Program-made: the position numbers and the translations under genes
Origin: Spirochaetia bacterium
GTDB lineage: Bacteria; Spirochaetota; Spirochaetia; UBA9216
NCBI GenBank assembly: GCA_963677925.2
Contig: CAXXYH010000004.1
Location: 96,001-160,000, forward strand
Direction of reading: 5' to 3'
DNA: 64,000 nucleotides
The notes under the pieces: model-generated
The model's database searches: none
Told to the model about the DNA's origin: nothing
The model's input: the letters and a program-made list of their open reading frames with translations, nothing else
Shown here: piece after piece, positions 1-64,000 of the stretch
Layout: each line of letters starts with the position of its first letter
Position numbering within the stretch: the stretch's first letter is position 1

Positions 1-4
1 TCTT

Positions 5-727
5 ATGACAACAACAGCAGCCAGGGGTACTAATGCAATCACCCTGAAAGTCACCGGTATCGCAACCTTTCCGGTAGCAACTATGAACGCCAAGTATTTC
101 TGGATGCCGCTTGACCGCGCCCAGTATTTTCTGAGAATGCCCCATAACAGCCTTGATATCATCATCAAGCTGAAAGAAGGTATTGACCCGAAGAAAAAAA
201 CGGCAGAACTCATTCAGAAATACGAGTCGGACGGAATGGAATTTGAAATCAGTCCGCTTCTGGAAATGAATGATATGTACGGATTTCTTAAGCTGGCTGA
301 GAATGTTTACAACATTATGGCATTCATCTTCTTTCTGCTCGGCAGCACAGTAATCATAAACACCACGATGATGGTTATCTTTGAGAGGATGCGTGAGATC
401 GGAACAATGTCTGCGATGGGCATGCACGGCAATGAGCTTATAAGGCTATTCTTTCTTGAAGGAACATATATCAGTGCAATCGGTTCTGCAGTCGGCGTGC
501 TTCTGGGTGTTGTAATTACCCTTTATCTTAAAAGGGTTGGAATTGATTTTACCGATGCGATGTCCGGCATGGATTTTGAAATATCATCGGTACTGTATCC
601 GGTACTCAGCATACCTAAAACCATATTTGTATATTTCTATGCAGTAGTAATTGCCGCCTTTGCAACATTCATTCCATCAAGAAAGGCTGCAAGAATCGAA
701 CCTGTGGAAGCTCTCAGGTATATATAG
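5..727 (+). CDS. ABC transporter permease, FtsX/MacB/LolE family (5'-truncated by window edge)
   Basis: C-terminal FtsX motif NTTMMVIFERMREIGTMSAMG, three further TM helices and PSRKAARIEPVEALR end. Confidence 0.85.
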   Translation: MTTTAARGTNAITLKVTGIATFPVATMNAKYFWMPLDRAQYFLRMPHNSLDIIIKLKEGIDPKKKTAELIQKYESDGMEFEISPLLEMNDMYGFLKLAENVYNIMAFIFFLLGSTVIINTTMMVIFERMREIGTMSAMGMHGNELIRLFFLEGTYISAIGSAVGVLLGVVITLYLKRVGIDFTDAMSGMDFEISSVLYPVLSIPKTIFVYFYAVVIAAFATFIPSRKAARIEPVEALRYI

Positions 728-748
728 ACACTCTATTTACAGGAGGAA

Positions 749-1492
749 ATGATGAGAAATATTATTAAACCTTTACTATTGATATTCATAATCTTAAGTT
801 CTTCAGCCCTCTATGCACAGACTGCTGATGAAATACTGGCGGAATCCGATCGGAGGCAGGTCTTTGAAAGCTCTGTCTCATCAGGAGAAATTCAGGTTAA
901 AGACCGCTTCGGCATAAAGGTAAGCACCTTTAACGCCTGGTCCAACGGAGCCGATGAAACTCTACTTGAGTTTACAAGCACAGCAGAGCGGGGACAGAAG
1001 ATTCTGAAGACCGAAGATTCAATATATCTCTATTACCCGGATGCTGAAGAAATCATCCGAATGCAGGGCTCCGCGCTCAGGCAGTCGATGATGGGTTCCG
1101 ACATTTCATATGAGGACATGACCGGCGGAAACGATCGCCTTTCCCAGTACAAAACTTCGATAATCGGAGAGGAAACTCTAAACGGACGCGACTGCTGGAT
1201 TCTCAGTCTTGAGGCAAAAACACGGACGGTCCCCTACCCTAAAGAGAAGATATGGATCGATAAGTCAAACTATATTGTCGTAAAGGGAGAATATTCAACA
1301 AAATCAGGAAGACTGCTGAAAGAGATGGAAGTGCTTGAAACCATGACAGTAGGCGGCCGTGCAATAGCTTCAAAATCCAGGATCTCGGATAAGATGAAAA
1401 GTGATTCCGAAACAATTATGAGCATTAGCGATATAAAAATTAATGTCGAGATAGATCCGGACATTTTCTCACTGGATGAGCTTTCATGGTAA
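749..1492 (+). CDS. Outer-membrane lipoprotein-sorting protein (LolA-like fold), signal peptide
   Basis: RBS AGGAGG; signal peptide; SMMGSDISYEDM and KIWIDK motifs typical of LolA-like proteins encoded beside LolE-like permeases. Confidence 0.8.
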   Translation: MMRNIIKPLLLIFIILSSSALYAQTADEILAESDRRQVFESSVSSGEIQVKDRFGIKVSTFNAWSNGADETLLEFTSTAERGQKILKTEDSIYLYYPDAEEIIRMQGSALRQSMMGSDISYEDMTGGNDRLSQYKTSIIGEETLNGRDCWILSLEAKTRTVPYPKEKIWIDKSNYIVVKGEYSTKSGRLLKEMEVLETMTVGGRAIASKSRISDKMKSDSETIMSISDIKINVEIDPDIFSLDELSW

Positions 1493-2691
1493 AAAAAACA
1501 GTTTTAATACTTTTGATATCAATCCTGCCCTCGATCATCTTTGCCGAGGGCAGCCTTACACTCGACATGGCTGTAAACAACTTCATTTTCAGGACTCCGG
1601 ACACGGCAACAGAGGATGATTATTACTGGGCCTGGATGACAAGCGGAGCCGGCGGATTCTCATTTGAATCGGAAGGCAACCGCAACGTTAAATCCGAACT
1701 TCAATTCAGTTTCAACTACCCGGAACTGGCTGCAACCCTCGGCTACAGCCTTCCGATTGTCACACTCGACAAGGCCTATGTAAAGGCGCGCTTCCCCTTG
1801 TTCAGAATAACAGCCGGTAAAACCCGGCTAAGCTGGGGCGAGGGCTTCATGTTCAACTCCGGAGATCTGCTTTTCGGCAGCACCGGAACATCGGTCGATT
1901 TAACAGCCGATGAACTCAGAACCGAAACAACCTGGCTTACAGCAGTCAATATCCCGCTGGGCCGATTCTCCTTTTTTGAAGCAGTGGCACTGACACCTGC
2001 AACCGCACTGCAGACAGATCCAGTTTCCGGCACGGTCACCGGAATCAGCTACGGGAATCTAACAGAGGCTTCAGCAGGCGGAAGAATTTACACTAAATTC
2101 ATGGACATTAAAACCGAAGCCGGGTATCTGTACAGCGGAGGAAATGAAGATGCAGCGCACAGGTTTTACGCTTCTTTTCAGGGGAACCTGTTCGCCGACT
2201 GGTATCTGACAGCAGGAACTGCGTTATCAGCAGAGGCGGAAGGTGATGAAATCACCGAAAATCTTGAAGACAACCTCAGCATCAGCGGCGGAATTTTCTA
2301 TATGCAGCAGATAAGTTCCATAAGCACTATAACCTTCCGGCTTGAAGGACTCTACTCACCCTTCGGAGAATTCGGGGAGACAGACTGGGAAGCCGGGTCG
2401 GCAGCCCCTGCTTACGGTGTTTATCTTTATCCTGAAATAGTATATGCCCCGAGCGACACACTCAGCATATCAGCAAGATCGGTATTCTCCCCGGCAGATC
2501 TCTCTGCAGAAATAACGGCAGGGGTCGGATGGAATGTGTTTGAAGGGTTTACCCTCTTTGCCTACCTGCTGAGCAACGCCGGTGATGGTGATGATACCTT
2601 CAGCTGGGAAAGAAACAGGAATCTTACGGCAGCAGCCGGAGAAACTTACAGCAGAATCGCAGTAAGTACAGGAATTAGTTATATTTATTGA
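1486..2691 (+). CDS. Secreted hypothetical protein, probable outer-membrane beta-barrel
   Basis: Signal peptide; AGKTRLSWGEG motif; alternating aromatic/Gly strands; aromatic C-terminus GISYIY. Confidence 0.6.
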   Translation: MVKKTVLILLISILPSIIFAEGSLTLDMAVNNFIFRTPDTATEDDYYWAWMTSGAGGFSFESEGNRNVKSELQFSFNYPELAATLGYSLPIVTLDKAYVKARFPLFRITAGKTRLSWGEGFMFNSGDLLFGSTGTSVDLTADELRTETTWLTAVNIPLGRFSFFEAVALTPATALQTDPVSGTVTGISYGNLTEASAGGRIYTKFMDIKTEAGYLYSGGNEDAAHRFYASFQGNLFADWYLTAGTALSAEAEGDEITENLEDNLSISGGIFYMQQISSISTITFRLEGLYSPFGEFGETDWEAGSAAPAYGVYLYPEIVYAPSDTLSISARSVFSPADLSAEITAGVGWNVFEGFTLFAYLLSNAGDGDDTFSWERNRNLTAAAGETYSRIAVSTGISYIY

Positions 2692-2738
2692 TTGAATAAA
2701 TTGATATCAGGTTCCTGATTGTAGATAATTTAAGCAGA

Positions 2739-4244
2739 ATGCCTGAAATAGACGATGCAAAACAGAAAAGGAACCTGATACTCGCTACTTCGATTGAAAA
2801 AGAGCAGGACGAAGTAAGGGATTATATCGAGAAGAACCATCTCCCATATAGGATTTTCACCCCAAAGGGGTTGAAAGAACTTGATGAACTGACAACTACA
2901 TATCCGATATCTCTGATCATAACTGATTACAGTTATCAGAACGGAAGCCTGGTAGACTGGCTCACCCTTTGGCCGACGCCCTTTATCCTTATGATAGATT
3001 CAGAAGATCTGTTTCCTGTGGATGATGTCATAACAGATGAGTCAAGCACCTTCATACTCAGAAACGGTTCGCCGGGCTTTACCAGCTATCTGATGAGTAT
3101 GGTTAAAAAGGTTCTCAACATAAGAGAAAGCCTTGAGCGGCAGAATTACTTTCTGCAGAATACTGAAAAGCAGTACATGCACCTTGTACAGGCCCTTCCA
3201 GACATTATATATGTACTGAACTCTGATGGAAATTTTACATTCATAAATAATGCAGTAAGGATACTGGGATGGGAGCCTCAGGAACTGATAGGAAAGCACT
3301 TTTCTGAAATCCTTTTTGTAGACGACGTCTCAAAAGTATCAAGAGATATGGTCCTGCCTACTCTAAGAGGCCGGATAACCGGCCATGACAGAGCCCCCAA
3401 ACTCTTTGACGAAAGAAGAACCGGCCCCAGGATGACCAAGGATCTTCAGATAAGGCTGAAAAGAAAGGCTCCAATCGGCGGAGGTATTGAGGTATCTCTT
3501 ACTTCCTACGGAGAACTTGCTGCAGTAGGGCATTCATGGGAAAATAATGAATCGGAATTTGAGAGTCTGGGATCAGCGGGAATAATCAGAGAAAGAAACA
3601 CTGTAAAAAACAAAGAGAACTGCCTTGATCCGACAGGGGATAACATAGAAGAAGAAAAGGCTCTGGCACATCAGGAAGTCCAGCATCTGATAAACAACAA
3701 GCTTCAGATGCTGTCAAGCCTCATCTCGCTCAAACAGGGATCTACTGAGGACGCAACGGCTGCTTCTGTAATGAATGAAATTCAGATTCAGATATACACC
3801 CTCTCACTTGTTTATCAGAATATGGTTAAAATCGACAGTAAAAACAAGATAAAGATGCAGACATATCTGGATGATATTATTAAGCATTTGACAAGTTCAT
3901 ATTCAGCAAACCCGTGGGCTCAGAAGATAGAAGTCCACTGCGATTATATATATCTCGATACAGATGTAGCTATAGCCGTTTCAATGCTGATAAATGAACT
4001 GCTGACGATAATTCTCAAGACTCAGAACGAACTCAGCTGCGAAACAAGCCCGGTATCTTCAACATTTTTACTTAACGACAATATTGCACAGCTTAAATTA
4101 AGGATGTCAAAAACCATTCTGGACAATTGCCGGAAAATCATTGAGGATGATCAATCCGGCATAATTATCACTGCTTTAACCGATCAGCTTCAGGGACAGC
4201 TGTTCCTCGATGAAACATCAGTAACGCTGTTCTTCAATATTTGA
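2739..4244 (+). CDS. Receiver-like + PAS + degenerate HisKA_2/HATPase signalling protein
   Basis: PAS (LPDIIYVLNSDGNFTFIN...LIGKHF); HisKA_2-like EVQHLINNKLQMLSSL; ATP-binding boxes not recognisable. Confidence 0.7.
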   Translation: MPEIDDAKQKRNLILATSIEKEQDEVRDYIEKNHLPYRIFTPKGLKELDELTTTYPISLIITDYSYQNGSLVDWLTLWPTPFILMIDSEDLFPVDDVITDESSTFILRNGSPGFTSYLMSMVKKVLNIRESLERQNYFLQNTEKQYMHLVQALPDIIYVLNSDGNFTFINNAVRILGWEPQELIGKHFSEILFVDDVSKVSRDMVLPTLRGRITGHDRAPKLFDERRTGPRMTKDLQIRLKRKAPIGGGIEVSLTSYGELAAVGHSWENNESEFESLGSAGIIRERNTVKNKENCLDPTGDNIEEEKALAHQEVQHLINNKLQMLSSLISLKQGSTEDATAASVMNEIQIQIYTLSLVYQNMVKIDSKNKIKMQTYLDDIIKHLTSSYSANPWAQKIEVHCDYIYLDTDVAIAVSMLINELLTIILKTQNELSCETSPVSSTFLLNDNIAQLKLRMSKTILDNCRKIIEDDQSGIIITALTDQLQGQLFLDETSVTLFFNI

Positions 4245-4252
4245 CAGTCTGC

Positions 4253-5596
4253 TTACCCTTTCTTTTTCAGCAGCATGCTTGCAGCAGTAAGCAGAGGATC
4301 CCATACCGGACTGAAAGGCGGTGCATAGGCAAGGTCTGATTCATAGAACTCCGCTACCGAAAGCCCTGCCTGTACCGCAACCGCAGCCGCATTTATACGT
4401 CTGGCAACACCTTCAGTCCCGGTCATCTGAGCACCAAGCATTTTACCGCTTGCCTTATCGGCAATCACAGCCACATGAATTGCAGAAGCCCCCTCAAAGA
4501 CATGGGCCTTTGATTTAGCCACAATGGCCTTATAAACCGGTTCAAAACCGGCATCCTCAGCCTGCGCAACAGTGATGCCGGTTTTTGCCACTTCATAGTC
4601 AAAAACCTTGAACACCGCAGTGCCTGCAATTCCGTTAAACGGAGCATCCTCTCCCATCATGTTATCAGCAGCAAGACGGCCGCCCCTGTTTGCAGTGAGT
4701 GCGAGAGGAAGCCAGATCTTCTTTCCAGTTACAATGCTGAGACAGTCTGCACAGTCTCCGGCCGAATAAATATCAGGGTCTGAGGTCTGCATATTCTTAT
4801 TGATTGAAACAGCACCTTCTGCCCCCAGCTCCAGACCGGCAGCCTTTGCAAGTTCAGCCTCAGGAACTACTCCTGTTGCAACAAGAACCATTTCACCGCT
4901 GAAAGACTTTCCACCTGCATTAACAGTCAGGCTGCCGCGGCCCCCGCTTATTTTTTCAACTGGATACCCGTCATTAAGCTCGACACCCTTTTCTGTAAGC
5001 GATTTTCTTAATACATCTGAAAGTTCCGGAAGCATCCATGGAAGCAGCCCCTCACGGCGTTTGACCATAACAACCTTTATGCCGCGGGCATGCAGAGCTT
5101 CTGCCATCTCAAGGGCTATATAACCCATTCCTATAAGGACCGCAGTCTTAACTTCAACTTCGGCAAGGTATGTCTTAATATCTCTTGCATCCTGCAGGGT
5201 TTTCAGCTTGAAGACCCCTTCGAGATCCATTCCATCAACAGGCAGCATTGCAGCCTTTGCTCCGGTAGCAATAAGAAGCTTGTCATATCCGCATTTAAAA
5301 TCACCTGATTCGGAGTTCTTCCCCGAAACGGTTTTCTCATTCCGGTTGATAGCCGTAACTTCATGACCGGTTCTGAGATCTATGCCCTGAGACTCTCTGA
5401 AAGCTTCAGCAGATCTGACAACCAGCCTGTCAATTGCTGCTTCCGGTTTTGCTATATTATACGGCATTCCGCAGGCACTGTACGAAACATCCATCGTCTT
5501 TTCAAATACAACAACCTCAGAATCCGGCTCTCTTCTTTTAATTCTGGACGCAGCACTCATACCTGCAGCATCGCCACCGATTATTACATACTTCAT
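4253..5596 (-). CDS. CoA-disulfide reductase / NADH oxidase family flavoprotein
   Basis: GGDAAG FAD motif, SYSACG redox Cys, GMGYIALE, AGDC, C-terminal YAPPFS. Confidence 0.9.
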   Translation of the reverse strand: MKYVIIGGDAAGMSAASRIKRREPDSEVVVFEKTMDVSYSACGMPYNIAKPEAAIDRLVVRSAEAFRESQGIDLRTGHEVTAINRNEKTVSGKNSESGDFKCGYDKLLIATGAKAAMLPVDGMDLEGVFKLKTLQDARDIKTYLAEVEVKTAVLIGMGYIALEMAEALHARGIKVVMVKRREGLLPWMLPELSDVLRKSLTEKGVELNDGYPVEKISGGRGSLTVNAGGKSFSGEMVLVATGVVPEAELAKAAGLELGAEGAVSINKNMQTSDPDIYSAGDCADCLSIVTGKKIWLPLALTANRGGRLAADNMMGEDAPFNGIAGTAVFKVFDYEVAKTGITVAQAEDAGFEPVYKAIVAKSKAHVFEGASAIHVAVIADKASGKMLGAQMTGTEGVARRINAAAVAVQAGLSVAEFYESDLAYAPPFSPVWDPLLTAASMLLKKKG

Positions 5597-5663
5597 TTGC
5601 GAATCTCCTATATATGTATGATTATATAATAATAAAGCTGAGGCTGTAATCCAAATTTTGTTT

Positions 5664-6977
5664 TTATTCCAGACCGTATTCTTTTATTTTATTAAAAAGA
5701 GTCTTTCTATCTATGCCGAGCTCTTCTGCGACCCGGGTTTTTCGCCCTTCCCACCTGGCAAGTGAATCAATAATTGCCAGACGTTCAATATCCTTCAGAG
5801 TACCCTGAGCCTTCCGCCTTGCCGGGGATGATGAAATACTGAAATCCTCGGGGGTAAGTTCAGTCCCGGCGGCAAGGATTACCGCCCTTTCGAGCATATT
5901 CTCAAGCTCCCTGATATTTCCCGGAAACCCGTAGGAATTTAACAGTTCAATAGCTCCTGAGGTCAGCCCTTCAATACTGCGTCCCATTTTCTGATTGATA
6001 TTCTCAAGAAACCCTGCACATAAAACAGGAATATCCTCTTTCCTTTCCCGTAATGGCGGCAGATGCACACGCACTACATTAAGCCGGTAAAAAAGGTCCT
6101 CACGAAACAGACCATCCTTTACAGATTTTTCAAGATCACGGTTCGTAGCTGCAATTATTCTTACATCAAGATTTATCTGCCTCACAGCCCCCAGCCTCTG
6201 AATCTTTCTTTCCTGTATTGCGCGAAGCAGTTTCACCTGCAGATGGAGAGGCATATCCCCAATTTCATCCAGAAAAAGTGTACCGCCCGATGCCGTTTCG
6301 AAGAGGCCGCTTTTCATTCTATCTGCACCGGTAAAAGCACCTTTTTCATAACCGAAAAGTTCACTCTCAAGAAGGCTTTCGGGAACACCTCCGACATTGA
6401 CTGCAACAAACTGCTGAGAGGATCGGCTGGAAAGGCTGTGTATGTATCTGGCAAAAACCTCTTTTCCTGTACCGCTCTCACCCGTAATAAGGATATTAGC
6501 CGGAGACGGTGCCGCCTTGTGAACAAGCTCCATTACCGGCTTCATGGCCGGACTTCCGCTTTTCAGATTAAATTTTACCGCCCCGGTACTCCGAAGATAT
6601 TCGACTTCCTTCTGAAGCTTACGCTTTTCGCCGGCCTTCCGGATTTTGAGAAGCAGTTCTTCGGTTTCAAAGGGTTTTACCAGATAATCTTCAGCTCCAA
6701 GCTTGATTGCAGCAACAGCATCGGAGACTTCCCCGAATGCCGATATCATCAGCACCGGAATCCCGGGGGTATTTTCCTTCATCCATTTAAGAACTTCCAG
6801 ACCATCCGCTCCCGGCATTTTTAAATCGAGGATCACTGTGTCGAAATCTTCATCTTCAAGCTGTCTGATTGCCGACAGTCCATTTTCTGCTACATCGACC
6901 TCAATATCTTCAAGTTCAAGGTATTCGGCAATTGATTCCCTGAGTCCTTTTTCATCATCAGCAACAAGAACCCTCAT
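5664..6977 (-). CDS. Sigma54-dependent response regulator (NtrC/AtoC/ZraR family)
   Basis: REC domain (DLKMP), [32 protein letters not shown], Fis-type HTH. Confidence 0.95.
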
Positions 6978-8329
6978 CCTGTACTCCCCGGACCATGTCC
7001 AAGACGGAATTCCAGCCGCACGTATCCGCCGGCCTCATAATTACCAATCAAAACCCGCCCGCCGGAAGCTTCCATAAACTTTTTAACAACAGAAAGCCCC
7101 AACCCCATACCGCTTGTCTTGGTTGTAAAAAAAGGCTCAAAAACCATCGATAAATCATCAGAGGAAAATCCGGGTCCGCAATCTTTTATTTCAACAGCAA
7201 CCAGGTCGGCTGAAGGAAAAATATCAAGTTCGGCTGTTCCGCCGCTTTCTAGAGCATTGTTAATAACATTGTCAAAAACAGTTCTTAAACGTTCAGAATC
7301 GAAGCGGACATAGTATTCAGCAGATTTTATCCCATTGAGCTTTATGCCGTTCCTGTCACCGTATAAACCGTTCAAATAACTTCCAATATCAATATCAGCT
7401 CCTGTCCCTGCAGGATTTCTCAGAAAGTCACCGACTTTCTCCACCAAAGTGTTCAGCCGCTTCAGTTCACGATCTATTACATCCAGATTTCCCGAGTAGC
7501 CCTCACCCAGCTTCTTCACAAGCAGATCCCGCTGTATCTTCAGTACTCCAAGGGGATTTCTAATTTCATGAGCAAGAACTCTGGCAGCCTCACCAAGCTG
7601 AATGAGCTGCCGATCCTTTTCAGATTTAAGCTCCAGTTTTCTATTTCTAAGGTATAGCGAAATAATCAAAAGCACAGATACGGCAAAAACAGCAAGGGAC
7701 AAAGAGACAATAGCTATATTAAGATTACGCTGCTTTAAATAGGCACCGTTACGGTATTCGAGATACACTCCCGCACCTGCAGTTCTGAACTGTGAATTCA
7801 TCCCCATTTGAGGCATTCCACCGCCTTGCCGGCGAAACTCACGGGCACGTTCACTCATCGCAGGGGGCATCTGCTGCATCATTGAGCCCAAAGGCATGTT
7901 AGTCTGATCTCCAATCAGAGGTCTGATCACGGCAATACTTTCATTGCCATTGAACAGAACCCTCCCGCCCTGAAGATCAACATTTCTAAGCTCGGGTGCG
8001 GTTAGATAATCTTTGAGGTAGATATCAGCATGCCGGTTCAGATCTGTAAAATCCTGAGGCGCAGTTCCATAATGATAGAGCAGCTTTCCGTCAATTCCAT
8101 ATAATCCAAAACCGATGATATCACTGTCGATCTCATCCGGACTGGGCATATCTTCCTGAAAATATAAATCAATCAGCAGGTTTATTGTTCTTGAGGCCCG
8201 GTACTCGAGCATAATAGCATTACTGTTCTGTTTCTGATCTATAAGAAGAAATATAAGAACAGTAAAAAGCAGGATAAGTGCGGTAAAAGGTATGGCAATA
8301 AGACCCTTTCGGTTCATCATTATTATCAC
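6974..8329 (-). CDS. Membrane sensor histidine kinase (start probably ATG at 8320)
   Basis: Two TM helices; H-box LAHEIRNPL; N-box NALES; DCGPG; FEPFFTTK; GMGLGL; ATGA overlap with the regulator. Confidence 0.93.
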   Translation of the reverse strand: MIIMMNRKGLIAIPFTALILLFTVLIFLLIDQKQNSNAIMLEYRASRTINLLIDLYFQEDMPSPDEIDSDIIGFGLYGIDGKLLYHYGTAPQDFTDLNRHADIYLKDYLTAPELRNVDLQGGRVLFNGNESIAVIRPLIGDQTNMPLGSMMQQMPPAMSERAREFRRQGGGMPQMGMNSQFRTAGAGVYLEYRNGAYLKQRNLNIAIVSLSLAVFAVSVLLIISLYLRNRKLELKSEKDRQLIQLGEAARVLAHEIRNPLGVLKIQRDLLVKKLGEGYSGNLDVIDRELKRLNTLVEKVGDFLRNPAGTGADIDIGSYLNGLYGDRNGIKLNGIKSAEYYVRFDSERLRTVFDNVINNALESGGTAELDIFPSADLVAVEIKDCGPGFSSDDLSMVFEPFFTTKTSGMGLGLSVVKKFMEASGGRVLIGNYEAGGYVRLEFRLGHGPGSTG

Positions 8330-8346
8330 AATACTATAAAGGATAA

Positions 8347-8380
8347 AAGAAAGCCAGCAATTCTAATTGCCGGCTTTCTT
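8347..8380 (-). terminator. Hairpin / probable intrinsic terminator after the 8398-9000 gene
   Basis: Inverted repeat AAGAAAGCCAGCAAT...ATTGCCGGCTTTCTT with a T-rich tail on the minus strand. Confidence 0.6.
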
Positions 8381-8397
8381 CAGATTTTCCTATTTTA

Positions 8398-9000
8398 TCA
8401 GTAGACAGGGCAGAAATCAGAATTCATGTACGGTCTGTTATATGAACCGCTGTTGTTTCTTGAGAAACCGCCTCTGGAACTGGTCCCGCCGCGCATATTT
8501 CCAAACCTGGAATCATCTGAAAAGTTTCTTCCCTGCATCATTGTTCCGAATCCATCTTCAACCCACGGCAGCATATAAAGCTGACCGTCTATCTCCACTG
8601 ATTCAACCAGAAGTATAATGTCGTTGTCCAATGCTTCCGGGTTAGAAAAATTCATCATTCCGGGACCCCTGCCGCGCGGGCCGTAAAAGGAATCGTTATC
8701 ATCAACAATATAACCATTTACAGTTACCTTCTGACCTTCAGTAAGATAGGCTGCAAGCATATTTGCACCGGGTGCGGTAAGAGCATATTCCTTTCCGCCG
8801 GCAGACAGTTCAGGTACCACACTCTCAAATTTTATTGAACCCTTAACAGAAACTTTCTCATAGTCGTCCAACACACTGTTTCTGGCGACATCCCTGGGAT
8901 CGAGTCTGACAATTCCATCTTCATCAGCCTCCTGTGCTCCGCTTGCAAAAACACCTGCAGCCGCACTTAACATAATTAAAACCACTAATGCCTTTTTCAT
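8398..9000 (-). CDS. Secreted Gly/Met/Arg-rich hypothetical protein (possible accessory protein of the adjacent two-component system)
   Basis: RBS AAGGAG; spirochaete-type signal peptide FASGAQE; GPRGRGPGMM and GFGTMMQG segments. Confidence 0.75.
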   Translation of the reverse strand: MKKALVVLIMLSAAAGVFASGAQEADEDGIVRLDPRDVARNSVLDDYEKVSVKGSIKFESVVPELSAGGKEYALTAPGANMLAAYLTEGQKVTVNGYIVDDNDSFYGPRGRGPGMMNFSNPEALDNDIILLVESVEIDGQLYMLPWVEDGFGTMMQGRNFSDDSRFGNMRGGTSSRGGFSRNNSGSYNRPYMNSDFCPVY

Positions 9001-9034
9001 AGCATACTCCTTTAAACTTGGTTATATGCATTAA

Positions 9035-9050
9035 AGCTATTAGCGTGCCA
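9035..9050 (-). promoter_or_regulatory. Sigma54 (-24/-12) promoter
   Basis: Minus strand TGGCACG-CTAA-TAGCT versus consensus TGGCACG-N4-TTGCW, with correct GG-N10-GC spacing, 34 nt upstream of ATG 9000. Confidence 0.85.
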
Positions 9051-9170
9051 AGAAAGTAATTTCATATACTGTTTAATTAAATGATTTCCTTAGAAACATG
9101 GAGTTTTTGCTCTAAAACACCTTAATTTCATGAGGTTTGATAACGATTTTCTGAAACTGAAGCTTAGACA

Positions 9171-9215
9171 CGGGGAAAATTTCCCCGCTGCAGTTTTTCG
9201 GGGAGTTTTTCCCCG
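9171..9215. promoter_or_regulatory. Tandem palindromic upstream activator sites (putative enhancer)
   Basis: CGGGGAAAATTTCCCCG (9171-9187) and CGGGGAGTTTTTCCCCG (9199-9215), 28 bp apart, about 120-165 bp upstream of the sigma54 promoter. Confidence 0.7.
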
Positions 9216-9220
9216 CCGGA

Positions 9221-10165
9221 TTATTTTGTTTCAGGTGCTTTTTCAAGCCTTCCCAGAGCAGCAGCGGCAGCCCGGGTTTTCCTGTGTTCTACTCCTAATA
9301 TCTTTTCATACCCGGAAACAAGCTCCTGCAGCAGCGGCAGAGCCTTCCCATCATCTCCGGTTTTCTCATACAGCCTGCTGAGGTTTTCTACAACTGAAAG
9401 ATATTCGAACTGCTCCCTGCCATAATGTCGGCGGCAGATATCAGCAGCCTCTAAGTAGCACGCTTCCGCTTTTTTAAATTCATTTATTTCAAAATAAAGG
9501 GCGGCATAAGTATTTAGACCTGCGGCATAAAGGGGGTGCTCCGCTCCAAGAACATTACGGTAGCACTGGAGGGCTTCTACAACAGAGGCTTCAGCCTCTT
9601 CAAGTCTGTTCAGCTGCCTATATACGCCGGATAGGTTGTTAAGACTAGTTGCATACGCAATTCTGTGTTCCTCATGCCTCCTGATTATTTCAAGAGCTTC
9701 CTCATGCAGAAGCACAGCCTCATCAAAACGTTTCATATCCTGGTACAGGAGGCCAAGATTATTAAGGCTGCTGGCATACAGATAATGATCCCGGCCTATT
9801 GTTTTCTCATACAGGCTTATAGTCTGCCGGAAAAGATCTTCAGCCTCATCATGCTTCCCCATGAGCCGGTACAGCCCGGCAGTGTTATTTATTATAGTGG
9901 CATATTCCGGATTGTTTTCACCCGCGCAGCTTTTCAAAGCCTCTCCGGCCTCTGAAAAACAGTATTCGGCCCGGCTGTAATCACTTAATTCCCGGTACAG
10001 GGCTCCAAGTTCGCTCAAAATAGCGGCATAGCCCTCATTCTTACCATACTTCTGCTCAAAATCCTCGGCACTTTTCTGCAGAAGTGGTTCAGCATCACAG
10101 CTCCTGCCGTTTTTATAAAACAGATCAACTTTATTCATTATTTCCTGCAAATCTTCACGCATCAT
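9221..10165 (-). CDS. Tetratricopeptide repeat protein (kinesin-light-chain-like repeats)
   Basis: Repeated YAxxLNNLxxLY units about 42 aa apart; ATG at 10165 preferred to the ORF-track start 10201. Confidence 0.85.
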   Translation of the reverse strand: MMREDLQEIMNKVDLFYKNGRSCDAEPLLQKSAEDFEQKYGKNEGYAAILSELGALYRELSDYSRAEYCFSEAGEALKSCAGENNPEYATIINNTAGLYRLMGKHDEAEDLFRQTISLYEKTIGRDHYLYASSLNNLGLLYQDMKRFDEAVLLHEEALEIIRRHEEHRIAYATSLNNLSGVYRQLNRLEEAEASVVEALQCYRNVLGAEHPLYAAGLNTYAALYFEINEFKKAEACYLEAADICRRHYGREQFEYLSVVENLSRLYEKTGDDGKALPLLQELVSGYEKILGVEHRKTRAAAAALGRLEKAPETK

Positions 10166-10222
10166 AAACTGATTATGCCCTGCTGAAGCCTGTATTTCCA
10201 CCGGTTTTTTGAAAAAAGGGTA

Positions 10223-10253
10223 AGCGGAAGCCCGGTTATTCCAGGCTTCCGCT
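10223..10253 (-). terminator. Hairpin / terminator downstream of ssb
   Basis: AGCGGAAGCC...GGCTTCCGCT inverted repeat with a T-tract nearby on the minus strand. Confidence 0.6.
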
Positions 10254-10271
10254 GCATTCCATGTAAATATT

Positions 10272-10712
10272 TTAGATCACCGAATCAGCAACAGGATCCA
10301 GCTCCGGCGTCACAACATTAGCAACAGCCTCCTGGGATAGATCAACCTGCTCGGCCTCCTGTCTAGCCTGAGCCTCTTCTTTCGAGAATACAGGCTTAAA
10401 TTCCACATGTTCCGCAACAATCTTCAGTCTGGATTTAAACACTCCCTCCTTATCATTCCATCTGTCCTGTTTCAGACGACCGACAACTCTGGCCCCCTGC
10501 CCCTTTTGAAGTCCGTTCTCACAAACAACCCCCAGTCTGGACCAGGCTTCCACATCAATAAAGGAAACCTCTTTCTGATATTCCTCATCCTGCTTAAAGT
10601 ACCTGTTGGTTGCAATTGTGAAATTACATATTTTAGTCTCCTTAGGGGTTTCATTTAAAACCGGATCTCTGACCAGGTTTCCCTCAACTAATACTGAATT
10701 AAGACTGTTCAT
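10272..10712 (-). CDS. ssb: Single-stranded DNA-binding protein
   Basis: NSVLVEGNLVRDP, FTIATNR, VVGRLKQDRW; RBS GGAG before ATG 10712. Confidence 0.9.
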   Translation of the reverse strand: MNSLNSVLVEGNLVRDPVLNETPKETKICNFTIATNRYFKQDEEYQKEVSFIDVEAWSRLGVVCENGLQKGQGARVVGRLKQDRWNDKEGVFKSRLKIVAEHVEFKPVFSKEEAQARQEAEQVDLSQEAVANVVTPELDPVADSVI

Positions 10713-10854
10713 TTTTCTCCTCGATAATTTTGATATAAAGCACCGGAACTTGACTGATATAAACTGAATTATCTTCATCATGATTCAAATTAATAATTGC
10801 CGTGCTTGATTGTTGCATCCGATCGGATTATTATGGAATTTCACGGAGGAGCAT

Positions 10855-11949
10855 ATGGCTAAAGGTTTTACACTCGAGACTTATCCATGGGTCTACATTG
10901 CCAAGTACAATGAAAATAATGAATGGACTGAAGAATTCATCGAAAATCCGCATCTTACTCCTGCTGAAGAAGCTGCTCTTTCTACCGATGATTTTTCTGA
11001 ACTGCTTGCAAAGAGAAACTCGTTTCCCCAGCTTCCGCTGGTAAACTATACATCACAGTACGGACTGGGCTGCTTTGAAGGTCTTAAAGCCTTTCCTCAG
11101 AAGGACGGCAACCTGAAACTTTTCAGACCTGATGAAAATGCGTCACGAATGTATTCTTCGATGGAAGGACTGATGATGCCTCCATTTCCGGCGGATATGT
11201 TTGTCGAAGCCTGCAAGAAGGTAGTTAAACTTAATAAGGACAGCGGATTCTATCCTGAATACGACGCTGAGTGGGAAAAAGACAACTATATTACCGGTCA
11301 TTCTATTTACCTGAGACCCTTCACATATTCCGAACCGGCAATCGGCCTGAACATATCATCCCATCCCTGGGTTGTTATTGTGGCAACCCCTGTCGGAGCT
11401 TACTTTGCTCCGGGAAACTCAAAGGCACTGGTAACCGACAAGTTCAGGGCAACCCCTAACGGAACAGGCTGGATCAAATGTAATGCAAATTATGTTATTC
11501 CCATCCTGGCTAAAAAAGAAGCTGTTAAAGCAGGTTACATGGAAGCAGTCTTCCTCGACTCTATCGAACAGAAATATGTTGAAGAAGGATCTTCATGTAA
11601 TATTTTCTTTAAACTTAAAAACGGCAGTCTTGTTACCCCCGAACTGGGAGATACAATTCTTCCGGGCATCAACCGTAAAACTGTCATCACTCTTGCAAAA
11701 GAGATGGGCATTACGGTTGAAGAAAGAAAAATAGCAATAGATGAAGTTCTCAGCGATGCAGTAGAGTCCTTTGTTACAGGAACTGCGGCTGGCGTTTCAT
11801 TCCTTGAATCAATTACCTACAATGGAAAAACTGCTGTTTTCAATAACGGGGAACAGGGTGAACTCACGACCACCCTTCTTAAGACCCTGAAGAGTATCCA
11901 GTACGGAGCAGCTGAAGATAAACATGAATGGATGTCTGATTCAATCTGA
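10855..11949 (+). CDS. ilvE: Branched-chain amino acid aminotransferase
   Basis: YGLGCFEGLKA, LFRPDEN, IYLRP, KCNANY, EEGSSCNIF, ILPGINR, GTAA; RBS GGAGG. Confidence 0.92.
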   Translation: MAKGFTLETYPWVYIAKYNENNEWTEEFIENPHLTPAEEAALSTDDFSELLAKRNSFPQLPLVNYTSQYGLGCFEGLKAFPQKDGNLKLFRPDENASRMYSSMEGLMMPPFPADMFVEACKKVVKLNKDSGFYPEYDAEWEKDNYITGHSIYLRPFTYSEPAIGLNISSHPWVVIVATPVGAYFAPGNSKALVTDKFRATPNGTGWIKCNANYVIPILAKKEAVKAGYMEAVFLDSIEQKYVEEGSSCNIFFKLKNGSLVTPELGDTILPGINRKTVITLAKEMGITVEERKIAIDEVLSDAVESFVTGTAAGVSFLESITYNGKTAVFNNGEQGELTTTLLKTLKSIQYGAAEDKHEWMSDSI

Positions 11950-11972
11950 TTAAAGCAAGCATCTTATATAGC

Positions 11973-12009
11973 AAGGCTGACCTGTGAACTAACCGGTCAG
12001 CCTTTTTTT
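11973..12009 (+). terminator. Intrinsic terminator after ilvE
   Basis: AAGGCTGACC...GGTCAGCC followed by a T7 run. Confidence 0.75.
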
Positions 12010-12010
12010 G

Positions 12011-15000
12011 TCAGAAATTGAGCTTTGTCATATCCCGCGGAATACTTCCGTAAATCTGCAGTCTGTAATCATCTACCGGGTAGAATACCGCCTTTGAGTT
12101 CAGGTAGGAAAGGTTAACAGTATTCGGCTTCTCGAGTGAGTTCGGATCTCTGGCAAGTAGATCATAATACTCGGTGGATTCTGTCAGAAGAACCATAGAT
12201 TCTGCATTTTTCTTCGGGTCTCTGGTTTTCTCGTAAAGCCGGTACTTTGTAACTCCCAGATTATTGCTTACCTTCATCAGGTTCTCTACCAGTGCCCGGT
12301 GTTCAGGGATTTCATCGATAAGCAGATAGGAAATAGCAGAATATTCCTTGTTCAGAATATCAAGCAGATGCATGTACATCCCTTCTGCAAGGTAGAAATC
12401 GTTCCGGTTAAAAAGTGTATTTGCAGTCGAGTACATTAAGTCTTTATCAACAGAAAAACCTTCCGCTGTATCATAAAACTCTATGAGGGCTTTACGGTAA
12501 TCCTCATTATAGTAATATACATAGCCCTTCTTGTATTTCAAATCGCGGTTGGTAAACAGGTTGTCCTCGGCTTCCTGAAAGAATTTAAGGGCTGAATCAA
12601 AATCACCGCTTATGTAATAGGCAAGATCTCCCAGGTTACTATAAATGCTGCCGTACTTGGCTTCAGGTTTCAGCTGATCCCTGGCAAGTGCATCCTCGTA
12701 ATTTGTCAGGGCCTTCTGAAAATATTCTTCGGCATCAAGATACATTTCTCTATCATACAAAACAGTGCCGTAGCGGTTATATGAATCAACAAGCATTCCT
12801 GTTCTGGTAGATGTAAGAGGCGATGTATGCTCAAAAAGCCATATTGCTGCACTGAGCGCCTTATCCTCTTCATCAGGAATATCAAGTATTTCAAAATATC
12901 GGGCCAGATTATAATGAATTTCAGGAATGCTTTCATCAAGCCTTCTGGCAGTAAACAGGATATCACGAACATCACCCAGCTGTCCCTTGTCTATAAAATA
13001 TCCTGCGAGTTCTGCATATATCGAAGGTTCAATCTTGGCTTTAGGATTATCCTTGAAAGCATTGTACAGAACCATAGCTTCCTGATAATTATCTGTCCGT
13101 ATAAAATACCTGAGCATCCGGAAAAGCAGGACATCTCTGTGTCCGTACTGTTCAAGAAGCTTGGCATAGTGAAATCGGGCTTCATCATAAAGTGCCGGAT
13201 TCAGCTCCTGTGCCCATTCCATATAGGTATCACCCAGCATCAGCCTCGCATCATAATCAAAAAGATCATCCGCAAGAAGCTGCTTCAGCAGAGCTTCTGC
13301 TTCCGGGTACTTCCCGAGGATTCTGAACTCCAAATCCGCATAATCGAGCCTTCCCTGCCTTTCATCAGGATACCAGGCAAGAAGTGATTCATATTTTTCT
13401 TCAGCAAGCAGATACTGCTTCTGGTTTACAAATTCTTCAGCATATTTAAAAAACCAGCTTTTCTTCTTCCATTCATTAAATCCGCGGTTAAAATAATTAT
13501 TGGCCTGCATATAGTTTCCGGCCTGGATTTCCTCATAACCGGTTTTATACAGCGATTCTGCATGCAGCGGAGTATATAGAAATTTGAAACCTAAAAATAG
13601 AATCAGACCAAGTGCTGCAGCGGCAAGCATAGCCGTTCTGAACATTGGAATAAAGTTTCTCTTAAATGCATAGAGAAAGGTTCCCCGCTCAGATTCAAAA
13701 TCCTCAGCAGTTTTTCTTTCATATTGTGTCGGTATCTGGACTTTTTTTCCGGTAATCTTTGAAACAATTGAGCCGAGTTCTTTTGGAGTTGCCCCTGAGG
13801 TAAGCCCTCTGAGCAGTTTATCAAGGTTTTCTCCTGCAAGCCGCTTCTCTCCAATCAATTCCTCTATAATTATCTTGAGGTTTCTGGGGAGGGTTATGAG
13901 GGTCTTTTTAATCTGCTCAAACTCATCATCAGGAACGGCATAGTTGTCATCGCCTGACAAATCCTGATACCCGGCTGCGGATTCATCCTGATCTTCCATT
14001 GGAATATTTTCCAGCACGCCGTAATCGGTGTCTTCACCGTCATCAAGACCGAATTCTCCGCCTAGATCACCAAGGCTGAACTCCGAAGCCTCAATATCAT
14101 CGTCATCGATTTCACCCATGCTGAAATCTTCCAGACTGAACTCATCGGAAGAATCTTCTTCGGTGTCTATACTGAACTCTGTTTCACCGGAATCTGTTTC
14201 TTCTCCAAAAGAATCGTCAAAAGATTCGGCACCGAAGCTGTCATCTTCCATATTAAAATCCGGCGGCCCGGGCTCTTCATCTTCAAATGTAAAATCTGTA
14301 TCGTCAAAAGAAAGAGAATCTTCTTCCCCGGAAAAATCATCAGGCATTGAAAAGTCTGTATCAAAATCAGACACAGGTTCCTCTTCATCTGCAAAATCCT
14401 CAATACCGCCTTCGTCAGCACTGATTTCCTCATCATCAAAGCTCATATCGAAGTCGATTTCCGAACCATCGGCCTCTGCTGAGGGTTCATCACTTAAATC
14501 ATCAAAATCAGTTATGTCAGCATCAGCAGTATCAAAATTAGGCTCATCCAGAAAATCAGCAAGAAGATCATCCTCAGACTCTGAAGCCTCTGAAGAATCA
14601 TCAGTACCCGGAGTATCGAAATCGCCCATGGATTCCTCAAAGTCAGCCTGTAAATCCTCCTCAGGCTCCCCGCCTAAGTCCTCTTCCAGACCATCCGTCA
14701 GACCTTCGGGAATCCCGAAATCATCCATTGCGTCATCAAAGTCGGCGAATATATCAGCTTCATCGTCAGCGGGAATCTCAGCCCCGGTATCAGCATCAGC
14801 TGCGGTATCAAAATCTATATCAAATTCATCCGCTTCAGCAGCGAAAGGCTCTTCAATATTCTCTTTAGAGATATCTTCTTCCGGTTCAGGTTCAAGATCC
14901 AGATCGAAACCGAAGGTATCATCTTCAGATTCAGCTCCACTCTCATCAAGAGCTTCATCAAGCCCGTCCAGAAGACCTTCAGGAATCCCGAAGTCATCGG

Positions 15001-15319
15001 AAAAATCTTCAGAATCAACAACTTCCTCAAAACCTTCAGGAGCCTCCTGAATTTCTTCATCAGCGCCCTGAATAAGAGTTTCCTCCGGTTCGGCAGGGGG
15101 TTCGGTAAGTTCATCGCCGAACATCTGCTCAAGGATATCATCACCGCCGTCATCAGATAAGGACGTATCATCAAAAAGATCACTCAGATCATCAGCAGAT
15201 GAAGCTTCAGGCGGAGTAATTTCGGGCATAGTTTCACCCTTTTCCGCGCGAATTTGAGGTTCATTTCCGAGTCTTGCAAATTCATTTTTAAATTCTTCTA
15301 TATCCTGAAGTTCGGGCAT
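12011..15319 (-). CDS. flcA: Periplasmic flagellar collar protein FlcA
   Basis: N-terminal LGNEPQIRAEKGE motif, long acidic low-complexity region, LPRNLK motif, single TM and TPR-rich C-terminal half, as in spirochaete FlcA. Confidence 0.8.
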   Translation of the reverse strand: MPELQDIEEFKNEFARLGNEPQIRAEKGETMPEITPPEASSADDLSDLFDDTSLSDDGGDDILEQMFGDELTEPPAEPEETLIQGADEEIQEAPEGFEEVVDSEDFSDDFGIPEGLLDGLDEALDESGAESEDDTFGFDLDLEPEPEEDISKENIEEPFAAEADEFDIDFDTAADADTGAEIPADDEADIFADFDDAMDDFGIPEGLTDGLEEDLGGEPEEDLQADFEESMGDFDTPGTDDSSEASESEDDLLADFLDEPNFDTADADITDFDDLSDEPSAEADGSEIDFDMSFDDEEISADEGGIEDFADEEEPVSDFDTDFSMPDDFSGEEDSLSFDDTDFTFEDEEPGPPDFNMEDDSFGAESFDDSFGEETDSGETEFSIDTEEDSSDEFSLEDFSMGEIDDDDIEASEFSLGDLGGEFGLDDGEDTDYGVLENIPMEDQDESAAGYQDLSGDDNYAVPDDEFEQIKKTLITLPRNLKIIIEELIGEKRLAGENLDKLLRGLTSGATPKELGSIVSKITGKKVQIPTQYERKTAEDFESERGTFLYAFKRNFIPMFRTAMLAAAALGLILFLGFKFLYTPLHAESLYKTGYEEIQAGNYMQANNYFNRGFNEWKKKSWFFKYAEEFVNQKQYLLAEEKYESLLAWYPDERQGRLDYADLEFRILGKYPEAEALLKQLLADDLFDYDARLMLGDTYMEWAQELNPALYDEARFHYAKLLEQYGHRDVLLFRMLRYFIRTDNYQEAMVLYNAFKDNPKAKIEPSIYAELAGYFIDKGQLGDVRDILFTARRLDESIPEIHYNLARYFEILDIPDEEDKALSAAIWLFEHTSPLTSTRTGMLVDSYNRYGTVLYDREMYLDAEEYFQKALTNYEDALARDQLKPEAKYGSIYSNLGDLAYYISGDFDSALKFFQEAEDNLFTNRDLKYKKGYVYYYNEDYRKALIEFYDTAEGFSVDKDLMYSTANTLFNRNDFYLAEGMYMHLLDILNKEYSAISYLLIDEIPEHRALVENLMKVSNNLGVTKYRLYEKTRDPKKNAESMVLLTESTEYYDLLARDPNSLEKPNTVNLSYLNSKAVFYPVDDYRLQIYGSIPRDMTKLNF

Positions 15320-15429
15320 ACTTGAATTTCGGTAAATTACCAGCTGCTTGTTAGGTTTTTATATCCTTATGGATATTTAAAATTATATCTCAAGAGGGAA
15401 CAATCTGTCACCGAAAAATAAAACAGTAT

Positions 15430-16134
15430 ATGAAATACCGCGTAATTATTGCTGTTTTTACAGTTATACTGTCAGTTTTTCCACTCTTTGCCGCTGAAGA
15501 AGAGGTAACCGTAAGGCTTCACTTTGCTATCACTGAAGCCACAGTTTCTTCTCCTCCGGAAATAATAGACAACCACCTTGTTCTTACCTATAAGGGAAAC
15601 AGGAACTACCGCTTTGTCGGAGCTGCATTCAGACATGAAGATTTCAAGCAGATCCATCCCTTCTATGTGAATACAAACGGAGTCTACATACTCACTTATT
15701 CTCTCCCGAAGGATCTGGAGGAAGTTGAATACAGGCTGGTTGTGGATGGATTGTGGATGACGGATCCGACAAATCCGGTAGTACAGAAGGATTTCGGCGG
15801 TGTTTACTTTTCAAGGTATCAGCTGCCCCAGAAGGAAAAACTTCTTGTCTCACCTGACGTAGCCGGTGAGCAGGTCACCTTCACCTACCGGGGAGCTCCG
15901 GGCCAGATGGTTTATGTATACGGCGATTTCAACAACTGGGACCCCTTTATGTACAGACTTAACGAGATAGGCAGCAACGGGGTTTATTCAACAAGATTGA
16001 GGATTACAAACGGAAAATATAAATATAAGTTCATTGTGGACGGAACAGCCATGGCAGATCCGCTTAACGGTTCAAAAGCCATAGATATATTCGGCGAACT
16101 TGTATCAATGCTCACTGTAGAAGGTCTGTACTGA
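15430..16134 (+). CDS. Secreted protein with two CBM48/AMPK-beta-like glycogen-binding (E-set) domains
   Basis: Signal peptide; YRLVVDGLWMTDPTN; VYVYGDFNNWDP; YKYKFIVDG. Confidence 0.8.
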   Translation: MKYRVIIAVFTVILSVFPLFAAEEEVTVRLHFAITEATVSSPPEIIDNHLVLTYKGNRNYRFVGAAFRHEDFKQIHPFYVNTNGVYILTYSLPKDLEEVEYRLVVDGLWMTDPTNPVVQKDFGGVYFSRYQLPQKEKLLVSPDVAGEQVTFTYRGAPGQMVYVYGDFNNWDPFMYRLNEIGSNGVYSTRLRITNGKYKYKFIVDGTAMADPLNGSKAIDIFGELVSMLTVEGLY

Positions 16135-17062
16135 AAATAATCAAATCATAGCTGTCTGCAGTTTCAGCCTTTGAATCATAGCGGACCTGGTCATTATCCG
16201 CCTCAATAACAGAAGACCGCCCTTCCCACAGAAGGTCGAGATATGAACCGACTGCACATACCGTCATTCCGTAATCGACGTTAGATTCCGCAATTCTTGC
16301 AGGCAGCGCTCTCATAAAACTGCGCTGCTGCTCCCTGTCAAAGATTTCACCGTTCGCTTTAATATCTATCCATAAGAAAGCATCCTGAAATCTCTCCTCC
16401 CAGTCAGGGAAATATGTATCACGGCAGATTGATACGCCAATACTGTAACCGCTGACATGGAACAGTTCGGCTTCACTTATTTTTCCGGGCTCAAGACCTA
16501 CAATCTCGGTCTCAAATTCAGTCAAAAAAACCTTATCCTGTGTATACTCCAGGCCGCCCGCCGGATTGAATACATAAGTCCGGTTCCGGACAGAGCCGTC
16601 TTCTTCATCGGGCACAAAGAAACTTCCAGCCAGAATGTAAACACCATATTCAGATGAAAGCTCAGCCCATCTTGATAGCGCGCTAGCCAGGATTTCCTCT
16701 GTATTCTGAAAAACATCAGTCAGGTTATCAACATCATTGTCAGACTGAACTATAGAACCAAGCGCAGAGGCAAAGCTGTCATATGCTTTTACTTTGCTGT
16801 AATACGGAATCAGCTGTACAAAAACACCAGTATATTCGGGAAATATTATCAAATCAGGATCACAGCTGCTCAGAACTTCATCAAGAATCTCCTCGACTCC
16901 TGTAAAGAAACCGTTAAGACTCTTATAATTGTTAATATCTATTTCATACTGGATACCGGCAACCGTTAATCCGTTTTCAGTTGAATTCTGCCCGAAACAG
17001 GGAAGCAGGACAGCCGATAAAAGAAGCACAGATGCAGTAACTTTTCTGTAAAAACAAAACAT
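16112..17062 (-). CDS. Carbon-nitrogen hydrolase (nitrilase superfamily) protein with signal peptide
   Basis: E-K-C triad contexts IFPEY, QDKVFL, SICRD. Confidence 0.8.
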   Translation of the reverse strand: MFCFYRKVTASVLLLSAVLLPCFGQNSTENGLTVAGIQYEIDINNYKSLNGFFTGVEEILDEVLSSCDPDLIIFPEYTGVFVQLIPYYSKVKAYDSFASALGSIVQSDNDVDNLTDVFQNTEEILASALSRWAELSSEYGVYILAGSFFVPDEEDGSVRNRTYVFNPAGGLEYTQDKVFLTEFETEIVGLEPGKISEAELFHVSGYSIGVSICRDTYFPDWEERFQDAFLWIDIKANGEIFDREQQRSFMRALPARIAESNVDYGMTVCAVGSYLDLLWEGRSSVIEADNDQVRYDSKAETADSYDLIIFSTDLLQ

Positions 17063-17175
17063 CGGGCCGATTGTAGCATCAAATAAATATTATTTAAACC
17101 GTTATTGCCTGCCTAAAATATTCAGGTTATGATTGATGCACATTAGAAACTCTTAAATTTAAGAAGGAACCAGCT

Positions 17176-17769
17176 ATGCCGACTCTGAACCTTGTATTAC
17201 GACGTAAATCAGATGATATTATGATATTTTCTCCTGCACCATGGTTCAGAATACTTTTTCTTGTTTTGACGGCAGCAATAGCCGTAGGCTTATATGCAGT
17301 CTACGGAGATCTGAAAGCATCTGGCGAACCGATGACCGGCTTAATTGTTCCTACTCTAATCGGGATCTTCTGTCTGGCAGGGATGCTTTATGAAGAAATA
17401 TGGATATTCGACCGAAAGCAGAGAATAATATATCACCGCTTTGGACTTAAAATACTTTCTAAAAAATCTGCATACAGTTTTGATGATTCAGAATCTCTGG
17501 AGCTTGTTATATTTCTTAGGGGTGCGGAATCAGATGGTAGTGCAGATCACGAGATAACAATAGGAAAACGTTTCGGAAAAACCACCGACGGCATGAATGG
17601 AATAAAGAATAAAATCATCCACCCGAAATACCATCAGGAACTTCTGTTAAATATCAGCGATGACAGAGCAGTGAAAATAGAAACAATTGACAGCCGTAAT
17701 ACTGAAAGCCTGGAGAAAAAGGCCGGAATACTTTCAGACTTCACCGGCCTTCCGCTCGTGAAAGAATAA
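17176..17769 (+). CDS. Hypothetical membrane protein (2 TM)
   Basis: RBS AAGGA; two hydrophobic helices; downstream terminator. Confidence 0.7.
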   Translation: MPTLNLVLRRKSDDIMIFSPAPWFRILFLVLTAAIAVGLYAVYGDLKASGEPMTGLIVPTLIGIFCLAGMLYEEIWIFDRKQRIIYHRFGLKILSKKSAYSFDDSESLELVIFLRGAESDGSADHEITIGKRFGKTTDGMNGIKNKIIHPKYHQELLLNISDDRAVKIETIDSRNTESLEKKAGILSDFTGLPLVKE

Positions 17770-17798
17770 AAAAAGCCGTCCAGGGTTTCCGGACGGCT
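17770..17798. terminator. Terminator hairpin between convergent genes
   Basis: A-tract then AGCCGTCC...GGACGGCT. Confidence 0.6.
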
Positions 17799-17820
17799 AT
17801 ATAATCAATTAAAATTTGTA

Positions 17821-18816
17821 CTACTCGTATAAAAAACAGGCTACCTGATGCTTCTCTCCCTGCTCCTTAAGCTGGGGAATGCTGTTCTTGCACCTATCCA
17901 TTTTCTTGGGACAGCGGTCATAGAAATAACATCCTGTGCGTTCACGATCCGGAGAAGGAACATCTCCCGAAAGAATAATTCTCTTCCGGTTGCGCTCAAC
18001 ATCAGGATCAGGAATCGGGACTGCAGAAAGAAGGGCTTCCGTATACGGATGAAGCGGTCTTTTATACAGTTCGTCCGCCTTTGATATTTCAACTATCTTT
18101 CCAAGGTACATTACAGCGACCCTGGTACTGATATGCTGGATAACCGCAAGGTCATGTGCAATAAACAGGAAGGTAAGATCGAACTCCTTCTGAAGGTCAT
18201 CAAGAAGATTAAGAATCTGGGACTGGATTGAAACGTCAAGCGCAGAAACCGGTTCATCAGCAAGAATCAGTTTGGGGTTCAGAGCAAGAGCACGGGCTAC
18301 GCCGATTCGCTGTCTCTGCCCTCCTGAAAACTCATGGGGATATCGGTTTTTAAAGAACCTTGACAGGCCAACCTTTTCCATAAGGTCTTCAACCCTGGCG
18401 TTAATCTGCTGCTGGGACATCTTCAGCATTCCCCGGTTTTTGTAGATAACCATCGGCTCTGCAATGATATTTCCTGCCGTCATCCTGGGGTTCAGCGAAG
18501 CGTAGGGATCCTGGAAAACCATCTGAATACCCTTTCTTGCCTGAAGCAGATCATGCTCCTTTGCATTGCACAGATCCACCCCTTCATAGATAACCTCACC
18601 TGAGGTCGGTTTATGAAGCTGGGCTATACATCTTGCTGTTGTGGATTTTCCGCAACCTGACTCGCCTACGAGTCCGAGGGTTTCACCCTTTTCTATCTCA
18701 AAGTCTATGCCGTCAATTGCACGAATGGCGCCGACTTTCTTTTTAAGTATTACCCCTTCTTCAATGGGGAAATGCATTTTCAGGTTCTTAACCTGAAGAA
18801 GTGTATTATCTGCCAT
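17821..18816 (-). CDS. oppF: Oligopeptide ABC transporter ATP-binding protein
   Basis: GESGCGKS, FSGGQRQR, DEPVSALD, C-terminal Cys motif. Confidence 0.92.
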   Translation of the reverse strand: MADNTLLQVKNLKMHFPIEEGVILKKKVGAIRAIDGIDFEIEKGETLGLVGESGCGKSTTARCIAQLHKPTSGEVIYEGVDLCNAKEHDLLQARKGIQMVFQDPYASLNPRMTAGNIIAEPMVIYKNRGMLKMSQQQINARVEDLMEKVGLSRFFKNRYPHEFSGGQRQRIGVARALALNPKLILADEPVSALDVSIQSQILNLLDDLQKEFDLTFLFIAHDLAVIQHISTRVAVMYLGKIVEISKADELYKRPLHPYTEALLSAVPIPDPDVERNRKRIILSGDVPSPDRERTGCYFYDRCPKKMDRCKNSIPQLKEQGEKHQVACFLYE

Positions 18817-19796
18817 TATTTTTCCTCCTCATAAAGCCAGCATCTGACCTGACGGCCTTCACCGAATTCTATTCTTGGAGGATATGTATTCCGGCATTTA
18901 TCCATAGCCTTTTCGCAGCGGGGATGGAAGGGGCAGCATTCCGGTAAATCAATTACGTTAGGCGGCTGACCCTTAATTGAGTAGAGCTTCTCATCAGTCG
19001 GCTTATCAAGCCTGGGAACTGACTTTATCAGGCCCTGAGTATATGGATGCCTGGGTTCCTTGAATATCTCATCGTTGGTACCCTTCTCAACAATACGGCC
19101 GGCGTACATAACGCAGACAGTATCACAGATTCCGGCAACTACACCAAGGTCGTGTGTAATCATGATTACAGCTGTATTCATCTTTGTGCAGAGATCCTGC
19201 ATTACCTCAATAATCTGTGCCTGAATTGTTACATCAAGAGCTGATGTAGGCTCATCGGCAATTAGAATCTCAGGGTCACAGCTGAGCGCCATCGCAATCA
19301 TTACCCTCTGGCGCATACCGCCGGAAAACTGATGCGGGTAATCATTGATTCGCTTTGACGGGTTGGGAATTCCAACCATTTCAAGCATTTCAACTGCACG
19401 CTTTCGTGCAGCGTCTTTATCAAGATCCTGATGCAGCATAATTGTCTCAATCATCTGTGTTGAGATTCTGAGAAAGGGATTAAGGCTTGTCATCGGATCC
19501 TGGAATATCATCGAAATCCTGTTTCCACGAAGCTTCCTGATCTCGGCTTCGTTCATCTTGAAGATGTCCTCACCGTCAAGCAGAGCCTCTCCGCCCATAA
19601 TTTTCCCGGGAGGGGAAGGAATCAGCTTCATAAGCGACAGGTTGGTAACTGATTTACCCGATCCTGACTCACCTACAATTCCAAGCATCTCACCCTTCTT
19701 CAGCTGGAAGGAAACACCGTCAACGGCCTTAACAACGCCGTCATCCGTATTAAAATATGTTCTAAGGTCTTTAACCTCTAATATTACATCACTCAT
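18816..19796 (-). CDS. oppD: Oligopeptide ABC transporter ATP-binding protein
   Basis: [28 protein letters not shown]. Confidence 0.92.
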
Positions 19797-19810
19797 TAAA
19801 CGCCCCGTCC

Positions 19811-20899
19811 TTATAGTTTATTCTTACTCTGAGGATCCAGAGCGTCACGCAGTCCGTCTCCGAAGAAGTTCATCGAAAACAGGAAGACTGTCATTGCAAC
19901 AGCGGGGAACCAGAGCATCCATGGATAGTTTGTCATGGCATAAACCCCGTCATGGATAAGAACACCCCAGGAGGCATACGGAGCCTGAACTCCGAGACCA
20001 AGAAATGAAAGAAAAGCTTCAAGCATTATAAAAGCCGGAACCCTCAGCGTTGTATAAACAACAATAACACTCATTGTGTTCGGTATAAGATGCTTGAATA
20101 CGATTCTTGCCGTACTTGCTCCTGCAGCACGGGCGGCTTCTACGAATTCCGAGTTTTTAAGTGATATTATCTGCCCGCGGACAACACGGCAGACAGTCAG
20201 CCAGCTCACCAGAGCGAGGGCCAGAAAAAGGTTGGTAATGCTTTTACCCCATATGGCCATCATGATGATAACGAGCAGCATGTAGGGCAGCGAGTACATG
20301 ATATCAACGAATCGCATCATCAGGGTGTCGAAGGTTCCGCCGATGTAACCCGCAAGAGCTCCTAGAATAACTCCGATAACTGCTGTCGCTATAGCGCCGA
20401 TAAGGCCTATCATTATTGAGACCTGACCGCCGTAGATTATTCTGGCAAGAAGATCACGTCCCAGCTCATCTGTACCAAGGTAGTAAACCCTGTCATGAAC
20501 CTGAACTTCCTCGCCTGTCAGAAGTACCTTTTTCTCGGTTGCAACCCGCTCCTTAAGTTCCTCAATCTGTTCAAGTTCCGACTTATTGAGTTCACGGCCT
20601 TCTTTTTCGGCAAATCTCGAAAGCAGGTCAACCTTCTTTTCTATGATCAGCTCTCCGGCTGTTTTGGTGGAAGGAGGGAGGTACTGATGCTCCAGAACCT
20701 GCTGCTTATATGAATAGATAGGGAGAATTCCGGCTGACAGTGAAATAATCGCGTAAATCACCATGAGGACCAGGCCTATCATTGCCATTTTGTTCTTTCG
20801 AAGCCGTCTCCAGGCATCGAGCCAGAGGCTCACACCCTTTACAGGCTGGTTAAGTTCATTAACCATTTTATTGTCTTCTGTTCTTATTACTTCGCTCAT
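19811..20899 (-). CDS. oppC: Oligopeptide ABC transporter permease
   Basis: LGTDELGRD, EAARAAGAS, GDGLRDALDP. Confidence 0.92.
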   Translation of the reverse strand: MSEVIRTEDNKMVNELNQPVKGVSLWLDAWRRLRKNKMAMIGLVLMVIYAIISLSAGILPIYSYKQQVLEHQYLPPSTKTAGELIIEKKVDLLSRFAEKEGRELNKSELEQIEELKERVATEKKVLLTGEEVQVHDRVYYLGTDELGRDLLARIIYGGQVSIMIGLIGAIATAVIGVILGALAGYIGGTFDTLMMRFVDIMYSLPYMLLVIIMMAIWGKSITNLFLALALVSWLTVCRVVRGQIISLKNSEFVEAARAAGASTARIVFKHLIPNTMSVIVVYTTLRVPAFIMLEAFLSFLGLGVQAPYASWGVLIHDGVYAMTNYPWMLWFPAVAMTVFLFSMNFFGDGLRDALDPQSKNKL

Positions 20900-20908
20900 G
20901 ACAACTCC

Positions 20909-21835
20909 CTAACTGTATGAAATTCTAGGATCAAGATATCCGTATAGAATATCTACGAGGAAGTTCATTACGACAAGAATCAGAGCATAGACAATAACTG
21001 TACCCATAATCATTGTGTAATCACGGTTAAATGCGGACTGCACAAAGTGGCGCCCGAGCCCGGGAACACGGAATATCTGTTCAACAACAATTGAACCGGT
21101 GATAATTCCGGAAAAAGCCGGGCCGAGATAACTTACAACAGGCAGTGACGCACCTTTAAGAACATGCTTAAGCATTATATATGAAGTCTTCAGGCCCTTG
21201 GCTCTCGCAGTTCTGACATAATCAGATCTGATGGACTCAAGAAAACTTGCCCTGGACAAACGTGCAATTGTAGCAAAATACTGATAGAACAGTGTAATAA
21301 CAGGAAGGATAAGTGCAACAGCTCCCCATTCATCAAGCCATCCGGCGACAGGAAGCAATCCCAATTTTAATGAAAATATAAACATCAGCACCGGACCGAT
21401 AACGAAGGTAGGCACCGAGATCCCCACAACCGCGAACGACATCCAGGTGTAGTCAACCCAGGTGTTCTGCCGGAGTGCCGAGAACATGCCTGCCGCCATA
21501 CCCAGAATTACAGCAAGAACAATTGAAACCGAGCCAAGAATAAGCGAATGCGGCAGGCCCTGTCCAATGTAATAATTTACATCGTAATCCTTATATTTAT
21601 ATGAGGGACCGAAGTCTCCACTCAGAACGCTTACCAGATAACGTCCGTACTGCTGGATGAGCGGTTCATCCATGTGATACTTTTTTTCGATATTTTTCAT
21701 AATCTGGACAGGGATCTTCTTTTCAGAACTGAAAGGCCCGCCCGGCGCGACTCGGATAAGAAAGAAACAGATCGTGATGATGATCAGCATAGTAGGAATT
21801 AAACCGAGAGCGCGTCTAATAATAAATTTAGACAT
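20909..21835 (-). CDS. oppB: Oligopeptide ABC transporter permease
   Basis: APGGPF, GDFGPS, DYVRTARAKGL, LDPRI. Confidence 0.92.
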   Translation of the reverse strand: MSKFIIRRALGLIPTMLIIITICFFLIRVAPGGPFSSEKKIPVQIMKNIEKKYHMDEPLIQQYGRYLVSVLSGDFGPSYKYKDYDVNYYIGQGLPHSLILGSVSIVLAVILGMAAGMFSALRQNTWVDYTWMSFAVVGISVPTFVIGPVLMFIFSLKLGLLPVAGWLDEWGAVALILPVITLFYQYFATIARLSRASFLESIRSDYVRTARAKGLKTSYIMLKHVLKGASLPVVSYLGPAFSGIITGSIVVEQIFRVPGLGRHFVQSAFNRDYTMIMGTVIVYALILVVMNFLVDILYGYLDPRISYS

Positions 21836-21921
21836 ATTTTCCCCTTGTAAAAAACAGTTTGGTTAATTTTCTGTTTTTAGCTGCTTCATTGGTTATGAAG
21901 TTACTTTTCCGTAAACAAGTG

Positions 21922-21950
21922 ATTATATATATGAATTACCGGAATTTCAA
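21922..21950 (-). promoter_or_regulatory. Sigma70-type promoter for oppBCDF
   Basis: TTGAAA-N17-TATAAT on the minus strand. Confidence 0.65.
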
Positions 21951-22027
21951 GGTAAAGATCTGCTGTTCATGGAAATACGGATGCTAATGAACTAAATTCA
22001 GATACATATCTTATTCAGGAGAAAAAC

Positions 22028-23287
22028 ATGATAAGAAAAATAGCCACAGGCTTGGCAGTCTCTGTCATTCTTCTTGCTTTGACAGGCTGTCCCGATTTTG
22101 AAATCCCGGAAGATAATGCGGGCATCATAGATCTGCCTTCCTCAATTGCCTCTGACGCATCTTCAAGAGGCCCGGCATCAAAGGCTGCCAGGACTCCCGA
22201 AGGCGACGCTATAAGCGCTCTTTTCTCGCCGATCAGGGATTATATCGGCTTTGCCAATGATCTTGGACAGCAGCTTGAAGGACTGATTGTAGGACTTCCG
22301 GCTATAGCCGAACTGACCGAATATGCCGAGGCCTCTGCCGGAAGCTACAGCGAAAGCGGCGACAACTACGTGAGCGTAAACAGTGTAAGTGTTGATGATT
22401 ACGATTTACGGGTAAATCTCAGCAGCACTGCTGATGACAGCGGTCTTATTCTGCAGCTCTTTCTTGATTCCTCAGTTGAAAACAAGGAAAAGGGCATGGC
22501 GATTTTTATCACCGACATGGACGGAAGCGACGGCGGAGACGCCGGTGACGAGCAGGTTAAGATAATTTACGACGTCACAGCATCTTCAACCGAACCGGCT
22601 ATGGAGCTGATGGTAGGCGGTGCAGTCGGCGGACATACCGAAAACTGGGCTCCTGATGCCCTTTGGCTGAAAGTATGGAAAAACGATACAACACTCAAAG
22701 TCTGCGGAATAAGCTCACACCCGAATGCGGAACTTCAGACAGACGATATGTTTCTTGATTCAGGAGTTACATCCAGGTACTACATGTTTTCCGGAATAAC
22801 CTATACAAACTCAAATGTAGCAGCAGTACAGGTTGCAATCCCTGTCCAGGAAGTAACCGCTGACTTCTACACAACTTACAGCCCCGGGCAGCTGCTTAAA
22901 GACTATCAGCTTTATGAGATTAAAACAAATAATACCGGAGACTGGGCTAATGCGGCAGATTATCTGTACACGGATCCTGGTGAATATACTTCTTATTTCT
23001 CAACAGCACCTGCCGGATTTGATTCAAACTTCACTGAAGACATGATGATGGATACAATAGATGCATATCAGGCATACCTTAATGCCAGCGGTTCAGGCGT
23101 ATCTGCAGACCTGAGTGCTTATGTTTTTATAGCAAACCTTACAAACCCGGTTTATTTCAGCAGCACCGGATATTATGACCACGGTACAACAGTGCCATCA
23201 GGATATCCGTCAATCAGCAACGCACCCGCCGAATCAAACTGGGTTATACCCGATAATATCGATGCGCTTTCCATCACCTTCGAATAG
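22028..23287 (+). CDS. Hypothetical acidic lipoprotein
   Basis: RBS AGGAG; lipoprotein signal LLALTG|CPD; 419 aa, Ser/Thr/Asp/Tyr rich. Confidence 0.75.
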   Translation: MIRKIATGLAVSVILLALTGCPDFEIPEDNAGIIDLPSSIASDASSRGPASKAARTPEGDAISALFSPIRDYIGFANDLGQQLEGLIVGLPAIAELTEYAEASAGSYSESGDNYVSVNSVSVDDYDLRVNLSSTADDSGLILQLFLDSSVENKEKGMAIFITDMDGSDGGDAGDEQVKIIYDVTASSTEPAMELMVGGAVGGHTENWAPDALWLKVWKNDTTLKVCGISSHPNAELQTDDMFLDSGVTSRYYMFSGITYTNSNVAAVQVAIPVQEVTADFYTTYSPGQLLKDYQLYEIKTNNTGDWANAADYLYTDPGEYTSYFSTAPAGFDSNFTEDMMMDTIDAYQAYLNASGSGVSADLSAYVFIANLTNPVYFSSTGYYDHGTTVPSGYPSISNAPAESNWVIPDNIDALSITFE

Positions 23288-23326
23288 AAACTTATAAAAC
23301 AAACCAACAGATATTTATGAGGACAC

Positions 23327-23361
23327 AAAAAAGGCAGCTTCCGGTAGGGAGCTGCCTTTTT
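23327..23361. terminator. Bidirectional intrinsic terminator
   Basis: AAAAAAGGCAGCTT...GGAGCTGCCTTTTT; second hairpin CGGCGGA-AAGA-TCCGCCG at 23370-23387. Confidence 0.8.
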
Positions 23362-23395
23362 ATTTGACCCGGCGGAAAGATCCGCCGTGATAGTC

Positions 23396-25021
23396 TTATT
23401 TCTTGTAGATAGCCTTCCAGGGATGAATATCCTGTACTGTTTCGTACCATCCGCCCCATACGTCAGTGTCAATCCAGTTAGCTGATGAATAGTAGTAGAA
23501 AGGCATAACAGCCATGTCTTCACCGATTGCAAGTTCTTCAGCTTTTCTGAGTACGTCAAATCTTGCTTTTCCGCCGGGCATTGTTGCTGCTTCTGCGAGA
23601 AGAGCATCAAATTCAGCACTGTTGTACTTACCGTCATTGTTTCCTGAACCTGAGTAAAGGAGGTCAGTGAGGAAGGTATTAGGATCAACATAGTCTCCCT
23701 GCCAACCGGCACGGGCTACGTCGAAGTTCTGATTCTGTCTGTTGTCAAGGAAGGTTGCCCATTCCTGGTTTTCAATCTGTACATTGATTCCAAGAACTTC
23801 AGCCCATTTCTGCTGTACATACTGAGCTATGTTTTTGTGACCTTCACTTGTGTTGTAAATAATTGTTGTTTCAGGGAAACCTGCTCCGCCGGGGAAACCA
23901 GCTTCAGCAAGAAGAGCCTTTGCTTCTTCAACATCTTCTTCAAATCCAACAACTGCAGGGTAAAGACCTGGAAGAGGAGGAGTAAGACCGAAAGCAGGGA
24001 ACTGACCGCCTCTGGTAACCTTGTCAACAAGTTCCTGTCTGTCGATAGCCATTGCAAGAGCTTTTCTTACACGGACATCATCAAAAGGAGCCTTGGTCAT
24101 GTTGAACTCGTAGTAGTAAGTAATAAAAGAAGCGTTTGTTCTGTATCCCTTATCGAGCTTCATTTCATCAAGTCTGTTCGGAGGAGTTTCCTGCAGCCAG
24201 TTAATCTCACCGTTCAGATACATGTTTGTAGCTGTATTCTGATCATCAATCGGGAAGAAAACGATCTGGTCGAGTTTTACATTTCCCTTGTCCCAGTAAG
24301 TTTCACTCTTTTCAACGATAATCTTATCCTGTGGAGTCCAGCTTACGAGGTTGAAAGGACCGTTTGAAACCATATTTTCAGGTCTGGTCCATGCGTCACC
24401 GTATTTTTCAATTGCATGCATAGGAACTACAGCAAATGCGTAATGTGAAAGCATACCAAGTACGTAAGGTGCGGGTCCAGTAAGGTCGAACTGGAATGTA
24501 TAGTCATCAAGAGCTCTGATTGCTACTGCATCAGGTCCGGCTTCACCGGCATTGTATTCTGCAGCACCCTTAATTACCATTGCTGGAAGGTATGCATATA
24601 CAGCTGCTGTTTCAGGTGCCATGAATCTGAGCCAGGAATCAACAAACTGCTGAGCAGTTATCTTTGTTCCGTCTGACCAAACTGCGTTCTTTCTAAGGTG
24701 GAAAGTCCAAGTCAGTGAATCATCAGATACTTCCCAGCTTTCAGCTGTTCCGGGAATAGCATCAAGAGATTCCGGGTCATAGGTTACAAGGCCTTCAAAA
24801 AGCGCCATGTAAAGGTTGTGCTCAGGTACACCTTCGATAACGGCAGGATCCAGTGATTCCGGTTCTGCTCCGTTGTCAAACTTAAATACTACCGGTTCAG
24901 CCATAGGTGCGGGTGCCGCTTCAGTACCGGTAGAAGCTTCCTGCTTACCGCCTGCAAAGGTAAAGGCAGGAACGATCATCAGGATCAGCAGTGCTGCAAC
25001 AATCAGTTTTTTCATTTTCAT
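23396..25021 (-). CDS. oppA: Oligopeptide ABC transporter substrate-binding protein
   Basis: EPESLDP, LFEGLV, WSDG, SNGPF, RAGWQGDY; signal peptide FAGGKQE. Confidence 0.92.
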   Translation of the reverse strand: MKMKKLIVAALLILMIVPAFTFAGGKQEASTGTEAAPAPMAEPVVFKFDNGAEPESLDPAVIEGVPEHNLYMALFEGLVTYDPESLDAIPGTAESWEVSDDSLTWTFHLRKNAVWSDGTKITAQQFVDSWLRFMAPETAAVYAYLPAMVIKGAAEYNAGEAGPDAVAIRALDDYTFQFDLTGPAPYVLGMLSHYAFAVVPMHAIEKYGDAWTRPENMVSNGPFNLVSWTPQDKIIVEKSETYWDKGNVKLDQIVFFPIDDQNTATNMYLNGEINWLQETPPNRLDEMKLDKGYRTNASFITYYYEFNMTKAPFDDVRVRKALAMAIDRQELVDKVTRGGQFPAFGLTPPLPGLYPAVVGFEEDVEEAKALLAEAGFPGGAGFPETTIIYNTSEGHKNIAQYVQQKWAEVLGINVQIENQEWATFLDNRQNQNFDVARAGWQGDYVDPNTFLTDLLYSGSGNNDGKYNSAEFDALLAEAATMPGGKARFDVLRKAEELAIGEDMAVMPFYYYSSANWIDTDVWGGWYETVQDIHPWKAIYKK

Positions 25022-25127
25022 GAAATTCTCCTTTTGAATTTTTGTTTTACGATCTAACAGTTTAATTTATTTTAACTCACTTGCCAAGAATAAATTTTCT
25101 GCGGTTTATAAAGTAATAATTTTGAGG

Positions 25128-26822
25128 TTAGAAGTCACTATTAATCAGTTTTTTACATTCAGAATGGACATTCTCAACCGGAACACGCCATGTCTTCCGG
25201 GTTTTTCTTTCATAAAACTCTGCATTTCCGTCCTCAAGACTCTTTGTTGAGATAACAATCCTGTATGGAATTCCAAGCAGATCAAAATCCTTAAACTTAA
25301 CACCTATGGATTCATGACGGTCGTCAAACAGAACCATTGACCCGAGATCCTCGGCTAGTGAATCAACAACCTTTTTAACCCTGAGAGATTTCCCGATCCC
25401 CATAAGGTAGAAGCAGTATGGAGTAAGTTCCATCGGCCAGATAATTCCCTGCTCATCATGGTTTGCCTCTACCACAGCGGCCATAAGCCGGCCAAGGCCT
25501 ATACCGTAGGAACCCATGTGCGGATAGCCTACTCCGCCGTTTTCTTCAGTAAAGGACAGGCCAATTGATTTTGAGTAAAAATCACCCAGTTTGAAAACAT
25601 TCCCGACTTCAAGCGCGGCAAACTCTTTCATCGGGGTTTCACACTGAGTGCAGAGATCCTTTGCGTGAATACTTACAATATCACCTATCAGTTCACTTTC
25701 AAAATCACGCCCGAAATTGGCATTTACTATATGTTTGCCGGGTTTATCTGCACCTACAACAAGATTAGCGGACTGGGCTACAAGATCATCAACAACATGC
25801 CGGAATCCGGTAATCTCGGCGGACGGAAATAAAAACCCGGGCTGCAGTCCGAAAGAGGCAACCTCATCCTGAGTGGCCGGGCCGATGACAGGTTCTTCCA
25901 GAAACCTGGAGAGCTTTTCATTGCTGATTTCATAATCAGCTCTGTAGGTTACAAGAACCCAGTCTTTCAGGGTTTTGTACAGGGAAGTGACAGCTATCCG
26001 CGGCAGGGGGATTTTTAAGGCCCTGGCCAGATCATGTACCCCGGCATACTGGGGTGAATTGATTTCACTGGACATCACAGGAATTTCATTGATGATTGAT
26101 TTCTTGCCGACTGCTATATCACGATTAGCAGTGTATCCGCATGACGGACAGGTAATTACACGAGCGTCACCTATTTCACTCGGCATAAGAAATTCATAGG
26201 CCCTGTCCCCTGAAAGAGAACCGACTGCAGATTCCGCCGTAACAAAGGGCACCTGACATCGCTCAAAAATCTTTTCGTAGGCTTTAAAAACTTTCGGAAA
26301 AAAGATATTGAGATCAACATAGGACCGGTGGAAGGAATAGGCATCGTTCATAACAAATTCTTTTGCCCTGAACAGTCCGTTCTTAACTTTTTCTTCATCC
26401 CTGTACTTAGTCTGGAACTGATAAAGAAATCTGGGGACATCACGATAGCTATTAATGGCCATTCGTGCAATCTGGGTGATAGGTTCAAGATGACTTGTTG
26501 AAAGTACTAGATTATGTCCTGTGCGGTCTGAAAACCTGATAAGCTCACGGCCTATAAGCTGGTCTCTTCCTGTTTTCTTCCAGAGATTCTGCGGGACCAC
26601 AAGCGGAAGTTCAATTTCCTGACCGCCTAAATTCTCAAGTTCTTCACGAATTACGCCCTTAAGCTTGTCCATAACCCTCATTCCAAGCGGCATCATGGCA
26701 AAAAGACCGGGTCCGACCGATCTTATGTACCCGCCCCTGTGGAGAAGGGAAAAACTTGCAGCCTTTGCCTTGCCGGAGCTGTGTCTGAGAGTGTTATTAC
26801 CAAAGAGACTTGAATATTTCAT
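25128..26822 (-). CDS. Prolyl-tRNA synthetase-like protein (bacterial type with INS domain), divergent active site
   Basis: Motif 2 KYRDE...REF-like RAKEFVMNDAYSF, motif 3 GSYGIGLGR, anticodon domain DDR..GVKF.D.DLLGIP; the TXE motif reads SHL. Confidence 0.8.
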   Translation of the reverse strand: MKYSSLFGNNTLRHSSGKAKAASFSLLHRGGYIRSVGPGLFAMMPLGMRVMDKLKGVIREELENLGGQEIELPLVVPQNLWKKTGRDQLIGRELIRFSDRTGHNLVLSTSHLEPITQIARMAINSYRDVPRFLYQFQTKYRDEEKVKNGLFRAKEFVMNDAYSFHRSYVDLNIFFPKVFKAYEKIFERCQVPFVTAESAVGSLSGDRAYEFLMPSEIGDARVITCPSCGYTANRDIAVGKKSIINEIPVMSSEINSPQYAGVHDLARALKIPLPRIAVTSLYKTLKDWVLVTYRADYEISNEKLSRFLEEPVIGPATQDEVASFGLQPGFLFPSAEITGFRHVVDDLVAQSANLVVGADKPGKHIVNANFGRDFESELIGDIVSIHAKDLCTQCETPMKEFAALEVGNVFKLGDFYSKSIGLSFTEENGGVGYPHMGSYGIGLGRLMAAVVEANHDEQGIIWPMELTPYCFYLMGIGKSLRVKKVVDSLAEDLGSMVLFDDRHESIGVKFKDFDLLGIPYRIVISTKSLEDGNAEFYERKTRKTWRVPVENVHSECKKLINSDF

Positions 26823-26969
26823 AGCTTTATTAATTCTAATATAAAATCAGCGGAAATACAGCAATTTTCTCATGAAGTGTAGAAAGAACAGGCTCAAAGC
26901 TTGACATTTGTCCTTATTATCAGGATCCTTACAATATAAATGAACTAAGGAATATTTTTTAAGGAGTGA

Positions 26970-28268
<1,299 letters not shown>

Positions 28269-28326
28269 CGAAATAAAACTTCGTTTTGTTTCAGGATTTT
28301 TTGATGAATAAAAATCCACAGCAAAC

Positions 28327-28360
28327 AAAAGCCGCATCCTTCACGGATAGCGGCTTTTTT
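28327..28360. terminator. Bidirectional terminator between eno and the MCP gene
   Basis: AAAAGCCGC..ATCC/GGAT..GCGGCTTTTTT. Confidence 0.75.
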
Positions 28361-28384
28361 ATTATATACTGAATAAGAGCCTGT

Positions 28385-30598
28385 TCAGGTTTCCTCAGTC
28401 TTATCAGTTTTAAACTGTCCGAAATTATCTTTCAGTTCTTCAACTATATCACCCAGCTCCTGTGAGAAATCCACCATCTGCTGCATTGCCCTGACAATTT
28501 CACGCGCTCCTGTGTTTGATTCGGCCATACCGGTTGAAACCCTGGACGAAACTTCCTTTATCTGCATTGAACTGTTCTGCATCAGCGATGTTCCGGATTT
28601 TATTTCAGCGGATCCGCTTCTGATGGACAGAGTAACTTCGTTAATCTGGTTGGTTGATTCAAGGATCTGCTGACCGCCGATGTTAAGCTCACTCACCGAC
28701 TGCTCTATTTCCGAGAAGGCATTTACAGTATCATCAACTTCTGCAGATATCCTGTCAAATGCCTGAGTAGTTTCAGCAACATTTTTATCTGTTTCAAGCA
28801 CTGAACTGGTTATATCCTTGATACTCTTGGAAATAGCCTTCGCAGAATTTCCAGCAGAATCTGCAAGCTTCCTGATTTCCTCTGCAACTACTGCAAAACC
28901 CTTTCCGGAATCTCCGGCATGCGCAGCCTCTATGGCAGCATTCATTGAAAGCAGATTAGTCTGTGCAGCAATCCCATTAATTGCGGAAGCCATCTCCTGA
29001 ATTTGATTGATATGCTCGACTACACTTTTAAATGCGGAAGCCGTCTCTTCAATCTTAGTCCTTCCATCCGATGCCACAGCAGCCAGGGCTACGGTAGTCT
29101 GTTTCTTATTCTGTGCTACATGATTAACACTGCCAAGAGAGGCCATCATCTGGGTGATGGCTGCAGTAGACTGCTCAACCATTGAAGACTGACTGATTAT
29201 CTGCTCATCGACTGATGATATATTTCTGGTAACCTGCTCAATAGCAGCAACCGTCTCATTGATATTATTATCAAGAATATCTATCTGCCCGCTTATTGAT
29301 TCAAGATTTGCACTGATTTCTTCGATAGCTGTAGAGGTTTCTTCCGCGGAAGCTACTACATTCTGTTTAATCAGGAAGGTATTTCCTATTACCCCCTTTA
29401 AATCATTCATCAAAGTACATAGTTTAAGAACAAATTCGTTGAAGTTTTTCGCCATTCCCCCTATTTCATCCTTTGTCAGAACAGGCATCTCAACTGTTAG
29501 ATCTGCATCAGCTGCAGCAAGATTTGCAAGATTACTGCCCATCTCAATAAGCGGCTTAATCATCAGTCTTGAGTAGATAAGATAAACTACAATCTGCAGA
29601 ATCAGCAGACCTGCTATAAATGCAAGAATAGGCGGTAAAACGGAACCGGTTACAATTTTTGTAATCTCACTGATCGGGGTTGATATAAACAGACCCCATC
29701 TTGTTCCCGGAATTTGAAATGAATTAATCAAAGACTTTCCGAAAGGCGTCGTTCCCTGAAAGAAATAACTGAAATCAGTTGAAACATGATTAACAAATTC
29801 GGCAATGTCAGCTTCTTTAAAGCCGAGAATCACCGCAATAGATTCCAGTGTAAGCATGTTTTCAGGATCAAAAAAATATTCTTCCTCACCGTTAGGATTC
29901 CAGATAAAGAAACCTCCGACCCTGTCGTAGATGCCAATCGTCTTTCCGGTTGATTCCATCACAGTTTTTAGTATTCTTATGATAGGATCCAGCTGATAAT
30001 TAAGCGCAAGAATCCCTGCTGCGTTTCCTGATTCATCTGTCACACCCAGAGCGACGGTTATTACAATTTTCGGGGCAGCTCCCTGTTCAGCCGAAACCCT
30101 TGGCTGGCTGATAAACGGTTCACCCGGGTAGGCAAGCGCGCCATCATAGTAGTCCCGCTTTCTGACATCAAAGCCTTCGCCTATCTGCACATCACGCCCG
30201 AGAAGAATTCCTGTTGTCTTAGTACCTGAAGCGAACACCAGATCAATATCAGTCCACTTAATTGCATATTCCATTCGCTTACTTAGCTCTGCCGCACCCT
30301 CTAATTCTATAAAATCATCATTATCAAGACCATCAGGGACCTGATCCAGCCTTTTTAGAACCTCAGCTGTCTCAGGATCAGCCGCAAGATTCCGCAGAAG
30401 CTCAAAACTTTTAATCATCTCGGACTTTACTTCCATTGCTGAGGATATCCCTTCCGCAAGTAGAAGCTCTTTTTCCTTATCGCCGAAACTGTTAGCCTGA
30501 ATAATATACATAAAAACGGAGAATATTCCCGCCACAAGCAAAGGCAGTACGATAGATAATACAATAATATTCTGTTTAACCGATCTTTTGCTCATCAA
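28385..30598 (-). CDS. Methyl-accepting chemotaxis protein (Cache-type sensor, HAMP)
   Basis: Two TM helices; DEIG HAMP; [34 protein letters not shown]. Confidence 0.95.
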
Positions 30599-30716
30599 AA
30601 AAGATCTCCTTATAATTATATCTACTTATATTTTAGGAATTGAATGGGGCGAATACAAATAATTAGGTAACTTTTTTACTTATAATTAAATAACAAAAAA
30701 GAATTTAAATATGGAA

Positions 30717-31004
30717 TCAGTAATCAATAGTGAATCTAAGGTAGGTTTCTAAAGGAGTTTTAGTGATTTTTGTGATACCGGTTATATAAGACATCGACGG
30801 CCCGCCTTTCTCAAGCCATTTGAGAAAAGAAGCCGTTTTTTCAGACAGACCTTCAAAGTACAGGCTCACCGAACCATCCGGCTCATTTCGGACCCATCCG
30901 GTCAGTCCAAGACGTGAAGCCTCTCTCTGTGCAGAGTATCTGAATCCGACCCCCTGCACACGTCCGGTTATATTCAGTCTGTATGCTCTGAGTTTTCCGT
31001 CCAT
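30717..31004 (-). CDS. acyP: Acylphosphatase
   Basis: GRVQGVGFR and GWVRNEPDGSV. Confidence 0.92.
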   Translation of the reverse strand: MDGKLRAYRLNITGRVQGVGFRYSAQREASRLGLTGWVRNEPDGSVSLYFEGLSEKTASFLKWLEKGGPSMSYITGITKITKTPLETYLRFTIDY

Positions 31005-31657
31005 TCTATACCTGTATCCTCAATGTATTTTTTAATTTCCCGGTAGGAAAACCCTCTGCGGCCAAGATGATTTGTCAGCTTCTCCCGGGTGACGCCGCTG
31101 CGTCTGAGGTACTTTTCCGCGGCTCTTGCCAGTGCATCGGCAGCTGAAGCTTCAGAATAATATATTCCGGCAACCTCTTCTGCAAGATTCCGGTCAACGC
31201 CTTTTGAAACCAGTCCGCCTATCAGGCTGCCTAAACCTTCGGGATGCCTTCGAAGCCTTGATTCAACCCAGGCATGAGCAAAGCGCCTGTCATCGGCAGA
31301 ACCTTCAGCTTCAAGCTCTGACACAGCAATATTTGCTGTCTGCTGCTCAAAGCCTTTCTGACGAAGCTTAAGGACCAGCTCCGCGACACTATGCTCTCTT
31401 CTGGCAAGGAATTCGAGAGCTTTCTGCTTTGCAGTCAACTTTTCCGAATATGTTTTTAGTTCTTCAACCTCTGCAGCACTCAGACTGTCCCCGAAGGCCA
31501 GGCCAAAATGCTTTATAACTCCGGGATGAATAAAAAAAGAGGAGCCGTCTGAAAAGCCGATTTGTACGGCTTTTCCGATAGCTCCTCTCTCGATACTCGA
31601 AACAGTGAGTTTAACGCTTTGAGAACTGGAATTTTCTTCTTGCGCCTCTCTGGCCAT
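30974..31657 (-). CDS. recX: Regulatory protein RecX
   Basis: [37 protein letters not shown]; start codon lies inside rpsI (uncertain). Confidence 0.85.
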
Positions 31658-32003
31658 ATTTCTTTCTTTCAACCATTCTCGGGTCTCGAGTAAGGAATCC
31701 GTTAGACTTCAGTGCTGATGTGTTTGAAGCATCTACAGACTGAAGGGCTCTTGCAAGTCCGTGTCTGCATGCACCGGCCTGTCCGGTTACTCCGCCGCCT
31801 CTAACTGTTATTACTATATCATACTTTGTAAGACTGTCAGTAACATCGAGGGGCTGTTTTACGATAAATACATTGATAGGATTTGAAAAATAGGTTTCAA
31901 CATCCTTACCGTTTACAGTTATTTTTCCGCTGCCGCTTCTGAGATAAACTCTGGCAACTGAAGTCTTTCTTCTACCTGTACCTAAAGCAAGATTTTCTGC
32001 CAC
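31611..32003 (-). CDS. rpsI: 30S ribosomal protein S9
   Basis: [31 protein letters not shown]. Confidence 0.98.
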
Positions 32004-32018
32004 TATTCAACTCCTGTC

Positions 32019-32444
32019 TTATTCAATAACCACGGGCTTCTGAGCCGCATGCGGATGTTCTGATCCTGCATAAACTTTCATATTCTTGAAAAGTTTTCTG
32101 CCCATAGGACCCTTCGGAAGCATACCCTTAACGGCGGCTTCAATAGGGAAAGTCGGTTTCTTTGCAATCATATTGCTGAAATTTTCAACCCTGATACCGC
32201 CGGGGAAGCCGGTGTGACGGTAATAAAGCTTATTGTTAGCCTTGTTTCCGCTTACTTCAATCTTGTCTGCATTAATGATTATTACGTAATCCCCAAGTTC
32301 ATGGTAGGGAACAAATTCCGGTTTATGTTTTCCTCTGAGCAGTTCAACAGCCTTAACAGCGACTCTACCGAGCCTTTTGCCTTCGGCGTCGATGATCCAC
32401 CATTTTCGGTCAACATCTTTTGGTTTTACATATATTGTATCCAT
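32019..32444 (-). CDS. rplM: 50S ribosomal protein L13
   Basis: WWIIDA, LRGKHKP, AVKGMLPK, HPHAAQKP. Confidence 0.98.
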   Translation of the reverse strand: MDTIYVKPKDVDRKWWIIDAEGKRLGRVAVKAVELLRGKHKPEFVPYHELGDYVIIINADKIEVSGNKANNKLYYRHTGFPGGIRVENFSNMIAKKPTFPIEAAVKGMLPKGPMGRKLFKNMKVYAGSEHPHAAQKPVVIE

Positions 32445-32503
32445 CAGTCTGCCTTTAATTCAATTAGTTTGTAAACTTCTAAAAATCGTAACGGGTGACT
32501 CGA

Positions 32504-32532
32504 ATAATTCCATATTTAGATGATATTGTCAA
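32504..32532 (-). promoter_or_regulatory. Sigma70-type promoter of rplM-rpsI
   Basis: TTGACA-N17-AATTAT with a TG extension. Confidence 0.55.
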
Positions 32533-32579
32533 GGGACAGAACTGCCGGAGGAAAATTAATTACTTATTACACAAGGAAT

Positions 32580-32810
32580 TCAGTCTTTTTTAGAAGCAGC
32601 TTCAGCCTCCGCGTCTTTCTTTGCCTGCCTTACATCCTTCAGGTCTGTTATACCCACAAAAACAGCAATAATCCCTATAAATAAGGCAATAACGGGCACA
32701 AGACCTCTAAGAACATACAGAAGCTCCTTCCACCACCCGAGACCAGGGGAAGGGATAGCCGCGAATACAGCAAAGAGAGATAAAACTATTCCGATAATCA
32801 GAGCTTTCAT
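32580..32810 (-). CDS. Small membrane protein (2 TM, charged tail)
   Basis: RBS GGAGG; hydrophobic hairpin; GITDLKD motif. Confidence 0.75.
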   Translation of the reverse strand: MKALIIGIVLSLFAVFAAIPSPGLGWWKELLYVLRGLVPVIALFIGIIAVFVGITDLKDVRQAKKDAEAEAASKKD

Positions 32811-32936
32811 GATCTTCCTCCGTTTTGACTAACAATATCCAAATACTGAGCATTCCGCAATAGGAATTCACAGGCTGTCCCTATAATGTTTGCCTTTAGA
32901 AAATAATACTGTTATTTTCTTTTTACGGGGAACTGT

Positions 32937-33140
32937 ATGAACGTGAAAATTGATAAAAACCTGTGCATAGGATGCGGACTCTGTGAAGAAAATGTTCCTG
33001 AACTGTTTTCAACAGGAGAGTTCACTGCGGAACTTAAAAAGACTCTGCTGACGAAGGAACTGCTTGAAAGAGCAGCTGAAGCCGCGGAAGACTGTCCGGC
33101 AGAGGCCATCACCATCGACGGAAAGTCCGACGAATCATGA
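32937..33140 (+). CDS. Single-cluster ferredoxin
   Basis: CIGCGLC...PELF...CPAEAI. Confidence 0.88.
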   Translation: MNVKIDKNLCIGCGLCEENVPELFSTGEFTAELKKTLLTKELLERAAEAAEDCPAEAITIDGKSDES

Positions 33141-33411
33141 TAATGAAAGCTACAATGAAAAATATATAGGGAAGGTTTTCTAAAAGAGTCTCTATCTTCA
33201 GATACCCGGGGATGAGTTCTACATCTGTTCTGACTACACCGAAGATGCTGAAGGTATCGTAAATAATCTGTCCATACCTGAAAATAGTACCGACAACGAT
33301 AAACATCCAGGCAGATTCACGTGTTCTTGACCATAACATTATGGCAAAAAATGCTGAACCTGCACCGAAAACAAGGCGGCTGATTATAAAAACTAAACTG
33401 TCGGTAGTCAT
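33109..33411 (-). CDS. Small membrane protein (3 TM)
   Basis: AIMLWSRTRESAW; start coupled to the upstream stop codon. Confidence 0.7.
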   Translation of the reverse strand: MTTDSLVFIISRLVFGAGSAFFAIMLWSRTRESAWMFIVVGTIFRYGQIIYDTFSIFGVVRTDVELIPGYLKIETLLENLPYIFFIVAFIIMIRRTFRRW

Positions 33412-34130
33412 CAGGTAAAATCCTTTACAATTTCTTTTATCGGCTTAATTTCTCCATCTGTAAAGTTCACAGGGGCACAGGACGGAATATTGTAATATGG
33501 AGAAATAATTATTCTTCTTTTAAGCATCGCCCTGAAAAGCTCCGGATAGACCTCTTCAGAAACTGCAGGATACAGCCAGGGGCCCTTTCTTTCCCAAAGT
33601 CCGCAGTCAAAGGCCTGCCATACATTCTGATTGATTCGGGAAGAGAAAGACGCCAGATCATAGAAGCTTCTGGCCATGGAGCCGGCAAGGAAGGCAGGGA
33701 CAGGTCCGTTGTTTATACCGGGGGGCAGTTCTGCATACGAAGCAGCAAGCCTGATACCGGCAGCTGCAGCAAGAGGGATAAGAATTTCAAAAGATTCCAC
33801 GGATGACACCTGTTCGAAGGGCCTGACCAGCGGAAACACTGAAGGAAGCGAAAAGTAGCCGGCGGCAATTTCCCGGACTCCGGGATAGAGATTCTTTACA
33901 GCCTTCTCAAGCCTGGCTGTATGAACAGTCGGGTATGCTGCAGAAAGCCCCTGCTCAAGGAGATTTTTCATAATCTTTGTAGAATTGGGTGTTTTATGTC
34001 CCATAAGCGCCCGGCCTGAATCAAGCCACATATCAAAATATCTGACGCCCCTGTTATCATAAACATGATAGTCACGGGTACGCTTTACAACAGGCAACTC
34101 ACTATACAGTGATTCAGAACCATTCATCAT
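33411..34130 (-). CDS. Truncated class-III aminotransferase (HemL-like) homolog
   Basis: N-terminal YHVYDNRGVRYFDMWLDSGRALMGH and C-terminal FRAMLKRRIIISP resemble the HemL ends; central PLP domain largely absent. Confidence 0.6.
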   Translation of the reverse strand: MMNGSESLYSELPVVKRTRDYHVYDNRGVRYFDMWLDSGRALMGHKTPNSTKIMKNLLEQGLSAAYPTVHTARLEKAVKNLYPGVREIAAGYFSLPSVFPLVRPFEQVSSVESFEILIPLAAAAGIRLAASYAELPPGINNGPVPAFLAGSMARSFYDLASFSSRINQNVWQAFDCGLWERKGPWLYPAVSEEVYPELFRAMLKRRIIISPYYNIPSCAPVNFTDGEIKPIKEIVKDFT

Positions 34131-36215
34131 TTTCCAAAAACTCCAGATGCGGATCAAGATCAGGCAGAAATCTGCCGGTTTTTCCGGTTTCAAATTTAAT
34201 CATAACATAATCATGTCCGCCGGCACTGCCGCTTTTTATAATAAAACCGTTGCCGTAATCGTCATGATACACCCTCCGGCCGTTTCTGTATGCCGGATTT
34301 TCAGCTTCTGCCGAAGTCTTCCCGGGCTTTGAAACCATATCAACAACCTCAGCGTGGTCGCGGGATATTTCATGGAGAAAGACTGATGGTGCCTGCTGCC
34401 GGAACTGACCCCAGATCATGCGGCTTCTGCAGGAAGTAAAATACAGCTCATCTCTCGCCCGTGTAATACTTACATAGAATATACGGCGCTCTTCTTCAAG
34501 CTCTTCTCCGGTCTCTTCCCGTCCGGAGGGAAAAAGCCCTCCTCCATGCCGGTTATGACTACACGATCGAACTCAAGACCCTTTGTATTGTGCATGGTAA
34601 TCAGGGTCACAGCATTTTCATCTTCACCGTCATCCATACCGGGCAGCGTACTTCGGTCAAGCTCAAGCTCTTCAAGAAAAAGCGATAGTGCTTCCGCACC
34701 CTCACCGTAAATACCGGCGGCCGAAATCATTTCATTGAGGTTATCAGCCCGGCCCTTTGCAGCTATCTCATCCTTTGAAGTGTAATGCGCTAATAAGCCT
34801 GACTCTTCTATTACTTCGGCTACAAACTCGCCAAGAGGCTTAACCGCCAGTGATTTCCGCATATTTTCTATGTAGCCTGCAAACTTTTCAGCGCCTGTAC
34901 GGGCTTTGGCGGAAAGACCTTTGACCTCTTTCAGGGCGCTGATCAAATCAATTCCTTCTGCCACGGCATAGTCAATTATCTTTCTCAGGCCGGTCTTTCC
35001 GATACCCCTTGCCGGCTTGTTTACAACCCGGTTAAAAGCTACCTCATCCGAAGGATTGACTATAAGCGATAAAATGGCCATGACATCCTTGATCTCTTCG
35101 CGTTCGAGAAATCGAAGTGCTCCGACAATCCTGTAGGGAATTCCGGCACGGATAAAGCAGGTTTCAAAACTTCTGGACTGGGCATTGGTGCGGTAAAGGA
35201 TGGCAGTGTTTTTATAATTACCGTCAGCAAGCAGAGAGGCGCAGAATTCGGCCTCATCGGTATCTCTTTCAAGATAGACAATCTTTGCCGGCTGCCCCTC
35301 GGTCTTTTCAGTCCAGAGCTTTTTTCCCAGACGGTTTGAATTATTCTCAACAACACCTGAGGCAATTTCAAGTATAGGGCTTGTTGAGCGGTAGTTCTGT
35401 TCAAGCCGGATTATCTTTGTCCCCTCAAATTCTTCCGGAAAAGACAGTATATTCCTTACCTCAGCTCCGCGGAATTTGTAAATGGACTGGTCATCATCTC
35501 CTACAACACAGACGGAATTACTGTCGCCGGCAAGCATTTTCAGAAGGCGGTACTGTGCAACATTGCTGTCCTGATACTCATCGACAAGGATAATACGAAA
35601 ACGCTGCCTTGTCCGCTCCAGGACTTCTGTGCTGGATTCAAGCAGTTCAACCGGTCTTGTTATAAGTGATCCGAAATCAAGGTTTCCTATCCTGCGCAGT
35701 TTTTCATCGTATGCGGCGTATACAGAAGGAAAATCGCTTGTATGAGTAATTTCACTAAGATCGTCAGCCGGAGTCAGGCAGTAGTCACGGGCACGACTTA
35801 TCCAGCCAGCATAGGGCTGCAGCTTCTTCTTCTGACTTTCGGGAAATATCGACTGCAGAAGACTCAGGGCATCATCATCGTCATAAATTGAAAATGAGGA
35901 TTTTAAATCGGGAGTGAAGTGGGAATTATTTCTCATAAACCAGGCCCCGAAGGAGTGAAAGGTCCTTATCATAACGGACGAGGCACCCGGAACCATACGC
36001 TCCACCCTCTCACGCATTTCTCCGGCGGCCTTGTTAGTAAAGGTCACTGCCAGTATCGAACGCGGATTTACCCGCTGCTGCTCAACAAGCCAGGCAATAC
36101 GTGATGTAATTACCCTGGTTTTTCCGGAGCCCGCGCCTGCAAGTATCAGGAGGCTTCGTCCATCATATGTCACAGCTTCAAGCTGCTGTCTGTTGAGTCC
36201 GGAAAGATAATCCAT
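34114..36215 (-). pseudogene. uvrD: UvrD/PcrA ATP-dependent DNA helicase, split by a 1-nt frameshift near 34530 (or an assembly error)
   Basis: AGAGSGKT, DEYQD, GDDDQSIY, QNYRS, HNTKGLEF; motif VI EEERRIFYVSITRA and the 34114-34419 ORF lie in another frame. Confidence 0.85.
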
Positions 36216-36221
36216 GCTGCT

Positions 36222-36250
36222 ATGTTGGTCTATTGAGGCACTTCTGTCAA
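36222..36250 (-). promoter_or_regulatory. Sigma70-type promoter, leaderless spacing to the uvrD ATG
   Basis: TTGACA-N17-CAACAT-N6-ATG. Confidence 0.55.
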
Positions 36251-36258
36251 CGCCGTAT

Positions 36259-37017
36259 TTATAACATCAGAAATACTGCCGCTATGAAGGTAGCAGCCAG
36301 AACAAAGATTCGGTACGGCTTTTCAGGAAGAATCTTCACAAGCTGATAACCTGCATATATACCCGCAAGAACTGCAGGTATCATTGTAAAATCAAAAAGA
36401 ACAGACTGAACAGAAATGGTTTTCCAGACAAAAATATGAAATGGAAGCTTGAGAAGATTGATCATAAAGAAAAACCAGGCCTTGGTGGAAACAAATTCTT
36501 TTTTCTCGAGATCAAGGGAAATAAAATAAACAGCAAGAATAGGTCCGGACGCATTGCCGATCATGGACGTAAATCCGCCCAGAATACCTATTCCGGCATT
36601 TATATACCATCTGCTTTTGAGTTTGATTTCTTTTCCGCCGACTTCTTTTACTGTTAGAAAAATGAGAACAATAATTACCGCTGCCGCAATGAAAATTTTG
36701 AAATTGGCATCAGATATCTTTGAGCCGATAAAAACAGCAAATAGAACCCCGCACAGGGCCCATGGCAGTATTCCCATGAGCTCCTTCCATCTTACCGATC
36801 GGCGGTAGGAAATTACCGCTGTAATATCAGCCATGATCAGAACCGGCAGAATTATACCTACAGAATCACGTCCGCCGAATATATAGGCGAAGATCGGAAC
36901 TGTAAGCAGTATAATGCTGACTACTCCGGATCTGTTTGCGCCGATAAAAACTGCAGCCAGCATTGCAAGGCCCCAGTCGGCGGCAGACAGATCAAAAGAG
37001 GCAAACAAACCGCTCAT
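36259..37017 (-). CDS. Sulfite exporter TauE/SafE family membrane protein
   Basis: About 8 TM helices; GGFTSMIGNASGP; NLLKLPF. Confidence 0.85.
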   Translation of the reverse strand: MSGLFASFDLSAADWGLAMLAAVFIGANRSGVVSIILLTVPIFAYIFGGRDSVGIILPVLIMADITAVISYRRSVRWKELMGILPWALCGVLFAVFIGSKISDANFKIFIAAAVIIVLIFLTVKEVGGKEIKLKSRWYINAGIGILGGFTSMIGNASGPILAVYFISLDLEKKEFVSTKAWFFFMINLLKLPFHIFVWKTISVQSVLFDFTMIPAVLAGIYAGYQLVKILPEKPYRIFVLAATFIAAVFLML

Positions 37018-37031
37018 AAATAAATTAAGCT

Positions 37032-38717
37032 CTAACCGTTTTTCTGAATCTTGGCCCAGGTATCCCGTAGACCTGTTGTTCTGTTGAAAACAGGCTTTTC
37101 AGGTGTAGAATCAGGATCTACACAGAAATAGCCCTGTCTGAGAAACTGCAGGTTAGCGTAAGCCTTTTCCTCGGCAAGTGAGGGCTCAATCATACAGTCA
37201 GTAAGGATCTCAAGTGAGTTATGGTCTATATCATCAAGAAAGTTTCCGGTTTCAGAGCCCGGGTTCTCGGCATTGAAAAGGTGCGAATAAAGCCTTACCT
37301 CAGCCTTTACCGCGTGTAAAGCGGAAACCCAGTGGCTTGTTCCTTTAACTTTGCGTCCGTCATCAGTCCAGCCGCCTTTTGAGTCAGGGTCATATGTGCA
37401 GCGGACTTCGGTAATTTCTCCGCTTGCCGGGTCTTTTTCATATCCGGTACATGTGACATAGTAAGCATGCTTTAAACGAACCTCTTTACCGGGCGCCAGC
37501 CTGAAATATTTCTTGTTCGGAGCTTCTTCCATGAAATCATCCTGCTCAATATAGAGAACCTTAGAAAAAGGGATTTTTCTGCTTCCCGCATTTTCATCTT
37601 CAGGATTATTCTCACCCTCAAACCATTCAACCTGGTCTTCCGGGTAGTTTTCAATTATCAGTTTAAGCGGTTTGAGAACCGCCATACGCCTGAGGGAGCG
37701 CATGTTAAGATCTTCTCTCAGGCAATGCTCAAGCAGGGCAAAGTCAACAGTGCTGTCGGCCTTTGCAACACCGATACGGTTTGCAAACTCCCTGATGGAT
37801 TCCGGAGTATATCCCCTGCGCCTGAAACCGCTGATTGTCGGCATACGCGGATCATCCCAGCCGTTAACGTGATTTTCCTTTACAAGCTGAAGGAGCTTTC
37901 TTTTGCTCATAACCGTATAGTTCAGATTAAGCCTTGCAAACTCAATCTGCTGGGGATGGTGAATGCCCGGAATCTGGTCGATGAACCAGTCATACAGCGG
38001 ACGGTGATCTTCAAATTCGAGGGTACAAATTGAGTGAGTTATCCCTTCAAGAGAGTCTTCAAGGCCGTGTGCCCAGTCATACATGGGGTAGATGCACCAT
38101 TTATCACCCTGACGAGGATGCGGAGCACGGACAATTCTGTACATTACCGGATCGCGCATATTAAGGTTGGGCGAAGTCATATCAACCTTTGCCCTCAGTG
38201 TTTTTGAACCGTCGGGAAATTCCCCGTCTTTCATCTTTTCAAATAGTTCAAGATTTTCTTCAGGAGTTCTGTTGCGGTAAGGGCTTTCCTTTCCCGGCTC
38301 TTTCAGAGTTCCCCGGTGCTCCCTGATTTCTTCCGCTGTGAGATCATCAACATAGGCCTTGCCTTCTTTGATGAGAAGCTTGGCCCATTCATACATCTGA
38401 TCAAAATAATCAGAAGCATATAAAGCTTCAGGGCCCCAGTCGAATCCGAGCCACCTTACGTCTTCCTGGATTGAGTCAATATATTCCTGCTCTTCCTTGG
38501 CCGGATTGGTGTCATCAAAGCGGAGGTTGCACTTTCCATTATAATCTCTGGCTATACCGAAATTTAGGCATATTGATTTTGCGTGTCCTATATGCAGGTA
38601 ACCGTTGGGCTCCGGAGGGAATCTGGTAACCACACTGCTGCGTTTTCCGGACGCAAGATCGCTGTCTATAATATCGCGAATAAAATTCGACGGACTCTTT
38701 TTTTCCATATCAGACAT
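37032..38717 (-). CDS. glnS: Glutaminyl-tRNA synthetase
   Basis: [31 protein letters not shown]. Confidence 0.97.
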
Positions 38718-38817
38718 CTGAAACTCCTGTAAACAAATATTACAGAGCAGAGATTAACATAAAATTACAATTATGTGGAGAGATGCCTGATTATATGAAT
38801 GTGGAATTATCTGTTAT

Positions 38818-40191
38818 TTATTCTGCAGTATCAGCTTCGAGATCAAGACCGTTCACTGCTGTCACAACAGCACTTACAGTATCACCGGGTTTCAGACTGA
38901 CATCATCGGAGTTAAGTACTACCAGACCATCCACCTCGGGAGCCTGAAGCCATGCACGGCAGATAAAAAGATTCTCTTTTTCAACCCTTTCCTCTACCAG
39001 CAGCCTCATCTTCTGTCCCCGGAATCTTTTCATGGCTTCTTCGGAAACGTCCTGCTGCACCTGCTGAAAGTGTTCTAGCTGCCTTGATGCTGCCGCCACC
39101 GTCTTTTTTATCTTACGCTGGTTCTCAAGGCTATAGGCTGCTGTGCCCTCTTCTCTTGAATAAACAAAAAAACCGGCCCAGTCAACCTTTGCATCCTTAA
39201 TGAAGGTCTCGAGAATCTCAAGATCTTCAGGAGTTTCACCGGGAAATCCAAGCATAAAGGTAGTTCTTATAACCGCTTCCGGCAGAACAGTTCTGATTTT
39301 GTTTATCAGATAGAGGTATTTACCGGGGTTTCCACGACGGTTCATAGCCTCAAGAACCTGCTCTGATGCATGCTGAAAGGGTATATCAAAATAAGGAACA
39401 ATATGCCTGCTGTTTTTGCAAATTTCAAGAATTTCTTCCGGAAAGTTGTCCGGATGAATATAAAGCATCCGGATGATGAAATCGCCTTCTATTGCATCAA
39501 GTCTTGATAGCAGCTCAGGCAGTTTACACTGACCCTCGGTATCGACAGCAAAAGAGCCTAGATCCTGGGCTATCAGATTAATCTCGTAGATTCCGCGGGC
39601 AACAAGGTTGCGGGCTTCTTTCTCTATGCCTTCAATACTTCTGCTTTTTACAGGTCCTCTGATAATGGGAATGGCGCAGAAACTGCAGTTGTTGCTGCAT
39701 CCCTCGGCCAGCTTGATATATGCGCTGCCCTCGGTTGAAAGAAGCTGCTCACGCTCCTCACTCAGGATTTCTTCAGTTTCGGTCTGCTGATTATCGGCGG
39801 AACCTTCCTCAGGAATGAAAACCTTCTGGGAGTTTCCCTTTCCAAGCCTTTCAACAAACTCTGAAACCATTCCGGGATAACTGTTGCCGAAGATACCGTC
39901 AAGTTCGGGCATTGACTCTGCAAGCTCATCGTAGTAGCGCTGGGAAAGACATCCGGCGGAAACCACCCAGGCATCAGGAAATGCATCCCGGAAAGAAATC
40001 AGTACATTTATCGATTCTTCTCTCGCACTTTCAATAAAGCCGCAGGTATTAACAATGATCAGCTTTGCCAGCGCCGGATCAGTAACACGCTGCCACTCAG
40101 CCTTGTTAAGTGATTCTATAATTACTTCTGAATCTACCTGGTTTTTTGCACAGCCGAGGCTTTCCAGGTAATAGGTACGCAGATTTTCCAA
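38818..40191 (-). CDS. rimO: Ribosomal protein S12 methylthiotransferase
   Basis: SLGCAKNQVDSE, VNTCGFI, CSNNCSFC, APEVDG, TRAM domain. Confidence 0.95.
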   Translation of the reverse strand: MENLRTYYLESLGCAKNQVDSEVIIESLNKAEWQRVTDPALAKLIIVNTCGFIESAREESINVLISFRDAFPDAWVVSAGCLSQRYYDELAESMPELDGIFGNSYPGMVSEFVERLGKGNSQKVFIPEEGSADNQQTETEEILSEEREQLLSTEGSAYIKLAEGCSNNCSFCAIPIIRGPVKSRSIEGIEKEARNLVARGIYEINLIAQDLGSFAVDTEGQCKLPELLSRLDAIEGDFIIRMLYIHPDNFPEEILEICKNSRHIVPYFDIPFQHASEQVLEAMNRRGNPGKYLYLINKIRTVLPEAVIRTTFMLGFPGETPEDLEILETFIKDAKVDWAGFFVYSREEGTAAYSLENQRKIKKTVAAASRQLEHFQQVQQDVSEEAMKRFRGQKMRLLVEERVEKENLFICRAWLQAPEVDGLVVLNSDDVSLKPGDTVSAVVTAVNGLDLEADTAE

Positions 40192-40200
40192 AATCTAATC

Positions 40201-41361
40201 TCAGTAAACCGGGGTTAATGTGAGTTCATATACGGCTTTTTCACTGTTGTATATCCATCTGATGGTGCCAGCTGAAACCTCACCCTGATCGCCGATGTTT
40301 ATATCAACACCGTTAACCTTTCCGGAGAAGGAACCTGCATTTGAAACCCATAGGGTTACGGTCGAATTCACATCAAGACGGAAAGTTTCACCCTTGTGAA
40401 AATAACGTTCTTCCCTTACTGAACTGTCGGAGCTGTAGCGCATAAGGCAGTAGCCCCTGAATACGACATTAATGTTAAATGGTTCCGGCCTTGAGGCTTC
40501 ACGGATTACTGCAGGTTCCCTTACTCTGGAAGGAGAGCCGGCTTCACCGGAGGAAACAGCTGTAATGCCTGTATCTGCCGGGGCTGTCTCTGCTACCGGG
40601 GCGGCAGAATCGGTCCGGTTGGCTAGCTGTACTGTAGCCTGAACAAAACGGTCTATATGTATTACTGCTGAAGAATTTGCTGAATCTATTGTGCGCACAA
40701 GCATCCTGATGTCTGCGGCTGTGTCGCCGTTAAGATCGACCATTGTCTCTTCACCTGCGGGAACTTCAAGTTCTCCTGAAGGAAGTATCAGGCCGAGAGT
40801 GTCACCGGCGGAAGCGATAACCATTCTGTAGGAATCATCCTTAAGTTTAACAGAAATTGCATCACCAGCCCTGAAACGCCGTTCAACAACCTCATCTGCG
40901 AACTCGTAGACATTCTTAACAGCAATTTCTTTTTCAGGCTGTTTAACTTCAGGGGCTTCCTCTTCAACCTGCCGGGGTCTTTCGGATCCCCCTGCAATAA
41001 AGGTCGGATATACCCAGAAGTAACCGGCTGCACCAAGTCCTGCAAGAACTAGAAATATAATAAGTACCGCCACTCCGGGAAAAGAGCTTCGCTTCACAAG
41101 CAGTTCTTCCATCGGAGCAGGCTGCTCCTGAAGCTGCATGTTTTTATATAAATTAACCATATCTTCGGGATCTAGTCCGAGATATTCTGAATAATTTCTT
41201 AAAAAACCGTATAGATAGGTTTCACCTGGAAAAACGGAGAAATCTTCATTTTCCAGGGCATTCAGGTAACTTTTAGCTATATTCGTATCACGGGCAATCT
41301 GTTCAACAGTATAGCCCAGGGATTCCCTGGCAGAGGTGAGTTTTTCGCCTATAGATTCCAT
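40201..41361 (-). CDS. RodZ-like helix-turn-helix membrane protein
   Basis: HTH (ARESLG...YLYGFLRNYSEYLGL), TM, C-terminal SNAG motif; lolA-rodZ-rimO synteny. Confidence 0.85.
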   Translation of the reverse strand: MESIGEKLTSARESLGYTVEQIARDTNIAKSYLNALENEDFSVFPGETYLYGFLRNYSEYLGLDPEDMVNLYKNMQLQEQPAPMEELLVKRSSFPGVAVLIIFLVLAGLGAAGYFWVYPTFIAGGSERPRQVEEEAPEVKQPEKEIAVKNVYEFADEVVERRFRAGDAISVKLKDDSYRMVIASAGDTLGLILPSGELEVPAGEETMVDLNGDTAADIRMLVRTIDSANSSAVIHIDRFVQATVQLANRTDSAAPVAETAPADTGITAVSSGEAGSPSRVREPAVIREASRPEPFNINVVFRGYCLMRYSSDSSVREERYFHKGETFRLDVNSTVTLWVSNAGSFSGKVNGVDINIGDQGEVSAGTIRWIYNSEKAVYELTLTPVY

Positions 41362-41364
41362 ACA

Positions 41365-42066
41365 TCATCCTTCCGGTTCAAAGAGAAAATTCTTTATTTC
41401 ATAAGCAGATGCCGGAGCTTCAAATTCAAACCTGGCATCAGGAATATTCTGATTAATCTTTAGACTCTGAAAATCAAACTGAACCTCTTCCATTTCAGCA
41501 GTAAGCGCCTTCATGCGCCGGATCATATTATCTGCACTTACAGACATTTCAATCTGGCGAAAACCCTGTTCCGTTGTTCTCCACTCAAGCTTGAGCTTGG
41601 TCACCATCTCATCAGAACCGTCATCCAGCGGAACCGGATCCGGACCTTCGAGGTAACCGATACTGTAGCCTTTCTCAAGCAGATCAAGGCCCTGGCTGTT
41701 AACCATTGCGGCGAGGGTGGCATCATTATGGCGTTTAAGCTTCTGAGTCATGACAACGGCCTGTGAAGGCAGATAAATCATCAAATCCTCACCGGTAACA
41801 CAGATTACCTGCTCCTCGGGATCGGTAAAATCAATTCTTAGCAGATTGGGATTTTTATAATAAATTACACCGGAAGAAACAGTCTGTTCTTCACTGCCGC
41901 CCCGGGAAATAGTCAGTCTTGCTTCATAATCAAGAACATCACCGTATTTATCAGATACAGATCTGAAAAAATTGACCGCTGTCACAAGGTCCTGTGAGAA
42001 AGCTGTAATCGGTGTGATAATAAAAGTTACTATTGTAAGAAAGAAAATTAGCTTGTATTTATTCAT
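41365..42066 (-). CDS. lolA: Outer membrane lipoprotein carrier protein LolA
   Basis: YKNPNLLRIDFTDP, FEFEAP, signal peptide, synteny. Confidence 0.8.
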   Translation of the reverse strand: MNKYKLIFFLTIVTFIITPITAFSQDLVTAVNFFRSVSDKYGDVLDYEARLTISRGGSEEQTVSSGVIYYKNPNLLRIDFTDPEEQVICVTGEDLMIYLPSQAVVMTQKLKRHNDATLAAMVNSQGLDLLEKGYSIGYLEGPDPVPLDDGSDEMVTKLKLEWRTTEQGFRQIEMSVSADNMIRRMKALTAEMEEVQFDFQSLKINQNIPDARFEFEAPASAYEIKNFLFEPEG

Positions 42067-42094
42067 GTTATTGTCTCATATTACTCATGCACAG

Positions 42095-44497
42095 CTATTT
42101 GTCAAGCATATCACTGTTATAGAGATACCTCATCCAGTCGGCTGAAAGCTTGATTGCCGTGCTGCATTCTGTACAGAAGAATCGGCCTTCAACAAGGTTT
42201 TCCTTTGCACAGCCTATACAATAAATCCTGCCGCAGACCGGACACTGGCCGGCAGGCATATGATCAGGAGGTTCGCCTACCAGTTTAAGCGCCCCCGGGG
42301 TCTCAATCTTTTTAGGAACAATCCATTCCCGTTCGCAGACTGAACAGTTATGAACTGACATTATATACCTGAATACTGTTTTTTTCAGCTTTATTCCGCG
42401 CTCTCCAAGCTCCGAATCGGATATCCCGGAGAGCAAAAGATCAGCCTCATGATACCGGTCTTTTGCAATATAAAAAGAGGCAAGGTTGCAGATTATACCG
42501 GAGCTGTCAGGCTGAAGCTTAAGAGCCGCCTTGTAGGACTCTTCAGCTCTGGCAGATTCTCCCTTTAATGAAGTGAGATTACCCATAAGATTGTAGGCAT
42601 CCGCTGACGGGCTTGTATTAAGCACTCTTACCAGCAGCTCCTCGGATCTGCTGAACATGTCGGCCTCAAAACAGACTGATGCCAGGTTAAGCATAACATC
42701 AGTATTATCAGGCTGGATGCGCAGAGCTCTTTCATACGCTCCGGCTGATGCCTGATAGTCTCCGGATTTTACATAAAGATGACCTCTCTGATTCAGGAAA
42801 AGAAAGTTATCTTCGCTTATTACTTCAAAAGCCTTTTCAGAATCTCCGGTATTATAGAGGGCTTCGGAATAATTGACCATTATTTCATCTTCATCGGGAA
42901 GCAGCTCAGAAGCAGCGGAAAAACATCTCAGGGCTTCATTAAAATCCTGATTCTGCATCGCGGCCAGACCGGACATATTGAGAACCCATGGATCTGCAGG
43001 CGCAAGTCCGAGCGCTCTTTCAAGGGCCTTGGTATATTTTCCTTCCGGGAAGAGCCATTCAGCCTTCCTAAGATGGTACAGATAATACTCAGGTTCAATC
43101 TTTAAAGCCTTATTCACAAGTTTCAGCGCCTTTGTCTTATCTCCGTTTCGATACTTAACAAGAGCATTCAGGTAGAAAACTGCACTGTCGGTACTTTTCT
43201 TCTTTATTACCTCATCCAGAACCTTTTCCGCCTCATCAAAAAGCTCCTGGGCAAAAAGGATTTTTCCCCGAAGTTCTTCAGTTGCAATACTGCTGCTGTC
43301 TATACTTTCCATCAGGGGCAGCATTTCAAAAAGACTTTCATAGTCACCATCTCTGTAAAAAATAGATGAGGCCTTACTATATGCAGCCAGAGCAGGCTCC
43401 ATTCTGCCTGATTTTTCCAGCGCCCTGCCCTCATTCACAGAATACAGTGCAAACGAATCATCCAGAGAAAAAGCCCGCCCGTAGGCATCGGCTGCAGCCT
43501 CCGAATTTCCCAGTGCATACTCGGCATTACCAAGCAGGTTCCAGGCTGCAGGGTTGTTCTCCAGTCTGCTGATGCTGTCTTTTATAAGGTCTCTGGTTTT
43601 AAGAAGATTATTTGAAATGTAGTACATCCCGGCCATACTCATGAGAGCACCGGATTCCCTTGACTCCTCGGGAATCATCAGGAAGTACCGCTCTGCTTCT
43701 TCATAAAGTCCGAGGTTTACTAAACAGTCGGCTGTCATCAGAACGGCGCCGCTGTCTCCCGGCTGTAATGCCAGGGCTTTTTTAAGCTCTACTGCAGCAT
43801 GGGTATAACGTCCGAGAGTCATCAGACTTTCAGCTTCCCTGATATACGCTTCGGCGCTCATCTGCTTAGCTGCCAGTCTGGCCGCATGCTTCCCAAGCTC
43901 CTTATGACGTGATTCTATCTGAAACTTCCTGAGATTCCATGTAAACGAGTCTTTTTCATCATAATTCTGAGCAATGAAAGCTACACTGCCCGCACTAAGT
44001 CTGTCGTCGGCAGCCTCGCAGACAAGACTATTATCAAGATAGAACCGGAACGATTCGCCCTCGGCCAGAATCTGAAGGCTGAAGCTGTCTGAGGAAAAAT
44101 CCTCCAGAGCTGTCCACCCGATAATCGGAGAGGGAATACCATTGAAAACTATATCAAAACGGAAGAATCCGCGGTTTGAAACAAGAAAATAATAATAGGA
44201 GGTATCATCGGTTTTACGGAACATGAAGCCGGATGACGAATACCCCTCATCAGAACCTGCTCCTATATTTGCAGTGATCAGAAAATCATCATAACGGTAC
44301 AGCTCATCATCAGCCCAGACAAAAACATTCTTCTTTTTAAGCTGCAGTGAAAACTTCCCGCCTGATACTGATGAAGAATAATCATCAGTATCTTCCTCTT
44401 CAAACCGGTTTTTATGAAACAGGCCGAATGATGTTGTCCATTTTTCCTGAATGATTTCCAGCACATCAGGTCTTTCTTTTTTCCGGAAAATTTTCAT
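42095..44497 (-). CDS. TPR protein with an N-terminal beta-sandwich and a C-terminal Cys-rich zinc finger
   Basis: Many TPRs; CSVC...CPVC...CIGC...CTEC. Confidence 0.8.
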   Translation of the reverse strand: MKIFRKKERPDVLEIIQEKWTTSFGLFHKNRFEEEDTDDYSSSVSGGKFSLQLKKKNVFVWADDELYRYDDFLITANIGAGSDEGYSSSGFMFRKTDDTSYYYFLVSNRGFFRFDIVFNGIPSPIIGWTALEDFSSDSFSLQILAEGESFRFYLDNSLVCEAADDRLSAGSVAFIAQNYDEKDSFTWNLRKFQIESRHKELGKHAARLAAKQMSAEAYIREAESLMTLGRYTHAAVELKKALALQPGDSGAVLMTADCLVNLGLYEEAERYFLMIPEESRESGALMSMAGMYYISNNLLKTRDLIKDSISRLENNPAAWNLLGNAEYALGNSEAAADAYGRAFSLDDSFALYSVNEGRALEKSGRMEPALAAYSKASSIFYRDGDYESLFEMLPLMESIDSSSIATEELRGKILFAQELFDEAEKVLDEVIKKKSTDSAVFYLNALVKYRNGDKTKALKLVNKALKIEPEYYLYHLRKAEWLFPEGKYTKALERALGLAPADPWVLNMSGLAAMQNQDFNEALRCFSAASELLPDEDEIMVNYSEALYNTGDSEKAFEVISEDNFLFLNQRGHLYVKSGDYQASAGAYERALRIQPDNTDVMLNLASVCFEADMFSRSEELLVRVLNTSPSADAYNLMGNLTSLKGESARAEESYKAALKLQPDSSGIICNLASFYIAKDRYHEADLLLSGISDSELGERGIKLKKTVFRYIMSVHNCSVCEREWIVPKKIETPGALKLVGEPPDHMPAGQCPVCGRIYCIGCAKENLVEGRFFCTECSTAIKLSADWMRYLYNSDMLDK

Positions 44498-44587
44498 TTC
44501 CTGTCAGTATAAGCTCCATTAAAAAAAACGTCCACTACCCCCGGCAGTCTTGTAAATCCGGACTCAAAATCCTATATTTAACTGATT

Positions 44588-45283
44588 ATGGAAAACATTA
44601 AAATTATATCTCTCGGCGGTTCCATCATTGCACCCGATAAGGTGGATACCGATTTTCTGAAAGCATTCCGCAGCGAAATACTCAAGTATCTTGAAGCTGA
44701 TAATACCCGAAAACTTATTCTCGTTACCGGCGGCGGAGGCCCTGCTCGCTCATACCAGTCTGCCTGCCGCGAAATCAACACCGAAGCAGATTCCAGCGCA
44801 CAGGACTGGGTCGGAATTGCAGCAACAAGACTGAACGGTCAGCTTATGAAGGCTGTGTTTGACGGACTCTGCCTCGACGAAGTTGTTACTGATCCTACAT
44901 CCGTTAAAGAAATAAAGGGCCGGATAATGATCGCGGCCGGATGGAAACCAGGATGGTCAACAGACTATGATGCCGTAGTTCTTGCTCAGAATCTCGGCGC
45001 CGATACGGTTATTAACCTTTCAAACATATCAAAAGTTTATTCCGATGACCCGAAGCTGAATCCAGAAGCAACAGCCTTTGACAAGATGAGCTGGGATCAG
45101 CTTAAAAAGCTCGTTGGCGACAGCTGGGTTCCAGGCAAAAATGTGCCGTTTGATCCTATAGCAACCAAACTGGGCGCGGAAATAGGACTGAAGGTTGTAA
45201 CCGCCGCAGGGAAGGACATTCCCAACCTTGTAGCAGTGCTTGAGGGCCGGGATTTTGAAGGGACAATGATAGGTCCGGAATAA
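44588..45283 (+). CDS. pyrH: UMP kinase (archaeal-type)
   Basis: SLGGS, VTGGGGPAR, GWKPGWSTD, DDPK, PFDPIA. Confidence 0.92.
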   Translation: MENIKIISLGGSIIAPDKVDTDFLKAFRSEILKYLEADNTRKLILVTGGGGPARSYQSACREINTEADSSAQDWVGIAATRLNGQLMKAVFDGLCLDEVVTDPTSVKEIKGRIMIAAGWKPGWSTDYDAVVLAQNLGADTVINLSNISKVYSDDPKLNPEATAFDKMSWDQLKKLVGDSWVPGKNVPFDPIATKLGAEIGLKVVTAAGKDIPNLVAVLEGRDFEGTMIGPE

Positions 45284-45288
45284 ATCCT

Positions 45289-46068
45289 TTGAACCTTATT
45301 TTATTCGAAGAATACGAAATTACAGCAGGTACTGACGGAGCTGTCCATACAGCCGAAATCAGTTCTGCTGATGAACGTTACAGGCATATCCGCCAGGTGC
45401 TTAAGCCCGGCCCCGGTGAAGAATTTGATGCAGGCATAGTAAACGGACCGCGGTGCAAAGCCTCTGTTGTTTCTGATGACGGCTCTTCAGCGACAATACA
45501 GCTGAGAATCACCGGCGAGCCGGAGGACCTTTTCCCCCTGATTCTGCTTCTTGGTCTTTCCAGGCCGCAGACAGTCAAAAAAATAATCAGAGAAGCCACA
45601 GCTCTCGGTGCAGCCGGTATTTTCACCTTTACAACTGATAAGGGTGAATCAGGCTATGCAAAAAGTTCCGCCCTCTCAGAAGACAGCGTGCACCGGCTCC
45701 TGCTTGAAGGCGCGCAGCAGGCATTCTGCACAAGGCTGCCCGAATTCAAAATCTTCAACAGCCTTGATGAAGCGGTATCGGCTGCGGCAGCGGCTGCCGG
45801 AAAGTTTTCAGAAGGAGCCCCCCTGAAGATCGCGCTGGATAACTACGAGGCCGCCTGCGGTATGAAAGATTTCTGGACAGAAAATGAGGACAGAGGCGAT
45901 GCAGTACTGCTTGCAGTAGGTTCGGAGCGCGGATGGTCGGGAAGCGAAAGAGATAAGCTTAGAACAGAGGAATTCACCCTGGTCTCACTGGGAAAAAGGG
46001 TTCTCAGAACCGAAACAGCTGCAGTAGCGGGGACAGCTCTCTGCCTCAACGGCCTGGGATATTACTGA
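45289..46068 (+). CDS. rsmE: 16S rRNA m3U1498 methyltransferase
   Basis: HIRQVL, VGSERGWS, SLGKRVLRTETA. Confidence 0.9.
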   Translation: MNLILFEEYEITAGTDGAVHTAEISSADERYRHIRQVLKPGPGEEFDAGIVNGPRCKASVVSDDGSSATIQLRITGEPEDLFPLILLLGLSRPQTVKKIIREATALGAAGIFTFTTDKGESGYAKSSALSEDSVHRLLLEGAQQAFCTRLPEFKIFNSLDEAVSAAAAAAGKFSEGAPLKIALDNYEAACGMKDFWTENEDRGDAVLLAVGSERGWSGSERDKLRTEEFTLVSLGKRVLRTETAAVAGTALCLNGLGYY

Positions 46069-46078
46069 TTAACAGCTG

Positions 46079-47068
46079 TCAGCTGTGGATAAACCCGCAG
46101 CTGTAATGCCAGACCGGTCTTGAATACTCTGCCGGAAACGGGTTTTGTCTGCTGAAATCAGGAATCCAGCTGCTGTCTGCAGCCTCCGGCCCCTGAAGAA
46201 AGCCCTCGTCTATGCCGAAGTCTTCAAGCCATCCTGTCAACAGTTCATAATCATCATCAGATATACAATAACCGGGATCTGCAAGCTCAATAGTGTTTCC
46301 AGGAACCGGAGTATACTGCACCATAAGCGACAGAAGGGAGGTATCCATTATATTCTGTGAATACCACTTAAGAACTTCCCTTGATTTATCAACATGTCCG
46401 GGAATCACAAGGTGGCGCATTATCAGCCCCCGCTTCATCAGGTTGTCTTTAATCAGCGGGCCACCTCCGGTACGGACTTCATCAGCCATCCAGGCAATAG
46501 CCTTTGAAGCAATTTCAGGATAGAGTGAGTCCTTAAACAGATTTTTTGAAAGCTCCGAATCAAGTGTTTTAAGATCAGGAAGCCAGACATCAACCAGTCC
46601 ACGCAGCAGTTCAAGAGCTTCGGGCTCTTCATAGCCGGAAGAGTTCCATAAAACCGGAATTTCAAATCCTGCAGAACGTGCATTTAGGATAGCCGCAGAA
46701 ACAGCAGGAATAAACTGGGATGCTGTAACAAGGTTGATGTTTACCGCTCCTCTTCTTTCGAGCTCAAGAAATATTTCTGCAAGCGTATCAACTGACACTA
46801 TGCTGCCGAGAACCTCAGACTTACTGCTCAGGCTGATCTGAACGTTCTGACAGAAGGGACAGCCCAGCCCGCAGCCGGAGAAAAACACCGTGCCTGACCC
46901 GTTAGAGCCGATAAGCGGCGGCTCTTCCCCCATGTGCAGCACCGCGGAAGCAACAACAGCCTCGGCACCCATCCTGCATATTCCAGATGCGGAATTTTGC
47001 CGGTCTGCCCCGCAGAGTCTGGGGCATAAAGTGCAGTTTTGATAGCCTGTATTTAAACTGTTCATCAT
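46079..47068 (-). CDS. Radical SAM protein, PflX-like
   Basis: CTLCPRLC, HMGEEPPL, SGTVFFSGCGLGCPFCQN, RHLVIPG. Confidence 0.88.
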   Translation of the reverse strand: MMNSLNTGYQNCTLCPRLCGADRQNSASGICRMGAEAVVASAVLHMGEEPPLIGSNGSGTVFFSGCGLGCPFCQNVQISLSSKSEVLGSIVSVDTLAEIFLELERRGAVNINLVTASQFIPAVSAAILNARSAGFEIPVLWNSSGYEEPEALELLRGLVDVWLPDLKTLDSELSKNLFKDSLYPEIASKAIAWMADEVRTGGGPLIKDNLMKRGLIMRHLVIPGHVDKSREVLKWYSQNIMDTSLLSLMVQYTPVPGNTIELADPGYCISDDDYELLTGWLEDFGIDEGFLQGPEAADSSWIPDFSRQNPFPAEYSRPVWHYSCGFIHS

Positions 47069-47157
47069 TCAGGTTATATCCTGATTCACTGAATTATTGA
47101 AGTCCCCTGAGCCGGTTGAACAAGTCGTGAATTTAGTGTAATTTTTTTCATCATAGC

Positions 47158-47241
47158 GCCGGCGTGGTGAAATTGGTAGACACAGCAGACTCAAAATCTG
47201 CCGGGGGCAACTCTGTATCGGTTCAAGTCCGATCGCCGGTA
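47158..47241 (+). tRNA. tRNA-Leu (anticodon CAA)
   Basis: GCCGGCG acceptor stem; D-loop TTGGTAGAC; GCAGA-CTCAAAA-TCTGC; long variable arm; ATCGG-TTCAAGT-CCGAT; CCA not encoded; promoter TTGAAC-N17-TAATTT at 47116-47144. Confidence 0.95.
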
Positions 47242-47380
47242 TTATGCCTATGAAATAGGCCAACATTTCAAGTCGGTCTTTTCACAGAAAAGTCCGATCG
47301 CCGGTATTCTGTCTGAGTAACAGACCATCAGGTCAAGTCGGGGAATGTTGAATACAACATTTTCCGATCTCCGGTATTAT
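47228..47380 (+). repeat. tRNA-3'-end-linked tandem repeats (two units of 65 and 70 bp)
   Basis: TCCGATC(G/T)CCGGTATT at 47228, 47293 and 47363; TCAAGTCGG at 47268 and 47333. Confidence 0.85.
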
Positions 47381-47684
47381 TTTTATCCTGAAATCTTCCG
47401 TTTATATTTTAATCACAAAATTTTTAGTTATCAGCTCATCATCCAGGCAGTTCTTGTTTTGAATTTAATGCAAAGTTTAAATATACTTAATTATGATAAT
47501 TATAATTTAAAGATATTATATTTTTATTATTTTTTTTGTGTATTTTTCGTGATTTTTTTTCATAGCTGCGGTATATATTATATCATTAAAGAATGTAGAT
47601 AAAAAAAGTGACATTACAAAATATTAACGGGAATCAGGCCTTCGGCCTGTTCTCCGGAACCTGCCTATTCATTATAATAAATAC

Positions 47685-48416
47685 ATGTTTGAAACCGATT
47701 TACACTCACACAGTCTTTTCAGCAGCTGCGGTCTTCATTCAATAATTGAACTTCTGACTGCCGCAAAAACCAGGGGCCTTAAGGGGCTTGCTATTACCGA
47801 TCACGGCCCGTTCCTCGGTCGGAAAACTACAAGCGTCTTCTTTGAAAGACTTAAACAGCCCATTGATGGTATATGCCTGTTTAAAGGAATGGAATGCAAC
47901 TTTACAGATGAAGATGGAAGTATTGATATAATTGATAAATTTTCAGACTGGTACGATATTGTTCTGGCCGGATTTCACAAATTCCCGGTAAGAGATGCAG
48001 ATCCCGGTTATTATACTGATATCATTATAAAAGCTCTTAAACGCAACCCCAGTATAGACATTCTGGTTCATCCGAATGCGCCGCACTATGTCTCAGACTT
48101 CACGCGCATTGCAGCGGCAGCATCGGAAAACGGTATTGCTGTTGAACTCAATAACTCAAAGCTGGTACTTGGAAGATCTTCAAAGGAACAGACGCTGGAA
48201 CTTATAAATGCATGCAAAAAGGCAGAATGCATGGTAGCTGTAAACTCAGATACCCATGCAATTCATGAAATCGGAGATACAGCAGGAATCGTTGAACTTC
48301 TTATAGAAACCGATTTCCCGACAGAACTTATAGTAAACCGGAGCTTTGATTCGACAGTAAGCTGGCTGAAGTCCAGAGGAAAGGCTCTACAGAATATCAG
48401 TTCTCCAGTATTGTAA
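47685..48416 (+). CDS. PHP-domain phosphatase (YcdX-like)
   Basis: DLHSHS, AITDHGP, GFH, ELNN, NSDTH. Confidence 0.88.
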   Translation: MFETDLHSHSLFSSCGLHSIIELLTAAKTRGLKGLAITDHGPFLGRKTTSVFFERLKQPIDGICLFKGMECNFTDEDGSIDIIDKFSDWYDIVLAGFHKFPVRDADPGYYTDIIIKALKRNPSIDILVHPNAPHYVSDFTRIAAAASENGIAVELNNSKLVLGRSSKEQTLELINACKKAECMVAVNSDTHAIHEIGDTAGIVELLIETDFPTELIVNRSFDSTVSWLKSRGKALQNISSPVL

Positions 48417-49599
48417 TTTCAACACGCCGGTTTTTCTGCATTCCGGCCTCTGTTGAATTATCCGCAACCGGCCGCTCCGCTCCGTATCCGCGCATAATCA
48501 CCTGCTCTTCTTTTTTACAGCCTATAGAAAGAAGATAATCTGCTACAGCACGGGCCCGATCCTCAGACAGTTTCTGCCGGCCGGATGCGGTACCAGCCAT
48601 TGCAGTATGCCCTTCAACCAGGATATCCCGATCAGGATATTCGCATAGTATTTCAGCAATCTGATCGAGCTTAATTTTTTCTTTATCAAGAAGACGGGAG
48701 GAATTCGGACTGAACTGAATATTACTGAGGGTAATTTTAACTCCCTCATCACTTACCTCAACATCAGTATCAGCGAGCCCCTTATCATCAATTGTTTTCT
48801 GAATCCCCTCGGCCACTGCTTTTTTATCCATCTTCGGACTGTCTATAATATAGGCCTCTGATATTCCTGTGTATTCAACCGATTCGCCGTTTGAAAGGTC
48901 AAAAACAAACTCAAAACTCTCCTTGTAAGCCTGAGGCCGTCCCAGATCGGCATCCCAGTAAACAATCTGATCCGAACTTCCGCTTATTCTTGCCGGATAC
49001 AGCCCGTTTGCCCCAGGCGGTACTGAAGGCCTGAAGAAAATATTATATTTTACAGAAAACCTGTCGTACTCGATCCCGTCATACAGGCCTTTTCCAAGAT
49101 AAGTATAATTCACATAGATCGGAATGTGAAAGGCCTCCGGGATTCCGAAATTTTTTCGAAAATCATGAACCTCTTCACCCTTCCATGTCCAGATATCTCC
49201 CGGCTGCAGATCACGATCCGGAAAGACCGGGACATCACGGACTACAGGCATATAGTATTCAGGTGCAATTGAGTATATGCCGAACTCATCCCTCACAAAT
49301 TCTGATTCATAATCAGTTGCCCATTGATAAACACCGGTTGATCCGGATGAACGCTCAGAGGTTTGAAAAACAGAGCTTATATGCCCGCCCTGTTCATCGG
49401 CATCTGTTACATGTACAGTTATTTTATTCAGTATATCAGCCCTGTGTGAATATTCACCGTTTACATATACATGCTCATCAACTTTTGAGAGTATACGGTA
49501 TCGGTCATCAACTGAATAACTGAACTTGAAAGTTTCAGAATATAGCGTTAAGATGGAAATGAGGATAAATATTGCAGTTAGTATTGTTCTCTTTATCAT
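48397..49599 (-). CDS. OmpA-family (C-terminal peptidoglycan-binding domain) protein
   Basis: Signal peptide; VEGHTA, LSEDRARAV, NRRVEI. Confidence 0.9.
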   Translation of the reverse strand: MIKRTILTAIFILISILTLYSETFKFSYSVDDRYRILSKVDEHVYVNGEYSHRADILNKITVHVTDADEQGGHISSVFQTSERSSGSTGVYQWATDYESEFVRDEFGIYSIAPEYYMPVVRDVPVFPDRDLQPGDIWTWKGEEVHDFRKNFGIPEAFHIPIYVNYTYLGKGLYDGIEYDRFSVKYNIFFRPSVPPGANGLYPARISGSSDQIVYWDADLGRPQAYKESFEFVFDLSNGESVEYTGISEAYIIDSPKMDKKAVAEGIQKTIDDKGLADTDVEVSDEGVKITLSNIQFSPNSSRLLDKEKIKLDQIAEILCEYPDRDILVEGHTAMAGTASGRQKLSEDRARAVADYLLSIGCKKEEQVIMRGYGAERPVADNSTEAGMQKNRRVEITILEN

Positions 49600-49647
49600 A
49601 TTTTATATTCCCGTTTATAAGGTAAAAATATTATTATTGTTGCTGAC

Positions 49648-50769
49648 ATGTATCAAAAACTGAGTTCCGTAAAAACCGAAGACAGGATACAGATCCTTCT
49701 AAAAAAAGCAGGTTTCAAACAACCTACAAACCTCCAGAATAAGGTTTTTTCTGCATTTACCCAGCAGCGCGATCTTATAACAGGGACCTACGGGGCAAGA
49801 GGCAAAAGAGCCTCATTCATTTTTCCTGTACTGGCATCAACTGAATCCAGTACAGACGGCATTCAGGCCGTAATAATAGTTCCGACAGAGCCGGAAGTCC
49901 GGCGAATCAGAAAGGAGTTCAGACATTGCCGCTCAGCAGAAACCTCAGGTATAAAGATCTGTGAACTTCTGTCGGACGACAAGATCAGAGAGGAACTTAA
50001 ATCCATCTCTGACTCTCCCGATATAATTATCGGAACAGCTTCCAGGATTATTGACCACATCCGCAGAGAAAACATCTCGCTGAACGGGATAAAAACGGCT
50101 GTAGTTGATACTCCTGCAAACCTGACAGATCTTGGCTTTGATCAGGATCTGGATTTTATTTTTTCAAAACTGCCTGAGAGAAGGCAGAGTATTATCTACA
50201 CTGAGAGGCTGGATAATATTGATTTACTTGAGCCTCTGACTAGAAAACCCATTATTATCTCCATGGAGAACGAAAAAAAGCAGGAGACACGTTCAATGAA
50301 AAACACACAGACTATTAATGAAGAGGAAATTGAAAAAAAAATAAAGGATTTTATTAAAACTATAAGAGAAGATGAAGATCCGGATCTTCTTAACACATAC
50401 AAAAAGCTTTTTAAAAAACATGCACCGTTTTCGATGAGAGGCTACCTGAGCGCCTTCCTGCTGAAACAGGCTGTCGGTAAAAGCGCATACTCAAGACCCC
50501 GGACTTTAAACACCGAATCCGACTCTGACAAGCAGACACTTTTCATAAGCATCGGAAGAAACAGGAGAGTATACCCCAGAGATCTAAGCAGGCTGTTTCT
50601 TTCCAGCCTCAGCATCGATCAATCTGATATCGGAAACATAAAGGTTCTTGACAGTTATTCCTTCGTTGAGATAACAACAGCATTGGCAGATAATGCAATT
50701 GAAATACTTAATGGAAAGGACTTCAAGGGCAGAAAGCTTACAGTGAACTACGCCCGAAAGAAATCATAA
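49648..50769 (+). CDS. Degenerate DEAD-box N-domain fused to a DbpA RNA-binding domain
   Basis: GFKQPTNLQ, AVIIVPT, IIIGTASRIIDHI, LGFDQDL; C-terminal LFISIGRNRRV...IGNIKVLDSYSFVE. Confidence 0.8.
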   Translation: MYQKLSSVKTEDRIQILLKKAGFKQPTNLQNKVFSAFTQQRDLITGTYGARGKRASFIFPVLASTESSTDGIQAVIIVPTEPEVRRIRKEFRHCRSAETSGIKICELLSDDKIREELKSISDSPDIIIGTASRIIDHIRRENISLNGIKTAVVDTPANLTDLGFDQDLDFIFSKLPERRQSIIYTERLDNIDLLEPLTRKPIIISMENEKKQETRSMKNTQTINEEEIEKKIKDFIKTIREDEDPDLLNTYKKLFKKHAPFSMRGYLSAFLLKQAVGKSAYSRPRTLNTESDSDKQTLFISIGRNRRVYPRDLSRLFLSSLSIDQSDIGNIKVLDSYSFVEITTALADNAIEILNGKDFKGRKLTVNYARKKS

Positions 50770-51906
50770 TATTATTTTAACCAGCGCTATATAGGCAAGG
50801 ATGGAATTCAAAAGCAGTCCCAGGGTGAAAAAGACCATTGCCGAGATTTCCATCAGCCTTGCCCTGCTTCGGCATATCTGAGATAGAATATTCGGGTTCC
50901 CAGGTATTATAAGCCTTTCAAAAAACACATCATTATCACTGCTTAAAAAAACATAGGAATGATATTTATCCAGCGATTTCCTTTTCAGGATTCCGCTGCT
51001 CCGGATCACAGCATCCGGATAATCAGCCTTTGCTGCCGAGCAGTTTGGGTACTCAAGAAAAAAGCAGTCCTTCCTGAGAGCTTCAAACATTTCATTAAAA
51101 TAGCGCATTGGAAGCTTAATCAAATCCCGTTCTCCCCGGAGTATACGTCCGGTACGCCACAGCCATTTATAGATTAAAAAGAACAGTATACCCGGAGGCA
51201 TAAGGGCAAGCAGGGGAATTATACTCATTACAAGTATGAACAGAGCCTCCGGTCTGAGTGCAGGATTGCGGAAAACCAGATAGGCATTTATAAAGAGGGA
51301 TAGTGAACCTGCAATAAGCGAGACCGGAGTAAATGAGTTCCAGTATTCATTAATCTGCCTTCCGCTCCATATTGACCGCCTGAGAAGGGTTTCCTCGGCA
51401 CCGTCATATATAAGTGCAAGCAGGGGCTCTTCTTCAGTGTTTCGGAAAACAGGGATGCCGTTTTCAATGAATATCTTACCTGAAAATAGAAAGGAAGTTC
51501 CCTGCGGCAGGGAATAAACATGCTCCCAGCTCATCTTTCTGGGCATCTCATCGCGGTCCGCGATCTGGTTTTTCTCTATAGATTTTGAATCATTTCCAGC
51601 CTGACTATTGGGAAGGATATATATGCTGACTTTCTGAAGCTCAGCCCTGACAGAAAGTTTTCCGTTGCTGACCCAGACTGTACTCTCATTCTGAATAGCC
51701 TGGAGATTTCCAATGAACCAGAACAGCCCCGCATCACCCTCGCTGTGCCGATCGGGCTTTGAATATTCAAGTTCGGTTCTGACCGAAGCCTTAAGAATCT
51801 GCTCACGGAATTTTCTCCAGCCGCTTCTTACGTTAAATGCTCCAAAGAGGGGAATCACGGCATAGAAAACAAGGGCTATAATGACAGAGGAAGCAATTTC
51901 TTCCAT
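50764..51906 (-). CDS. Hypothetical membrane protein
   Basis: 380-aa ORF with about 4 TM helices; GRQINEYWN motif. Confidence 0.7.
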   Translation of the reverse strand: MEEIASSVIIALVFYAVIPLFGAFNVRSGWRKFREQILKASVRTELEYSKPDRHSEGDAGLFWFIGNLQAIQNESTVWVSNGKLSVRAELQKVSIYILPNSQAGNDSKSIEKNQIADRDEMPRKMSWEHVYSLPQGTSFLFSGKIFIENGIPVFRNTEEEPLLALIYDGAEETLLRRSIWSGRQINEYWNSFTPVSLIAGSLSLFINAYLVFRNPALRPEALFILVMSIIPLLALMPPGILFFLIYKWLWRTGRILRGERDLIKLPMRYFNEMFEALRKDCFFLEYPNCSAAKADYPDAVIRSSGILKRKSLDKYHSYVFLSSDNDVFFERLIIPGNPNILSQICRSRARLMEISAMVFFTLGLLLNSILAYIALVKIIL

Positions 51907-51919
51907 ATTTACTCTGTCC

Positions 51920-52303
51920 TCAGACTGTGATATCTACAGACAGGGCACTGACATCAACAGGGGTTCCATAGATGTTTTTTTCCGTCTTGAGGGCATTAAC
52001 CAGCTGTTCACGGTAACTGGTAATTAAACTGTCCAGATTAGATTTTTCTGTGTTTCGGATCTTGACATCAGCCTCACCCTCACCTTTCAAAAGCTTCAGG
52101 CGGTCAATCATATTGTCTATGGATCTAAGCTGATTGATAGTGTATGCGGGAAGGCTACTGCTTCCGGTGATACCGGTTATATGCTTGAAATGCGCATAAA
52201 CCTGACCGGTCTGAACAGGGAGAGCTATTCTGCCGGTTCCAACCTGTGCACGAACAATCTGAGATAAAGCTAACGATTGTCTTGAAATATTCTGTACTTC
52301 CAT
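51920..52303 (-). CDS. Hypothetical protein preceded by a sigma28-type promoter
   Basis: 127-aa ORF; YAHFKHITG and LRSIDNMIDRL segments. Confidence 0.7.
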   Translation of the reverse strand: MEVQNISRQSLALSQIVRAQVGTGRIALPVQTGQVYAHFKHITGITGSSSLPAYTINQLRSIDNMIDRLKLLKGEGEADVKIRNTEKSNLDSLITSYREQLVNALKTEKNIYGTPVDVSALSVDITV

Positions 52304-52316
52304 CGCTCTGTTAAAT

Positions 52317-52343
52317 TTATCGGATTAACAGAAGCGGAGTTTA
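52317..52343 (-). promoter_or_regulatory. Sigma28 (FliA) promoter
   Basis: TAAA-N15-TCCGATAA versus consensus TAAA-N15-GCCGATAA. Confidence 0.7.
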
Positions 52344-52357
52344 GAAGTTTAGTATAT

Positions 52358-52714
52358 TTACCTGTTTCTTCTTTCGTCAGATGATTTACATTCAATACAC
52401 ATCAATGCGTAAGGAATAGCCTTGAGCCGCTCCTGCGGGATCTTCTTATTACACCTCATACAAAGACCATAGCGTTCATTGTCAATTCTTGAGAGAGCAG
52501 AATCGATAAGCCTTAGTCTTTTGACATCATTGGAGCTGAGAGTTTCAAGAGTATTACGGTCAATGTCATCTGCGGCTATGTCCGCGAGGTCCTTGGGCTG
52601 CTTTGCTTTCACAATTGCATCAAAATCATCGCTTTCGGACATGAGACTTTTTACGATTTCCTCTTTCTGCTTGAGAAGTTCGTCTTTCATCTCTTCTATA
52701 AATACTGTGTCCAT
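52358..52714 (-). CDS. dksA: DksA/TraR family RNA polymerase-binding factor
   Basis: DxxDxA tip (DLADIA), YGLCMRC...RLKAIPYALMCIEC. Confidence 0.88.
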   Translation of the reverse strand: MDTVFIEEMKDELLKQKEEIVKSLMSESDDFDAIVKAKQPKDLADIAADDIDRNTLETLSSNDVKRLRLIDSALSRIDNERYGLCMRCNKKIPQERLKAIPYALMCIECKSSDERRNR

Positions 52715-52745
52715 AGTTACCTCGTTAACATTTTAGTTACGCGGA

Positions 52746-52807
52746 AATATCCATGATATAAGCAAAAATGTCAACTGGTTGACAAAGGATTCTTATTCAC
52801 TTAGTAT
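52746..52807. promoter_or_regulatory. Back-to-back sigma70 promoters for dksA and infA
   Basis: TGTCAA-CTGG-TTGACA; infA TTGACA-N17-TAGTAT; dksA TTGACA-N17-GATATT. Confidence 0.65.
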
Positions 52808-52831
52808 TCAAATAACTTATTTGGAGGTATT

Positions 52832-53050
52832 GTGGCTAAAGAAGAAGCTATAGAAGTCGAAGGAATTGTGAAGGAATCACTTCCTAACACGATGTTCAGA
52901 GTAGAACTTAAGAATGGACACGTTATTCTTGCCCATCTGTCAGGAAAAATGCGTAAGCATTATATTAGAATTGTCCCCGGTGATAAGGTCCGGGTTGCTC
53001 TTTCACCCTATGATCTTACCAGAGGAAGGATCATCTACAGGGAACGTTAG
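52832..53050 (+). CDS. infA: Translation initiation factor IF-1
   Basis: [30 protein letters not shown]; RBS GGAGG. Confidence 0.98.
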
Positions 53051-53051
53051 G

Positions 53052-53417
53052 TTATTTAATCAGAACCCAGGTTGCTCCGCTCCCGCCGAGATCACGCGGA
53101 GCAGTACCGAATGTTCCGGCGTCATTACATCTTTCAAGAAATCTGACAACCTCATCTTTCAGAACAGGCTTTCCGGCAGAATGATATCCTTTCCCGTGTA
53201 TGATAAGGACTTTTTTAAGACCGTCCGATTTGGCTTTTGAGAGAAAAGCTGAGAGCTCTGACCGGGCTTCAGCGGCAGTCAGACCATGAAGATCGAGTGA
53301 GCGCTGGGGCTGCATTTTTTTCAACTTTCCCGCAGAGACCGGCGGAGTTTTGCGGAGGGGTCTGTTTTTATCTTTATCTTCCGGCGGATACATATCCAGC
53401 CAGGCATCCATATCCAT
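53052..53417 (-). CDS. Stand-alone Smr domain protein
   Basis: LDLHG, IIHGKGYHS, GGSGAT. Confidence 0.9.
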   Translation of the reverse strand: MDMDAWLDMYPPEDKDKNRPLRKTPPVSAGKLKKMQPQRSLDLHGLTAAEARSELSAFLSKAKSDGLKKVLIIHGKGYHSAGKPVLKDEVVRFLERCNDAGTFGTAPRDLGGSGATWVLIK

Positions 53418-55381
53418 CAGTCAGCCCTGTCCAGTCTGATCTTATTCCTGTTTATCCAGCCTTGTATTCCGTCACCTGTTTCAATAAGTGTAAAGACACC
53501 TGACTCATCCTCCAGACGAACCGGAACTCCCTGACCTACTCTCAGCCAGTCACCCGCTGATTCATCCGGAATCTTTTTAATATATACATCCTCGGGTATA
53601 ATTATCCCGGTAAGCTGGTTCCTGCTTATATGGCTGTAAACCATGAAACCTGCAGAAAGAAGGACTACCGCCGACATCAGGATTATGATAACAGCAGGAG
53701 TTCCGCTTTGTACCACCTTTCTGAGAACGAAACCGACAGAAAGCAGATTAAATGAGAGTATCAGAACAAAAAAGAATATATCAGGATGATAAGGAATTGC
53801 CGGAGTTACCGGGTTCACAAAACCCAGTTTATCCTCAAGCCAGTCCAGAGCATTTCTGTACTGGCTGTTCAAGGGATCAGTATACACTGCAAGTCTGAGC
53901 TCATGCAGGGCCGATGTATATTGATGTTCCTCAATCCGATCCAGTGCATTGTTATAATAACTGACGGTATTCCCCGGCGGTATACCCACATCCTTACTGC
54001 TGAAAAATGAATTTGTCACAGAAACAATAACAACCATAACTATTACGGTTATAACAAGACTGATAATCAGACGCCGGCCTTTAACAAAAGAGAACAGTAT
54101 CAGAAAGAACGGACCAGGAAGAAGCCAGAGGTAGAATTCAGGCTTTAAATAGAATGATTTCCAGCGGAGCCCTCTACCCTCATCTTCAATCTTAACAAAG
54201 GGCATCATCTCAGCTTCTGCAGCTTCACCTGCAGCCGGAACGGGGCTAACAGCAACCGTGAAATTTTCTGATTGGATATTGACTACTCTTCCTGAATCTC
54301 TGTCCAGGTATGGAAATTCCGGGACACGCACCGATGCTGTTCCCGGCTCTTCTGCGGTATATATATACTGTACAGTTTTACTTCCGGTGTAACCGGTTGC
54401 AGTGTATGAATATTCAGGGATTTCTTCAGTTGAGACAAGTATAAGCCCCTGAACTTCCGGATCAGGGATTTTCATAAAATTCTGGTTTCCGGTACCGCTG
54501 ACTCTGCATGTAAGCCTGATTTCATCACCGGTATAGATTTTATCTGAAGAGATTTCAGATCTTAGACTGAACCTGCCTACAGCACCAGTGGAAAGTATTT
54601 CCTCGGGGATAGGAAGAATATCAAGATTAAAATCTGAACTCCATCCGGTAATTCCGCCCTGGTCTACTCCTGCAGCCGGGATGGTAACACGTCCGGAAAC
54701 CGGAGATGTGAATATAAAGGCTTCGGCTGGGATATCGTAAAGGACGATATCACCCGTTTCAAAAATAGTTATCTCACCAAGGTCTCCTGCCTGTTCAAGA
54801 AAACCGTCCCTTGGTGTTGCCACCCTGGTCCGATCGAAAATAGAGACAGTTTCCTGATTCCTGACCATCAGAAACAATGGTATGGCCTCTCCCGCATATA
54901 TTCGCTCAGCCGGAGTAGTCCACTCTACCTCAAGGGGCATATACAGTTTACGGTTAGCGTAGAGCCCTACCCTTATAAGAAGGGGCTCGGTCTGCATTAC
55001 ATATGAGCCGGCAGTTACTGTAAGCGAAGGAAATACCTGTCTGCCGGATTTGACAGCCCTGAAGGTTGTCGTAATTCTAACCTTTCGTTTTACATCATCC
55101 TTGCTTGTGGATTCTATAAAGCTGCGCATGTAGGGACCGCGCCATCTAGTAAAATCAGAGGTAAATTCATCGAGATCAAGATCTACTTCAAGAGCATTAT
55201 CCCAGTCGACAATAATAGTAAGGGTGAAAATATCTCCGCGTCCGACAGGATTGGGCTCAATCTCTACACTTTCAATCTTTGCCTTCGGACGCTGGTCATC
55301 CGGAAGGAACCGTGACTGTGCGTGAAGTCCGAAAGCGACAATAACTGAAAGCAAAAGAATTAAAGAAAGTTTTTTAAGCAT
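53417..55381 (-). CDS. BatD family protein with a C-terminal TPR/SH3-like (BatE-like) extension
   Basis: Signal peptide; GAVGRF, VSGTGN; TM helices; C-terminal GIQGWI; position in the bat operon. Confidence 0.75.
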   Translation of the reverse strand: MLKKLSLILLLSVIVAFGLHAQSRFLPDDQRPKAKIESVEIEPNPVGRGDIFTLTIIVDWDNALEVDLDLDEFTSDFTRWRGPYMRSFIESTSKDDVKRKVRITTTFRAVKSGRQVFPSLTVTAGSYVMQTEPLLIRVGLYANRKLYMPLEVEWTTPAERIYAGEAIPLFLMVRNQETVSIFDRTRVATPRDGFLEQAGDLGEITIFETGDIVLYDIPAEAFIFTSPVSGRVTIPAAGVDQGGITGWSSDFNLDILPIPEEILSTGAVGRFSLRSEISSDKIYTGDEIRLTCRVSGTGNQNFMKIPDPEVQGLILVSTEEIPEYSYTATGYTGSKTVQYIYTAEEPGTASVRVPEFPYLDRDSGRVVNIQSENFTVAVSPVPAAGEAAEAEMMPFVKIEDEGRGLRWKSFYLKPEFYLWLLPGPFFLILFSFVKGRRLIISLVITVIVMVVIVSVTNSFFSSKDVGIPPGNTVSYYNNALDRIEEHQYTSALHELRLAVYTDPLNSQYRNALDWLEDKLGFVNPVTPAIPYHPDIFFFVLILSFNLLSVGFVLRKVVQSGTPAVIIILMSAVVLLSAGFMVYSHISRNQLTGIIIPEDVYIKKIPDESAGDWLRVGQGVPVRLEDESGVFTLIETGDGIQGWINRNKIRLDRAD

Positions 55382-55974
55382 TACCAGTCCCGGACCCCTT
55401 TTTCAACTTCCTGTTCTTCAACAGGCTGCCAGGTGCTTGAGTCCTTTCTTTTTATAAACTCAAGAACGCGCCTTATCTCGTCCGAAGTTTCACCTGAATC
55501 CGATGTAGTAGCTGATGAGGCTGAAGATTCTACAGGGTTATTGTTTGCCGACATCCTTCGAAGACTGTATTCCAGATTAATCTTGGCATCCATATCACCG
55601 GGGTTAATGATCAGCGCATTTTTGAAATCTTCAAATGCTTCAGTATATCTTCCCAGCTCAAAATTAAGAACACCGCGGTTATAAATTGTTCTAAACAGAA
55701 CATCATCATCCAGCGAGCGTGAGGAGTTTTCCCACTCCGTCATAGCTGCAGGAGCCTCACCGAGGGCATAATAGACTGTTGCCAGATTATAACTTATATA
55801 ATCAGAGTACACCCCTCCCTGCAGAGCCCTCAGGTAAGCGATATTAGCACTCTGGTAGTCTCCCCGGGCAAAATCGTTGTTACCGTTCCAGACAGAGTAA
55901 AAAACTCCGGGATCGGCACAACCGGAAACCATCAGAACAAGAACTGTTATGATTATCAGAAAATATTTTTCCAC
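55381..55974 (-). CDS. TPR lipoprotein (BatC-like)
   Basis: VSG|C lipobox; YNRG...ALIINPGDMDAKINLE; ends VRDW. Confidence 0.75.
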   Translation of the reverse strand: MEKYFLIIITVLVLMVSGCADPGVFYSVWNGNNDFARGDYQSANIAYLRALQGGVYSDYISYNLATVYYALGEAPAAMTEWENSSRSLDDDVLFRTIYNRGVLNFELGRYTEAFEDFKNALIINPGDMDAKINLEYSLRRMSANNNPVESSASSATTSDSGETSDEIRRVLEFIKRKDSSTWQPVEEQEVEKGVRDW

Positions 55975-56945
55975 TTAACTATCCTTACAATTACAGACAT
56001 CATCAGGCCGGCAAAGGCTATGAGAAGAAAAACCCTGTATCGATCACGGGTTTTAATCACAAAGCCCTTCTGTTCGGCTTCACTTATTTCATCACCGGAA
56101 GAAATTCTGATAAGCTCGGAGACAACTCCTGTCTCAGAAATATTGTAATAACCGCCGCCCGTAGAGTCTGAAAGTCTGCGTAGGTTTGCCTCATCAAGTC
56201 TTGTGAGCACCCGATTGCCGTCCGGATCGGTCAGAAAACTGCCGTCAGCCGCAGGAATTCCACCACCGGAGACCGTGCCCGTACCTGCGGAATATACCGT
56301 TACCTCAGAAGATAGGGCATATTCAATTGCATTCTCTGCACTCCCGGCAAGGGCTTCACCGTCTGAAAAGAGCATAATTACTTTTTTACGTTCTTCTCCG
56401 CCTGTGAATGAATCTACAGCCTTCCTGATTCCATCTTCTATATCACTGCCGGGACTTGTAAGCAGCGAAGTGGATATCTGCTCCATAAACTGGCTTATAG
56501 TCTGGGTATCTTCGGTAAGCGGAATTATACGTATTCCCTGCCCCTTGAAAACAACCACACCGAATCGGCCGGATTCAGCGCTTTCACAGATATTCTGGAC
56601 TACCCTTGCAGCCCGTTCAAGCCTTGAAGGTGCTGTATCCTCGGCATTCATACTCTCGGAAATATCAATGAGAAATATTGTATCGGTACCTGTTGACTCG
56701 AAGCTGACCGGGTACTCATTGCCCGGAAAACCGAGGAGAGCCAGGATTGAAAACGCTATAAAAACCACAGTTCCGAGGGCTGAGAAAAAGTACTTAATAG
56801 AATAGAGATTGTAGAATTCCCGGCCGCGCCACCGTCCGGCGACCATAAGAACATCCCTGCGGCCGCAGAAGAACCTGTACACAAGCAGGGCAACCACAGG
56901 AACAAGAATCAGAAAGAGCCAAGCCGATTCAGGATTCTTCATCAT
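55956..56945 (-). CDS. VWA domain protein (BatB-like)
   Basis: DISESMNAEDTAPSRL, SDGE, TRLDE. Confidence 0.88.
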   Translation of the reverse strand: MMKNPESAWLFLILVPVVALLVYRFFCGRRDVLMVAGRWRGREFYNLYSIKYFFSALGTVVFIAFSILALLGFPGNEYPVSFESTGTDTIFLIDISESMNAEDTAPSRLERAARVVQNICESAESGRFGVVVFKGQGIRIIPLTEDTQTISQFMEQISTSLLTSPGSDIEDGIRKAVDSFTGGEERKKVIMLFSDGEALAGSAENAIEYALSSEVTVYSAGTGTVSGGGIPAADGSFLTDPDGNRVLTRLDEANLRRLSDSTGGGYYNISETGVVSELIRISSGDEISEAEQKGFVIKTRDRYRVFLLIAFAGLMMSVIVRIVKWKNIF

Positions 56946-57946
56946 CAGAGAACCTCCCTCAGAAGCAGCTTCCTGATAAACAGATCGATGCTGATCAGAA
57001 TAAGAGCAAGAAGAATCATTCTTCTATAGCCGGGTTTGGCCGTTGTCTTAATTTTTACGCGTTTCTCGCTGCTTTCAAGCGAGTCTATATGGCTTATAAT
57101 ACTGTTAAGGGCAGTAGTACTGGGAGCATAGAAGTAGTGGCCGCCGGTTTTATCAGCAATCTCCGAAAGAAGGGCTTCATCGAAATCACTGTTAAACTGT
57201 CCGGTGATTATCTTACCGGTTTCACGATCGGTATATTCTATAGGAACTTCTCCCCTTGTTCCGATACCAATTGAGTAAATCTTGATTCCCATCTTAGCAG
57301 CAATATCTGCAGCTGTTGAGGGTTCAATTTCTCCTGCGTTGTTTTCGCCATCTGTTATGAGAATCATTATGCGTTCATCCGCAGTACTGTCTTCCATATG
57401 TAAAGCCGCTATCGCGATCCCAAGCCCTACAGCGGTGCCTGAGCCGAGTTCCATCATCTCCAGCCCCTCAAGCTCATTCATGAAGCCGTCGTAATCAAGT
57501 GTCGGCGGGATTCTCAGGGCGGCCTGGTCTGCGAATGTAACAAGTCCGACAGGATCGTGCTCACGGGCATTTACAAATTTCCGTATTACATCCTTTGCCG
57601 ATTCAAATCGGTTAACCGGTGGAAAATCCATAGCCGCCATACTGGGTGATTCATCAAGAATGAATACGATATCGGTTCCCCGTGACAGATAGATCTTTTC
57701 ACGTTCAACATACGACGGCCCTGCCAGAGCAAGAACAAGACATACACAGCCTGTCCAGAAGGAAACAGTTGAAACAAACAGCAGGAATTTCAGGAAATGA
57801 TTTCTCGACGCAAAGCTGCTGCCCTTCCATATACCTGTCGCAGCCGGGATAGTTCCTCCGCGGCCTTTGTACATGTATCGGAAATAGATAAGAGGAAGAA
57901 AAAGTGTGAGAAGCAGAAGGTACGCAGGACTTTCAAATAACCACAT
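56945..57946 (-). CDS. VWA domain protein (BatA-like)
   Basis: DESPSM, GTAVG, ITDGENNAGEI, YSIGIG; start at 57946 preferred to 57964. Confidence 0.88.
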   Translation of the reverse strand: MWLFESPAYLLLLTLFLPLIYFRYMYKGRGGTIPAATGIWKGSSFASRNHFLKFLLFVSTVSFWTGCVCLVLALAGPSYVEREKIYLSRGTDIVFILDESPSMAAMDFPPVNRFESAKDVIRKFVNAREHDPVGLVTFADQAALRIPPTLDYDGFMNELEGLEMMELGSGTAVGLGIAIAALHMEDSTADERIMILITDGENNAGEIEPSTAADIAAKMGIKIYSIGIGTRGEVPIEYTDRETGKIITGQFNSDFDEALLSEIADKTGGHYFYAPSTTALNSIISHIDSLESSEKRVKIKTTAKPGYRRMILLALILISIDLFIRKLLLREVL

Positions 57947-58829
57947 GCTTTTTCTCCGTTTCATCCATAATTGATTCTATATCTTCAGCAAACTCGCGCA
58001 CTGCAGCCAGATCGCTTTCTCTTCTCTGAATCATTACCCGTTTTCCGCCGAATTTTACCTCATCGGAAAAACTGAAAAGTTCCGCAATTTCATCAAGGCT
58101 GGCGGTGTTCATGAAATCAACATGAATCATCCTGGAGCCTTCCGCAGCGGTAGCGGCACTGTAATCAATGGTACCCTTTTCAGAGAGGTAGACCCTCAGT
58201 TCATCGATAAGAGTAGTGTAAAACTCGTTACCCTTGAGTTTTCCCGCGGAATCATCCAGATCTTTGAGAACCTTCATAAGGCGGTTATAGGGCCGCTTCT
58301 TCCTTTTATCATTGATAAACGAAACAAGTCCATAGCGCAGGCGGGTCCAGAAAAGAATGATAACCAGGGGGAGAACAAGGACGAACCCCACTATTATAGC
58401 AATATAATAGGTTGTTCCCGGAAGCATAAGCGGTCCGTTAACAGGGGCGAACTCGGCTCCGGTCTCATCAAGCAGCGAATTGATCTGAATCTTGATATCA
58501 CTGAGTCTCACATCACCAAACTGAATTGTAGGAAGGGTCCTTATTCCTGACGCGTAGGGTCTCAGAAAAACTCTCAACTCGTACTTATCCTCAGTCTGAA
58601 ATACATCGGCATTTTCAATCTTTATCCAGTAGGATTCAGGCAGGGTCTCAGGTTTTGAAACAACAACTCCTGCGGCAGGCCTTATGACAACTCTCATTTC
58701 AACAAGGTCGCCAACGTAAAAATCCTGCGGCAGAAAAACTACCTTCTCATTAGTATAATTCTTTTCTGCTGAAACAATTGAAGGCAGGAAAAGCAGGGCG
58801 GCAGTCAGCAGAACGGCGAATTTTCTCAC
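57933..58829 (-). CDS. Hypothetical membrane protein of the bat/moxR operon
   Basis: Signal peptide, one TM, SDEVKFG motif; operon position. Confidence 0.7.
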   Translation of the reverse strand: MRKFAVLLTAALLFLPSIVSAEKNYTNEKVVFLPQDFYVGDLVEMRVVIRPAAGVVVSKPETLPESYWIKIENADVFQTEDKYELRVFLRPYASGIRTLPTIQFGDVRLSDIKIQINSLLDETGAEFAPVNGPLMLPGTTYYIAIIVGFVLVLPLVIILFWTRLRYGLVSFINDKRKKRPYNRLMKVLKDLDDSAGKLKGNEFYTTLIDELRVYLSEKGTIDYSAATAAEGSRMIHVDFMNTASLDEIAELFSFSDEVKFGGKRVMIQRRESDLAAVREFAEDIESIMDETEKKHVVI

Positions 58830-59698
58830 TTACGCTTTCTCCTTTTAAAGAAGGAAAGCAGGGCCTTGGCAGGGTCCTCTTCGGTATCAATTACAAGTGT
58901 GTCAATTCCGCGCCTCCGGCATTCACGAAGCCAGAAAATATGATCTGTAAGCCAGAAATCCATATAATCATTGCGGTAGCTGTTCGAAAACCCGAAAGAG
59001 TTTCTGACACGTCCGGATTCCATATCCTTTAGTTCCATCAGTCCGGTTGAGGGAAATTCCCTGTCTGAAGGATCTGTTATTTTTACCGCTATGAGGTCAT
59101 GCTTTTTGGAGAGCATTGACATCTGGCGCAGGTTTGAAGGCGATTTAAAGTCAGAAACAAGGACGCAGATACCGCGGCGTTTAAGCGACTGTTCAACGCA
59201 GGCAATTGCGAGGGCAATATCAGACCCTGTTCCCTTCGGCTGAAATGAGGCTATATCCTGAACAAGCCGCATCAGGTGGTTGCGGCCTTTCATAGGCGGA
59301 ATCCACTTTTCAATACGATCGGTAAAAAAAACAGCTCCGACACGGTCGCTGTTATGCACGGCGGAATGAGCAAGCAGCGCTGAAATAAGGGCGGCAGCAT
59401 CGCCTTTTTTAAGTGAACCTGAACCGGTCTGAAGCGAAGCTGAAACGTCAATCATTAAAAGAAGAACCATCTCCCGTTCCTCGCGGAAGGTTTTGACGAA
59501 GGGGCTGCCCATTCTTGATGTAACATTCCAGTCGATGGCTCGAATATCGTCACCGTCTGCATACTCGCGGACTTCATCAAATTCAAGTCCGGGGCCACGG
59601 AAGACCGAACGGTAGTTACCCGAAAGGAAGCCTTCGACAAGCCTGGCTGAGACAAGGGGGATGTTTCGTATCTGTGAAAGTAACTGGAGGCTGTCCAT
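58826..59698 (-). CDS. DUF58 (VWA-like) protein
   Basis: GLEFDEVREY..GDDIRAIDWNVT, DVSAS, SDF. Confidence 0.9.
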   Translation of the reverse strand: MDSLQLLSQIRNIPLVSARLVEGFLSGNYRSVFRGPGLEFDEVREYADGDDIRAIDWNVTSRMGSPFVKTFREEREMVLLLMIDVSASLQTGSGSLKKGDAAALISALLAHSAVHNSDRVGAVFFTDRIEKWIPPMKGRNHLMRLVQDIASFQPKGTGSDIALAIACVEQSLKRRGICVLVSDFKSPSNLRQMSMLSKKHDLIAVKITDPSDREFPSTGLMELKDMESGRVRNSFGFSNSYRNDYMDFWLTDHIFWLRECRRRGIDTLVIDTEEDPAKALLSFFKRRKRK

Positions 59699-60675
59699 CA
59701 GGGAACGGGAACCACCTTCAGAAGCCTTGAGATTACGGCATCGGCTGTTAATTCCTCGGATTCGGCCTCATAGGAAAGTACAATTCTGTGCCTTAGAACA
59801 TTATACACAACGTTCTTTACATCATCGGGAATAACATAGGAACGGCCTTCAAACATTGCCTGAATCTTTGCACAGCGGTAAAGGTAGATACTGGCCCTTG
59901 GTGACGCACCGAATTCGATGTATTTTGCGTAAGGAACAGCAATCTTATCCTTTTCTCTGGTAGCGGCTGTTATGGCTACTATATATTCCTCTATTCTTTC
60001 ATCAATTTTAATCTTTGCAGCAACCTTTCTCAGATCCTTCAGTGCAAGCGGAGAAAGAACCTTTTTAACCGGAATATCTGTTTCCTCACCGACAGTTCTC
60101 AGAATCTGCAGCTCCTCCTCCGGAGTCGGGTAATCAATCTTTAGTTTAAGAATAAACCTGTCAAGCTGGGCTTCCGGCAGCGGGTAGGTTCCCTCACTTT
60201 CAATAGGGTTCTGGGTAGCAAGAACGAAGAAAGGTTCGGGCAATTTATAAGTCTGACTGCCTATTGTAACCTGCCCTTCCTGCATGGCTTCAAGCAGTGC
60301 CGACTGAACCTTTGCCGGAGCACGGTTAATCTCATCGGCAAGAACAATATTGGCGAAGACAGGACCCTTTCGAACCACAAAGTCGCCGCTCTGCTGTTTG
60401 TATATCATTGTACCGATAATATCTGCGGGCAGAAGATCGGGGGTAAACTGAATTCTTGAAAAAGATGAATCGATAACCTCTGCAGTGGTTTTTACCGACA
60501 GGGTTTTTGCAAGCCCCGGAACACCTTCAATAAGAACATGCCCGCCGGCAAGCAGGCCCATAAGGATACCGTCTACCATATCCTTCTGACCTATAACTCT
60601 TGCGGCTATCTCTTTCCGGCATTTATCAAGCTGCGTCTGCGCTTTCTCAATTATTACATCAATATTATCACTCAT
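59698..60675 (-). CDS. moxR: MoxR family AAA+ ATPase
   Basis: GVPGLAKT, RIQFTPDLLPAD, ADEINRAP, ATQNPIE, QLDRF, GASPR. Confidence 0.95.
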   Translation of the reverse strand: MSDNIDVIIEKAQTQLDKCRKEIAARVIGQKDMVDGILMGLLAGGHVLIEGVPGLAKTLSVKTTAEVIDSSFSRIQFTPDLLPADIIGTMIYKQQSGDFVVRKGPVFANIVLADEINRAPAKVQSALLEAMQEGQVTIGSQTYKLPEPFFVLATQNPIESEGTYPLPEAQLDRFILKLKIDYPTPEEELQILRTVGEETDIPVKKVLSPLALKDLRKVAAKIKIDERIEEYIVAITAATREKDKIAVPYAKYIEFGASPRASIYLYRCAKIQAMFEGRSYVIPDDVKNVVYNVLRHRIVLSYEAESEELTADAVISRLLKVVPVP

Positions 60676-60684
60676 AGACCATCC

Positions 60685-61971
60685 TCAGGTTCTGTAGTCG
60701 GCATTCTCGCTGACATATTCATGGGTAAGGTCGCTACCCAGAACTGTTGCGTTTGAACTGCCCAGTTTCAGTTCCACTTTTATTTCTACTTTTTCTTCAT
60801 GCTCGGGATATCCCGTAAGCGCGGGATCCTGCCCCTTTTCATTGAGGTATTTTACAAGCCTGAGCTCTTTTTTTGAATCGAGTCTCAGACAGCCCTCAGA
60901 AAATATTATCTCACCGCCGAGTGTAATTCTTACATCGTTACGGTTTATTTCTATATTATTGTTTCCGCAGTAGTCTCCGATTGAGGAAGCCAGTCTTCCC
61001 ACATTGGGGTCATTGCCTGCAACTGCCGTTTTTACAAGCGGAGAATTGACAACAGCCTTGCCCACAGCAACTGCAGTTTCAGTGTCAGGAGCTCCCTCTA
61101 CAGCAACCGAAATAACATGCCCGGTTCCTTCACCGTTACGTACTATATCTTCGGCAAGTTCTGCACAGACCTGATGCAGAGCCTCTCTGAATTTTTCGAT
61201 ATCGGTACAGGGCTTCATACCCGAGCTGACTGCAATTACCATATCACTTGTACTCTGGTCGCTGTCAACGCTTATCCGGTTAAAGCTTTCCGTGGCGGCC
61301 CCCGGAAGCATTTCACGCAATGATTCACGGTCAATTGCAATATCTGTCATTACAAAACAGAGCATTGTAGCCATGTTGGGCTCAATCATGCCTGCTCCCT
61401 TAGCAACGGCGGTAATCCGTCCGCCGAACAGCTTACGGGTACGGAGCTTTGGAAAACGGTCGGTTGTCATTATGCCCTCGGCCAGAGCAACAGCATTTTC
61501 ACTGCCTTCACCAGCAATACGATGCAGCTCAGGAACTGAAGCCTGCATGGCGGCTACCGGCAGTCTCCATCCGATAACCCCTGTTGAAGAAGTCATAACT
61601 TCCTTAGGATCGCAGCCGATTGATCCGGCAACAGCGGCAGCCATGGCTTCGGCATCTGCCGGTCCTGATTCAACACAGACGTTGGCAATCTTGTTATTTA
61701 TCACAATAGCCCGAAGCGACGGTGATTTCAGCCTCTCTCTGCACATAAGAACAGGAGCTCCGGGAAATTTATTCCTGGTAAAAACTCCGGCAAATGATTC
61801 TGCAGGCCGGTCGAGGAGGATCATGGAAAGATTCATCTTCATTTCATCGTCGGTATCAAGCTCTTCGGGTTTAAACCTTATTCCGAGCCTTCCCGTTTTG
61901 AAACCTTCAGGTAAATCTGCTTCAGATATCAGTCGTTTCAGGTAAGGGGATTCGGTAATTTTTTTTTCCAT
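60685..61971 (-). CDS. argJ: Ornithine acetyltransferase / N-acetylglutamate synthase
   Basis: SSTGVIG, IMTTD, KGAGMIEPNMATML, SPLVKTA, DLTHEYVSENADYRT. Confidence 0.95.
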   Translation of the reverse strand: MEKKITESPYLKRLISEADLPEGFKTGRLGIRFKPEELDTDDEMKMNLSMILLDRPAESFAGVFTRNKFPGAPVLMCRERLKSPSLRAIVINNKIANVCVESGPADAEAMAAAVAGSIGCDPKEVMTSSTGVIGWRLPVAAMQASVPELHRIAGEGSENAVALAEGIMTTDRFPKLRTRKLFGGRITAVAKGAGMIEPNMATMLCFVMTDIAIDRESLREMLPGAATESFNRISVDSDQSTSDMVIAVSSGMKPCTDIEKFREALHQVCAELAEDIVRNGEGTGHVISVAVEGAPDTETAVAVGKAVVNSPLVKTAVAGNDPNVGRLASSIGDYCGNNNIEINRNDVRITLGGEIIFSEGCLRLDSKKELRLVKYLNEKGQDPALTGYPEHEEKVEIKVELKLGSSNATVLGSDLTHEYVSENADYRT

Positions 61972-62082
61972 CCATAATTTATATAACAGCAGAGACAGGC
62001 TTTCAAGGTAGTACAGCCTATATTCTGAAACATAGCCTAAGTACTGTTTATTTTAAATGCCCTCAATGATAGAATACTGCCT

Positions 62083-62928
62083 ATGAAGAAGACTAATTAC
62101 CACTCACATTTCTATCTCGACGACGGCAACGGAAAGCTTGAAGAATATGTGGAAACCGGCATAAGCCGAGGTTTTGATATACTGGGATTCTCTCCTCACG
62201 CTCCCCTGCCCTATGAAAATGAATGGTCCATGGCTCCTGAAAATATCGGAGTTTATGCCGGACAGGCATATGAACTCCAGCAGAAATACAAGGGCAGAAT
62301 TGAACTTTACAAAGGCCTGGAAATTGACTATATACCCGGCAGAATCTGGCCTGACAATCCCTTCTACAACCAGTTCGGACTGGATTACAGGATAGGATCT
62401 GTACACTCAATAGGTTGTGAGGATTCCGGGAAAGATTTATCTGTTGACGGTCCGGTTGAGGAGCTTGAAGAACTTCTTGAAAAGCAGTTCGGAGGCGATA
62501 TAAAAAAGCTTGTTAAAGAGTATTACCGGCTTGAAAGCAGGATGGTTACCGAACATAAATTTGATATTATAGGACACTGCGACCTAGTTAAGAAAAGGAA
62601 TACAAATAACCGTTTTTTCAACCCGGAGGACAAATGGTACAGGGACCTCGCTCTAGAGTTCATTGAAACAGCCGCCGGAAGCGGGATGATAGTAGAACTT
62701 AATTCCGGAGGGATAGCGCGTAATGCTACAACTGATTTTTACCCGTCAGACTGGCTTCTGGGGCATTGTTTTGAGAGAAACATACCGATTACAATTTCTG
62801 CAGATGCGCACAGCCCGGAAAACCTCGACTTCTATTTCACAGAGGGTGCGGAACTGCTGAAAACAACCGGTTACGGAGAAATTTATTTTTTTTCTGAAGG
62901 AGAATGGCGTTCCAATCCGATTTATTAA
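62083..62928 (+). CDS. Histidinol-phosphatase, PHP (HisJ/HisK) family
   Basis: NYHSH, HAP, GLEIDY, IGSVH, GHCDLVKK, SADAH. Confidence 0.85.
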   Translation: MKKTNYHSHFYLDDGNGKLEEYVETGISRGFDILGFSPHAPLPYENEWSMAPENIGVYAGQAYELQQKYKGRIELYKGLEIDYIPGRIWPDNPFYNQFGLDYRIGSVHSIGCEDSGKDLSVDGPVEELEELLEKQFGGDIKKLVKEYYRLESRMVTEHKFDIIGHCDLVKKRNTNNRFFNPEDKWYRDLALEFIETAAGSGMIVELNSGGIARNATTDFYPSDWLLGHCFERNIPITISADAHSPENLDFYFTEGAELLKTTGYGEIYFFSEGEWRSNPIY

Positions 62929-62930
62929 TC

Positions 62931-63764
62931 ATGACGGAACAGGAACAGCAGCAATTTAAGGCTCTTGAGGAAAGAGTTGAGTCTCTAAGAGGCTTAAAAA
63001 AGACACTCAGACGTAATTTTCAGGATATGGTAGGACTGCTGGTCATTACAATCTCACAGTCCAACAATTTCCTGGGAGGCCATATAAAAAGGGTCGCAGA
63101 ACTGTCAAAATCCTTTTCCGAATACCTGCGCTTTGACAAGGAAACAATCTTCAGAATCTACTACGGAGCCCTGCTCCACGACCTGGGGATGGTTGGGATG
63201 CCCCAGGAGATAGTCTCAGGCCGGGAAAAGGATCTCAAAGAAAGCGAGATTGCTCTTTACCGAAAGCATCCGCTGATAGGCGAAAAGATGATATCAACCG
63301 CCTACGATTTAAAACAGACAGCCAGAATAATCAGGGGACACCATGAAGAATACGGAGGCGACGGTTACCCCGACGGTACGGCCGGGAAGGAAATTCCAAT
63401 CGGTGCACGACTAGTGCGGTTCACCAATGACTATGATAATTATATTTTTAAAAATCAGATAAAGGCTTCGGATGCCGCTTCGATGATAAAGGAACAGGCC
63501 GGATATATTTACGATCCGTCGCTTGCCAGACAGTTTGTAGAATTTATCAAGCAGAATGTTGATAAGCAGGAAGCCGCAGACAGTGCAACTGCCATAAGCA
63601 TTGCTGATCTTCAAACCGGAATGTACATTGCTGAAAACATAGTTCTGCAGAACGGAATGCTGCTGATTCCGAAAGGCCTTGTACTTGATGATATAATGCT
63701 TGGAAAGATCCGTTCATTCGATACCCTGCTTGATCAGGACCGGAAGATAGCCGTTGTATTCTGA
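62931..63764 (+). CDS. HD-GYP domain protein
   Basis: HIKRVA, LLHDLG, HHEEYGGDGYPDG, IPIGAR; start ATG at 62931 preferred. Confidence 0.88.
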   Translation: MTEQEQQQFKALEERVESLRGLKKTLRRNFQDMVGLLVITISQSNNFLGGHIKRVAELSKSFSEYLRFDKETIFRIYYGALLHDLGMVGMPQEIVSGREKDLKESEIALYRKHPLIGEKMISTAYDLKQTARIIRGHHEEYGGDGYPDGTAGKEIPIGARLVRFTNDYDNYIFKNQIKASDAASMIKEQAGYIYDPSLARQFVEFIKQNVDKQEAADSATAISIADLQTGMYIAENIVLQNGMLLIPKGLVLDDIMLGKIRSFDTLLDQDRKIAVVF

Positions 63765-63799
63765 GCAAAATACGAACCTGGTTAGTTCGTATTCTGCTC
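63763..63799. terminator. Long inverted repeat between convergent genes
   Basis: GAGCAAAATACGAAC-N7-GTTCGTATTCTGCTC (15-bp stem, one mismatch). Confidence 0.55.
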
Positions 63800-63823
63800 G
63801 GGAGTTTTTTCCCTTTGAAGTTT

Positions 63824-64000
63824 CTATAATTTTATCAGGTCCAGGGCTGGCTTATAGTTCATGTCGAAAGCTTCAGCAACACCTTCACAGGCAAGCTCGC
63901 CCTTATAAGTATTAAGACCCTTCTGAAGCGGAAGGCTTTCAGCCAGCGCCCCCTCAAGGCCCTTTGAAGCAATCATCAGTCCGTATTTAAGAGTTGTACT
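63824..64000 (-). CDS. ald: Alanine dehydrogenase, C-terminal fragment (not in the ORF track; continues beyond the window)
   Basis: Hand translation STTLKYGLMIASKGLEGALAESLPLQKGLNTYKGELACEGVAEAFDMNYKPALDLIKL* matches the Ald C-terminus (GLNTYKG...VAEAF). Confidence 0.8.
   Translation of the reverse strand, partial: STTLKYGLMIASKGLEGALAESLPLQKGLNTYKGELACEGVAEAFDMNYKPALDLIKL

Follow-up and report, generated by a model that had tools for sequence, protein, structure and literature searches.

Is the proline--tRNA ligase-like gene at this locus the housekeeping prolyl-tRNA synthetase (ProRS) gene of its genome, or does it encode a paralog with another function? The window, by which we mean the whole stretch of 64,000 nucleotides analysed here, carries an intact open reading frame for a 564-aa protein (Table 1). 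The preliminary description had assigned this protein catalytic, INS and anticodon-binding domains, and the ORF list and Pfam agree (tRNA-synt_2b, residues 96-454; tRNA_edit/INS, 257-370; HGTP_anticodon, 485-558). By sequence (Pfam, NCBIfam) its only relationship is to ProRS: it scores 412.8 bits with TIGR00409, above the cut-off of 306.7, and 510.7 bits with NF006625, below the cut-off of 558. Identity to solved ProRSs such as that of Enterococcus faecalis (2J3L) is 33-34%, and an AlphaFold2 model that was confident throughout (pLDDT 93.0, pTM 0.89) had the same fold, matching 2J3L in Foldseek with a TM score of 0.93 and an rmsd of 2.4 Å.

Table 1. Coordinates of the features discussed, in positions of the window
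Feature	Position	Strand	Details and basis
SBP_bac_5 peptide ABC-transporter binding protein	23396..25021	-	downstream, same strand; own Shine-Dalgarno; Pfam
ProRS-like paralog ORF	25128..26822	-	564 aa, ATG start, intact; ORF list
Anticodon-binding domain	25143..25415	-	residues about 470-560; Pfam HGTP_anticodon
Motif 3 GSYGIGLGR	25488..25514	-	G442, R445 kept
INS (editing) domain	25668..26075	-	residues about 250-385; Pfam tRNA_edit
Editing Lys column, V278	codon 25989-25991	-	INS domain
Proline-binding loop and E210	26190..26228	-	residues 199-211, AVGSLSGDRAYEF; TXE-intact paralogs have GVGYMGGEKAYEF
Motif 2	26355..26408	-	residues 139-156, KYRDEEKVKNGLFRAKEF; R141, E143, F156 kept; RPR loop is KVK
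TXE loop S110-H111-L112	26487..26495	-	class IIa amine-binding Glu to Leu; alignments, motif table, column statistics
-10-like element TATATTAGAAT	26833..26843	-	ends 10 nt before ATG; no Shine-Dalgarno after; not called by consensus scan
Enolase, divergent	26973..28268	+	Pfam Enolase_N/C; conserved neighbour of paralog clade

A canonical proS elsewhere in the genome and a Spirochaetia paralog clade

The window gene had been proposed to be a paralog rather than the housekeeping ProRS, and a search of the whole genome showed that it is not the only proS. A second, canonical copy lies on another contig (C3:891103-892782, 590 aa); it has the THEE, RPR and GG..HEF motifs and the editing Lys, and scores 719.5 bits with NF006625 (cut-off 558) and 607.1 bits with TIGR00409. 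The two copies are 38% identical, and the Cys4 cluster of the window protein is present in the canonical copy as well. We conclude from these sequence features that proline charging in this genome is assignable to the separate canonical proS. An E-type ProRS was not found in the genome, where the best match to TIGR00408, at 99.7 bits, fell short of the 437 cut-off, and such an enzyme was ruled out as the partner here. The 46 tRNAs of the genome include three tRNA(Pro) genes, all ordinary P-type (C1:G72, A73), and none of the 46 combines a Pro-like body with another anticodon. No tRNA gene lies next to the paralog, the nearest being a tRNA-Leu 20 kb away.

In FastTree and quick IQ-TREE topologies the window protein fell in a ProRS paralog clade that was monophyletic with a support of 100, both with 46 of 102 rows and again with 46 of 51. 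The clade was confined to the class Spirochaetia, with a member in 55 of 151 sampled genomes, each at least 90% complete. In 54 of these 55 genomes the paralog was accompanied by a canonical ProRS, either E-type or P-type; this hand cross-tabulation comprises 53 full canonical ProRSs and an E-type fragment in G147, the remaining genome being G149. Most members of the wider clade share their genome with an E-type ProRS, and within the window's own order both copies were present in 10 of 11 genomes. The profile that defines the clade (A1) gave the window protein 888.4 bits, compared with 520-650 for canonical P-type ProRSs. The canonical proS elsewhere, the separate clade and the near-constant partner ProRS all strongly support the proposed paralogy.

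The genomic setting is likewise conserved. The enolase gene eno adjoins the paralog in 27 of 36 unique paralog loci and in 15 of 20 further loci, and was next to canonical proS in none of 58 loci. An SBP_bac_5-family neighbour was present in 16 of the 36. Trees and loci together show that the window gene belongs to a paralog clade that is old, restricted to Spirochaetia and kept at a conserved site next to eno. Nothing in the paralog loci or among the tRNAs of the genome, whether a conserved neighbour, a carrier protein or an unusual tRNA, hinted at a new substrate or acceptor. The absence of a Shine-Dalgarno sequence before the ATG, already remarked on in the preliminary description, was confirmed: the preceding 20 nt contain no GGAG-like motif, and AAGGAG or GGAGG is present before the neighbouring eno and SBP genes and before most canonical proS genes of the order. 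Strings resembling TATTA(G/A)AAT, similar to the -10-like element upstream of the window gene, precede the orthologue ATGs in G005, G008, G010, G009 and G001, and the transcript of the window gene might be leaderless. A promoter-like site also lies ahead of the SBP gene (25087-25059, minus strand).

Purifying selection on the window gene is strong and matches that on housekeeping proS. For the pair G000-G002, the one unsaturated genome pair on which dN/dS rests (dS was saturated in the others), the paralog had a dN of 0.007, a dS of 0.506 and an omega of 0.014, compared with 0.019 for canonical proS. The paralog ORF was intact in all 10 paralog-bearing genomes of the order, across which its dN was about 1.8 times that of canonical proS.

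Active-site and editing residues

All of the motifs quoted in the preliminary description are present in the window protein (LSTSHLE, KYRDEEKVKNGLFRAKEF, MNDAYSF, SGDRAYEF, EVGNVF, GSYGIGLGR, IAVTSLY, CPSC and CTQC), and the codons it gave for SHL were those of S110-H111-L112. Some of these motifs, however, do not carry the diagnostic weight they had been given. The SHEF His, replaced by Tyr, lies in a variable column (H 71, Y 18, E 17 of 150 diverse ProRS representatives) that holds Lys in the E. faecalis enzyme, and Asn in place of the EVGHIF His occurs in 35 of the 150 and in the genome's own canonical ProRS (EVGNIF). H209Y and H408N were discounted as evidence of a changed function, since ordinary ProRSs vary in both columns and the canonical copy shares the Asn. 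The Asn of MNDAYSF, likewise without diagnostic weight, is specific to the window copy, with Lys in 12 of 18 close relatives.

Active-site roles, including those of Gly459 and Arg462, were taken from the MtbProRS-Pro-AMP structure as far as it is described in the available text (PMC13629369), and were transferred to the window protein by motif register rather than by superposition on a ligand-bound structure. In MtbProRS the Thr111 hydroxyl and the Glu113 carboxylate bind the proline amine (PMC13629369). This Glu of the TXE loop, correctly singled out as altered in the preliminary description, is Leu in the window protein, and the column holds Glu in all 134 canonical sequences and in 139 of the 150 representatives. 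The 11 exceptions comprise three with Asp, three with a gap (two of them short fragments), and others of which most look degenerate at other active-site motifs; one of the 11 is itself a member of the TXE-lost clade. The window protein retains the second Glu of THEE (E113), and Ser110 still supplies a hydroxyl; proline might bind in a shifted register. The proline-binding loop, which by motif register is the counterpart of Mtb residues 200-207 (PMC13629369), was rebuilt in the sublineage that includes the window genome (G199A, Y202S, M203L and G204S).

The RPR loop of motif 2 and the editing site are also altered, as had been proposed. RPR is near-invariant in the canonical set (R 1.00, P 0.97, R 0.99) and reads KVK in the window protein, the Lys at the first position being a conservative change. 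In the ProRSs treated in the accessible part of PMC11229370, this loop and its R144 recognise the acceptor-stem bases G72/A73, and mutation of the first Arg lowers aminoacylation by 270-fold to more than 1000-fold. In the INS domain, Val278 occupies a column that is Lys in 134 of 134 canonical sequences and in 0.99 of TXE-intact paralogs. Its presumed equivalent in Escherichia coli ProRS is K279, and the K279A variant is described as editing-defective (PMC3973320). The residues of the ATP/adenylate site, on the other hand, are present (R141, E143, F156, E210, E405, G407, G442 and R445), and motif comparison upheld the statement that motif 2 (RDE, F), the motif 3 Arg and the CPSC/CTQC pair are kept. 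Judged from the alignments, the meaningful changes in the window protein are TXE Glu to Leu, G204S, RPR to KVK and editing Lys to Val.

The TXE change sits inside a much wider Spirochaetia paralog family that mostly keeps the Glu, a context beyond the reach of the preliminary description. Most members of the wider clade keep (S/T)-H-E and the editing Lys, and the RPR loop is relaxed among the spirochaete paralogs. One sublineage, which includes the window genome, has replaced the TXE Glu with Leu or Ile, remodelled the proline-binding loop and lost a UPF0158-GNAT gene. In its 34 sequences, among which identity falls to about 46-50%, R141, E143, E155, F156, E210, E405, F410, G442 and R445 are 100% conserved, and the remodelled loop is itself conserved (A199 0.91, S202 0.91, L203 0.85, S204 0.88, E210 1.00). 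The editing Lys has been lost in part of the sublineage, including the window's branch (Val in 0.44 of the TXE-lost sequences). Mean column conservation of the anticodon-binding domain is 0.71 in TXE-lost sequences versus 0.58 in TXE-intact ones. The trees, an AU test, the low omega and these conserved columns together support the suggestion that S-H-L marks a clade under purifying selection.

In the AU test, run with the trait columns still in the alignment, the tree grouping all 15 TXE-lost rows gained 28.12 log-likelihood units (p-AU 0.913). The FastTree and quick IQ-TREE topologies had hinted that the Glu was lost twice independently; the AU test favours the grouped tree, and a single origin is not rejected. 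The UPF0158-GNAT gene lies directly downstream of the paralog in most clade members, and was absent from the whole window genome and from all 9 genomes sampled that have a TXE-lost paralog. Because a single origin is not rejected, however, the loss of the Glu and the loss of the GNAT gene cannot be counted as a repeated association. The GNAT protein has weak rimI-like NCBIfam matches, and its Atlas clusters consist entirely of uncharacterised Spirochaetota GNATs. By hand count 87 of the 151 genomes carry the gene, 42 of them without a paralog of at least 712 bits (profile A1), which weakens the case for a strict partner.

Possible functions of the paralog

We give about an even chance to the interpretation that the window protein is a non-housekeeping, neofunctionalised, adenylate-forming paralog. 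Such a protein would still bind ATP and form an acyl-adenylate, and is predicted to act on a proline-like carboxylate bound otherwise than via a cationic alpha-amine, and so not on ordinary L-proline. With KVK in place of the acceptor-stem motif RPR and an editing site that is presumably disabled, it is therefore unlikely to make Pro-tRNA(Pro) efficiently and with proofreading. Binding of tRNA(Pro), as acceptor or as specificity handle, may nonetheless persist, given how well the anticodon-binding domain is conserved. We favour a new ligand over a dead enzyme because the ATP site is intact and because the loop was remodelled and then conserved. A more specific version, in which the TXE-lost branch is a natural synthetase that moved from proline to an N-acylated, oxo- or hydroxy-analogue or another proline-like carboxylate lacking a cationic alpha-amine, loaded on tRNA(Pro) or another acceptor, seems to us decidedly unlikely. 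If it were true, the branch would represent an aaRS descendant that activates a non-amino acid while retaining all three ProRS domains, and the concurrent loss of the GNAT gene would mean that the ancestral acetyltransferase and the paralog shared one amine target.

It is possible, though doubtful, that the protein is instead a HisZ-like pseudo-synthetase that forms no acyl-adenylate and is kept for binding ATP, tRNA(Pro) or both, for example in sensing or regulation, as a chaperone of tRNA or as the partner of another protein. The TXE Glu, the RPR loop and the editing Lys represent three ProRS functions, all of them altered, and in TXE-lost sequences the anticodon-binding domain is conserved nearly to the level of the catalytic core (0.73). 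Catalytic decay is heavier in other branches of the family that are still full-length: the f24 genome copies lack E143, E210 and F211, and ATP-site residues are also lost in P0346, P0370 and P0375. Because of these losses, the role for which the paralog family is retained may not need catalysis. The missing Shine-Dalgarno sequence would also be compatible with low abundance. Pure RNA binding, however, would not need the nine ATP/adenylate-site residues that are invariant in the 34 TXE-lost sequences, and the proline-binding loop has settled in a new conserved state rather than drifting.

A genuine auxiliary ProRS, an isozyme for stress or with tolerance to inhibitors whose synthesis of Pro-tRNA(Pro) follows altered kinetics, in the manner of the two ProRSs of Bacillus thuringiensis, is rather unlikely. 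There is precedent for a bacterium with two functional ProRSs (PMC11229370, in the portion available), the window protein passes TIGR00409, and it retains an intact fold, ATP site and anticodon-binding domain as well as the dimer-type architecture. The genome's tRNA(Pro) set would suit such an enzyme, and (S/T)-H-E and the editing Lys persist in most of the wider clade. Against this, the Glu that salt-bridges the proline amine has become Leu, the proline-binding loop has been rebuilt and RPR has become KVK, whereas resistance or stress isozymes normally keep their catalytic residues; the NF006625 score is also under the equivalog cut-off. That the gene is a redundant ancestral proS decaying after a second ProRS took over is barely credible, and we rejected a pseudogene on the omega of the recent branch and the intact ORFs, with the TXE-lost state also kept through divergence to below 50% identity, its functional sites conserved and the structure model confident throughout, despite the faster dN of the paralog, a G120 copy broken by a stop or frameshift and the heavily degenerate f24 copies.

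Whichever function applies, annotation hides a distinct family here, because databases give the window protein and the whole clade the name 'proline--tRNA ligase'. Our literature search found no description of a full-length ProRS paralog that spans many families of free-living Spirochaetia and nearly always accompanies a canonical ProRS; ProRSx is the only ProRS paralog listed in the available text of a 2022 review (PMC9437257). The clade contains a natural series, from catalytically intact members accompanied by the GNAT gene, through the rebuilt amino-acid pocket of the window genome, to members with a decayed ATP site, and this series makes the question of how a synthetase switches substrate or exits translation a tractable one. 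Activation of a non-amino-acid ligand by the window-type enzyme, if real, would be of interest to genetic-code engineering as well.

Comparison with known systems

The window protein shares its three-domain architecture and fold with canonical P-type ProRSs (2J3L, MtbProRS), and it keeps their ATP/adenylate-site residues and motif 3 Arg. It differs from them in the TXE Leu, the remodelled loop, KVK and the editing Val, and in belonging to a separate clade with its own locus. ProRSx of Streptomyces and Kitasatospora is likewise a diverged bacterial-type duplicate; it occurs alongside the canonical enzyme and branches as a clade of its own (PMC10404621, PMC9437257, in the portions available). 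According to the available text of PMC10404621, ProRSx charges tRNA(ProX) mistranslator tRNAs with its proline specificity kept, its gene adjoins one for a tRNA(Pro)-like molecule whose anticodon is that of Ala, Thr or Asn, and only 46 actinomycetes are known to have it. In contrast to ProRSx, where the proline site is kept, the amino-acid site of the window protein is changed. We rejected a ProRSx-like mechanism since no tRNA gene adjoins the paralog and the genome has no odd tRNA(Pro)-like gene. The dual ProRSs of Bacillus thuringiensis, P-type BtProRS1 and E-type BtProRS2, resemble the P/E pairing of most wider-clade genomes; in the accessible part of the report both have canonical catalysis, and BtProRS1 requires the R144 of its RPR motif (PMC11229370). 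In the window genome, however, the partner is another P-type enzyme, and the window copy is without the TXE Glu.

The class II core has been reused outside housekeeping aminoacylation in PoxA/EpmA and in SerRS-like amino acid:carrier-protein ligases, as covered in the available text of PMC9437257. The window protein differs from systems of this kind in keeping all three ProRS domains. HisZ and AsnA are further aaRS-derived paralogs with non-translational roles, and these proteins, like PoxA/EpmA and the SerRS-like ligases, usually lack the anticodon-binding domain or the editing domain, or work with a partner or on an acceptor that is known. Catalytically dead regulators of the HisZ type would be expected to lack ATP-site and catalytic motif residues, whereas the TXE-lost group to which the window protein belongs keeps its ATP-site residues in all 34 sequences.

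A canonical ProRS elsewhere in the genome and a separate paralog clade

The window gene is an intact open reading frame with an ATG start that encodes 564 aa, in which Pfam recognizes the class II core (tRNA-synt_2b), the editing domain (INS/tRNA_edit) and the HGTP anticodon-binding domain. The closest solved structures by sequence are the prolyl-tRNA synthetases (ProRSs) of S. aureus (E 5.6e-100) and E. faecalis (E 2.9e-98), and an AlphaFold2 model built with 78 relatives (mean pLDDT 93.0, pTM 0.89, no low-confidence segments) superimposes on E. faecalis ProRS 2J3L with a TM-score of 0.93 and an rmsd of 2.4 Å over 566 columns. The preliminary description had considered this protein a paralog and probably not the housekeeping ProRS, a view that a sole proS in the genome would contradict. 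A search of the genome (4 contigs, 99.6% complete) revealed a second, canonical P-type (bacterial-type) gene, which scored 606.8 bits with TIGR00409 as compared with 412.4 bits for the window copy. Its 590 aa product contains THEE, RPR, the editing Lys and GG..HEF, and exceeds the NF006625 equivalog cut-off of 558 (719.5 bits), whereas the window protein, 38% identical to it, does not (510.7 bits). A profile search found no E-type ProRS in this genome. Of its 46 tRNA genes, three specify ordinary tRNA(Pro) (CGG, GGG and UGG, each with C1:G72 and A73) and none encodes a Pro-like tRNA body with a non-proline anticodon; the sole tRNA gene within the window, tRNA-Leu, lies 20 kb from the paralog.

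Coordinates of the paralog, its neighbors and related genes
Feature	Location	Strand	Remark
ProRS-like paralog	window 25128-26822	-	
S-H-L codons of the paralog	window 26487-26495	-	
-10-like element, TATTA(G/A)AAT-like	window 26833-26843	-	also 5′ of orthologues in L073, L074, L076, L077, L078
Lipoprotein-like signal (LTGC), 419 aa	window 22028-23287	+	not conserved beside the paralog in other genomes
Methyl-accepting chemotaxis protein-like by eye, 737 aa	window 28385-30598	-	not conserved beside the paralog elsewhere
Canonical proS, same genome	C3:891103-892782		
The same canonical proS, in locus extract	L001:1408-3180	-	
UPF0158-GNAT gene	L014:7698-8639	+	also beside the paralog in L083-L112, L114-L132
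Clade copy in two pieces, G120	G120:C1:2632871-2634492		TAG inside (stop or frameshift), then UPF0158-GNAT gene

The best 120 homologues and the window protein formed one group. At the Glu of the TXE loop (the class IIa amine-binding motif), 90 of them read (S/T)-H-E (TXE-intact) and 30 have Leu or Ile (TXE-lost: P0001-P0020, seven SHIE proteins, P0080, P0098 and the fragment P0099). In a FastTree phylogeny of 102 rows, which took in 50%-identity representatives drawn from 1.84 billion proteins, 46 rows formed a clade with support of 100, separate from all canonical P-type ProRSs, and a PMSF IQ-TREE analysis of 51 rows gave this clade the same support. Public annotation names its members 'proline--tRNA ligase'. 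When a profile built from the clade (A1) was run on 151 Spirochaetia genomes, each at least 90% complete, the scores split cleanly between clade members (at least 712 bits) and canonical P-type enzymes (520-650 bits). By hand cross-tabulation, 55 of the 151 genomes contain a clade member (one split over two contigs), and 53 of these encode a complete canonical ProRS as well, counted as such when it was canonical P-type or when its E-type score passed the TIGR00408 cut-off. The other two are G147, where the E-type appears only as a C-terminal fragment at a contig end, and G149, which is 94% complete in 240 contigs and has a congener (G139) with a partial E-type gene. Five complete or near-complete genomes have a single P-type match, always a clade member, and each encodes an E-type ProRS. 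Both copies were present in 10 of 11 genomes of the window's own order, the exception being 81% complete, and a phylum-wide sample gave clade matches in 5 of 201 genomes, all of class Spirochaetia.

The canonical ProRS of the window's genome shows 62-64% identity to ProRSs that carry the labels Anaerolineales, Chloroflexota, Bipolaricaulia and Omnitrophica, as is typical for a slowly evolving housekeeping enzyme, and groups with proteins so labelled in the tree. This identity and grouping hint at horizontal acquisition of the canonical proS and vertical inheritance of the paralog beside eno.

More divergent relatives of the paralog occur in families f31, f37 and f24, and the f24 copies lack E143, E210 and F211. 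Three f24 genomes (G033, G079 and G057; loci L119, L120 and L121) are small (about 1.9 Mb), with an E-type ProRS; their ORFs are full-length (568-611 aa) yet heavily degenerate (motif 2 RDE to RPL/RPV, YEF to AFAL/ALAL), have neither an eno nor a GNAT neighbor, and are likely true pseudo-synthetases. The interrupted clade copy of G120, a genome with a canonical P-type ProRS, is an apparent pseudogene. Outside the clade, either the TXE Glu or the Arg/Glu of motif 2 is absent from the ProRS-like representatives P0346, P0370, P0375 and P0382, so degenerate ProRS paralogs may exist in further lineages.

An intact ATP site beside altered amino-acid, acceptor-stem and editing sites

Residues of the window protein were assigned by motif register to the MtbProRS-prolyl-adenylate structure (PMC13629369). 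In the portions of that report available to us, the Thr111 hydroxyl and Glu113 carboxylate of the TXE loop grip the proline amine, Arg142 contacts the alpha-phosphate and carbonyl, and the proline-binding loop spans residues 200-207; the ligands are Glu144, Phe157 and Arg462 for adenine, Glu422, Gly424 and Gly459 for ribose, and Glu211, Glu422 and His425 for the metal. The ATP/adenylate-site equivalents in the window protein are R141, E143, F156, R445, E405, G407, G442, E210 and N408, the TXE pair is S110 and L112, and the proline-binding loop (199-206) reads AVGSLSGD. On this mapping, therefore, the protein retains a complete ATP/adenylate site, lacks the residue that pairs ionically with the amine and has an altered loop. 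The motif 2 loop reads KVK, not RPR; replacement of the first Arg of RPR lowers tRNA(Pro) charging by >1000-fold in E. coli and 270-fold in the B. thuringiensis P-type ProRS, according to the sections seen of PMC11229370. At the editing column, all 134 canonical ProRSs have Lys and the window protein has Val; we infer that this column corresponds to E. coli K279, and the K279A enzyme is described as editing-defective in the part consulted of PMC3973320.

All motifs listed in the preliminary description were found in the sequence and alignments, its S-H-L codon position was correct, and no GGAG-like site precedes the ATG, as it had reported. Three of its substitutions lost their diagnostic value: the H to N change in EVGNVF (the genome's own canonical ProRS has EVGNIF, and N occurs in 35 of 150 diverse representatives), the His to Tyr change in SHEF (H 71, Y 18 and E 17 of 150, with Lys in E. 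faecalis ProRS) and MNDAYSF, whose N159 occurs in the window copy alone.

In the window's order the -10-like element ends about 10-15 nt 5′ of the paralog ATG, and a Shine-Dalgarno sequence is mostly missing from the paralog genes; in the same genomes, AAGGAG or GGAGG precedes canonical proS in most cases. This arrangement suggests that the paralog mRNA may be leaderless or have a very short leader.

The paralog locus and the TXE-lost sublineage

A divergent eno gene adjoins the paralog in 27 of 36 unique loci and 15 of 20 further loci; eno was near canonical proS in 0 of 58 loci. Directly 3′ of the paralog, on the same strand, 23 of the 36 and 14 of the 20 loci have a gene of ∼315 aa, identified by Pfam as a UPF0158 domain fused to a GNAT acetyltransferase. 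Its NCBIfam matches are weak and rimI-like, and its Atlas clusters are uncharacterised and from Spirochaetota alone; the fusion is Spirochaetota-specific and lies directly 3′ of the paralog in most TXE-intact genomes. A peptide-binding SBP_bac_5 gene comes next and, in the window, is the immediate neighbor of the paralog, the fusion being absent across the whole genome. Among the 87 of 151 class-sample genomes with the fusion are 35 of the 36 read as TXE-intact (the exception, G099, has a degenerate copy), 10 of 10 paralog genomes outside the TXE-motif reading, and none of the nine with a TXE-lost paralog (seven of family f1, G012 and G022). The remaining 42 have no paralog of at least 712 bits with A1, which argues against a strict partnership. 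Neither the neighbor genes of the paralog nor the tRNAs of the genome pointed to a new substrate.

A tree with all TXE-lost sequences in one clade had a log-likelihood 28.12 above that of the quick free tree (p-AU 0.913). Because the constrained tree scored higher, Glu loss, loop remodelling and GNAT loss are best regarded as a single event and should not be taken for repeated co-evolution. In family f1, the SHIE genera keep the editing Lys (IAKTLVY), and the SHLE genera, the window included, have Val, Glu, Pro or Asp in that column.

Interpretation and comparison with known systems

Judged from its sequence, the window protein would still make an acyl-adenylate, from a ligand held by some means other than a cationic amine, and it may retain tRNA(Pro) binding through the conserved anticodon-binding domain. 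As a caveat to this reading, the second Glu (E113) and Ser110 are still present. A pseudo-synthetase that binds ATP or tRNA is a less likely alternative. That the protein is an auxiliary, still functional ProRS is rather unlikely, with L112 and KVK in the TXE and motif 2 loops.

Conservation bears on whether the gene is decaying. Across 34 distinct TXE-lost sequences, S110, R141, E143, E155, F156, E210, E405, F410, G442 and R445 are 100% conserved, and the new loop residues A199, S202, L203 and S204 reach 0.91, 0.91, 0.85 and 0.88, at positions occupied by G, Y, M and G in the 114 TXE-intact paralogs. The pocket was thus remodelled and has since stayed fixed, a pattern unlike decay; a decaying gene is highly improbable. 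Between genomes G000 and G002, the only unsaturated pair, the paralog has dN 0.007, dS 0.506 and omega 0.014 (canonical proS omega 0.019). The check proposed in the preliminary description, whether S-H-L defines a clade under purifying selection, gave a positive result. Across the window's order, dN of the paralog is ∼1.8 times that of canonical proS, and its ORF is intact in 10 of 10 genomes compared. We conclude that the window protein is a selectively maintained, non-housekeeping paralog.

Full-text literature searches, in which some matches were judged by abstract, turned up no account of a ProRS paralog in spirochaetes. ProRSx is the sole ProRS paralog listed in the sections seen of a 2022 review (PMC9437257). 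As far as the accessible text of PMC10404621 describes it, ProRSx is still specific for proline, has a mistranslator tRNA gene next to its own and has been recorded from 46 actinomycetes; none of these features applies to the window paralog. Most spirochaetes with a clade member have a gene content similar to the P-type and E-type ProRS pair of B. thuringiensis, as presented in the available part of PMC11229370, but both B. thuringiensis enzymes are canonical.
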